Translations under genes and position numbers: made by a program
The notes under the pieces: model-generated
Databases searched by the model: none
The model's input: only the letters and a program-made list of their open reading frames with translations
What the model was told of the DNA's origin: nothing
From: an uncultured Bacilli bacterium
Lineage (GTDB): Bacteria; Bacillota_I; Bacilli_A; RF39; UBA660
DNA: 44,370 bases
Direction of reading: 5' to 3'
Assembly: GCA_947628745.1 (NCBI GenBank)
Contig: CANRBB010000003.1
Location: 1 to 44,370 of the forward strand
Shown: in pieces, positions 1-44,370 of the stretch
Layout: each line of letters begins with the position of its first letter
Numbering within the stretch: position 1 is the first letter of the stretch

Positions 1-28
1 AAACCTCTCCTTTTGTGTGACGAAAACC

Positions 29-57
29 TTGCTTTTTTTAGCAATTTATGATATAAT
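29..57 (+). promoter_or_regulatory. sigma-A-type promoter for queH
   Basis: TTGCTT (29-34), 17-bp spacer, TG-n-TATAAT (TG 49-50, -10 at 52-57). Confidence 0.7.
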
Positions 58-117
58 ATGAGCGACTTTTAAATAGTAGCTCTATTAAGTCTAAATTAAT
101 TTGTAAAGGATAGTCAT

Positions 118-720
118 ATGAATTACAATCTGTTAATGGAAAAAGAAATAGAAAATATTAAGAAAAGCAAAAACAGTCACAAAACATTACTACTTCACAC
201 ATGTTGTGCACCATGTCTTACGGCTTGCTTAGAACGATTAAGTGATATTTTTCAGATTACTATTTACTATTATAACCCTAATATTACAAATGAAGAGGAA
301 TATAACAAAAGATTAATAGAAGTTGAAAAATATGTTAAACAGTTAAAAACAAATAATGAAATCAAAGTAGTGGGAGCTCCATACGAGCCAAAAGCTTTTT
401 TTGAGATTGCTAAAGGATTAGAAAATAGCCCAGAAAAGGGAAAGCGGTGCTACAAATGTTACAAGTTGAGACTAGAACAAACTGCATCTTACGCATCACT
501 TAATAACTATGACTATTTCGCCACAACATTAACTTTGAGTCCATACAAAAATGCCACATGGATTAATGAGATAGGATCAGACCTAAACAATAAGTATCAA
601 AGCACCTATCTATATTCGGATTTCAAAAAGAAAAATGGCTATAAAAGAAGTATTGAACTATCTAAAGAATATAATTTATATCGTCAAAACTATTGCGGTT
701 GTATTTATTCTTATAAATAA
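118..720 (+). CDS. queH: Epoxyqueuosine reductase QueH (DUF208)
   Basis: LLLHTCCAPC, YYNPNI, EKGKRCYKCYKLRL, FATTLTLSPYK and C-terminal YRQNYCGCIYS motifs. Confidence 0.93.
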   Translation: MNYNLLMEKEIENIKKSKNSHKTLLLHTCCAPCLTACLERLSDIFQITIYYYNPNITNEEEYNKRLIEVEKYVKQLKTNNEIKVVGAPYEPKAFFEIAKGLENSPEKGKRCYKCYKLRLEQTASYASLNNYDYFATTLTLSPYKNATWINEIGSDLNNKYQSTYLYSDFKKKNGYKRSIELSKEYNLYRQNYCGCIYSYK

Positions 721-735
721 AAGGGGGAAAATAAA

Positions 736-1500
736 ATGTTAAAATATCTAGACAGTCATGATTTGAACTGTGCTTATCAATTACTACCACGAGGAGCTGA
801 ATCAAACGTTTATGTCCTAAAATATAAAAAAGCACCTAGTAAAGTTTATAAAGCTTTTGCCAGTAGAACCACAAAAGAAACTTTAAAAAATAAAGAACGC
901 AAACTAATATTGTTAGATGAGAGAAAAAAATATCTAAAAGATGCATGCTTACCTCTTAATCTCGTAAAATATCCATCTAGCCAAACTATCTCAGGATACA
1001 CATCTAATTATTATCTCGGAAATATATTTGAAATAAGTTCTTGTGGTAAAAAAATATCCATAGATGATTCCATAGCCATATTTAAATTAATTAAGCAAAG
1101 AATATTAGAGTATAAAGAACAAGGAGTATATTACTATGACTACAACCTTCCTAATATTCTCTATCGCAACGATCAAAAAAATAAACACGAAATAAAAATA
1201 ATAGATATGGACAATGTTCAAGTAGAACACCTACCAAGTGATGTCTATAATTTACAAGTAGGAGGATATCTACAAAATGGAGGAGAATTAAAAGACAAGT
1301 GCCTTACCTTTGCCTTTAACGAATTTACAAGAAAGTGTTTCCAATCATATCTTAAACGCAATCTACACGCTACACAAAGTTGTGAAATAAAGCAAATACT
1401 TAATGACCTTCAAGAACAAAATCATGATTGCTTGGCTGACCACGAATTCTTATTAGACTATATTGAAGATAATTCCAAAGTGCTAAAGAAGACTATTTAA
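736..1500 (+). CDS. Protein-kinase-fold protein (atypical, RIO/Bud32/Kdo-like)
   Basis: RGAESNVY Gly-loop-like, KVYK lysine, YYDYNLPNIL (DxxxxN catalytic loop), IIDMD (DFG-like); AAGGGGG RBS. Confidence 0.65.
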   Translation: MLKYLDSHDLNCAYQLLPRGAESNVYVLKYKKAPSKVYKAFASRTTKETLKNKERKLILLDERKKYLKDACLPLNLVKYPSSQTISGYTSNYYLGNIFEISSCGKKISIDDSIAIFKLIKQRILEYKEQGVYYYDYNLPNILYRNDQKNKHEIKIIDMDNVQVEHLPSDVYNLQVGGYLQNGGELKDKCLTFAFNEFTRKCFQSYLKRNLHATQSCEIKQILNDLQEQNHDCLADHEFLLDYIEDNSKVLKKTI

Positions 1501-1603
1501 TAGCCTTTTTTTGTACGATGAATTCTGAAATTAAAAGAACTAAAGATATAAAAATTGCTTTTACTTGGAGAATTAAGAGCTTTTTTTGTACTAAAGTACA
1601 ATA

Positions 1604-1632
1604 TTTACAAGCTTTATTTCATAGTTTATAAT
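1604..1632 (+). promoter_or_regulatory. sigma-A-type promoter for murC
   Basis: TTTACA (1604-1609), 17-bp spacer, TATAAT (1627-1632). Confidence 0.6.
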
Positions 1633-1650
1633 AAATACAGAGGTGAAAAA

Positions 1651-2961
1651 ATGAAATATTATTGTATAGGTATTAAAGGAACAGGGATGTCAACTCTAGC
1701 TCAAATTCTTTCTGACTTAGGAAATGAAGTGAGTGGGTATGATGATGCCACAGAATACAAGTTTACCCAAAAGGGCTTAGATGATAGAAATATAAAAATA
1801 TATTATGATAATGAACACGACATAGATAAAGACACCATTGTTACTTATTCTGTTGCTTTTAACGAAGATCATAAAGAATTAAAAAGAGTCAAGGAATTAG
1901 GTTTAACGATAAAAAAATATAATGAAATAGTAGGAGAGATTACAACCATGTTCAACACCATATCTGTAGCAGGAACTCATGGTAAAACATCTACTTCATC
2001 TATGATTAGACATATTCTTGCTAGTTCTATTGGATGCAGTTACTTTATTGGAGCAGGAGACGGAAAAATAAACAAAGAAAATGATATCTTTGTTATTGAA
2101 TCAGACGAATTTAATAAACATTTATTAACTTATTATCCCACTAATGCCATTATTACCAATATTGAAAAAGAGCATATGGAATGTTATAAAGATTTAGAAG
2201 ATATCATAGAAACATTTACTACCTTTGCCAATCACACCAAAAACACACTTATCACATGCGGTGATAATGAAAATTGTCATAAATTAAAGACTACTACCAA
2301 AATAATTTACTACGGTTTTGGCGAAGATAACGATGTCATTATTAAAAATAAAAAAGTAAGCCCTGAAGGAGAAAACTTTGATATCTACTTTAAAGATCAA
2401 TTTTATGGTAACTTTACTATACCAGTATATGGAGATCATATGATTTTAAACGCAACAGCAGCAATAACTATGTGTCACCTATATAATATCGACCAAGATA
2501 TCATAAAAGAAAGTTTAAAAACATTTAAAAATGCCAAAAGAAGATTTGCTGAGGAAAAAGTTAAAAATCTTATTATTATAGATGATTATGCCCATCATCC
2601 AACAGAAATAAGCGCCACCCTAGACGCGGTAAGAAGAAAATACCCCAATAAAAGATTAGTAGCGATTTTTAAGCCTAATACTTATTCAAGAACAAAAGAT
2701 TTCAAAGATGAGTTTATAACAGCTCTTAGCAAAGCAGATAAAGTATATCTAACAGAAATTGATTGTAATAGAGAAAAACAAGAAGACTATCCTGGTATCA
2801 CATCTAAATTAATTATTGATGGCATCGAAAATGCAGAACAAATATCAGAAGATACCATTTCCAAACTAAAAAATGAAACAGACTCTGTAATCTGCTTCAT
2901 GAGTTGTGCTTACGTAAACCACCTAATTGATGCTTTAAAAAATATAATAAATCAAGACTAA
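1651..2961 (+). CDS. murC: UDP-N-acetylmuramate--L-alanine ligase
   Basis: CIGIKGTGMS, VAGTHGKTSTS, DDYAHHPTEI motifs; start moved to ATG 1651 after GAGGTG RBS. Confidence 0.93.
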   Translation: MKYYCIGIKGTGMSTLAQILSDLGNEVSGYDDATEYKFTQKGLDDRNIKIYYDNEHDIDKDTIVTYSVAFNEDHKELKRVKELGLTIKKYNEIVGEITTMFNTISVAGTHGKTSTSSMIRHILASSIGCSYFIGAGDGKINKENDIFVIESDEFNKHLLTYYPTNAIITNIEKEHMECYKDLEDIIETFTTFANHTKNTLITCGDNENCHKLKTTTKIIYYGFGEDNDVIIKNKKVSPEGENFDIYFKDQFYGNFTIPVYGDHMILNATAAITMCHLYNIDQDIIKESLKTFKNAKRRFAEEKVKNLIIIDDYAHHPTEISATLDAVRRKYPNKRLVAIFKPNTYSRTKDFKDEFITALSKADKVYLTEIDCNREKQEDYPGITSKLIIDGIENAEQISEDTISKLKNETDSVICFMSCAYVNHLIDALKNIINQD

Positions 2962-3341
2962 GAGCGAACGCTCTTTTTTTTCACTTTATTTTCCTGAAAC
3001 AACTTCTCCTCTTCACTAGTCAAAATAATAGGGAACTCATCCAAAATAGCTAAACCACAGCAACTATTAGCAGGTAATACATAAGTATAAAAAACTTTTC
3101 TATTTCCCCTAAACTTTCGCTCCGACAATTGATTTATAAACATTTTAATAATTTTATTTTCTCTATCAGTCATTATAATATCAACATTTTGACAATAAAA
3201 ATAAGTATTAATTCTTCTTTTTTTAATAAAGCAAATACCTCTATCTATTTTAGATAATTTAAATCTAAAACTAACAATTTTATCTTTCAAACTAGTTTTT
3301 ATATCAATAGGTATTTTTGTCTTTTTAACTTTTAAATACAT
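2958..3341 (-). CDS. DUF192-like protein (divergent)
   Basis: Pattern GICF..RINTYFY.QNVDIIMTD...YVLP resembles DUF192; ATG at 3341 preceded by GGTGA; overlaps murC stop by 4 nt. Confidence 0.5.
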   Translation of the reverse strand: MYLKVKKTKIPIDIKTSLKDKIVSFRFKLSKIDRGICFIKKRRINTYFYCQNVDIIMTDRENKIIKMFINQLSERKFRGNRKVFYTYVLPANSCCGLAILDEFPIILTSEEEKLFQENKVKKKSVRS

Positions 3342-3437
3342 TAGTATCACCAAAAAAATAATAACATAAATTTATTAAAATAACTAGCTTATATAACGTA
3401 TTCATGATAGAATAAATTGGAAAAAAGGAGGATTTAT

Positions 3438-4163
3438 ATGAGTGGACATTCAAAATGGGCAACAATTCATCGTAAAAAAGGTGAATTAGACGCCGCTCGT
3501 GGAAAAGTATTTCAAAAACTAGCCAAAGAAATTTATGTGGCAGCCAAATCAGGAACACCTGATCCCTCTAGTAATGCTGCCTTAAGGATGGTAATTGAAA
3601 AAGCACGTGGTGCTAATATGCCTAAAGACAATATCGAAAAAGCAATTCAAAAAGCTAAAGGAGCATCAGAAGCAGAAAATTATGAATCAATTCGTTATGA
3701 AGGATATGGACCATATGGTGTAGCAATTATGGTTGATTGCCTAACAGATAATCGCAACAGAACTGCTGGAGATGTTAGAAGTAAGTTTACCAAAAGAGGT
3801 GGTAACCTAGGAACAACAGGTAGCGTTAGTTATATGTTTGAACGACGTGGTATTATAAGTATTCCAAGTGATTATGATGAAGAACAAATGATGATGGCAT
3901 CTCTTGACGCCGGAGCCCTAGATTTTGTAACTTATGATGATTCATATGAAATAACAACTTTACCAGAAGACTTTATCAAAGTAAAAGAAGCACTAGAAAC
4001 AGAAGGTGTTAAAGAATTCTTGAATAGTGAAGTAACATTTATTGCCAATAATACAGTAGAACTAGAAAATGAAGAACAAATAGAAAAAGTACACAGTCTA
4101 ATTGAACAATTAGAAGAATTAGATGATGTACAAGATGTTTATTGCAATTTAAAAGAAGAATAA
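3438..4163 (+). CDS. yebC: YebC/PmpR family protein
   Basis: MSGHSKW start after AAGGAGG; YEGYGPYG, TDNRNRT, DDVQDVY motifs. Confidence 0.95.
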   Translation: MSGHSKWATIHRKKGELDAARGKVFQKLAKEIYVAAKSGTPDPSSNAALRMVIEKARGANMPKDNIEKAIQKAKGASEAENYESIRYEGYGPYGVAIMVDCLTDNRNRTAGDVRSKFTKRGGNLGTTGSVSYMFERRGIISIPSDYDEEQMMMASLDAGALDFVTYDDSYEITTLPEDFIKVKEALETEGVKEFLNSEVTFIANNTVELENEEQIEKVHSLIEQLEELDDVQDVYCNLKEE

Positions 4164-4194
4164 AATAAATAGTGGTAATTATTATCGAACGACT

Positions 4195-4225
4195 GAGAAG
4201 AGTAGAGCACATACTTTTCTCTTTT
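4195..4225 (+). terminator. Intrinsic terminator after yebC
   Basis: GAGAAGAGTA / TACTTTTCTC stem (one G-U pair) followed by TTTT. Confidence 0.55.
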
Positions 4226-4285
4226 AGTAAAAAACATTATTACTTCAGAAAAACACTAACCAATATAGAAAAACAGTTATCAGTC

Positions 4286-4336
4286 AAAACATTTGTTTGC
4301 AAAAAGCTTGCACCCATCTTTTTTTTTGGTTATAAT
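4286..4336 (+). promoter_or_regulatory. ruvAB-queA promoter with candidate LexA box
   Basis: TTGCAC (4308-4313), 17-bp spacer, TATAAT (4331-4336); AAAC-ATTT-GTTT within 4286-4299 resembles the Firmicute GAAC-N4-GTTC box. Confidence 0.6.
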
Positions 4337-4363
4337 ATAATAAGTTAAGAAAAGAGGAATGTT

Positions 4364-4930
4364 ATGTATGACTATATGATTGGTTTAGTAACCAATATTA
4401 GACCGGAGGGAATTGTTTTAGAAGTAAATGGTATAGGGTATTTCATTTATGTTCCCAATCCATACACTTTTAATATAAATGAAAAATGTACAGTCTATTT
4501 ATATCAACAAGTAAAAGAAGATGAACTAAGTCTGTTTGGTTTTAAAAAAACCGAAGAAAAAGAATTATTTATGAAATTAATAAATGTTAAAGGCTTAGGA
4601 TGTAAAATGGCTTTACCTATTATTGCGACTGGCTCTATTAACGGTATTAAAGAAGCTATTGAAAGTGAAAATATCGCTTACCTAAAAAAATTCCCTAAAA
4701 TTGGTGAAAAATTAGCTAGACAAATAATATTAGATTTAAAGGGTAAAATTGATAGTGTTCACACTTTATTTGACAATAATGAAATAAGTTATACTAGTAA
4801 TGAACTTCATGATGTTTTAATAGGTCTAGGATATAAAGATAAAGAAGTTAAAAATGTTATTTCTAAAGTTGATAATACTTTGACTATTGAAGAACAAGTA
4901 AAAGAGGCCCTAAAACAACTTTTAAAATAG
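4364..4930 (+). CDS. ruvA: Holliday junction branch migration protein RuvA
   Basis: VLEVNGIGY, LINVKGLGCKMAL, PKIGEKLARQIILDLK; adjacent to ruvB. Confidence 0.95.
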   Translation: MYDYMIGLVTNIRPEGIVLEVNGIGYFIYVPNPYTFNINEKCTVYLYQQVKEDELSLFGFKKTEEKELFMKLINVKGLGCKMALPIIATGSINGIKEAIESENIAYLKKFPKIGEKLARQIILDLKGKIDSVHTLFDNNEISYTSNELHDVLIGLGYKDKEVKNVISKVDNTLTIEEQVKEALKQLLK

Positions 4931-4941
4931 GAGGTTAAATA

Positions 4942-5958
4942 ATGGATGAGAGAGTAATTACAACAAGAGAATTAAAAGATGACGGTGAATTAGACAATAC
5001 TATTCGTCCAGAATGTATTGAAGAATATATAGGACAGGCCGATGTTAAAGAAAATATTAAAGTGTATATCGAAGCAGCCAAAATGAGGAATGAATCTCTC
5101 GATCACGTTTTACTTTATGGACCTCCAGGCCTTGGCAAAACGACACTTGCCTATATAATCGCTAATGAATTAGGAACTAATATTAAAACTGCCAGTGGTC
5201 CCAGTATCGAAAAATCAGGCGATTTAGCAGCTATCTTATCAACTCTTGAAAAAGGGGATGTCCTTTTTATCGATGAAATTCACCGTATGCCTAGATTTAT
5301 TGAAGAAATTCTGTACCCCGCTATGGAAGATTTCACTTTAGAAATAATTGTCGGCAGTGAAGGTAATACTCGAAACATAAAGATAGATTTACCACCCTTT
5401 ACCCTCGTTGGAGCAACTACTAGAGCTGGTGATTTATCAGCACCCTTACGTGACCGTTTTGGTATAGTGTCCAAATTGCAATATTATACTGTTGAAGAAC
5501 TTGCTCAAATAATAAAAAGAACTTCCAAAGTTTTAGGGGTAGGTATTGATGAAGATGCTACCATTGAATTAGCTTCTAGAAGTAGAGGAACACCTAGAAT
5601 TGCTAACCGTCTCTTCAAAAGAGTACGTGATTTTGCTCTTGTAAAAGGCAACGGTTATATTGACAAAGATATTATAAAGCTAGCCTTGGAAAGATTAAAA
5701 GTAGATGATATGGGTTTAGATGAGACTGACCATGAGTTGTTGCTTGCTATAATCAATAAATTTAATGGAGGACCAGTAGGTGTAGAAGCTGTAGCTAGCG
5801 CAATTGGAGAAGAAGTAACTACCATTGAAGATGTATATGAACCATATCTATTACAAACGGGGCTACTAAAAAGAACAGCACGTGGTAGAATGGTGACTGC
5901 TAAAGCTTATGAAGTTTTACATATAAAATATGATGAATTAACGAAAAGAAAAAAATAG
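4942..5958 (+). CDS. ruvB: Holliday junction branch migration helicase RuvB
   Basis: GPPGLGKTT Walker A, LFIDEIHR Walker [19 protein letters not shown]. Confidence 0.97.
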
Positions 5959-5966
5959 AGGTGCAT

Positions 5967-6995
5967 ATGAAAGTAGATGAATTTGATTATTATTTACCAA
6001 AAGAACTAATTGCTCAAAAACCATTAAAAGAAAGAAGTACATCTCGCTTAATGGTCTTAGACAAAAATACTGGTAAAATAGAACATCAGAAATTTTATAA
6101 CATTATTGACTATTTAAATCCAGGAGATACACTTGTACTAAACGATACTAAAGTTTTGCCAGCACGTCTCATTGGTGAGAAAGAAGATACAGGCGCAATT
6201 ATTGAAGTGTTACTCCTAAAGAACTTAGAAAATGATACATGGGAGTGCTTAGTTAAACCTGCCAGACGGATAAAAGTAGGAACAGTTGTTCTTTTTGGAA
6301 ATGGAGAATTAAAAATGCGTTGTACTAAGGAATTAGACGAGGGTATTCGCCATTTCGAAATGATTTATGATGGCATCTTTTTAGAAATACTAGATAGACT
6401 TGGCACGATGCCTTTGCCACCCTATATTCATGAAAAACTTGAAGATAAGTCATCTTACCAAACCGTATACGCTAAAGAAATAGGAAGTGCCGCCGCACCT
6501 ACCGCTGGACTACATTTTACACTAGATTTATTAGAACAAATAAAAAATAAAGGCGTAAACATTTGTTATATAACCTTACATGTTGGCCTTGGTACCTTTA
6601 GACCAGTGAATGTCGATGATGTTACACAGCATAAAATGCATAGCGAATATTACACAGTAAGTAAAGCTGTTGCTGATAAATTAAATGAAACAAAAAAATT
6701 AGGCCATAAAATAATTGCCGTAGGAACTACAACCACACGAACTTTAGAAACAGTAGCTAATAAATATGATGGTACTTTTCAGGAAGATAGTGGTTGGACT
6801 AATATCTTTATTTATCCTGGTTATGATTTCAAAGCTATCGACAATTTGATTACCAATTTCCACTTACCTAAGTCAACTTTAGTAATGCTAGTTTCAGCTT
6901 TAGCTGGAAAAGAAAACATTTTAAATGCCTATAACGAGGCCATCAAAAATAAATACCGATTCTTCTCGTTTGGTGATGCAATGTTCATCAAGTAA
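5967..6995 (+). CDS. queA: tRNA preQ1(34) SAM ribosyltransferase-isomerase QueA
   Basis: [50 protein letters not shown]; ATG 5967 after GAGGTG. Confidence 0.97.
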
Positions 6996-7034
6996 CTCAT
7001 AATAAATAAAAAAGAGTGCCTAAACTAGCTTCCA

Positions 7035-7082
7035 GTGACAATATGATGATTTTTGTAAAAATCAAATATATTGTCATTTTTT
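7035..7082 (+). terminator. Long hairpin terminator after queA
   Basis: TGACAATAT...GATTTTT-gt-AAAAATC...ATATTGTCA followed by a T run. Confidence 0.6.
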
Positions 7083-7131
7083 ATATCATCCCTTTTAAAA
7101 GAGTATTTTTTCAAAAAATGATATGTCATTA

Positions 7132-7160
7132 TTGATTTATTTCCCAAAATACAGTATAAT
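7132..7160 (+). promoter_or_regulatory. sigma-A-type promoter for the HEXXH gene
   Basis: TTGATT (7132-7137), 17-bp spacer, TATAAT (7155-7160). Confidence 0.55.
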
Positions 7161-7186
7161 ACAGAGAATTTGAAAGGAAGTATATT

Positions 7187-8254
7187 ATGGCTACCAAATC
7201 ATCAAAACATTTAGCTATATTTTTAACCCTTAGTATCTTACTACACAATTATCAAAATATTACTAAAATAAAAAATAAAGAAGAAATATCCCTCTTATCT
7301 CCTAATTATAAAACAAGTATAACAAAAACACTAAATGATCCGAATGAACTATATTCTTATATAAATAGTAACACTAATTTAGACAAAACGGAAAAACAAA
7401 TCATAAATGGCTCTTGGAACTTCATAGAAGACTACTATCAAAGCTTAGATTATGACTATATTACAACACAATTGCAAAAATTTGATATAAAATATGAAAA
7501 AATAAGCCCTACATTTTCAGGAACATGGAACACTACGACGTCCACTATTACACTCTACGGACTAGAAAATAAAACTCAAATATTAGAAAAACAAAGCGCT
7601 GCTAATCACGAATTTATTCATCTTTTAAGCAATGGTCAAAATAACATTCCTCCATTTCTTAAAGAAGGAATAGATGCTTTAATATGCTTAGAATACGATA
7701 TTAGTAGGCCATCATACAAAAAGCAATACACAACAGTTCAACTGCTTTGCGAAATAATTAACCCCGATTTAATTATCAAAAGTTATCTCCAAGGAGATAT
7801 CAACATTATAAAACAAGAACTCTTAAAAATAGATAATGATCCAGAAAAATTAGAAGAATTATTTACATGTTTCGATAACTATCACCAAATATTTATGCAA
7901 CAATTAAGCCTCGTCTCCCAAAATCAAGGCCTCTTAGACGACGAACAATTAAAACAATTTAAAGATAATGCCAATAGTGCCTATGGTAACATGCAAACAA
8001 TAGATATTATTTTAAAAGATTATCTAAACAAAAATACAACATTAAATAAACAAGAACAACATAACCAAATGATAGATAAGTATCATCAAACCCTTTTAGC
8101 AAACGATTATTGTCTACAAGAAGTAACAAGAAACAAAATACCTTTAACTGCAGTATTACAAAAACCAGAACTAATTATCAAAAAGACATCCTACTTCAAT
8201 AAAGAAAATTATATTGAAGACCAAACTAAAAATAAGATAAAATCCTATAAATAA
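7187..8254 (+). CDS. Putative exported zinc metallopeptidase-like protein (gluzincin-type motif)
   Basis: N-terminal hydrophobic stretch; HEFIH followed by FLKEG (HEXXH...E third ligand); AAAGGAAG RBS. Confidence 0.55.
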   Translation: MATKSSKHLAIFLTLSILLHNYQNITKIKNKEEISLLSPNYKTSITKTLNDPNELYSYINSNTNLDKTEKQIINGSWNFIEDYYQSLDYDYITTQLQKFDIKYEKISPTFSGTWNTTTSTITLYGLENKTQILEKQSAANHEFIHLLSNGQNNIPPFLKEGIDALICLEYDISRPSYKKQYTTVQLLCEIINPDLIIKSYLQGDINIIKQELLKIDNDPEKLEELFTCFDNYHQIFMQQLSLVSQNQGLLDDEQLKQFKDNANSAYGNMQTIDIILKDYLNKNTTLNKQEQHNQMIDKYHQTLLANDYCLQEVTRNKIPLTAVLQKPELIIKKTSYFNKENYIEDQTKNKIKSYK

Positions 8255-8347
8255 CATATCAAAAAATGTCAATTTACAATAATTCTTATCTTGATAATTT
8301 ATATAAAACAAATAATAATATATACTATAAATAGTAAGGAGGAAAAA

Positions 8348-9748
8348 ATGATAAAAAAAATAAACATTATAAGTTATCTATTAATGGTTATATTATCTAT
8401 ATTAATGTCCATAAGTATTATCAAGCTAAACATTATACCAAATAAATACTTATATCCACTTTTGATAGCAATTATCATAATCGCTATAATTATAGGACTA
8501 ATTACTTTCAAGACCAAATCTAAAATTATCCAAATTATTCTAATCATTATTACTCTATTAATCGCAATAACAGAATTATTTGCTAATCAAAAGATAAATG
8601 AGACAAATAACTTTATCCAAAACTTGGAACAAGTTGAAGAAACAAGTGTTTACTATGTAATGGTTTTAAAAGAAAGTCCTTATAAAAATATCAAAGACTT
8701 AACAGATAAAAAAATAGGTTCATATAACATTGATTTACAAAATTACCCAAAAGCAAAAAAAGAATTATCTAATATCATAACCTATAAAGAAATTACATAC
8801 CAAAATATATCTAATCTAACAAACGATATGCTAAGTCAAAGTATAGATGCTATGTATATAAATTCAAATATTAAAACTATTATAGAAGAAAATGAAAGTC
8901 TAAATAATAAGTTTAAAGTTATAAAAAATATAAAAATAAAACTAGAAACATCAAATCAAAAACAAGTATCCAAAACTAATAATGATTATTTTAATATCTA
9001 TATAAGTGGTATAGACACATATGGACAAATTAATACAGTTTCAAGAAGTGATGTCAACATCATTATGACTGTTAACAGAAAACAAAATAAAATATTATTA
9101 ACTACTATCCCACGCGATAGTTATGTACAATTATATGGAACAAGTGGTTCATTAGATAAATTAACTCACGCTGGAATATATGGAATAAATACATCTGTTA
9201 AAACTATTGAAGACTTTTTAAATATAGACATAGATTATTATTTACGAATCAACTTTGATACTTTAATAAATGTTATAGATTCTATAGGAGGAATAGAAGT
9301 ATATAGTGATGTTGCCTTTACTTCAGGAGGATATACTTTTAATGAAGGACTTAATCAGATGGATGGTAAAAAAGCACTAGCATTCTCAAGAGAAAGGAAG
9401 CAGTTTAAAGAAGGGGATAGATTAAGAGGTAAACATCAACAAGCAGTAATTACAGGTGTCATTAATAAAGTAACATCTTCTACAACATTACTAACAAATT
9501 ATAGTTCTATTTTAAACAGTTTAGCAAATACTTTTCAAACTAATATCCCAAGTGATTTAATAAAAGACATCTTTAAAACTCAATTGGAAAAAATGAAAAG
9601 TTGGAATATCAACTCCATAAGTGTAAATGGAACGGGTAGTTATTCAACTAATACCTACTCAATGCCAGGATGGAACTTATATGTTATGATTCCAGACCAA
9701 AAAACAGTAGATGATGCTCATCAAAAAATCATAGCATTACAAAATTAA
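8348..9748 (+). CDS. LCP family protein (CpsA/Wzg-like)
   Basis: Three N-terminal TM segments; ISGIDT..SRSDVNI, TTIPRDSYV, DKLTHAG, FSRERK..GDRLRG; ATG 8348 after AAGGAGG. Confidence 0.9.
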   Translation: MIKKINIISYLLMVILSILMSISIIKLNIIPNKYLYPLLIAIIIIAIIIGLITFKTKSKIIQIILIIITLLIAITELFANQKINETNNFIQNLEQVEETSVYYVMVLKESPYKNIKDLTDKKIGSYNIDLQNYPKAKKELSNIITYKEITYQNISNLTNDMLSQSIDAMYINSNIKTIIEENESLNNKFKVIKNIKIKLETSNQKQVSKTNNDYFNIYISGIDTYGQINTVSRSDVNIIMTVNRKQNKILLTTIPRDSYVQLYGTSGSLDKLTHAGIYGINTSVKTIEDFLNIDIDYYLRINFDTLINVIDSIGGIEVYSDVAFTSGGYTFNEGLNQMDGKKALAFSRERKQFKEGDRLRGKHQQAVITGVINKVTSSTTLLTNYSSILNSLANTFQTNIPSDLIKDIFKTQLEKMKSWNINSISVNGTGSYSTNTYSMPGWNLYVMIPDQKTVDDAHQKIIALQN

Positions 9749-9752
9749 ATAA

Positions 9753-9875
9753 CTATTTAGATTTTTTGGACAGTAATCGCTCATCACTTTCCTTGGCTAG
9801 AACAAGGCTAGAAAAGATAAATAAAATAATTAAAATAGTAGTAAATGTAAGTATTGATATAATCAAGTATTTAAT
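9753..9875 (-). CDS. Small single-pass membrane peptide (40 aa, ATT start), not in the ORF track
   Basis: Minus-strand AGGAGG (9889-9884), 8 nt, ATT; reads IKYLIISILTFTTILIILFIFSSLVLAKESDERLLSKKSK*. Confidence 0.5.
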   Translation of the reverse strand: MKYLIISILTFTTILIILFIFSSLVLAKESDERLLSKKSK

Positions 9876-9981
9876 ATTATCAACCTCCTATTCTTACTAT
9901 TAGTTTATCTAAATATGTCGAAAAATATTATAAAAATATAATTTTTAAATTTTTTAAATCTATTTTTTAAAATGGGTATTA

Positions 9982-10010
9982 TTGACTAAGACCATAAATT
10001 ATGGTACAAT
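9982..10010 (+). promoter_or_regulatory. Promoter of cpsC-cpsD-cpsB with internal palindrome
   Basis: TTGACT (9982-9987), 17-bp spacer, TG-n-TACAAT (10005-10010); ACCATAA-A-TTATGGT at 9991-10005. Confidence 0.7.
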
Positions 10011-10036
10011 TAATGCCAGTTTAGAGGTGTGTAACA

Positions 10037-10711
10037 ATGGAAGAAATTAATATATCAGAATTTTTTAAATATTATTTTTCAAAAATGATTATCATAGTAA
10101 TAGTTGTTTTAGCAACTTTATCAATCGGGAACATATATAGTTTTCTCATGAGAAAACCGTTATATGAAAGTAATACGACCATAGTATTAGCTGGAAATAG
10201 TAAAAATAATACAGGCGAATATACTTCCACAGATTCACAGTTAAATCAAAGACTAGTATCAACATATAGCGAAATTATAAAGAGTAGAAAAGTTCTACAG
10301 CAGGTAATAGATGATGAACAATTAGATTATTCAGTAGGAGAATTATCTAAAGAAATTACAGTCAGTAGTGTAGAAGATACCGAAATAATAAAAATATCAG
10401 TAAGTGATGAAGATAGTTTAAATGCAAGAAAGATAGCCAATGACATTGTACCTGTTTTTTCAGATGAGGTAAAACGCATTTATAATATAGATAATGTTAG
10501 TGTTGTAGACGAAGCGGTAGAAGCTAAAGCACCATATAATATCAATTACATTAAAGAAAACCTTATATATATATTAATTGGCGTCATCTTAGCTAGTACT
10601 ATCATATTTATAATATATTATTTTGATACAACTATTAAATCAAGTGAGGATGTAGAGGAAAAACTAGGTTTGACAGTAATTGGAATAGTGCCTAGTGAGG
10701 AAAGGGAGTAA
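10037..10711 (+). CDS. cpsC: Polysaccharide co-polymerase / chain-length regulator (CpsC/Wzd)
   Basis: Two TM segments; TYSEIIKSRKVL, NVSVVDEA, DTTIKSSEDVEEKLGLTVIGIVP. Confidence 0.9.
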   Translation: MEEINISEFFKYYFSKMIIIVIVVLATLSIGNIYSFLMRKPLYESNTTIVLAGNSKNNTGEYTSTDSQLNQRLVSTYSEIIKSRKVLQQVIDDEQLDYSVGELSKEITVSSVEDTEIIKISVSDEDSLNARKIANDIVPVFSDEVKRIYNIDNVSVVDEAVEAKAPYNINYIKENLIYILIGVILASTIIFIIYYFDTTIKSSEDVEEKLGLTVIGIVPSEERE

Positions 10712-10715
10712 AATA

Positions 10716-11417
10716 ATGAAAACGCAAGACTTAATAATAAACGTAAATCCTAAATCGATTTTTAGTGAATCTATAAAAACAATACGTACAAATCTAGCTT
10801 TTTCAAATGTAAAAAATAAAATGAAAGTAATTCTGACTACATCTCCAGAATCAGGTGACGGAAAGAGTTTTATTTCAGCTAATTTAGCTGTTGCTTACGC
10901 CCAAGAAGGTAAAAAAGTTTTAATGATAGATTGTGACCTACGACGTGGTAGACAACATCAAATATTTGAAGTCATGAATTTATCTAGTAGTGGCTATTCT
11001 AATCTAATTTTAAATTATGGAGAAGATACCAAGATTAATAAATATATAGTCGAGACAGCTAATTCTAATATAGATTTATTACCTACGGGACCAACACCAC
11101 CCAACCCTGTCGAATTGTTAGCCTCTGAAAATAATCAAAAACTAATTACTCAATTAAAGAAAAAATATGACATTATTATACTAGATTGTCCACCAGTTAT
11201 TGGCTTAAGTGATGCCATGATTATGACTAAATTTAGTGATGTAAACATCTTAGTAATATCTAATCATAGAACAAAATTTGAAAGCGTAGATAGAGCAAAA
11301 AAAATATTTGCTCAAGCAAATGCTGCAATAACTGGAGTAGTTATCAATAAAGCAGATGTAAAAAATAACAGTTATTATAGTTATTATTCAGATGAATACT
11401 ATGGGGAAAAGAAATAA
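10716..11417 (+). CDS. cpsD: BY-kinase (CpsD/Wze tyrosine kinase)
   Basis: ESIKTIRTNL, SGDGKS Walker A, IDCDLRR, ILDCPP, C-terminal Tyr cluster YYSYYSDEYY. Confidence 0.92.
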   Translation: MKTQDLIINVNPKSIFSESIKTIRTNLAFSNVKNKMKVILTTSPESGDGKSFISANLAVAYAQEGKKVLMIDCDLRRGRQHQIFEVMNLSSSGYSNLILNYGEDTKINKYIVETANSNIDLLPTGPTPPNPVELLASENNQKLITQLKKKYDIIILDCPPVIGLSDAMIMTKFSDVNILVISNHRTKFESVDRAKKIFAQANAAITGVVINKADVKNNSYYSYYSDEYYGEKK

Positions 11418-11420
11418 TAT

Positions 11421-12149
11421 ATGAAAGATTTACACTCACATTTATTACCTGGAATTGATGATGGTTCAAAAAGTATCGAAGAAACTATTACACTTTTAAA
11501 AAAAGCATCAGAAGAGGGGATTACTGATTTAGTCTTAACTCCACATTATATCGAAATGAGTAAATATAATTGTAATAATGATGATAAATTAAGACTTCTG
11601 AAAATAGTACAAGAAGAAGCATCCAAAGAAAACATCAATATTAATTTATATTTAGGAAATGAAGTGTATTTGACAGAAAATTTTTTAGAATTATTAAAAA
11701 ATAATGAAATAATGACCATCAATAATAGTAGATACCTACTCTTAGAATTTCCTTTAGGGAACATGTTTCGTAATACCAAAGAAATTTTATATGAGTTAAT
11801 AGTATCGGGATATATCCCAATAATAGCTCATCCAGAAAGATACCGTATTTTTCAAAGACATCCAGAGCATATGGAAGAATATTTAAGGATGGGTGTGCTT
11901 TTACAAGGAAATTACAAAAGCCTACTTGGAAAGTATGGAAAAGACGCCAAGCACACGCTTAAGTATTTTCTAAAAAAAGGCTGGATTTGTTTAATTGGTA
12001 GTGATTGCCACCACGAGGAAAATTTTGAAATAAAAAAAATGAAACGCAAATTAAATTCTATTGTAAAAGATGAACAGATGATTGCCGATATTCTAGAAAA
12101 TAACTTCGTTAAAATCATCACAAATGAAGAAATAGGTATAAGAAGATAA
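11421..12149 (+). CDS. cpsB: PHP-family tyrosine phosphatase (CpsB/Wzh)
   Basis: DLHSHLLPGIDDGS, TPH, IIAHPERY, GSDCH. Confidence 0.92.
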   Translation: MKDLHSHLLPGIDDGSKSIEETITLLKKASEEGITDLVLTPHYIEMSKYNCNNDDKLRLLKIVQEEASKENININLYLGNEVYLTENFLELLKNNEIMTINNSRYLLLEFPLGNMFRNTKEILYELIVSGYIPIIAHPERYRIFQRHPEHMEEYLRMGVLLQGNYKSLLGKYGKDAKHTLKYFLKKGWICLIGSDCHHEENFEIKKMKRKLNSIVKDEQMIADILENNFVKIITNEEIGIRR

Positions 12150-12208
12150 TAAAATTCAGAATGAGTGTTTTGCATAAGAATAGCAAATATTTATATAAAA
12201 AGTAAACC

Positions 12209-12273
12209 ATCTCTGAAGTGAAGCGAATGCTTCGCTTTTTAAGCTCCTATGCTTTATAGGGTATTCAGGAGAT
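12209..12273. other. Compact three-way-junction secondary-structure element
   Basis: Outer stem ATCTCTGAA/TTCAGGAGAT encloses hairpins AAGCGAA-tgc-TTCGCTT and TCCTAT-gcttt-ATAGGG. Confidence 0.45.
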
Positions 12274-12501
12274 AGAAAGCATAAAAAAGACATACTTTAA
12301 AATAAAAATTAACATATATACATAAAAAGAAAAGTAATTTTTTTTAACACAAAATAGAAAAATTAATATATAATGTATGTTAGCGAAAAAAAGCGCTATT
12401 AGCGCTATTATTATTGAATACAGAATATAAATTCATGCATTTGTATGGATAATATGCAATATAGTGATAAAATAGTTTAATTGAAAAGTGAGGTATATTG
12501 A

Positions 12502-13374
12502 ATGAAAGAATATTTAAAGTTGATTAGAGTAAAACATTGGTTGAAGAATATATTAGTATTTTTGCCAGCCTTTTTTAGTATTAATATGCTAAATCGAAAT
12601 TATATTATTAGTTGTTTATTAGCTTTTTTTGTATTTTGTTTCTCATCATCTATCGTTTATGTATTGAATGACTTAAGTGATATAGAGAAAGATAAATTAC
12701 ATCCAATAAAAAAGAATAGACCTTTGGCGAGTGGGGCTTTATCAAAATCAGAAGCGCACTTAGTAATATTTATACTATCTGTTATAACATCAATAATAAT
12801 GTTTCTGTTTTATAAAAAGACAGAAAATATTTTTACAATTTTGATACCGTTAATTTATATAATTGTAAATATATTTTATAGTAAAATTCTTAAAAATGTC
12901 CCAATAATAGATGTAGTTATACTTGTATCAGGCTTTGTTCTTAGGGTTATGTATGGTGGAATAGTAATTGACGTATCGGTATCCAAATATCTATATTTAA
13001 TGATAATGTTTGGAGCGTTCTACTTAGGATTTGGTAAAAGACGAAACGAGATTATCAAAAATGGCGAAAAAAGTAGAAAAGTTTTACAAATTTATAATAA
13101 AGACTTTTTAGACAAAAATATGTATGTAACATTTGGCTTAGCAATAGTTTCATATACGTTATGGTGTGTTGATCCAACGACAGTAGCACACGTTGGACAT
13201 GATTATCTATTTTGGACTATTCCACTAGTTATGGTAATTTTACAATTATACAGTTTAAACATTGAGGGCAATTCACATGGCGACCCAACTGAAATTATAT
13301 TAAATGATAAATGTTTATTAGCAACTAGTGTATTATATGTATTAATAATGGTATTCCTACTATATATTATATGA
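12502..13374 (+). CDS. UbiA-family polyprenyl-phosphate phosphoribosyltransferase (DPPR-synthase-like)
   Basis: LIRVKHWLKNILVF, YVLNDLSDIEKDKLHPIKKNRPLASG, LKNVPIIDV, FGKRRNE, GDPTE; polytopic membrane protein. Confidence 0.85.
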   Translation: MKEYLKLIRVKHWLKNILVFLPAFFSINMLNRNYIISCLLAFFVFCFSSSIVYVLNDLSDIEKDKLHPIKKNRPLASGALSKSEAHLVIFILSVITSIIMFLFYKKTENIFTILIPLIYIIVNIFYSKILKNVPIIDVVILVSGFVLRVMYGGIVIDVSVSKYLYLMIMFGAFYLGFGKRRNEIIKNGEKSRKVLQIYNKDFLDKNMYVTFGLAIVSYTLWCVDPTTVAHVGHDYLFWTIPLVMVILQLYSLNIEGNSHGDPTEIILNDKCLLATSVLYVLIMVFLLYII

Positions 13375-13937
13375 TAAATGCATATGACTTTGATAAAACG
13401 ATATATGATGGAGATTCCTCAATAGACTTCTATTTATATTGTTTGAAAAAAAAACCAAGCATTGCTATATTTATTCCAATACAAATATGGGGTATGGTTT
13501 TATATTCATTAAAGATAAGGAAAAAGGAATACATGAAAGAAAAATTTTTTTCGATACTAAATAGAATTGGAAAAATAGATGAATATGTAACTGATTTTTG
13601 GAAAATAAATGATAAAAAAATAAAAAAATGGTATTTAAACCAAAAGCAAAAAACAGACGTAATTATATCTGCGTCTCCCGAGTTTTTACTTAAGCCTCTA
13701 GAAGATATATTAGAAATTGATAAAGTAATAGCAACTAAAGTAAATAAAAAAACTGGTAAATTTGAATCAAAAAACTGTCATGATTATGAGAAAATAGTAA
13801 GATACAAGCAAATATATGGTGATAAAAAAATAAAGGCATTTTATACAGACTCAGTCAAAGCTGATAGAGCTATGCTAGAATATGCAGAGGAAGGATATAT
13901 AGTTAAGAAAAATAATGTCTATAAATGGTTAAAGTAA
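13371..13937 (+). CDS. HAD-IB family phosphatase
   Basis: YDFDKTIYDGDS motif I, ISASP motif II, YTDSVKAD motif IV; overlaps upstream stop (ATGA). Confidence 0.85.
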   Translation: MINAYDFDKTIYDGDSSIDFYLYCLKKKPSIAIFIPIQIWGMVLYSLKIRKKEYMKEKFFSILNRIGKIDEYVTDFWKINDKKIKKWYLNQKQKTDVIISASPEFLLKPLEDILEIDKVIATKVNKKTGKFESKNCHDYEKIVRYKQIYGDKKIKAFYTDSVKADRAMLEYAEEGYIVKKNNVYKWLK

Positions 13938-14027
13938 TTACCTTAATGCTTTTTCTATATATAATTATTGTCAACTTGCATAATGGACAAATGATATACT
14001 CTTAATATACAGTTAGTGAGGTATCTT

Positions 14028-15188
14028 ATGAATAAAACAAAACAAAAAATAAGTAACATAATATTCTTATCATCTTTAATATTATTATGGATTATTTGTA
14101 TCATCCCCATTTTAAAAAACAGCAACAACTATAATCAAGTAAATAACAGAACGTCTTATAAAATAACAAAACCAACTTCTAAAGAATTTTTAAATAATAA
14201 TTATCAACAACAATTAGAAAATGCTATAAGTGATCAAATGCCTAAATATAATTATTTACAATTACTATACCCCGTTATGTCCAATTACTTAAACTATAAA
14301 ACTATAAAAGTTCTAAATTTAAACCATCAAAATAATTATATAAATTTAGGAAATATAAATATGTACCATGACTACTTAGTATATAATCCAATTATAAAAG
14401 ATGACCTAAAAAATTATGAAGATGATTTAAAAAAAATAAATTATATAAAGCAAAAAATAAATGCAGATATTTACTTATATTATATAAACAGTGATTATAA
14501 CATTAACTTCGAAACAAATAAAACAAAAGATATAGACAAATACTTAAAACAGAAATTAAAAATAGGTGACAACAACATAAAAACACTGACTATTAATTCC
14601 TTTGAAGATTATCAGAAGTATTTCTATAAATACGACCATCACTGGAATAATCGGGGTACTTACCAAGCATATAAAGAAATAGCCACTATGATGAAGTTAA
14701 CTGATATTTTACCAATAAAAGATGAAGTTTGTCTGCAAGATAGAACAATTCTAGGCTCAAAATCTAAGAGTATAGCTTTGAATAAATTCTTAAAAGAAGA
14801 TATTTGTATATATATTTATGATTATCCATCCTTTACTATTAAAATAAATAATGAAGAAGTAGAACAATATGGAGCTAACCTCGAAGATTTGAAAAATATG
14901 ACTGAATTATCTTATGCCACAATATATGGCAGTGACTATGAAGAAATAATATTCGAAAATAATAGTCAAAATAATTCTAAAAAATTGCTAATATACAGTA
15001 ATTCATACTCAAACTCAATAAACAAACTTCTAGCTAGTAATTATGAGTATACTTATGTAATAGATGGCAGATATAATAGTAATTTTGACATGATAAAATA
15101 TGTTAATGAAAAGAAAATAGACGATATTTTAATACTAGCCAATAATATGCTGTTTGGAGATACTATAAAGTGGGGTGATTTTCAATGA
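14028..15188 (+). CDS. DHHW / AlgX-AlgJ-like extracellular O-acyltransferase
   Basis: N-terminal anchor; YKYDHHWN motif; coupled to MBOAT gene; ATG 14028 after GAGGT. Confidence 0.75.
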   Translation: MNKTKQKISNIIFLSSLILLWIICIIPILKNSNNYNQVNNRTSYKITKPTSKEFLNNNYQQQLENAISDQMPKYNYLQLLYPVMSNYLNYKTIKVLNLNHQNNYINLGNINMYHDYLVYNPIIKDDLKNYEDDLKKINYIKQKINADIYLYYINSDYNINFETNKTKDIDKYLKQKLKIGDNNIKTLTINSFEDYQKYFYKYDHHWNNRGTYQAYKEIATMMKLTDILPIKDEVCLQDRTILGSKSKSIALNKFLKEDICIYIYDYPSFTIKINNEEVEQYGANLEDLKNMTELSYATIYGSDYEEIIFENNSQNNSKKLLIYSNSYSNSINKLLASNYEYTYVIDGRYNSNFDMIKYVNEKKIDDILILANNMLFGDTIKWGDFQ

Positions 15189-16564
15189 TTTTCAATTCCC
15201 TTACGTTTCTACTATTGTTTCTTCCTCTATGCATATTAATATACTTTATATTTAAAAATATAAAAATAAGAAATATTATCCTCTTAATATTTAGTTTAGT
15301 ATTCTACGCATGGGGAGAACCAATATATATCTTTATTATGATACTATCTATATTAGTAACGTATATATTTGGAATTTTAATATCAAAAGCAAAAAATAAA
15401 AGAATATATTTTATTATATCTATTGTTATCCTATTACTAAATCTTTTCTTTTTTAAGTACACTAATTTTTTAATAGATAACATAAATCATATATTAAATA
15501 TAAAACTAAAAAATATAGATTTACCTCTACCTATTGGTATTTCATTTTATACATTTCAAGCCTTATCATATTTAATAGATTTATATAGGGAAAAAATTAA
15601 AGTACAAAAAAATTTTATTTCACTTGCTTTATATATAAGCTTATTTCCTCAATTGATAGCGGGGCCTATTGTTCGCTATGAAACGATTCAAAAAGAAATA
15701 ACCAAAAGAAGCCATTCATTAGAAAAATTTGTTAGTGGTATGAAAAGATTTATTATCGGATTAAGTAAAAAAGTAATATTAGCTAACAGTATGGCTTTGA
15801 TAGCAGATACAATTTTTGGAAATTATGCTTATTATAAAACCATACTTATTTGGATAGCAGCTATATCTTATACCTTACAAATATATTATGACTTTAGTGG
15901 CTATTCAGATATGGCTATTGGTCTAGGTAAAATTTTCGGGTTTAACTTTTTAGAAAATTTCAATTATCCCTATATCTCAAGAAGTATCACAGATTTTTGG
16001 AGAAGATGGCATATTTCCTTATCAAGCTGGTTTAAAGACTATATTTATATACCATTAGGAGGGTCACGAGTAAATAAAATAAAGCACATTAGAAATATAT
16101 TTATAGTATGGTTTCTAACAGGATTATGGCATGGAGCAAGTTGGAATTATATTATTTGGGGGTTATATTTTGCTACACTTTTACTAATAGAAAAATATCC
16201 TCTAAAAAATATAATAAAAAAGGTCCCTAGTATCCTTCAACATATCATTACTTTATTTTTAATCATAATCGGATGGGTAATATTTAGGACAGAAAATCTA
16301 AATACTTTACTAAATGTTATCACTCAAATGTTTCTCTATAAAAAAAGTGATATAATGCTATTTATCACCAATAATGCTAATTTAATTATCAATTTCTATC
16401 TATTACTACCAGCTATTATTTTCTGCATACCATTAAAAAAGAAAAAAATAAAACGCTTAGGTGTACAAATAATGGTAGACTTTACGTACTTGCTTATTCT
16501 AATAATAAATATAATATTTATTATAGGAAATACCTATAATCCATTTATTTATTTCAGATTTTGA
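15185..16564 (+). CDS. MBOAT family O-acyltransferase (AlgI-like)
   Basis: LPIGISFYTFQ, FPQLIAGPIVRY, DFSGYSDMAIG, FWRRWHISL, GLWHGA, YNPFIYFRF. Confidence 0.92.
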   Translation: MIFNSLTFLLLFLPLCILIYFIFKNIKIRNIILLIFSLVFYAWGEPIYIFIMILSILVTYIFGILISKAKNKRIYFIISIVILLLNLFFFKYTNFLIDNINHILNIKLKNIDLPLPIGISFYTFQALSYLIDLYREKIKVQKNFISLALYISLFPQLIAGPIVRYETIQKEITKRSHSLEKFVSGMKRFIIGLSKKVILANSMALIADTIFGNYAYYKTILIWIAAISYTLQIYYDFSGYSDMAIGLGKIFGFNFLENFNYPYISRSITDFWRRWHISLSSWFKDYIYIPLGGSRVNKIKHIRNIFIVWFLTGLWHGASWNYIIWGLYFATLLLIEKYPLKNIIKKVPSILQHIITLFLIIIGWVIFRTENLNTLLNVITQMFLYKKSDIMLFITNNANLIINFYLLLPAIIFCIPLKKKKIKRLGVQIMVDFTYLLILIINIIFIIGNTYNPFIYFRF

Positions 16565-16625
16565 CAAAAATAGATTTATAATGTAACATACTAAACATAA
16601 AGTATAAAGGAAGGACAAATTACAT

Positions 16626-18065
16626 ATGGATAATGATTTACACCCAAAAACAAAAAAAATATTGAAGAAAAACTTAATCATAAATATAATTCATTTAATA
16701 GGCCTAGTATTATATGTACTACTATTTATAAGTATTATAAAACTAAATCTATTACCCGATAAATATTTAGTAATGTCAGGGTTAGGACTACTAATTATAG
16801 AAATAGTCTTATTTATTCTTATAAATATTAAAAATAAATTTATAAAGATATTAGGAATGATTATAATTATCATTGGCATAATATTAAGCTCAGTAGGTAT
16901 TTACTATATAAAGACAACCAATAAATTTTTAGATCAATCATTCTCCAAAAAAGTAACTACCACTACTGCCTATTACTTAATAACTAAAAGTGGTAATAAA
17001 TATAAAGAAGAAGACATTACAGGAGATGTATACTACTATAATAACTTTGAATTAAAAGATGTTAAGAAATATCTTACAAAATTTAATATCAATTATGTTG
17101 AAAGTGATAGTATGGTACAATTATTGAAAGATGTTAAAAGTGGCAGTAAAAAATTTATGTTAATTGATAAAACTAATTATAATTTAGCTTTTGATTTAGA
17201 TAATGAGTTATCAAGTAAAGATTATGAAATAGTATATAAATTTGACACTAAGAAAGTCGCACAAAAAGAAGATAAAAACACTAAGAATAAATTTACACTA
17301 CTAATAGTAGGTAATGACTTCGCTGGATATAATGATTTAAACTTATTAGTTACAGTTAACTTAGATAAAAATAAAGCTTTGGTTACTACTATTCCTAGGG
17401 GATATTATATTCCAGTAGAAGGTAAAGGTGGTAGAAAAGATACTTTAAGTTTTATGGCACCCTATGGTATAGATACAAGCGTAAAATCTATTGCCAATTA
17501 TTTTAAGATAAATATTGATTACTATTTAAAAATAAACACTCATAGCTTAGTAGGATTAGTAGATGAAATAGGAGGTATAACCTATTGCTCAGATAAAGCA
17601 TATTATACAACTCATTCTTTAGTATTAGATACATATGAAGATACTAAAGGAAAATTCTATGTAAAAAAAGGATGCCAACAGTTAAATGGAATACAAACAC
17701 TTACTGTGGCAAGAGAAAGAAAAGCTTTTTATGATGGAGATAGAACTAGGCAAAAAAATTGTGTCAAAATTATGCAAGCCATATTGGAAAAAATGAAAAA
17801 TACTAATACTTTAACTAATTATAATAATATTTTAACTTCACTTTCTGATTTATATGAAACAGATATACCAAAAGAAGAAGTAAGCTTAATAATAAAAAAG
17901 ATACTTGAAAATAGTGTTAGTATAACAATTGAGACACAGTCAGTAGATGGTGATGAAACCAAAGATTATGTTCATTTAACAGATTTCTTAGACTACGTTA
18001 TAGTTCCACGTGAAGATACAGTGTTAAATGCAACAGCTAATATAAATACACTGTTAAACGATTAA
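16626..18065 (+). CDS. Second LCP family protein (divergent active-site motifs)
   Basis: Three TM segments; TTIPRGYY, VARERK..GDRTRQ; lacks the SRSD motif of the first copy. Confidence 0.8.
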   Translation: MDNDLHPKTKKILKKNLIINIIHLIGLVLYVLLFISIIKLNLLPDKYLVMSGLGLLIIEIVLFILINIKNKFIKILGMIIIIIGIILSSVGIYYIKTTNKFLDQSFSKKVTTTTAYYLITKSGNKYKEEDITGDVYYYNNFELKDVKKYLTKFNINYVESDSMVQLLKDVKSGSKKFMLIDKTNYNLAFDLDNELSSKDYEIVYKFDTKKVAQKEDKNTKNKFTLLIVGNDFAGYNDLNLLVTVNLDKNKALVTTIPRGYYIPVEGKGGRKDTLSFMAPYGIDTSVKSIANYFKINIDYYLKINTHSLVGLVDEIGGITYCSDKAYYTTHSLVLDTYEDTKGKFYVKKGCQQLNGIQTLTVARERKAFYDGDRTRQKNCVKIMQAILEKMKNTNTLTNYNNILTSLSDLYETDIPKEEVSLIIKKILENSVSITIETQSVDGDETKDYVHLTDFLDYVIVPREDTVLNATANINTLLND

Positions 18066-18667
18066 CTATCAAATTAAAATAAAGATAAAAGTGTTTAATT
18101 AAACTAGGGAGTGTGCAAGTATTAAATCTAAAGGGAATGACTAGCACTTCCTTTTATTTTATTCTGAACACCAACTTGTCTGCTATAATTTTAGTGATAC
18201 CATGTAGTATATTATAATAATGATAAAATAACTTTACAAAAACATTTATACAAGTGCAATTTACAATTATTTTATATTATGGTAGTAAAGAAGACAGAAG
18301 ATGAATACTTTAAAAAATATATTTAGTAAATTATATATAATAAGCTATCTATATGAATCTAACTTTACTGTAAGGCAAAACATAATTATTATAATCTATA
18401 AAATGACATTTTTTTTATCAAAACCTTATTAAAATATAAACATGGTGAAATAATGTGAAGAATATTGTTAGATATGAAACAGAAAATAATAAATCAGATA
18501 GATTAGAATATATTATTTTTAAAAAACAAAATTTCCTGTTAGGCTTTCTTTTTACAACTAATTTTATACTTCCCAAAAAATCTATTAGATGTACTATTGT
18601 CGATTTATCTGATATAATAGTATCAAATATTCAAAATTATTACAGTTTTTTTTGGAGGAGGTATATA

Positions 18668-19807
18668 ATGTCTAGTTTTCTACAAGAAGTAACAAAAGAG
18701 GAAAAGGAAGAATTTTCAAATGATGATTTGTTTAATATTAATTCTTGGGGTGCAGATTTATCATTTAGAGAATTAATTTCAATGTATGATGAAAATGATT
18801 TAATTAAGCCAAATTTACAAAGGAAATATGTATGGACGATAGATGAAGCTAGTAGATTGATTGATTCTATCTTACTTGGATTACCAATACCTAGCATTTT
18901 TTTGGCAAAAAAAGAAGAAAAACGATTAATTATTGATGGATATCAAAGAATAAAGACTGTTTATGATTTCGTTAATGGAACATTTTCCAAGAATAATAGA
19001 ATTTTTAAGTTATCAAATTCTAAAATTATAAATGAGAGATGGAGAGGAAAAAGTTTTCTAGAGTTGACAGAAGATGAGCAAAGACGAATAAAAAACACTA
19101 CAATTCATGCCATAATATTTGAACAAAAAAAGCCAAATAATGACTCTGGGATGTATCAAATATTTGAAAGAATCAATACTTCTGGTAGAACTTTATGTGC
19201 TCAAGAAATTAGAAATTGTATTTATCAAGGAAAATATAATGAACTATTAATGGAGTTAAATAAAAATTTGACATGGAGAAAAATCTTAAAGTGCGAAGAA
19301 GACCCTAGAATGGCAGATGTTGAAAATATATTAAGATATTTTGCTATAAAAAACTTAGCTAAAACAGAAGAATTTTCAAAAAATCAAATTAACCTAAAAA
19401 AATATTTAAACGACAATATGGCTTTAAAATGTAATCTATCTGATGATGAGTATAATCAATATAAATTGGATTTTATAAATACGATTGAAAAAGTTTACGA
19501 TTGTTTAGGTGAAACAGCATTTAATAATATTTCTGAAAAAAGAGATGAACAAGGTAATTGGATATATAATAGTCAATTTGTAAAGAGATTTCATCCAACT
19601 ATTTATGAAGCTGTTATGATTTCCTTTAGTTTTGCATTGAAGAACAACTTTAATTTTGATAATATGAAAGAAAAACAATTGGAATTATTAAATGATATAA
19701 AGTTTAGAGAATCAGCCACAATTAGAACTACTAATTTGGAGAATATAAAAAAGAGAGTTGAATTAGCTACAATGCATTTCTTTGGGGAAAAGTATGAATG
19801 GAAATAA
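18668..19807 (+). CDS. DUF262 (GmrS/ParB-Srx-like) domain protein
   Basis: PNLQRKYVW, LIDSILLGLPIP, IIDGYQR, IFERINTSG; start moved to ATG 18668 after GGAGGAGG; TG-n-TATAAT at 18610-18618. Confidence 0.88.
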   Translation: MSSFLQEVTKEEKEEFSNDDLFNINSWGADLSFRELISMYDENDLIKPNLQRKYVWTIDEASRLIDSILLGLPIPSIFLAKKEEKRLIIDGYQRIKTVYDFVNGTFSKNNRIFKLSNSKIINERWRGKSFLELTEDEQRRIKNTTIHAIIFEQKKPNNDSGMYQIFERINTSGRTLCAQEIRNCIYQGKYNELLMELNKNLTWRKILKCEEDPRMADVENILRYFAIKNLAKTEEFSKNQINLKKYLNDNMALKCNLSDDEYNQYKLDFINTIEKVYDCLGETAFNNISEKRDEQGNWIYNSQFVKRFHPTIYEAVMISFSFALKNNFNFDNMKEKQLELLNDIKFRESATIRTTNLENIKKRVELATMHFFGEKYEWK

Positions 19808-20273
19808 TAAAAATATTATAGATGACTGCAACAATGATTTGGATAAAATAAGGCAGTTTATAAATAATGACCCGTTAAATTCATTATGCCCATATTTAAT
19901 ATCATATTGTGTTGTAAGAAGTTGTGGATGTTTAGAAGTATGCATAAAAAATTTATTATTTGATTATTTATCTTCGGGGGCTAGACAGGAAACTATCAAT
20001 TATTTAGAAAAACAAATAGTTGATAGTTCGTGGAATCCATCTTGTGGTAATATCCAAAAGATATTAGAACAAGTAAACCCCAATTGGTCTAGAAGATTTC
20101 AAGACTTGACATTTGGTATTAGTGAAAAAGGTGATTTAAAATCATTAGTTAATTTAAGAAATGATTTTGCACATGGACGACAAATCACATCTACTATTGC
20201 TGATATCATTTCTTATTTTCAGGGTGGTTGTAAAATTCTTAATATATTGGAACAAATTATTTTAAATAAATAG
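19794..20273 (+). CDS. HEPN-domain protein (RiboL-PSP/MAE_28990-like putative RNase)
   Basis: LRNDFAHG (Rx4H) motif; N-terminal helix with conserved E (GCLEVCIK); 14-nt overlap with the DUF262 gene. Confidence 0.82.
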   Translation: MNGNNKNIIDDCNNDLDKIRQFINNDPLNSLCPYLISYCVVRSCGCLEVCIKNLLFDYLSSGARQETINYLEKQIVDSSWNPSCGNIQKILEQVNPNWSRRFQDLTFGISEKGDLKSLVNLRNDFAHGRQITSTIADIISYFQGGCKILNILEQIILNK

Positions 20274-20374
20274 TTACCTATATGACGTTAAAAGTTTAGT
20301 AAATGATAATCAAATGTCATCTGAAAAAACTTACGAATAATTTAAAATTTTGATAAGAATAATTTTAATTTTAC

Positions 20375-20415
20375 ATAACTCTATTTAGTTTTAACAGCTA
20401 AATAGAGTTATTTTT
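20375..20415 (+). terminator. Intrinsic terminator closing the DUF262-HEPN cassette
   Basis: Perfect 14-bp stem ATAACTCTATTTAG / CTAAATAGAGTTAT followed by TTTT. Confidence 0.75.
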
Positions 20416-20602
20416 GATACAATTCATTCTTAAAAATATTATTAGGGCTAGATCCTAAAATTTGCTAACAAAAGTTTTTCCATTGCTATTATGCTCGACA
20501 AACCACCATAGTACAGGTAAAAGAATAAATATGCTGATAATTTATTCATATAATAAAAAACTGCACATTCTGGATATAACAAATTGAACTGTACATTGTC
20601 GT

Positions 20603-20649
20603 AAATTGTAATTAAAAATTGTAATTAAAAATTGTAATTAAAAATTGTA
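20603..20649 (+). repeat. 13-bp tandem repeat (AAATTGTAATTAA x3 plus 8-bp partial copy)
   Basis: Exact copies start at 20603, 20616 and 20629; partial copy at 20642. Confidence 0.9.
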
Positions 20650-20676
20650 GACAAATATATGAAAGTGTGGTACAAT
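20648..20676 (+). promoter_or_regulatory. Promoter of the glycosyltransferase operon
   Basis: TAGACA (20648-20653), 17-bp spacer, TG-n-TACAAT (20671-20676); a second TG-n-TATAAT at 20774-20782. Confidence 0.65.
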
Positions 20677-20836
20677 ATGTACAATTTTATGTGCGACATA
20701 GTTTAACCAAATAAACTAGCAAAATAATAAATAGATGATTATATAAAATATAGTTTTTCTAATAAAAAAAGTATGTTATAATAGAAAAGTCTAAGCTAGT
20801 TGTTCAAATAAATAAAAATATGGGGAAGGGGTAGCA

Positions 20837-21505
20837 ATGAATAACGAATTAGAAATAGTGAGTGGTGAAACAGTTAATATGAAAGAGAGCATATATAATG
20901 TATTCAAAAGATTTATTGATATAATATGTGCTGTTATAGGGTGCCTATTATTGGTTCCTATTTCTTTACTTATAAAAGTATCTTATTTAATCAATAAAGA
21001 TTTTGATTCAATTTTTTTTACACAAGAAAGGATTGGCAAAAATGGTCAGCTCTTTAAGTTTTATAAATTTCGAACCATGGTGCCTAATGCGGATGAGATT
21101 TTGTATAAAACTTTAGAGATTGATAAAGTAGCAGCAGCCGAATATAGCAAAAATAAAAAACTAAAACATGATCCAAGAATTACTAAAGTAGGGAAAATAC
21201 TTAGAAAAACATCGATAGACGAATTACCACAATTAATTAATATTCTTAAAGGAGAAATGTCATTAATAGGAAATAGGCCTTATCTTCCACGAGAAAAAAA
21301 AGATATGGGAGAATATTATAATGATATAATTAAGACAAAACCAGGACTTACTGGATACTGGCAAGTAAATGGTAGAAGTTCTAAGACTTTTGAGGAAAGA
21401 TTGAAATTAGAAAGTTATTATTCTTTACATAAGAGTTTTAAGTTGGATGTAAAAATATTTTTAAAGACATTTAAGGTGGTACTTTTTTGCAAAGATGCTG
21501 GATAG
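20837..21505 (+). CDS. Priming undecaprenyl-phosphate sugar phosphotransferase (Bac_transf)
   Basis: KRFIDI, FYKFRTM, DPRITKVG..LRKTSIDELPQLINILKGEMS, KPGLTGYWQVNGR. Confidence 0.92.
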   Translation: MNNELEIVSGETVNMKESIYNVFKRFIDIICAVIGCLLLVPISLLIKVSYLINKDFDSIFFTQERIGKNGQLFKFYKFRTMVPNADEILYKTLEIDKVAAAEYSKNKKLKHDPRITKVGKILRKTSIDELPQLINILKGEMSLIGNRPYLPREKKDMGEYYNDIIKTKPGLTGYWQVNGRSSKTFEERLKLESYYSLHKSFKLDVKIFLKTFKVVLFCKDAG

Positions 21506-21552
21506 TTCAACATCTATACATATAACATAGATAGTTAGTGAGGTGTGTTTCT

Positions 21553-22674
21553 GTGAGAATAGCTATGATTGGTCATAAACGGATTCCATCTAGAGAAGGT
21601 GGAGTAGAGATAGTAGTTGAAGAACTATCAACAAGAATGGTATCCTTAGGACATGAAGTAACCTGTTACAATAGAAGTGGTAAACATGTTCTTAATAAAG
21701 ATGAAAAAATTAAAAATCTAGAAGAGTACAAAGGAGTAAAACTAAAAAAAGTACTTACAATAGATAAAAAAGGTTTAGCAGCTATGACATCATCATTCTT
21801 TGGAACATTAAAAATACTATTCTCTAAAGCAGAAGTAGTTCATTATCATGCAGAAGGACCTTGCGCTATGATCCCTATAATTAAATTTCTATCAAGAAAA
21901 AAAGTAGTAGCAACAATTCATGGGCTTGATTGGCAAAGAGCAAAATGGAAAAATGGCTTTGCTTCTAAATATATAAAATTTGGTGAAAAGATGGCTGCCA
22001 AATACGCAGATGAAATCATTGTTTTAAGCGAAAATGTAAAAGAATACTTCAGAAGGACGTATAATCGCGATACTCATTTTATACCTAATGGAGTTAACAA
22101 GCCAGAGATTATTAAATCAAAAATTATAAAAAAGAAATATTCATTAGACAAAGATGACTACTTCTTATTTTTAGGTAGAATGGTTCCAGAAAAAGGGATT
22201 CACTATTTAATAGAAGCATATAAAAACATTTTAACAGAAAAGAAATTAGTGATAGCTGGTGGAGCTAGTGACACTGATTCTTATTATGAAGAATTAAAAG
22301 AAATGGCAAAAGATAATGAAAATATTATCTTTACAGGATTTGTTCAAGGAAAAGAACTAGAAGAGTTATATAGTAATGCGTATGTCTATGTGTTACCAAG
22401 TGATCTTGAAGGAATGCCATTATCATTATTAGAAGCTATGAGTTATGGAAATTGTTGCCTAACTTCAGATATAGATGAATGTTCAGAAGTAATAGAAAAC
22501 AAAGGAATCACTTTTAGAAAATCAGATATAAAAGATTTAATGGAAAAATTGCAAAATTTGTCAGATGATAGTAAGAAAGTAGCAAAATACCAAAAGAATG
22601 CCCAAGTATTTATATTAAAAAAATATAATTGGGATGAAGTAGCTAAAAAAACTCTAAAGTTATATAGTAAGTAG
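21553..22674 (+). CDS. Glycosyltransferase family 4
   Basis: EGGVE, FLGRMVPEKG, EGMPLSLLEAM (EX7E); GTG 21553 after GAGGTG. Confidence 0.9.
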   Translation: MRIAMIGHKRIPSREGGVEIVVEELSTRMVSLGHEVTCYNRSGKHVLNKDEKIKNLEEYKGVKLKKVLTIDKKGLAAMTSSFFGTLKILFSKAEVVHYHAEGPCAMIPIIKFLSRKKVVATIHGLDWQRAKWKNGFASKYIKFGEKMAAKYADEIIVLSENVKEYFRRTYNRDTHFIPNGVNKPEIIKSKIIKKKYSLDKDDYFLFLGRMVPEKGIHYLIEAYKNILTEKKLVIAGGASDTDSYYEELKEMAKDNENIIFTGFVQGKELEELYSNAYVYVLPSDLEGMPLSLLEAMSYGNCCLTSDIDECSEVIENKGITFRKSDIKDLMEKLQNLSDDSKKVAKYQKNAQVFILKKYNWDEVAKKTLKLYSK

Positions 22675-22681
22675 GTGAAAT

Positions 22682-23697
22682 ATGAAAAAAGCAAGATATG
22701 AATCATTAAATGGACTAAGAACTATTGCTTGTATCGGTATAGTTCTTATGCACATTCGCTCTAATATTTATTATAAATTGGGAAATGATATAGTTAATAA
22801 TATAATTCAAGGATTTACAGATTTTGTTTATTTGTTCATGATTTTGTCGGCTTTTGGAATGTGCTGTGGCTATTACAATAAAGTAAAAAACAATGAGATG
22901 GATTTAGAGGTATTTTATCAAAGAAGATTTCAAAAAGTATTACCTTTCTTTGCTTTACTATTAATTATTAATGTGATTTATGAACATACTAGTTCTTCAT
23001 TAATAGAAGCCTTCTCTGAATTTACACTAATGTTTGGATTTATTCAAAAAGATATAAAAGTTTTGGGAGTAGCATGGTTTCTAGGTATAATATTTATATT
23101 TTATTTCATATTTCCATATTTTGTATACTTATTTTCTAATAAAAAACGAGCATGGTCTACAACACTAATAGCAATTGCCATGAATTTAGTTGGTGCATTT
23201 TATTTTCATATTGATAGGACAAACTTTTTTTATAGTTTCCTATATTTTTGCGTAGGAGGTCTAATATACCTATATAAGGATGATTTAATAAAACTTGTGT
23301 CTAAACACAGAATTATAACAATTTTACTAGTTTTTTTATCAATATTTATGTATTACGGTTTAGGCAATTTAAAAACAATACTGTTTATAAGAGTCATACC
23401 ACTATGTGTTTTGCTAATAGCATATGCTATTACGTTTAATTCAAAGATGTTGAACAATAATTTTACCCAAATAATAGGTGGGGGGGGGTTAGTATGGATA
23501 TTTATTTAAGCCATATGCTAGTGTTTAGAGTCGCTCAAAAACTTAACCTAGAACACATTTTCAAAAATGATTATTTATCGTACTTTACTATATCTATCAT
23601 AGTTTTAGTAGGAGCTTTTATCTTTTCAAAAAGTTTTCAGGTAATATTTAATAAAATAAAAAGGAGTATATATCATGAAAATACTATTAGTAAATAA
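22682..23697 (+). pseudogene. Acyltransferase_3 (OafA-like) O-acyltransferase frameshifted at a G9 tract (candidate phase-OFF allele)
   Basis: LNGLRTIA..H, FMILSAF and VAWFL in 22682-23509; SMDIYLSH motif continues in another frame (23494-23697); G run at 23480-23488. Confidence 0.85.
23480..23488 (+). repeat. Homopolymeric G9 tract
   Basis: ggt-GGGGGGGGG-ttagtatg; the only long G run I noticed in the window. Confidence 0.95.
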
Positions 23698-24892
23698 ATT
23701 CCATTGGAATAAAGGTGGATCAGAAAAATACTATTTTGAATTAGGACAACTACTAAAAGAACATGGACATGAAGTAGCATATTTTTCAATGGAAGATGAA
23801 AAGAATATAAAAACTGGAGACAAAGAATATTTTGTTCCCAAGTTTGATTTAAATGCTAGTTCAAAATTAAAAGCACTAGATGTAATCTATAACAAAGAAA
23901 ACGAAAAAATAATGGAAAAGGCATTAGATGAATTTAAGCCTGATATTGTTCATTTGAATAACTTCCAAAGACAATTATCAGCTTCAATTATAAAGCCATG
24001 TACAAAAAGAAAAATTCCCATAGTATTTACAGCTCATGATGTACAAGCAATTTGTCCAGCAATTACTATGATGGATAATGATAATAATGTGTGTGAATTA
24101 TGTATGCATGGAAAGTACATGAATTGTATAAAGAAATCATGTAATAAAGGGTCTAAATTAAAAAGTATTCTAGGTGCTATAGAGGGATATTATTATCGAA
24201 GAAATAAAATATATACAGATAAGATTGACTATATAATTACACCATCTGAATTTTATAGAACCAAATTTATTGAAGATGGCATAGATAAATCTAAAGTAGA
24301 AGCAATACATAATTCAATAGATGTTTCAAACTACGATATAAAAACGCAAGATGATGGATATGCTCTATATTTTGGTAGATTATCAAAAGAAAAAGGAATA
24401 CTAAACTTAATAGAAGCCTTCTCTAAATGTGGCAATAACAGTATGTTGTATATAGCAGGGGATGGGCCCGAAAAAGAAAATATAGAAAAAATAATAAAAG
24501 AGAAAAAATTAAATAAAAGAATTAAATTATTAGGTTTCCTTAATAAAAAAGAAATGACAGAAATTACAAGAAAATGTAAGTTTGTCGTAGTACCAAGCAT
24601 CTGGTATGAAAACTGTCCATATTCAGTCCTAGAAACATTAGCTATAGGGAAACCAGTAATTGGTTCTAATATTGGTGGAATACCAGAATTAGTAAATCAT
24701 AAAGAAAATGGATATATATATAATACAATAGATGAATTAACAGAATATATGAACAAACTTTTTAATAATAAAGAAAAAGTCAAAGAGTTTAGTAAAAACT
24801 CTAAAGAGTTGGCAATTAGAAATTATTCAAGAGATGAATATTATAAAAAAATAGAAAGCATTTATCAAAAGTTATTAAGGAAGTGTAAATAA
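23675..24892 (+). CDS. Glycosyltransferase family 4 with Cys-rich insert
   Basis: KGGSEKY, HDVQAICP..CELC...C, YFGRLSKEKG, ENCPYSVLE. Confidence 0.88.
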   Translation: MKILLVNKFHWNKGGSEKYYFELGQLLKEHGHEVAYFSMEDEKNIKTGDKEYFVPKFDLNASSKLKALDVIYNKENEKIMEKALDEFKPDIVHLNNFQRQLSASIIKPCTKRKIPIVFTAHDVQAICPAITMMDNDNNVCELCMHGKYMNCIKKSCNKGSKLKSILGAIEGYYYRRNKIYTDKIDYIITPSEFYRTKFIEDGIDKSKVEAIHNSIDVSNYDIKTQDDGYALYFGRLSKEKGILNLIEAFSKCGNNSMLYIAGDGPEKENIEKIIKEKKLNKRIKLLGFLNKKEMTEITRKCKFVVVPSIWYENCPYSVLETLAIGKPVIGSNIGGIPELVNHKENGYIYNTIDELTEYMNKLFNNKEKVKEFSKNSKELAIRNYSRDEYYKKIESIYQKLLRKCK

Positions 24893-24893
24893 A

Positions 24894-26072
24894 ATGAAAG
24901 AGAAGAAATTAAACGGAACAGTAATAGTTACATATAGATGCAATGCAAGATGTACCATGTGTAATAGATATAAGTGTCCTTCTAAACCAGAAGAAGAATT
25001 ATCTATTGAAACTATTAAAAAACTACCTAAAATGTATTTTACAAATATAACTGGTGGAGAACCATTTATTAGAGAAGATTTACAAGATATAGTTGAAGAA
25101 TTATATAAAAAAAGCGATAGAATAGTTATTTCAACTAATGGGTTCTTTACTGATAGAATTATAGCTATGGCAAAAAGATTTCCTAACATTGGTATTAGAA
25201 TTTCTATTGAAGGTTTGGAACAGACCAATAATGAAATTAGAGGATTAAAAGACGGGTACAATAGAGGTTATACAACGTTAAAAAAACTAAAAGAAATGGG
25301 TATGAAAGATGTTGGCTTTGGTATGACCGTCCAAGATAAAAATGCCCCTGATTTAGTTCCTCTATATAACATATCAAATGAGATGAATATGGAATTCGCG
25401 ACTGCCTCACTTCATAATAGTTTTTACTTTGTTGAAGCCAAGAATATAATTCATGATAGACCAATGGTTGCCAAACATTTTGAAGATCTTGTAAATGAAT
25501 TATTAAATTCTAATTCACCTAAAAAATGGTTTAGAGCATATTTCAATCATGGATTAATTAATTACATATATGGTCAAAAAAGATTATTACCATGTGATAT
25601 GGCATTCGATACTTTCTTTATAGATCCATATGGAGATGTAATGCCATGTAATGGAACCAAAGATAAAGAAGTAATGGGTAACTTAAATGAATGTAAAACT
25701 TGGGATGAGTTATGGAATTCTAAGCAAGCAGAGGCGGTAAGAAGTAAAGTTAGACACTGCGACAGGCAATGTTGGATGATAGGTTCCGTTTCGCCAGCCA
25801 TGCATAAATATATTTGGAAACCAGCTTGGTGGGTATTTCGACATAAATTCTTAAGATTCTTTAAAAAGAAAAAATATTCAATGTATGAAAACAAAATTGT
25901 TAGAGACTTAAGAGATGGAAAAGTAACTAAAGAAGAACTTGATAAATGCTCAACATGTGATATGAATTGCATTATAAATGACGGCTTATCAAAAGCTTCT
26001 AAAGAGCAATTGAAAAATAAAACCGGTGAAGAAATAGTAGATGCAGATATAGCAAAACAAATGACAAAATAA
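24894..26072 (+). CDS. Radical SAM protein with SPASM/twitch-type domain
   Basis: CNARCTMC (CxxxCxxC), TGGEPF, PCDM..IDPYGDVMPC..MGNL..CDRQC; extra CSTCDMNC near the C-terminus. Confidence 0.92.
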   Translation: MKEKKLNGTVIVTYRCNARCTMCNRYKCPSKPEEELSIETIKKLPKMYFTNITGGEPFIREDLQDIVEELYKKSDRIVISTNGFFTDRIIAMAKRFPNIGIRISIEGLEQTNNEIRGLKDGYNRGYTTLKKLKEMGMKDVGFGMTVQDKNAPDLVPLYNISNEMNMEFATASLHNSFYFVEAKNIIHDRPMVAKHFEDLVNELLNSNSPKKWFRAYFNHGLINYIYGQKRLLPCDMAFDTFFIDPYGDVMPCNGTKDKEVMGNLNECKTWDELWNSKQAEAVRSKVRHCDRQCWMIGSVSPAMHKYIWKPAWWVFRHKFLRFFKKKKYSMYENKIVRDLRDGKVTKEELDKCSTCDMNCIINDGLSKASKEQLKNKTGEEIVDADIAKQMTK

Positions 26073-26088
26073 GGGGGGATTTAATTAT

Positions 26089-27093
26089 ATGAAAACAAAG
26101 TTTGTCACTTGTATCAGTTATCATGGTACTGGTTCGGGTGCAGTTGATGATTTACTAAGAGAATTTGATAATTTTGCGAGTGCACCTTCAGAAGTAGAAT
26201 GCAGATATTTGCAAGATCCAGACGGTATTTCTGATTTAGAATACAATTTAATTGAAAATCCAAATAGATTGAATTCCGGTTTTGCTTTAAAAAGATATAT
26301 TATTTTCGCTAAAAAAATGGCATACACATACAGCAAAATATTTGGCATAAAATGGTTACAGTTATCAAAAAAATACGTGGCGTCGCTTTCTAAATTTTCC
26401 TATAAAGGATATTGGCATGGTGATTTAAGAATCATTTCTAAACCAAAACTATTTATATATTATTGTAGAAGAGCACTATCGAAAATAACGCCAAAAAAGT
26501 TTCGAAAGGCTACATATTATAATTATTTTCCTAATATTGACTCCTATCATTCATACATATCAGAAAAAGAATTTTTAGATAAAACTAGGAGGTATAGTGA
26601 GGATTTAGCTAATTTGATAAACAAAGAAAATAAAGAATATTTGGTATTAGACCAATTAATACCACCCTCAAATATAAAAAGATATATTAGATATATGAGT
26701 AATTTAAAGGTAATTATTGTGGATAGAGATCCCAGAGATACCTATCTGAATTCTGTATTACATAAAGACCATGTTCTTCCAAAAGAAGTAGAAAAATTTT
26801 GTGAAGTGTATAAAGATATAAGAAAAACTATAAATGAAGAAATTAAAAATAAAGATGTAATTTTAATTAAATTTGAAGATTTAATTTATAATTATGAAGA
26901 CTCAGTAAGTAAAATAACTAAATTTTTGGGAACAAATCTTAATCATCATGTAAAGAAAAAGGAAATTTTTAAACCGGATGAGTCAAAGCTAAATACTCGC
27001 CAATGGGAAAATCATTTAGAGTACAAAAAAGAAATAGAATATATAGAAACAAATTTAAAAAATTATCTATATAATTATGAGAAAGGTGAGTAG
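26089..27093 (+). CDS. Sulfotransferase-fold (P-loop) protein
   Basis: N-terminal HGTGSGAV loop, IIVDRDPRD, IKFEDL. Confidence 0.6.
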   Translation: MKTKFVTCISYHGTGSGAVDDLLREFDNFASAPSEVECRYLQDPDGISDLEYNLIENPNRLNSGFALKRYIIFAKKMAYTYSKIFGIKWLQLSKKYVASLSKFSYKGYWHGDLRIISKPKLFIYYCRRALSKITPKKFRKATYYNYFPNIDSYHSYISEKEFLDKTRRYSEDLANLINKENKEYLVLDQLIPPSNIKRYIRYMSNLKVIIVDRDPRDTYLNSVLHKDHVLPKEVEKFCEVYKDIRKTINEEIKNKDVILIKFEDLIYNYEDSVSKITKFLGTNLNHHVKKKEIFKPDESKLNTRQWENHLEYKKEIEYIETNLKNYLYNYEKGE

Positions 27094-27094
27094 T

Positions 27095-27847
27095 ATGAAC
27101 AAAATACCAAAAACAATTCATTATTGTTGGTTTGGAAGAAATAAAAAATCACGTGCTATAAAAAAATGTATTAATAGTTGGAAAAAATATATGCCTGATT
27201 ACAATATAATGGAGTGGAACGAGGATAGTTATGATTTATCCAAAGCCCCTAAATATGTGCAAGAAGCCTATGAAGCTAAGAAATATGCCTTTGTTAGCGA
27301 TTATGTAAGGTTATATGCATTAGAAAAGTATGGTGGAATATATTTTGATACAGACCTTGAAGTAATAAAAAATTTTGATAAATTATTAAAAAATAAAAAT
27401 GTAGTATTAGGTTTTCAAGGTAATTATCATTTGATGACTGCTTTTATTGCATGTATACCCAACTATTCGGTAATTCAACAATATCTTGGTGAATATAAAA
27501 AAAGATTATTTATAAAAGAGGATGGGACATATGATTTAACAACTAATCCACCAAGATTTACAGAATTATTTTGTGACTTAAAAGGATTAATTCCAAATGA
27601 AGAGTACCAAGAACTTGACGATGATATTGTAGTTTACCCAAAGGATTATTTTAGTGCTTACGACTTAAGCAATGATCATGAGGCTATAACAAACAATACA
27701 TACACCATTCATCACTATTTGGGAACATGGATTTCAAAAGGAAAATATAAGATGAAAGTAAAAAAAATCCTGGCAAAGGTATTGGGACTTGAAAATTATA
27801 AAAGATTAAAAAGAATAATAAAAGGAAAACGAAATGAAGGTAAATAA
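27095..27847 (+). CDS. Glycosyltransferase family 32 (Och1-like, DXD)
   Basis: IPKTIHYCWFG, AFVSDYVR, GGIYFDTD; ATG 27095 after AAAGGTGA. Confidence 0.9.
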   Translation: MNKIPKTIHYCWFGRNKKSRAIKKCINSWKKYMPDYNIMEWNEDSYDLSKAPKYVQEAYEAKKYAFVSDYVRLYALEKYGGIYFDTDLEVIKNFDKLLKNKNVVLGFQGNYHLMTAFIACIPNYSVIQQYLGEYKKRLFIKEDGTYDLTTNPPRFTELFCDLKGLIPNEEYQELDDDIVVYPKDYFSAYDLSNDHEAITNNTYTIHHYLGTWISKGKYKMKVKKILAKVLGLENYKRLKRIIKGKRNEGK

Positions 27848-29081
27848 GAAAGATTTAATAACAATAATATTTATAATATTTTTCTGTTTGTTTGAAAATA
27901 TATTTTATTTAGTTGATACAACAAAAATAAGAATAGGTGGCATGTATATTTATGATAATTTGTGTCAAATGCTTTTTATTATAACAATGTTTTTAATTTC
28001 GGCTAAAATAAAAACAAGGTACCCCAATTCAATTTTTAAATATGACGTTATTGCCCTTATTGTTTTATCATTCATATCATCAATAACTGCATATATATAT
28101 GTTGCTCAGCCTATAAAAGAAGGATTACTTCAACAGTCGAGTTTTATATTAATATTACTGGCATATTTTCCTATCAGAAAAATTATTTTAAGTGAAAACT
28201 TTAATTATGATTTATTTAAAAGAAATTTTATTAAAATAGGCTACATCACCATAATATTGGCCCTTTTACACATAATATTTGGCAACTATTTTACAATAAT
28301 TCATGTGCAAGAAGCAGTTGATGTAATAAGATTATACTTAGATAGTTTTGCATGCGTTGTGATAGCTTTCTTTGGTATGGATGACTGGTTAAAGAACAGA
28401 AAATCGAGTTCCTTATTACCAGTAGTTATGGCATATATATATGAACTTTTCATAGGAAAAGGTAGATTAGAATTTGGTGCCTTAACAATTGCCATTGTTG
28501 TAGCTTTTATATTCAAAGATAAAGATTGGAGAAAATCGCTAAAATCCATTATTCTAGTAGTCATTGCTGCCATACTATTTTTTAATAGCAGTTATTCAAG
28601 TAGATTTCATGAGGCAATTGAAAACTTTTCATCAGAAGATCATGGAGTAAATAGTATGGGAGTAAGGTTAGATGCTAGAGTATTGTTTAAAGAACAACTG
28701 ACTGAAAATCCTGCTACCTTAATATTTGGATGTGGTTACCCATCATCAAATTGGGAAGCATCCGCAAAAAAAATAAAAAAAGATCATCATTATGGTCTTG
28801 TCGATAATGGCATATATGGTTTTGTTTATGTTTATGGTATACTTGGTCTATTTGTTCTTGCAAAATTATTTTTAAAAATATACAAGTTGTCTATAGCAGT
28901 GATGCGAAAAGAAAAGTGCTTTCTTTATTTAATGTTTATAATATTTATTACAATACTTTTATATAACATAGTATTTTGGTGGTATAAGCCAGCATGGACA
29001 TTAGGCCTTGTATTATTTATGACATTATTAGAAAAAAAATACATTGATTGGAGTAGAAAATCATATGGAGAAGATATTTAA
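27834..29081 (+). CDS. wzy: Putative polysaccharide polymerase Wzy
   Basis: About 10 hydrophobic segments; large loop with SMGVR..IFGCG..DNGIYGFVYVYGILG; position in the operon. Confidence 0.7.
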   Translation: MKVNKKDLITIIFIIFFCLFENIFYLVDTTKIRIGGMYIYDNLCQMLFIITMFLISAKIKTRYPNSIFKYDVIALIVLSFISSITAYIYVAQPIKEGLLQQSSFILILLAYFPIRKIILSENFNYDLFKRNFIKIGYITIILALLHIIFGNYFTIIHVQEAVDVIRLYLDSFACVVIAFFGMDDWLKNRKSSSLLPVVMAYIYELFIGKGRLEFGALTIAIVVAFIFKDKDWRKSLKSIILVVIAAILFFNSSYSSRFHEAIENFSSEDHGVNSMGVRLDARVLFKEQLTENPATLIFGCGYPSSNWEASAKKIKKDHHYGLVDNGIYGFVYVYGILGLFVLAKLFLKIYKLSIAVMRKEKCFLYLMFIIFITILLYNIVFWWYKPAWTLGLVLFMTLLEKKYIDWSRKSYGEDI

Positions 29082-30186
29082 AAATATAGTACGTAAAATA
29101 AATAACTTAACAATAAAAATTTTTAATCATATTTCAAAAAGTTATGGCAATTTTTACATCAAGTCCATTTGTGAAAGCCTAGAAAAAAATAGTGATTATT
29201 TTTATTCATATATTGTGAGGGCAAAAAATGCTAACAAAATCATGACTTATCCTTTGAATACTAAAAAGGAGCCTAAAATTGCTATCATTTTACAAGGACC
29301 TATTCATAGGGAATATAATTACACAATTGAAACGATTAAGTTATATAAGAAAAGTTATAGTAACGCAGTTATTATTGTCTCAACTTGGGATGACATAGAT
29401 AAAGTTGATTTAGATAAAATAAAAGATTTAAATGTAGAAGTAGTGACATCTGATAAACCGAAATTTACTGGAATTGGTAATATAAATTTTCAAATACGCT
29501 CAACTAAGGCTGGCTTAGAAAAAGCCAAAGAATTGGGCTGCGACTATGCCATAAAAACAAGAACTGATCAAAGGTATGAAAAAAACAATTTAATTGAATT
29601 TTTATTTTCACTTAAGGATGAATTTAAAATCGGAAATGATTTTGAATATCTAAAACAAAAAGAAAGAATCATAGTCGCACAAGGCACAAGCAAAAGTAAT
29701 ATGTTCATTCCATATTTTATTTCTGATTTCTTTTACTTTGGAACTGTCGATGATTTAATAAAATTATTCGATTATGATGAAATGATGGTAAGCGAAACTA
29801 AGGCAGACAGACAAAAAATTGGTAATGAATTAAAGCATAGACAAAGTATCATGGAATACATAGAGGGGCGAGCTCCTGAAATCATGATTATTAAAAATTA
29901 TATTTCTGAAAAAGGGAAGAGAAAAATAGAGAATAGTGTCAAAGACTATTGGAAATTTGTCAAAAGTAATTTAATAACCTTATCGCATGACGAAGTCGGC
30001 TTTTTCTGGGCAAAATATGAAAGACGTTTTATGGAAAACAATTGCAATTTTAAGTATTTTGATGATGGTAAATTGGAATCAAGATATACATGGAATTTTT
30101 CAAATTGGTTGTCATTATATAAAGGATATATTGAGTACGATTCAAAATATGAAGAATATCATCAAAAGAAGGCAGACATAATATAG
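29065..30186 (+). CDS. WavE-family protein
   Basis: AIILQGPI, IVSTW, NINFQIRSTKAGL, KTRTD, ISDFFYFG. Confidence 0.75.
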   Translation: MEKIFKNIVRKINNLTIKIFNHISKSYGNFYIKSICESLEKNSDYFYSYIVRAKNANKIMTYPLNTKKEPKIAIILQGPIHREYNYTIETIKLYKKSYSNAVIIVSTWDDIDKVDLDKIKDLNVEVVTSDKPKFTGIGNINFQIRSTKAGLEKAKELGCDYAIKTRTDQRYEKNNLIEFLFSLKDEFKIGNDFEYLKQKERIIVAQGTSKSNMFIPYFISDFFYFGTVDDLIKLFDYDEMMVSETKADRQKIGNELKHRQSIMEYIEGRAPEIMIIKNYISEKGKRKIENSVKDYWKFVKSNLITLSHDEVGFFWAKYERRFMENNCNFKYFDDGKLESRYTWNFSNWLSLYKGYIEYDSKYEEYHQKKADII

Positions 30187-30220
30187 AAAATACTACTGAT
30201 GATGTAAGAAAGGAAAGTAT

Positions 30221-31681
30221 ATGGTAAAAAATAAATCATTATTAAAAAATTCAATAGCAAATATTTGTTATAAGTTGTTAAACATTATATTTCCACTTAT
30301 AACTGTAACATATATTTCTAGAATTTTATTAGCTGATGGTGTAGGCAAAGTATCTTATGCTCAAAATATTGTTTCATATTTTACTATGTTTGCAATATTG
30401 GGAATGCCTTCATATGGTACCAGAGAGATTGCAAAATTAAAGAATAATGATAAAGAAAAAAATAAAACATTTTCTGAGCTTTTTATGATAAATTTAATAA
30501 GTACATTATTGTTCTCTATACTATATATTATAGTCATAAATTCTTTCGAAATTTTTTATTCAAGAATTTGGATATATTATTCCGTTGGTTTGACATTGTT
30601 TTTAAATATATTTAATATTGACTGGTTTTATCAAGGAGAAGAAGAATATAGCTATATTGCTTTACGCTCTTTCTTCATAAAAATTATATCAGTAATTTGT
30701 ATATTTACTTTTGTTAAAAGTCGCAATGATGTCTTACAATATGCAGTTATTGTTAGCTTAGGAACTGTCGGAAATTACATTTTGAATGTTCTTAATTTAA
30801 GAAATAAAGTAAAGTTTAGCTTAAAAGATATACAAATGACCAGGCATTTGAAATCATTACTTATCCTAACAGCCTCTTCTGTTGCGATAGAATTGTATAC
30901 AGCTATGGATATAACTATGATAGGTATCATGTGTACAGACAAAGAGGTTGGATATTATTCTAATGCTCTAAAAATAATTAACATATCACAAAGCGTTATC
31001 TCCGCAATGGGTGCTGTTTTATTGCCAAGATTAAGTTTATATCATGCAGAAGGAAAACAAGAAAAGTTTGACTCTTTGGTTAACAAATCTTTAAAATATT
31101 TAATGATTTTGGCTATTCCTTCTGCCATCGGTTTATTCTTTACTGCTAACTTAATAATACAAGTATTATTTGGACCTTCATTCTTGAATGCAATAAATAC
31201 ATTGAGGATATTATCCCTAACACTTCCAATATTAGTAATAAATGTACTCTTTGGTATTCAATGCCTGATACCTATGGGGATGGAGAAAAAATATTTAGTT
31301 ACTGTATGTTTGGGGGCTATTGTAAATCTTATATTAAATCCAGTTTTAATTTTATATTTCAAAAATGAAGGCGCTGCAATTGCTTCCTTAATTAGTGAAA
31401 GTATTGTTGCACTCTCAACCATTTATTTTGTAAAGAAAAAGATAAATATAACAATTGAAAAAGAATATGTAATTTCATTAACTATATCTTCTATAATTAT
31501 GATATTATGTATAAAAATAATTGACTTTTTAACTTTTAATAATACAATAAAACTGGTTGCTTTAATAGTAATAGCCGCACTTATTTATATTATTTGTTTA
31601 CTAATAATGAAAAATAAATATGTTATTGAAATTATTGACAAAATTACAAAAATATTTCGTAAAAAGGAGAAATTGAGATGA
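30221..31681 (+). CDS. wzx: Repeat-unit flippase Wzx
   Basis: FPLIT..YISRIL, YGTREIA, IDWFYQGEE, VLLPRLS; polytopic MOP-type membrane protein. Confidence 0.92.
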   Translation: MVKNKSLLKNSIANICYKLLNIIFPLITVTYISRILLADGVGKVSYAQNIVSYFTMFAILGMPSYGTREIAKLKNNDKEKNKTFSELFMINLISTLLFSILYIIVINSFEIFYSRIWIYYSVGLTLFLNIFNIDWFYQGEEEYSYIALRSFFIKIISVICIFTFVKSRNDVLQYAVIVSLGTVGNYILNVLNLRNKVKFSLKDIQMTRHLKSLLILTASSVAIELYTAMDITMIGIMCTDKEVGYYSNALKIINISQSVISAMGAVLLPRLSLYHAEGKQEKFDSLVNKSLKYLMILAIPSAIGLFFTANLIIQVLFGPSFLNAINTLRILSLTLPILVINVLFGIQCLIPMGMEKKYLVTVCLGAIVNLILNPVLILYFKNEGAAIASLISESIVALSTIYFVKKKINITIEKEYVISLTISSIIMILCIKIIDFLTFNNTIKLVALIVIAALIYIICLLIMKNKYVIEIIDKITKIFRKKEKLR

Positions 31682-33303
31682 AAAAATTAATAATACCTAC
31701 TGCTAAAATCGTTGATAAGGAACTGCAAAATATTGGAGAATTACCTCCAGTTATTTATCCAATTAATGATCAAATTGTGTTTGATTATCTTTATCATCAA
31801 TATAAAGACAAGGTTTCTGAAATTGATTTAATATGTTATGAAAAAAAAGAACTTGTAAAAAGTAAACTTAAATCCTTCCCTGACGATAAAATAAAAGTAA
31901 TAGAATTAAGTAATATTGAAAGCCTTGGTAGAAGCATTTATGAAGGAATAAAAAATACTACCGTTCCAATAATTATAAATTTAGGGGATACAATAATAGA
32001 AGATAATTTAACTGAAGAAGATAAAGATGCCTTCTTTTATAGTGAAGAATATTTATCTCCTACTTGGACATATTTCAACATGAATGATGGAGTATTATTA
32101 GACATATATGATAAATCATTAGAAGAAAAAAAGATAAAAGGTAAAATATTCACTGGCGTTTTTCAGATACTAGATACAGTATATTTTACAAAATGTCTTG
32201 AAGATGCCTTTAATAGTGCTAATAATGATATTGGAAGCTTCTATATTGCTTTGCGCAAATATAGCGAAAAATACAGATTTAAGGCAATAAAGACAGATAA
32301 TTGGTTTGATATAGGTCACTTAGATAAGTATTACAATTCAAAATTAGAAGTAAGGTCAAGAGAGTTTAATCATATTCATATTGATAAAAATAGAGGAATT
32401 TTAAAGAAATATAGTGATGACAAAGATAAATTTATTGGTGAAATTAAATGGTATTTAAAGTTACCAGCTAATTTGGAATATTCTAGGCCAAGAATATTTA
32501 ACTATTCTTTATCTTACGATAATCCATATGTTGAAATGGAATACTACGCTTATCACACTGTCCACGAATTATTCTTATATGGAGATTTAAAATACAAGCA
32601 ATGGGAAGACGTTTTCAAAAGAATTAAGTTTATTTGCACAGATTATGCAAAATACAAAGTTGCAGATGACAATATAATTTCTTCATTAAAAAATATGTAT
32701 TTGGATAAGACTATTGAAAGATTAAATAAGTTAAGAACTGATGACAACTTCAAAATATTTTTCGATAATGAAATATATATAAATAATATTAAATACAATT
32801 CGCTTAATAACATCATTGAAAAATTAAAAGAAGTTATTCCTAAAATGTTATATAATATTGATAATTTTAATATTATTCATGGAGATTTATGTTTTGCTAA
32901 TATTATGATAGATAATAATCTTTCTTTCATAAAAGTAATTGATCCAAGAGGAAAGTTTGGAAAGTATGATATTTATGGCGATGAAAGATATGAATTAGCC
33001 AAATTATTTCATAGCGTTGATGGAAAATACGATTACATTATAAAAAATATGTTTGAGATAAATCGTGAAAATAATAGAATAGATTATAAATTAAGTGAAG
33101 ATAATTTGGATTTTAGTTTATATGAATTATTAATTAAAACTTTTGATATAAAAACAGAAAAATTAAAAGAGATTGAATTAATTGAATCTTTGTTATTCCT
33201 AAGCATGATACCATTACATAACGAGAGTTTAAATCATCAATTAGCCATGTTATCCACTGGAATACAAATATTAGATAGAGTAGTAGATATTAAGGAGGAC
33301 TAG
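31678..33303 (+). CDS. BcbE/KfoE-like fusion: degenerate nucleotidyltransferase-like N-domain + APH/choline-kinase-like C-domain
   Basis: ELQNIGELPP, INLGDT, WFDIGH in the N-half; IIHGDLCFANI and VIDPRG in the C-half. Confidence 0.75.
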   Translation: MKKLIIPTAKIVDKELQNIGELPPVIYPINDQIVFDYLYHQYKDKVSEIDLICYEKKELVKSKLKSFPDDKIKVIELSNIESLGRSIYEGIKNTTVPIIINLGDTIIEDNLTEEDKDAFFYSEEYLSPTWTYFNMNDGVLLDIYDKSLEEKKIKGKIFTGVFQILDTVYFTKCLEDAFNSANNDIGSFYIALRKYSEKYRFKAIKTDNWFDIGHLDKYYNSKLEVRSREFNHIHIDKNRGILKKYSDDKDKFIGEIKWYLKLPANLEYSRPRIFNYSLSYDNPYVEMEYYAYHTVHELFLYGDLKYKQWEDVFKRIKFICTDYAKYKVADDNIISSLKNMYLDKTIERLNKLRTDDNFKIFFDNEIYINNIKYNSLNNIIEKLKEVIPKMLYNIDNFNIIHGDLCFANIMIDNNLSFIKVIDPRGKFGKYDIYGDERYELAKLFHSVDGKYDYIIKNMFEINRENNRIDYKLSEDNLDFSLYELLIKTFDIKTEKLKEIELIESLLFLSMIPLHNESLNHQLAMLSTGIQILDRVVDIKED

Positions 33304-33305
33304 AG

Positions 33306-33716
33306 ATGAAAGATTTAATATATGAAGATTACTCATTTGTGTTTGATATAGATGGAACAATTTGCCCTATCAAGAAAAAAGAAGAAAGATATGAGGATTT
33401 GGTTCCATATAATAATGTTGTTGAAAAAATAAGATATTATAAAGAAAGAGGAGCCTATATTATTTTGTTTACATCAAGAAATATGAATTCATATTCTGGA
33501 AATCTTGGTGTAATTAATAAAAAAACAGCTAAGATTATTTTAGAATGGTTAGATAAATGGGATATTCCATATGATGAAATAATATATGGAAAACCATGGC
33601 CTGGACACAAAGGATTCTATGTGGACGATAGAACGATAAGGCCAGATGAATTTCTAACAAAAAATGTGGAAGAGCTCAATAATATATGTGAGTCTTCTAG
33701 GGACCAATCAAAATAA
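33306..33716 (+). CDS. EcbF/BcbF-like HAD-IIIC capsule phosphatase
   Basis: FDIDGTIC, FTSRNM, IPYDEIIYGKPW, FYVDD. Confidence 0.85.
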   Translation: MKDLIYEDYSFVFDIDGTICPIKKKEERYEDLVPYNNVVEKIRYYKERGAYIILFTSRNMNSYSGNLGVINKKTAKIILEWLDKWDIPYDEIIYGKPWPGHKGFYVDDRTIRPDEFLTKNVEELNNICESSRDQSK

Positions 33717-33732
33717 AGTAGGAGGAATAATA

Positions 33733-34473
33733 ATGAATGTAGTTATAACAATGGCTGGACTTGGCTCTAGGTTTCAAAAAGCTGGATATCAAGTACCAAA
33801 ATTTATGATTGAAGCGAAAGGTAAGACATTATTTGAATGGTCAATGCTAAGCTTATCTGATTTCAATAAAATAGAAAATGTAAAATATATTTTTATCGTT
33901 AGAAAAGAAACAAATTCAAGTGAATTTATAAAAAATACAATGAAAAAATTTGGAGTAGATAACATAGATATAATTGAAATAGATTATTTAACAGATGGAC
34001 AAGCAACAACAGCTATTTTAGCAAAACAGTTTTGGAATGAAAATGAAGAATTAGTTGTCTATAATATAGATACTTACGTTGAGCCTGATTGCATTAAATA
34101 CTCTGAGATAACAGGAGATGGATTTATTCCTTGCTTTAATGCTCCTGGAGACCATTGGTCATTTGTTCGCTTAGACGAAAATGGAAATGCTGTTGAGGTA
34201 AGAGAAAAAGAGCGAATTTCTGACAATTGCACAATTGGATTATATTATTTTAAATCTTGTAAACTATACGAAGATTTATACAATGAATATTATTGTAACG
34301 ACAACCACCTAGAAAAGAATGAAAAATACATTGCACCTATATATAACTATATGATTGAAAAAGGAATGCAAGTTAATATAAGTAAAATTCCATATAATAA
34401 GGTTCACGTTCTAGGAACACCAAAAGAATTAAATGATTTTCTAGTTGAGGAAAACATAAGCAATGAAAGCTAA
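33733..34473 (+). CDS. BcbG-like sugar-phosphate nucleotidyltransferase
   Basis: ITMAGLGSRFQKAGYQVPK, TDGQATT, YNID, REK, LGTP; ATG 33733 after GGAGG. Confidence 0.8.
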   Translation: MNVVITMAGLGSRFQKAGYQVPKFMIEAKGKTLFEWSMLSLSDFNKIENVKYIFIVRKETNSSEFIKNTMKKFGVDNIDIIEIDYLTDGQATTAILAKQFWNENEELVVYNIDTYVEPDCIKYSEITGDGFIPCFNAPGDHWSFVRLDENGNAVEVREKERISDNCTIGLYYFKSCKLYEDLYNEYYCNDNHLEKNEKYIAPIYNYMIEKGMQVNISKIPYNKVHVLGTPKELNDFLVEENISNES

Positions 34474-35650
34474 AAAGCCAATAGTTATTATTACTTATGC
34501 CACAAGGTGGTCGTATTTTCAATGGTTTTTGTTAGGTCTTTACGAGTTAGAGAAGGCTGGGAAAATAAAATTAAGATTTAAATTATCTCCAACGAGCTAT
34601 ATTAGATCAAATAGATACACATACAAGATTGGACAAAAATTAAAAATATTTAAAGCTGATAGTTATAATATGTATGGCTATGTAAAGTTCGATAAAAATA
34701 ATATAAAAAAATTCTGTATTGATAGTGCAGATGCACCGTATTTATTTCATTCAAAAGATTTAGATAATGTTGATTGCTACTTCAAAATGCAATGTCCAAT
34801 TGATTTGGATAAAGACGGTTTTGCTCTTACAGATAAAGTAATAGTTCCTTGGCTAGATCATCTTCACGTAGAAGAAAAGAAATCAGTTTTTATAGCAAAA
34901 GCTAAGGGTGAGCGAAGAAGATGTAATAATTTTAAGAAAAATCTTCATAAAATTAAACCTTTAATGATTGGTGCTAGGCGATTAAGTGATGGTATAAGTT
35001 ATCACCAATTAAAAAAAGGATATGAGAATTATCTAAAGGACCGGAATATTAATAAAACAAAAAAGGTAATGTGTTACTTTGGCGATACTAAAGGTCCAGT
35101 ACCTACCAAGAATGTTATTAAACCTGATTATGATGCCGAGTCTGATATTATGGGGTTTTATGCACAAGAGTTTTCACATCCCAATGAAAAAAGGGCAAGG
35201 GTAGCTGAAATAGTTGGTAGTTTTGGAAATGATTATGATGCTCGAGTAATAAGAAATGGAAACTCCGATTCAAATCAGCAAAAAAATAAAGACTTAATTA
35301 TTCCGTTAAAGGATTTTTGTGAACACATATCAAAATTCCAATATAACTGTAATGTATCAGGTTATAGACTTAGTATTCCCAATAGATTTATCGAAAGTTT
35401 TATAGTGGGTACGGGTATTATTACTGATAAGCTTTCTGTAAAATGGTATCTTCCATTTGATAAGTATGAGGTTATTGAAACTGTGAAAATGGGTTATTAT
35501 AAGATAGATAGTATAGATTGGGAAAAATTTACAGAAGATGTAAAAAACATAAAAACTTCAAATCCACAAAAAGTTGTATCATGCTTTGAAGAAAAATGGA
35601 AACCTATCAAAGTAGCCGAGTATATGTTAAATGAAATATACAATGCTTAA
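34463..35650 (+). CDS. Hypothetical protein, possible divergent GT-B glycosyltransferase
   Basis: C-terminal SKFQYNCNVSG..PNRFIESFIVG resembles the tail of GT47/GT1_2-type enzymes; last gene of the operon. Confidence 0.4.
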   Translation: MKAKKPIVIITYATRWSYFQWFLLGLYELEKAGKIKLRFKLSPTSYIRSNRYTYKIGQKLKIFKADSYNMYGYVKFDKNNIKKFCIDSADAPYLFHSKDLDNVDCYFKMQCPIDLDKDGFALTDKVIVPWLDHLHVEEKKSVFIAKAKGERRRCNNFKKNLHKIKPLMIGARRLSDGISYHQLKKGYENYLKDRNINKTKKVMCYFGDTKGPVPTKNVIKPDYDAESDIMGFYAQEFSHPNEKRARVAEIVGSFGNDYDARVIRNGNSDSNQQKNKDLIIPLKDFCEHISKFQYNCNVSGYRLSIPNRFIESFIVGTGIITDKLSVKWYLPFDKYEVIETVKMGYYKIDSIDWEKFTEDVKNIKTSNPQKVVSCFEEKWKPIKVAEYMLNEIYNA

Positions 35651-35676
35651 TTTTATATCAGAAAAAATTGTAAAAA

Positions 35677-35850
35677 TACTCCAACCTTGAAATCTTAAGA
35701 GTAATAGCTATATGATGTATATAATATTTTCCATATATTTTAAGAAGTATTTCTAAAATTGATACTTTGACTTTAAATAATAATATAACAAAAATGTTAT
35801 GAATATTTGAATAACTAGCAATCGGCTCATTTTTAGAATTATTATTCTAC
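35677..35850 (+). pseudogene. Decayed Acyltransferase_3 N-terminal remnant
   Basis: 35677-35712 translates YSNLEILRVIAI then stop, matching the SNxExLR motif; downstream frames are broken; right boundary approximate. Confidence 0.5.
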
Positions 35851-35990
35851 AACTCTATTCTTGCAGTCTTAACTATATTTTTGGGAAATACTTCTATAAA
35901 TTTATAAAAATTTTACATTGTTAAAATGTCAATTAATGTTACAGATCTAAAATCTGAAACAAAATCTGTAAATAATTAGGAGCTTGATTC

Positions 35991-37400
35991 ATGATGAAAA
36001 AGATAAATAAAAAAATGTTAGCAATAAGTTTGTTAATAATTGCAATATCCATATTATCAATTACGAATGGTAGCATGTGGTTTGATGAGATATGTCGTGT
36101 TGTTGATGCTATAGAAGGTAGCCTTTCCAACACAATTAAGACTGGCTTAAGTTTTGCACAACCTGGTTATCTTCTATATATGTATTTATGGGAAAGAATT
36201 ACATTGGGAAATAGTATCGAATTTGTTATTAGATGTAGTAATTTAGTATTTGTACCAATCGCTATCTACTATGCATATCAAATAGTAAAAGCAAAAAAAT
36301 GGAATATATGGACAATACTTTTATTCTTTATTCACCCAATGTTTGTATACTATATGAATGAAGCAACCCCATATATAATAGTATACTCATTATCACTTGC
36401 TTACACTTACTATGTATTTTTTTCTAAAGATTTTAATTCTAAGGAAAATATATTAAAAATAAATATCATATACCTATTGGGAGTATTTATACATTTTATT
36501 TTTGGATTTATTATAATTCCATATATAGTAAAATGTTTATTTGAAAATTATAAAAATAAAGCAATAATTAAAAGCCACATCATAATATTACTATTATTTT
36601 CAATAATATATGCACCCCTTTTAATCGTATATATGCTTAATTTAGTACACGTAACTACAGGTTTCGGTATAAAAAATATAGCCTATATTATATATTCATT
36701 TATAGGAATGGCAGGTGTAGGATTATCAAGAAATGATTTAAGAGCACTCAACTTTAATAAAATAAGTAATATTCAAATTATTCTACTAATTATAATGCTA
36801 TTAACTTGTATATGTATATCATATCTAATTATTAAGAATATAAAGAAGATAATAAAAGCGGAGAAGATATATCTAATATGTATAATTATATATTTTGCCA
36901 TAATATTTATAATAGGAGCAGCAATTCAATTTGGAGCTTATGAAAGACACTGTTACACTATATTCCCCTTGTTTCTTATCACTTTAATAGATATCACACA
37001 CATTATATTAAATGATAAAAATAAAGTTTTATTTGTACTATACATCATATTACTGATATATTCATCTTTGAACATTAGATTTAACTATTACTATAGATGT
37101 GATGATTACAAGGGTGTGTACAATTATATAAAAAGTAATAAAGAAAATATTGACTATCTAATAGTGAATTACAATACAGATATATATGATATATCTTATG
37201 TCTATGATAAAAAACATATTCTAAAAGCTCGTAAAGACAATAAGTTAATGAAAGAATTTGAAAAAAGAAAAGATGCAACATTAATTTTATTTGAGAAAAA
37301 TAGTAGTGAATATATATTTAGTTTTTATGATAATAAAGCTAGTTATAAAATAGATGACCAATTTAACTCATTTAAAATAATTAAACACAACAAACAGTAA
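35991..37400 (+). CDS. GT-C fold membrane glycosyltransferase (PMT/ArnT-like)
   Basis: SMWFDE after TM1, QPGY, HPMFVYYMNEATPY; polytopic with a soluble C-terminal tail. Confidence 0.72.
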   Translation: MMKKINKKMLAISLLIIAISILSITNGSMWFDEICRVVDAIEGSLSNTIKTGLSFAQPGYLLYMYLWERITLGNSIEFVIRCSNLVFVPIAIYYAYQIVKAKKWNIWTILLFFIHPMFVYYMNEATPYIIVYSLSLAYTYYVFFSKDFNSKENILKINIIYLLGVFIHFIFGFIIIPYIVKCLFENYKNKAIIKSHIIILLLFSIIYAPLLIVYMLNLVHVTTGFGIKNIAYIIYSFIGMAGVGLSRNDLRALNFNKISNIQIILLIIMLLTCICISYLIIKNIKKIIKAEKIYLICIIIYFAIIFIIGAAIQFGAYERHCYTIFPLFLITLIDITHIILNDKNKVLFVLYIILLIYSSLNIRFNYYYRCDDYKGVYNYIKSNKENIDYLIVNYNTDIYDISYVYDKKHILKARKDNKLMKEFEKRKDATLILFEKNSSEYIFSFYDNKASYKIDDQFNSFKIIKHNKQ

Positions 37401-37627
37401 ATAATTAAAAATTAGAGAAAAATTAATTAAAGAAACCATTTCAAAAGCACAAGGGGAAAATTTAAATTCTTATAATTTGAATTATAAAAAATGAAGTTAT
37501 ATTCTATATTAAAAGAAATTATCCTAAAAGTAGTATTATACTAGCATTTATAAAATAGTCTTATTTAATAGTTTATTGATTTTATACATTTTACTATTAT
37601 ATGTTTTAAAATAGGAGGCTACATAAT

Positions 37628-38707
37628 ATGAGTTTAGATGAAAAACGCAAATTAGTTGAAATAGATAAAAAGTATACACATAAATCCATAAAGAACATAC
37701 CAAGTTTAGACATTGCAAAGTTTTTAATGGCAATTATGGTAGTAGCAATTCATACTGAACCATTAATTGAATTTAGCAATATTAACAATATATATATATA
37801 TAAATTATCTAAAATCTTTGAAGCAACAGCGGTACCTTTCTTCTCTATAACCAGCGCATATTTATTATATTCAAAATATCGTAAAAATAATAATGATATT
37901 TCAGTTATAAAAGAATATTTAATTAAGATGACTAAATTATATATTATATGGAGTTTGATTTATTTACCATTTGCAATATATGAATATTCAACTGGTTCAA
38001 AATCTTTAATAGCTAATACAATTATATATATAAGAAATTTTATTACAACAGGTCAGCATTATTATTCATGGCCACTATGGTATCTTTTATCTTCTATATA
38101 TAGTATTTTTCTAAGCTACATCATTATAAAAAGAAAACAGTTGAAAAATACCACTCAAAAACTTTTACTTATAGGGATTTTATTTTTTCTTTTAGGAGAG
38201 TTGGTTGATTATCTTATAACAAATATTTCATCTTTTCAAGGAAATAGTGCCTTATACCATATTACTTTAATTATTAAATATACATTCGTAAATGGAAAAT
38301 TATTAAAAAATTTTATATATTTTCCTATTGGGATGATTTTAACTAACTTTAATATTCAGCCCAAAAAAATACTATTAATTTTAAGTGTTACTATATTTGT
38401 GTTCTTTTCATATTATACAAATTTTTCATTTTTGATTGTTATAATATCTACACTTATATTCTTGATAATTATTAATACTAAACTAAAAACACGAATAATG
38501 TATAAATATTTAAGAAGATCGAGTATTATTATATATTTTACCCATATGATATTTTTCTTTATCTGGTCTATGATAGTTGGAACAGAAAACTGTTGTGGAA
38601 TTGCCGGTTTTATTTTTACCATACTTGGAAGTATAACTTTATCAATTATAATTTGCAATATAGATTGTAATAGTAAAAACAGGTTGTTACATTTATTAAA
38701 TTTATGA
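37628..38707 (+). CDS. Acyltransferase_3 (OafA-like) O-acyltransferase
   Basis: SLDIAKFLMAIMVVAIH, AVPFF, PLWYL, SIIIYFTH; AGGAGG RBS. Confidence 0.85.
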   Translation: MSLDEKRKLVEIDKKYTHKSIKNIPSLDIAKFLMAIMVVAIHTEPLIEFSNINNIYIYKLSKIFEATAVPFFSITSAYLLYSKYRKNNNDISVIKEYLIKMTKLYIIWSLIYLPFAIYEYSTGSKSLIANTIIYIRNFITTGQHYYSWPLWYLLSSIYSIFLSYIIIKRKQLKNTTQKLLLIGILFFLLGELVDYLITNISSFQGNSALYHITLIIKYTFVNGKLLKNFIYFPIGMILTNFNIQPKKILLILSVTIFVFFSYYTNFSFLIVIISTLIFLIIINTKLKTRIMYKYLRRSSIIIYFTHMIFFFIWSMIVGTENCCGIAGFIFTILGSITLSIIICNIDCNSKNRLLHLLNL

Positions 38708-39019
38708 TTGAATAATAAGAATGAGTTGTATAAAAAGAACTACTCAAAAAGTATTAAAGAATAAAACTTATATTTAGATTTTTGGATTATTATATAATTA
38801 AAACCAATCAAATATATTTTATAAGATTATTAAAAATATTATCATGACATTCAAAGTAAGAATATAAAAACATTTAAGTCTTATAAAAAGAAACAAAAAG
38901 CGCAACAACACTGATAATTGTCTTTCTTTAATTGTCTGTATGAAAAGAAATTTAGTATATAACAAATTATTTAAATTAATAATATTACAGTAATAATTAA
39001 TCAAAAGAGGTGATATAGT

Positions 39020-39490
39020 CTGAAAAAAGCATTAATAATAATTATTATTGGATGGTTAACACTAATTTTTCTCTTATCTAATCAAAATAATTTAGAGTCC
39101 AATAAATTAAGCACTAATGTAGTAACCAATTCTATTTACAATATATCTTCACTTTTTAATATAAGTATAAGCAAGCAAACTATTAATAATAAGGTGGAAA
39201 ATAATCTATTATATTTTAGAAAATTAGCCCATATGTTTGAATATTTTATATTAGAAACATTACTACTGATATTATTACATTATAATAATAAACTACATAA
39301 AAAAACATATATATTTACCATTATTTTGTGTACCTTAGTAGCTATAACTGATGAGTTACATCAATTGTTTATATCAGGAAGAAGTAGTAGACCAATAGAT
39401 GTGTTTATAGATTCAATTGGAGCTATAATAGCTGTGACTTTATATCATAAGTTGACTACAAAAAAGCATGTCAAGGCTAATTTAGATTAG
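39020..39490 (+). CDS. VanZ family membrane protein (156 aa, CTG start)
   Basis: Frame is open from CTG 39020 (GAGGTG RBS 39007-39012): WLTLIFLLSNQ..S, RKLAHMFEY, DELHQLFISGR, DVFID. Confidence 0.8.
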   Translation: MKKALIIIIIGWLTLIFLLSNQNNLESNKLSTNVVTNSIYNISSLFNISISKQTINNKVENNLLYFRKLAHMFEYFILETLLLILLHYNNKLHKKTYIFTIILCTLVAITDELHQLFISGRSSRPIDVFIDSIGAIIAVTLYHKLTTKKHVKANLD

Positions 39491-39640
39491 GCTATTTTTT
39501 AGAAAACTTTTAAAATAAAACATATAATTTATTAAGCCCTTTTAGTTTATTATTCAGAAAATAAAAAGTATTTATTACACTAAAATATTTTGAATAGATA
39601 CCTAAATTACTTAAAAAACCGACAAAAATTGTCTAATATG

Positions 39641-39670
39641 TTTACAATCATAATTTCCTTTTGTTACAAT
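39641..39670 (+). promoter_or_regulatory. prs promoter
   Basis: TTTACA (39641-39646), 18-bp spacer, TG-n-TACAAT (39665-39670). Confidence 0.5.
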
Positions 39671-39747
39671 CGAAGTATAGAAAGGAATTAATCAATCATA
39701 AAATTAACTGAAACATTTAAACAGATTGATTATACAAGTATTTATAT

Positions 39748-40872
39748 ATGAGTAGTTATGAACAAAAATTAAAATTAATAGTATTAAAAAGTGCTTTAGA
39801 ATTAGGTGATAAAATAGATAGTCACCTAGGAAAGTTATACGATACAAGTGAAACCTTTATTGTTCCTTCGCGTGAAACATGGTTTAATGATGGTCACGGT
39901 AAGGTTGAATTAATGGACTCTATTCGTGATAAGGATGTTTATATTTTAACTGATATAGGTAATTATGCAATGGAGTATGAAATGCATGGTTTTATCAATC
40001 ATACCTCACCTAATGACTTGGCAGCTCAATTAAAAGACACAATTGGTGCCTGTAAATGTCATACAGATAGATTATCAATCATCATGCCACTACTATATGC
40101 TGGAAGACAACATAGAAGAATTGGTCGAGAAGCTTTAACCTGTGCCACTTTTCTCCACGAATTAGATAGAGATTCCAGAGTTAATCGTTTAATAACCTTT
40201 GACGCACATGATGAAGGAGTCCAACAAGCTCTATTCCAAACAGAATTTGATAATTTTTTTGCTACTAATGTTATTCTTGAACAATTTATCAACAATACAG
40301 ATATTGAAACTTTAAAAAATATCGTCTTTGTTGCCCCAGACTTTGGTGCTACTGGACGTATGAATTTTTACCTAAACTCATTTAATAGTGAATTCATCAC
40401 TAAAGATGCAGGAAGTTTCTACAAAAGAAGAGACTATAACACTATAATTGATGGTAAAAATCCTATTATAGAACATTCCTATTCAGGAAATGAAAATATC
40501 AAAGGAACAACTGCTATCGTAGTAGATGACATGATAGCATCAGGTGGCTCCATGTTTGATGTTATTGATGAATTGAAGAAAAAAAAAGTAGAACATATTT
40601 ACTTAATAAGCACCTTTTCCTTATTCACTAAGGGTATTGATAAATTTAGAGAATATTACGACAAAAAGATGTTTGATGGGATTTACACAACTAATTTAAG
40701 TTATATTGATGAACAATATAAAAAAGAGGAATGGTTAAACGTTGTAGATTGTTCTGAATATATAGCCAAAATAATATATAATTTAAATCATAGTATGAGT
40801 ATTACAGAACTATTAAGAGACAAGAGTTATCCTTCAAAAATACTTGCTAAAAAATTTAATCAGAATAAATAA
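39748..40872 (+). CDS. prs: Ribose-phosphate pyrophosphokinase (long type)
   Basis: MPLLYAGRQHRR, ITFDAH, VAPDFGA, VVDDMIASGGS PRPP-binding motif. Confidence 0.9.
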   Translation: MSSYEQKLKLIVLKSALELGDKIDSHLGKLYDTSETFIVPSRETWFNDGHGKVELMDSIRDKDVYILTDIGNYAMEYEMHGFINHTSPNDLAAQLKDTIGACKCHTDRLSIIMPLLYAGRQHRRIGREALTCATFLHELDRDSRVNRLITFDAHDEGVQQALFQTEFDNFFATNVILEQFINNTDIETLKNIVFVAPDFGATGRMNFYLNSFNSEFITKDAGSFYKRRDYNTIIDGKNPIIEHSYSGNENIKGTTAIVVDDMIASGGSMFDVIDELKKKKVEHIYLISTFSLFTKGIDKFREYYDKKMFDGIYTTNLSYIDEQYKKEEWLNVVDCSEYIAKIIYNLNHSMSITELLRDKSYPSKILAKKFNQNK

Positions 40873-40874
40873 CT

Positions 40875-40898
40875 AAAGGCAGTTCATTCTGTCTTTTT
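40875..40898 (+). terminator. Intrinsic terminator after prs
   Basis: AAAGGCAG-ttcatt-CTGTCTTTTT. Confidence 0.7.
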
Positions 40899-41094
40899 AT
40901 ATTAAGAATTTATTTAAAGGAATTTATTACATTTCCCTTCAAAGCGTTTAATCGAACAACACATAAAAGATTTAGCACGTCAATAAGTAAAACAGTTGAT
41001 AAATTATGCTATTAAGTAGAGAAGAGTAAATTAAACTCATTATCCAAATTGTAGTGAGCAGACCTTTGCCAACCAATAATTGTTATTTACATTA

Positions 41095-41114
41095 TCCCAT
41101 AATTTCCCATAATT
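41095..41114 (+). promoter_or_regulatory. 10-bp tandem direct repeat, candidate OmpR-family operator
   Basis: TCCCATAATT x2 upstream of TTGACA (41128-41133) and of the response-regulator gene. Confidence 0.55.
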
Positions 41115-41228
41115 GATTGATAATTATTTGACAATTTTTTTCTATACTTAAAATGTAAAAAGGAGGAGATGCCCATAAGGTTAGAAAAAAATATCAAATA
41201 ATGTTATACTACTATTGGTGGTGATAAT

Positions 41229-41885
41229 ATGTACACGATATGTCTAGTTGAAGATGAAAAAAATCTTTCTGATATAGTAAAAGTATATCTAGAAAAGGCT
41301 AACTACAAAGTAATAACTTTCTACAAAGGAGAAGATGCCATCGATTATATTGGCAACAACGTAGATATCTGGATTCTAGATATTATGTTAGCTGATGATG
41401 TTAGCGGATACGATATCATTAAAAAAATAAGAGCACAAGACCAAAGTGTACCCGTTATATTTACATCAGCAAGAGATCAAGAAATAGATAAAATATTAGG
41501 ACTTGAACTAGGAAGCGATGACTATATTACAAAACCCTATTCCAGTAAAGAACTTGTTTTAAGAGTAAATAATATTATTAAAAGAGTTTATAAAAATGAT
41601 GAAAATAAGATAAAGTATGCTTGTTATGAAATAGACTTAGAAAAAAGAACTATTTCCAAAGATAATAAAGAATTAAAGCTTACTACACTAGAATTTAATT
41701 TGCTTGTCTTATTATTACAAAATATTAACAAAGGTTTTTCCAGAGATGAAATTCTTAACCAAATATGGGGAGATGATTATTTTGGAACAGATCGCGTTGT
41801 CGACGATTTAATACGAAGGTTAAGAAAGAAAATGCCTAAATTAAATATCAATGCTATTTATGGATACGGATACAGATTATCATGA
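41229..41885 (+). CDS. cssR: OmpR-family response regulator, CssR-like
   Basis: YTICLVEDE, WILDIML, PVIFTSARD, LGLELGSDDYITKP, DRVVDDLIRRLRKK. Confidence 0.75.
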   Translation: MYTICLVEDEKNLSDIVKVYLEKANYKVITFYKGEDAIDYIGNNVDIWILDIMLADDVSGYDIIKKIRAQDQSVPVIFTSARDQEIDKILGLELGSDDYITKPYSSKELVLRVNNIIKRVYKNDENKIKYACYEIDLEKRTISKDNKELKLTTLEFNLLVLLLQNINKGFSRDEILNQIWGDDYFGTDRVVDDLIRRLRKKMPKLNINAIYGYGYRLS

Positions 41886-43159
41886 CAACCCAAAAACAAA
41901 CTCTCGGTAAACAATTAATTTTAATCATTATCTTAGTTTTCTCAATTGCCTTTATCTGCTTAGGCGTAGTTCTTCCCAAGACACTAATTCCTTTAGCAGA
42001 AAATAATGTTTACAATTATCTTAGTGAACCACTAAAACTTATGCAATCAAACTTTGATAAAGATTTTAAATCGTCAGAAATAGCATATTTATACATCATT
42101 AATGATGTAATATCTCAAAGTGATAACCTAGAAGAAGTAATGGGTTTTGATAAACCCCTTATCATACTTGCCAAAACGAAAGACCACACCTACGGCAAAT
42201 TTACTTATAAACATCACATATACTATTATTATACTGTGAAAACTGCTCAAGTCACCAAAATAGCTTTAACGAATGATAATTATATCAATAAAACAAAAAA
42301 AGAAATATTAAATGCAATTTTACCAATAGTTTTAGGAACTCTTTTCCTCGTAGGACTAATCTTAGTTATTTGGAGTTCTATTATAATATATAAAGTAGAC
42401 AAACTAAAAGCTAAAATAGATAATATTGACAATCCTAAGTATAATCATAAAATAGATTTTAAAGCGGATGATGAATTAAGATCTTTAGAATATGCCATAG
42501 AAGATATGCGTATATCTATAAAAAACCAAGAAGAATATCGCAATCAAATGTATCAAAATATATCACATGATTTTAAAACACCTCTTACTGTCATAAAATC
42601 ATATATAGAAGCTGTTCACGATGAAGTAGAAGACAAAAACAAAGCTTTACAAATAATAGAGGAACAGACCGAAAAATTAGAAACTAAAGTACACTCACTT
42701 CTTTACTTAAATAAATTAGATTATCTTAAAGATAGTAAAATAGAAATTGTAAAGGTAGATATGGAAAAGATTCTAAATGATGAAATAGAAAAATTTAAAT
42801 GGAAAAGAAAGGATATAAGCTTCATTTTAGAATATGATCATAAATCTATGTTTTATGGAACAGTAGAACACTGGGAAACTATTTTAGATAATCTTCTAAA
42901 TAACTTTATGCGATATGCAAATACTACTATTAAGATTACTGTAAAACAAAATAAGTTAATTCTATTTAATGATGGATCAAATATTGATAATGATTTACTT
43001 GAAGGAATTTTTACTCCTTTCCGTAAAGGAATCAAAGGCGAATTTGGTCTAGGTCTATCTATTGTAAAAAAGACTTTATCAATACTTGGATATAATATTT
43101 CTATAAAAAATGAGAAGAAAGGAGTTTCTTTCATAATAATTAGGAACCAAAGTAAATAG
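41882..43159 (+). CDS. cssS: Sensor histidine kinase, CssS-like
   Basis: Two TM segments, HAMP, QNISHDFKTP H-box, NLLNNFMRYA N-box, FGLGLSIV G-box. Confidence 0.72.
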   Translation: MTTQKQTLGKQLILIIILVFSIAFICLGVVLPKTLIPLAENNVYNYLSEPLKLMQSNFDKDFKSSEIAYLYIINDVISQSDNLEEVMGFDKPLIILAKTKDHTYGKFTYKHHIYYYYTVKTAQVTKIALTNDNYINKTKKEILNAILPIVLGTLFLVGLILVIWSSIIIYKVDKLKAKIDNIDNPKYNHKIDFKADDELRSLEYAIEDMRISIKNQEEYRNQMYQNISHDFKTPLTVIKSYIEAVHDEVEDKNKALQIIEEQTEKLETKVHSLLYLNKLDYLKDSKIEIVKVDMEKILNDEIEKFKWKRKDISFILEYDHKSMFYGTVEHWETILDNLLNNFMRYANTTIKITVKQNKLILFNDGSNIDNDLLEGIFTPFRKGIKGEFGLGLSIVKKTLSILGYNISIKNEKKGVSFIIIRNQSK

Positions 43160-43173
43160 TTGGTTTCTTTTTT
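43142..43173 (+). terminator. Intrinsic terminator overlapping the kinase stop codon
   Basis: AGGAACCAA / TTGGTTTCT stem followed by a T run. Confidence 0.55.
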
Positions 43174-43205
43174 CTATTATTGCCGATAATATAAATGGTG
43201 ATAAA

Positions 43206-43994
43206 ATGAAAATACTAATAACAGGAGCTACCTCTGGTATTGCTTATGATACTGCTTTAGAACTTGCCAAACGTGGACATATTATTTATTTATGTTGTCA
43301 TCATCATGAAGAAAAAGAAAATATTATAGCTAAAATAAAACCTTACAATACCAATATTTTTGTTTATAAAGTTGATGTCGTAAATGATGATGATTTAAAA
43401 ATATTAGATACTCTTGAGTATGATATAATTTGGTCACATGCTGGTATTGGGTTAGGTGGAGCACTATTAGCGCTTAAAGAAAATACTCTTGAGCAAAACT
43501 TCAAGGTAAATGTTTTTCAAAATTTAAAGATAATAACTAAAGCTTATAATAATATGATAAAACGAAATATAGCGGGTAAAATATTTGTAACTAGTTCACT
43601 AGCTGGCTACCTAACATTAGAATATCTCGGCTCTTATACATCCAGTAAAATAGCGTTAAGCCAGATATGTTATACTATTCATAAAGAGTTAACTCTAACA
43701 AACAGCAATATATCCCTAACATTAATAGAACCAGGCGCCTATCATACTGGTTTTAATCAAGTAATGATTGATAATAAATTCAAGTATTCAACCGATAATA
43801 ATATTTTTAAAGAGTATCAAGAAGAAGTGACTACCAAACAGCACAACTTATTTAATCTTATTGAAAAGAAGAATTACCATGACCTTATAACAGCTATCAT
43901 AAAAGAAATGGAAAAAGAAAAACCAAAGTTTAGAATTAGAAAGCCTTTAATTCAAAGCATTATGACAAAATTATATCTACTTATTTTTAGATAA
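43206..43994 (+). CDS. Short-chain dehydrogenase/reductase (SDR)
   Basis: ITGATSGIA, HAGIG, SS, YTSSK (YxxxK), IEPG. Confidence 0.88.
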   Translation: MKILITGATSGIAYDTALELAKRGHIIYLCCHHHEEKENIIAKIKPYNTNIFVYKVDVVNDDDLKILDTLEYDIIWSHAGIGLGGALLALKENTLEQNFKVNVFQNLKIITKAYNNMIKRNIAGKIFVTSSLAGYLTLEYLGSYTSSKIALSQICYTIHKELTLTNSNISLTLIEPGAYHTGFNQVMIDNKFKYSTDNNIFKEYQEEVTTKQHNLFNLIEKKNYHDLITAIIKEMEKEKPKFRIRKPLIQSIMTKLYLLIFR

Positions 43995-44298
43995 TGCCCT
44001 AAAATTACTATTATAGTATTACAATAATAGTCCAGATAAATCAGCTATTATTTTAGATACCATATTTTCACGATATGAAAATTTTAAACATTAAGTTGAA
44101 ATTGGATAAAGGAAAAAGATTATTTCAAGTTTTAGATATGCTTACTTGTATTGATAAATATGATTATAAATATAAAAATAGAATATCTTTTACCAAATTT
44201 ATACTAAATATACTTAAAATATAAAAGTTTTTCAAAACTTAAACTTAACATAAAGTTAACCTGCATTAGCCTTGTCAGATTATGGGGATTAGCATGTG

Positions 44299-44356
44299 AA
44301 TTTTAGGTAAAAATGTTACATAGGTTGGTAGTCAATTTTAAGTGAAAATGTTACAT
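44299..44356 (+). repeat. Imperfect 23-bp direct repeat, two copies 35 bp apart
   Basis: AATTTTAGGTAAAAATGTTACAT (44299-44321) vs AATTTTAAGTGAAAATGTTACAT (44334-44356), 21/23 identical. Confidence 0.7.
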
Positions 44357-44370
44357 GTAAAATTGCACAT

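Follow-up and report, generated by a model that had tools for sequence, protein, structure and literature searches.

What is a pair of genes for a DUF262 protein and a HEPN protein doing in the middle of a capsule locus? The question is raised by a stretch of 44,370 nucleotides from an uncultured Bacilli bacterium (the whole of which we call the window), in which the two genes, here named A and B, lie between an LCP gene that ends at 18065 and a Bac_transf gene that starts at 20837. Our answer is that the two genes most probably make up an anti-phage module of the same kind as PD-T4-2, in which a ParB-NTPase sensor, A, is combined with a HEPN RNase effector, B. This kind of system is already known, from the architecture of PD-T4-2 itself and from an operon of a RiboL-PSP HEPN with ParB recorded in Anantharaman 2013, and the sole departure from a fairly ordinary defence system is an extra N-terminal domain of A with a nested start.

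The features that the first-pass annotation had described are largely as it gave them (Table 1). The extended -10, the ribosome-binding site, the 379-aa DUF262 reading frame lacking an HNH domain, the 14-nt overlap and the 159-aa HEPN protein with its RNDFAH motif are all present. The terminator is there as well, with a stem of 16 pairs instead of 14; it is the one hit of a search in which 0.4 were expected, with a folding energy of -18.8 kcal/mol (z -4.85). Of the flanking gaps, put at about 0.5-0.6 kb, the downstream one measures 563 nt and the upstream one 602 nt, which shrinks to 389 nt with a start of A at 18455. The GC content of the cassette (0.24-0.26) is similar to that of its flanks (0.21-0.30). 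No RNA family was matched by Rfam between 17900 and 21000.

Table 1. Features of the cassette, in coordinates of the window
Feature	Position	Strand	Description
Long-form start of A	18444..18457	+	SD-like GGTGA at 18444-18448, 6-nt spacer, GTG at 18455; first start codon past an in-frame TGA
N-terminal extension of A, 71 codons	18455..18667	+	Predicted four beta strands, then a helix; conserved R-Y at the end
Extended -10, TGATATAAT	18610..18618	+	Perfect TGnTATAAT, 50 nt before ATG 18668, within the 'SDII' codons of the extension; putative function
Shine-Dalgarno of the internal start, GGAGGAGG	18654..18661	+	6 nt before ATG 18668
Gene A core, 379 aa	18668..19807	+	ParB-like DUF262 NTPase domain and NsnA-type C-terminal helical (ParBDB-like) domain, without HNH
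Gene B, 159 aa	19794..20273	+	HEPN protein, RiboL-PSP type, predicted RNase; start overlaps A by 14 nt
Intrinsic terminator	20375..20416	+	16-bp stem, 5-nt loop and T run; hairpin 20375-20411, then TTTTT

The domains and catalytic motifs of the two proteins are plainly observed. The sole Pfam domain of A is GmrSD_N/DUF262 (PF03235, 4.3e-27), and B matches HEPN_RiboL-PSP (PF18735) at 1.3e-16 (61.5 bits, with a cut-off of 28.4), which are the two families that had been named for checking. The motifs LQRKYVW, DGYQR and FERIN can all be read in the 379-aa frame, and residues Q51, R52, W56, D90, G91, Q93, R94, F166, E167, R168, I169 and N170 show no variation in 76 sequences of A. DGYQR, which had been suggested to mark a distinct subtype, is the consensus of the whole A family and is consistent with the general DGxQR motif. 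No DUF1524 or HNH domain was matched in A by Pfam even at E<=1, nor was a nucleotidyltransferase (MNT) domain. In B, the Rx4H motif is intact (R122-NDFA-H127), and R122, H127 and G128 are without variation in 77 B sequences. Structural comparison gave little: Foldseek of a full-length A model, which is poor in the DUF262 part (mean pLDDT 63.5), found nothing in the PDB at E<=0.001, a PDB profile search with B reached a best E of 0.014, which is not meaningful and leaves no solved structure in sequence reach, and prediction of an A+B complex (alignments A3 and A2) scored 0.00, which counts for neither side. In a phage collection, DUF262 proteins are only distant from A (<30% identity, 29 records).

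Among the PADLOC models, A matches NsnA at 2.5e-64 (residues 23-366, profile 43-374 of 385) and PD-T4-2_A (PDLC04027) at 7.1e-48 (161.5 bits, residues 23-289, profile 30-296 of 363), and all of its 76 relatives match both. The first-pass annotation had held that a strong full-length match to a described system would remove the novelty of the pair and leave its function; a strong match does exist for A. B is weak on the PD-T4-2_B model (E=0.01, 13.9 bits), which is matched at E<=1e-3 by 62 of its 77 relatives, the best at 2.8e-11. At E<=1e-5, the PD-T4-2_B family was found in none of 401 genomes from the order to which Haemophilus (G061) belongs, nor in 14 control genomes.

The pairing of the two genes is strict. 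A homologue of B lies directly 3' of A in all 80 genome loci, which are spread over Bacillota, Bacteroidota, Proteobacteria, Verrucomicrobia, Actinomycetes, CPR, cyanobacteria and archaea; in metagenomes B follows A in 15 of 17 loci, and of the two where it does not, one is a contig end and the other an unrelated weak match. In the metagenome scan no relative came closer than 63% identity; relatives 87-88% identical were found outside that scan. The relatives also sit in defence islands. In 12 of 15 neighbourhoods, a hand-picked set with no background control, PADLOC matches at E<=1e-12 occur within 6 kb, a count to be read knowing that the PADLOC models include generic methylases and helicases. 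The neighbours include type I RM (L039), Lamassu (L050), Bunzi (L067), a Thoeris TIR (L037), Tiamat (L011) and BREX (L015), where the pair is found between PglX and PglZ. The place of the homologues near defence genes and the PADLOC matches of A speak for the proposed anti-phage sensor-effector pair, which is very probable.

It is worth setting the pair beside the systems it resembles. Tables S1 and S2 of Vassallo 2022 describe PD-T4-2, from E. coli ECOR65, as a 'DUF262, HEPN' system whose two ORFs take up 1540 bp, so the domain pairing named by the first-pass annotation was right; in the same study the top HHpred match of A is PF03235 and that of B is PF18735 RiboL-PSP, and the system was shown to protect E. 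coli from T4, also by way of a deletion in the native ECOR65. Compared through PADLOC profiles and published descriptions, the two systems share two adjacent, co-oriented genes (1606 bp here, counted from the internal start), a DUF262 protein that lacks a nuclease domain, and a B protein with an identical order of best Pfam matches (RiboL-PSP, then MAE_28990, then Swt1). They differ in that the PD-T4-2_A match is partial, that the PD-T4-2_B match is marginal, and that in this lineage a beta+helix domain is added at the N-terminus, within which an internal start is nested. Because the NsnA score exceeds that of PD-T4-2_A, whose match ends at residue 289, A appears by its profile scores to belong to a sister clade of PD-T4-2 rather than to be a clear orthologue.

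A matches best, and over the full length, the NsnA model of Menshen NsnABC (Millman 2022; Li et al. NAR 2025), and NsnA likewise has a ParB-DUF262 domain and a ParBDB-type C-terminus. The 'type II' NsnA proteins even have an extra N-terminal domain as A does, and the predicted beta sheet with a helix after it recalls their PS-BH class, in topology only. However, the cassette has neither the NsnB ABC-ATPase gene (A is followed by the HEPN gene, the terminator and Bac_transf) nor, as it has no third gene, the NsnC effector with its inactive-PIN N-terminus; and the word HEPN is absent from the Menshen paper, whereas the partner here is a HEPN protein. On the effector side, RiboL-PSP HEPN is entered in Table 1 of Anantharaman 2013 with the remark 'operon with ParB' and as distantly related to AbiF/AbiD. 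The Rx4-6H motif is common to B and such abortive-infection and toxin proteins, as is the family to which they are assigned, but B is a bare 159-aa domain with no fused sensor and would depend on its ParB-like neighbour.

From these comparisons, a mechanism can be put together. A would be a nucleotide-binding protein of the ParB/Srx-fold DUF262 type joined to a helical DNA-binding domain as at the C-terminus of NsnA, with a small domain of beta strands and a helix ahead of the DUF262 part in this lineage; B would be a RiboL-PSP HEPN RNase with intact Rx4H, its translation coupled to that of A on a shared transcript. A may scan or bind DNA, with NTP binding and hydrolysis as the switch, and on meeting some feature of invading phage DNA it would release or activate B, which would then cut RNA, stop translation and so block the growth of the phage, perhaps with the loss of the cell itself. 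In this scheme, we infer the trigger, the contact between A and B, the RNA target and the fate of the cell. Counting against a system of the PD-T4-2 kind are the weak score of B on PD-T4-2_B, the better score of A on NsnA, and the lack of other defence genes in the window, as judged from its 34 other ORFs. The only match among those ORFs was a weak one of a radical-SAM enzyme to pVip (1.3e-10).

The features of the cassette could also be read in other ways. The pair might be an addiction module resembling a toxin-antitoxin system, in which the HEPN toxin B is checked by A and the module stabilises a lineage-specific part of the capsule locus, its role not being mainly anti-phage. The overlapping genes with the putative neutraliser first, the frequency of HEPN domains among toxin-antitoxin toxins in the account of Anantharaman 2013, the absence from a same-genus genome (G003) of the 8.7-kb block (12150-20836) that contains the pair, and its solitary position here, away from defence neighbours, would all suit such a module. 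Yet A, 379 to 450 aa long and equipped with a DNA-binding domain as well as NTPase motifs that do not vary, is beyond the needs of a simple antitoxin, it has no MNT-type nucleotidyltransferase of the sort that partners HEPN in type II HEPN-MNT toxin-antitoxin systems, and the island setting of the relatives, one of them even within a BREX operon, speaks for defence. We consider the addiction module improbable as the main role, while recognizing that addiction and abortive-infection defence can coexist and are not mutually exclusive.

A very improbable alternative is that A by itself carries out a type IV-like, modification-dependent targeting of DNA as a ParB-like nuclease or nickase, B being an accessory or a back-up RNase. 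The DUF262 proteins GmrSD, BrxU and SspE, which belong to type IV restriction and phosphorothioate sensing, act on modified DNA, as described in PMC10952713, ParB-like domains are counted among DNase domains in Anantharaman 2013, and BrxU (7p9k) is the only solved structure found to be related to A by sequence, at E 2e-5 and over residues 27-90 only. These proteins have the NTPase motifs QRxxxW, DGxQR and FxxxN followed by a helical middle domain, just as A does. They are, however, single polypeptides in which the cutting is done, according to the same source, by a C-terminal DUF1524/His-Me nuclease domain; A has no such domain and is accompanied by a separate predicted RNase. The 80/80 pairing with an intact Rx4H HEPN argues instead that B is the effector.

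That the pair regulates capsule expression, for instance through RNase processing of the cps transcript, is hardly credible: its position, which separates the regulatory genes from the glycosyltransferase operon, and its own terminator with a separate promoter-like site and 13-nt repeats ahead of the transferase gene, would allow it, but same-genus genomes have the capsule locus without the pair, and no capsule genes adjoin it in any of 97 other loci (80 genome and 17 metagenome) save for an MBOAT homologue at L008. The same 97 loci give no support to the proposal that the module travels with the swappable capsule locus, and the suggested tie between capsule swapping and intracellular immunity lacks support as a general rule, beyond this one genome. 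Presence at this site in related strains had also been named as worth checking: A was found in none of 36 same-family genomes, four of them same-genus. It is a peculiarity of this genome that the pair lies in the capsule locus. Among the matches listed in a search of titles on defence systems inside capsule loci, nothing was on point, from which we do not claim absence from print.

The cassette is, in short, probably a lone horizontally acquired insert in a lineage-specific part of the capsule locus, the part that in G003 is missing between cpsB and the initiating transferase, and its sporadic distribution counts in favour of an acquired anti-phage module. Direct or inverted repeats flanking the cassette as insertion scars were looked for, and none was convincing. 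In contigs covering 12000-24000, three runs of a second study showed, at low depth, short identical pieces of the cassette and of what flanks it, and among contig joints that skip the cassette none was trustworthy, all having sides of <31 letters or an unknown part in between.

We now turn to the one departure from the known design. The first-pass gene model of A stands as an ORF from ATG 18668, but it missed a conserved extension that reaches GTG 18455. Across the 71 extension codons there is no stop in the frame of A, as against 3-9 in the other five frames (P=0.0005, by shuffling); the extension is kept as protein in 16 further loci, and GAGGT, GGTGA or GGAGG precedes the long-form start in the relatives that have it. 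In two AF2 models, residues 1-50 reach pLDDT 70-80; folded by itself, the N-terminal domain has a mean pLDDT of 68, with the remaining four models at 46-53. No fold match emerged from VIA-align of this domain model against 48,161 chains, where the best Z of 3.2 carries no meaning, and the ESM Atlas gave no usable match to residues 1-71. Since the stretch forms a conserved, small predicted beta+helix domain, a 450-aa long form of A is likely, and the extended -10 and the ribosome-binding site, correctly noted as present and taken as those of the cassette, sit inside its probable coding region.

These internal signals recur in the relatives. Of 17 extension-bearing loci, 8 have a perfect TGnTATAAT 37-76 nt 5' of the equivalent ATG, as do 3 of 9 loci that lack the extension, and a Shine-Dalgarno of at least 5/6 precedes the equivalent internal Met in 16 of the 17, as against 5 of 181 other in-frame ATGs. 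It is the conservation of the extended -10 that suggests a promoter there, and not the scan for promoter-like hexamer pairs over 18000-20900, in which 23 were seen and 24.9 expected, that is, not above chance. Tentatively, then, A may give two outputs: the 450-aa form with a previously undescribed beta+helix sensor domain, and a 379-aa short form made without that sensor from the nested extended -10, Shine-Dalgarno and ATG. The ratio of the two forms might set the threshold at which the HEPN RNase is triggered, in a design possibly common to the whole Bacillota clade of PD-T4-2-like systems. A comparable arrangement is known in McrB, which is made in long and short isoforms; an in-frame internal start yields the short form without the N-terminal DNA-recognition domain, and this McrB-S modulates McrBC. 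Like A, McrB is a defence gene whose internal start removes an N-terminal domain, but the two proteins belong to unrelated families, and the two products of A are proposed from sequence signals alone.

At the level of the family, the two genes of the DUF262-HEPN pair form a single unit, strictly coupled and spread over bacterial phyla and some archaea, with a sensor protein that links PD-T4-2 to Menshen NsnA. A gut bacterium with a small genome (1.18 Mb) is seen to carry a defence pair of the PD-T4-2 type. As the pair takes up no more than 1.6-1.8 kb and brings along an upstream region and a terminator of its own, this compact and self-contained unit would make a convenient model for the control of an RNase by a ParB-type NTPase, and the nested second start within the added sensor domain offers a regulatory idea that is open to testing.

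The gene pair considered here, A (a DUF262, ParB-like gene) and B (the HEPN gene directly after it), belongs to an already known type of defence system as an additional member. What the first-pass annotation had observed is confirmed, with a longer gene model for A; the pair and its sequence signals (an extended -10, a ribosome-binding site and a hairpin) were all found, and the terminator hairpin with its T run is indeed there, but with a stem longer than the 14 pairs that had been counted. The two reading frames share 14 nt on the same strand. GmrSD_N/DUF262 (PF03235, 4.3e-27, residues 35-186) is the sole Pfam domain of A, and no DUF1524/HNH domain was found in it by Pfam even at E<=1. B matches HEPN_RiboL-PSP (PF18735; 1.3e-16; 61.5 bits, cut-off 28.4), followed by lesser Pfam matches to HEPN_MAE_28990 and HEPN_Swt1, and neither protein has a match in NCBIfam. 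Promoter-like hexamer pairs in the AT-rich cassette region occur at chance level (23 seen vs 24.9 expected).

Features of the A-B cassette and its surroundings, in window coordinates
Feature	Position	Strand	Remarks
Extra 8.7-kb block	12150-20836		between cpsB and Bac_transf
UbiA-family prenyltransferase beside HAD phosphatase	12502-13937
Extended -10 match TGCTATAAT	18181-18189		second perfect TGnTATAAT; 266 nt 5' of GTG 18455
Probable long-form start of A	GTG 18455		GGTGA 6 nt before
Extended -10 TGATATAAT	18610-18618		perfect TGnTATAAT; inside probable long-form coding sequence
Shine-Dalgarno GGAGGAGG	18654-18661		6 nt 5' of ATG 18668
ORF A	ATG 18668 to 19807	+	379 aa
ORF B	ATG 19794 to 20273	+	159 aa
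Terminator hairpin	20375-20411		16 pairs, then TTTTT; fold z-score -4.85
Three tandem 13-nt units (AAATTGTAATTAA...)	20603-20676		ending in promoter-like TAGACA-17-TG-TACAAT
Radical SAM-SPASM enzyme	24894-26072		PADLOC pVip 1.3e-10, weak
PRPP-synthetase-like gene	39748-40872

The pairing is a constant of the family. A word-based search with A retrieved 2735 related proteins (E<=1e-3), and scanning a single genome for each species yielded 80 loci (45-72% identity to A) that span Bacillota, Bacteroidota, Proteobacteria, Verrucomicrobia, Actinomycetes, CPR, cyanobacteria and archaea. All 80 have, where the A match ends, an ORF that matches a HEPN profile made from B and its 18 first matches (E 1e-85 to 3e-13), and B follows A in 15 of 17 metagenome loci, the two misses being a contig that ends 93 nt past A and a partial 37%-identity match outside the A family. 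In 1.84 billion proteins, a profile of B retrieved 1982 cluster representatives at E<=1e-3, of which 1021 reach E<=1e-10. Invariant in 76 sequences of A, five of the 80 loci being omitted for in-match stops or a frameshift, are Q51, R52 and W56 (QRxxxW), D90, G91, Q93 and R94 (DGxQR), and F166, E167, R168, I169 and N170 (FxxxN); DGYQR, proposed earlier as a possible mark of a distinct subtype, is instead the consensus across the family. R122, H127 and G128 are invariant in 77 sequences of B, in an alignment that omits L048, L073, L075 and L084. The HEPN partner ORF of L048 (7082-8374, Bacillaceae) has 430 aa, that is, a HEPN domain with about 270 extra residues, and P0158 (422 aa, from the representative library) resembles it; these long ORFs may be fused forms of B. 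In a Clostridia MAG (L040, 6001-7261), the A homologue is disrupted by a frameshift, with 9 stops past residue 347, and the downstream HEPN ORF is intact.

Among described systems, PADLOC matches A to NsnA of Menshen (2.5e-64, residues 23-366) and to PD-T4-2_A (7.1e-48, residues 23-289), and gives B a weak score for PD-T4-2_B only (E=0.01). All 76 A proteins match both NsnA and PD-T4-2_A (best 2.8e-78 and 7.3e-58), and 62 of 77 B proteins match PD-T4-2_B at E<=1e-3 (best 2.8e-11). The domain pairing that the first-pass annotation gave for PD-T4-2 is right: the supplementary tables of Vassallo et al. 2022 enter the system as 'DUF262, HEPN', with two ORFs within 1540 bp in ECOR65; the top HHpred match of the first is PF03235, and those of the second are PF18735, MAE_28990 and Swt1, in that order. 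Plaquing of T4 rose in ECOR65 once PD-T4-2 was deleted (Vassallo et al. 2022). A review (PMC10952713) enters DUF262 with PF18735 under PD-T4-2, and 'Ribo L-PSP-HEPN ... operon with ParB' is already found in Anantharaman et al. 2013. The likeness to PD-T4-2 is one of architecture, a DUF262 gene and then a HEPN gene. NsnA is built like A, but in Menshen it is accompanied by NsnB, an ABC ATPase, and the effector NsnC, neither of which is present in the A-B cassette; A lacks the DUF1524 nuclease found in GmrSD, BrxU and SspE. Among solved structures, only BrxU (7p9k) is within sequence reach of A (E 2e-5, residues 27-90). Since the domain pairing is of the PD-T4-2 type and A is nearer to NsnA, profile scores and published descriptions place the cassette in the PD-T4-2 kind, probably as a sister clade.

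The surroundings of relatives were examined in 15 of the 80 loci, hand-picked for full flanks and taxonomic spread, with 120 neighbouring ORFs compared with PADLOC at E<=1e-12. Defence genes lie within 6 kb in 12 of the 15: BrxC, PglX and PglZ on both sides (L015), a type I RM system immediately 5' (L039), Lamassu and a type I REase (L050), Bunzi (L067), Thoeris-type TIR proteins (L037), Tiamat (L011), a type IV enzyme (L023), a DUF1156 methylase, PLD-helicase and NERD-UvrD (L048), methylases (L013, L017) and candidate systems (L006, L010). None was found within 6 kb at this threshold in L025, L030 and L043. In the Lachnospiraceae locus L015 (4830-11506), A-B is enclosed by PglX and PglZ of a BREX operon, an 'embedded' arrangement, and a small PDC-M13B/M10A-like gene adjoins the pair. 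The earlier defence interpretation is partly supported: in the PD-T4-2 pairing and in the neighbours of relatives at these hand-picked loci, but not in the DGYQR variant or in a capsule link beyond one genome.

As for how the pair may work, DUF262 domains are described as binding and hydrolysing NTP and, in SspE and GmrSD, as linking the recognition of modified DNA to the activation of an attached nuclease, DNA being bound by a helical domain behind DUF262 (review PMC10952713; Menshen paper). Rx4-6H HEPN domains are described as RNases (Anantharaman et al. 2013). In the cassette, A would sense phage DNA via its DNA-binding parts and the N-terminal domain added in this clade, NTP turnover would act as the switch, and the switched A would free or activate B, which would then cleave RNA. 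Prediction of an A-B complex gave no verdict.

By Pfam (37 ORFs), the window holds a capsule-type polysaccharide locus 3' of yebC-ruvA-ruvB-queA, in the order LCP, Wzz, CpsD-like kinase, CpsB, UbiA prenyltransferase, HAD hydrolase, an unknown gene (390 aa), MBOAT, a second LCP, A-B, Bac_transf, glycosyltransferases and flippase. No other defence gene was found among 34 ORFs, bar the weak pVip match of a radical SAM-SPASM enzyme within the glycosyltransferase operon, which probably reflects a shared radical-SAM fold only. A was found in none of 36 same-family genomes (4 of the same genus; most 88-98% complete), and a further 24 genomes of the class gave only weak DUF262 matches, in 4 of them. 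The same-genus genome G003 has the order yebC-ruvA-ruvB-queA-x-Wzz-CpsD-CpsB-Bac_transf, with the last two 58 nt apart (L097), and in G004 and G002 the kinase adjoins Bac_transf; the window therefore has an extra 8.7 kb, from UbiA onwards, of which A-B is the last part. With window proteins as queries, no capsule neighbours were found at other A-B loci, bar an MBOAT homologue (51% identity) at L008. The GC content of the cassette resembles that of its flanks, and no insertion repeats were seen at it. Identical short pieces of the cassette and flanks, at low depth, in runs from a second study show no more than the existence of this arrangement elsewhere. The evidence is for a capsule-locus placing peculiar to the source genome, and the proposed link of receptor variation to immunity, given this lone capsule-side occurrence, rests on a single genome.

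That genome (G000; 1.18 Mb, 102 contigs, 93% completeness) gives more than 30 kb to the polysaccharide locus. The 13-nt repeats may serve the glycosyltransferase operon as an operator or regulatory array; they end about 160 nt 5' of the gene for the initiating sugar transferase. The domain names of the prenyltransferase, the phosphatase and the PRPP-synthetase-like gene hint at a polysaccharide with a phosphoribosyl-derived (arabinofuranose- or ribofuranose-type) sugar.

The ORF from ATG 18668 is present as first annotated, but a conserved N-terminal extension of 71 codons had been missed. The 213 nt back to the GTG contain no stop in the frame of A vs 3-9 in any of the five remaining frames, and merely 0.05% of shuffles leave the frame stop-free. 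Gene callers assign about 450 aa to most close relatives of A. Present in 16 further genome loci, the extension aligns as protein among relatives (a motif like [IL]RC[TF]I..LSDII, with R-Y at the close), and nearly all loci bearing it have an SD-like GAGGT, GGTGA or GGAGG 5' of the long-form start. Because its invariant Arg is encoded by CGA in L015, the conservation of this Arg is not an echo of the RBS. AlphaFold predicts four beta strands and then a helix (pLDDT 70-80 over residues 1-50), from one whole-protein and one domain-alone model, confident in the best of five models only; no solved fold matched the extension (best Z 3.2), and an ESM Atlas search with it returned nothing.

The internal start is also kept. 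An SD of at least 5/6, 3-10 nt before the internal Met, is seen in 16 of 17 extension-bearing loci, and only 5 of the 181 remaining in-frame ATGs in these genes have one; for this count, the internal start was taken to be the one with the best SD within 15 codons, and the loci include some close kin. In 8 of the 17, a perfect TGnTATAAT is found 37-76 nt 5' of this Met, as it is in 3 of 9 loci examined that lack the extension; the copy in the window doubles as codons of 'SDII'. The further match upstream of the GTG could be a promoter for the long form; AT-rich DNA has many such matches. Given the conserved extension and the kept internal signals, we interpret A as a gene of 450 aa whose nested promoter and RBS may, judging from sequence, also yield the 379-aa form. 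Of the testable ideas on A-B, this nested second start is the most novel.
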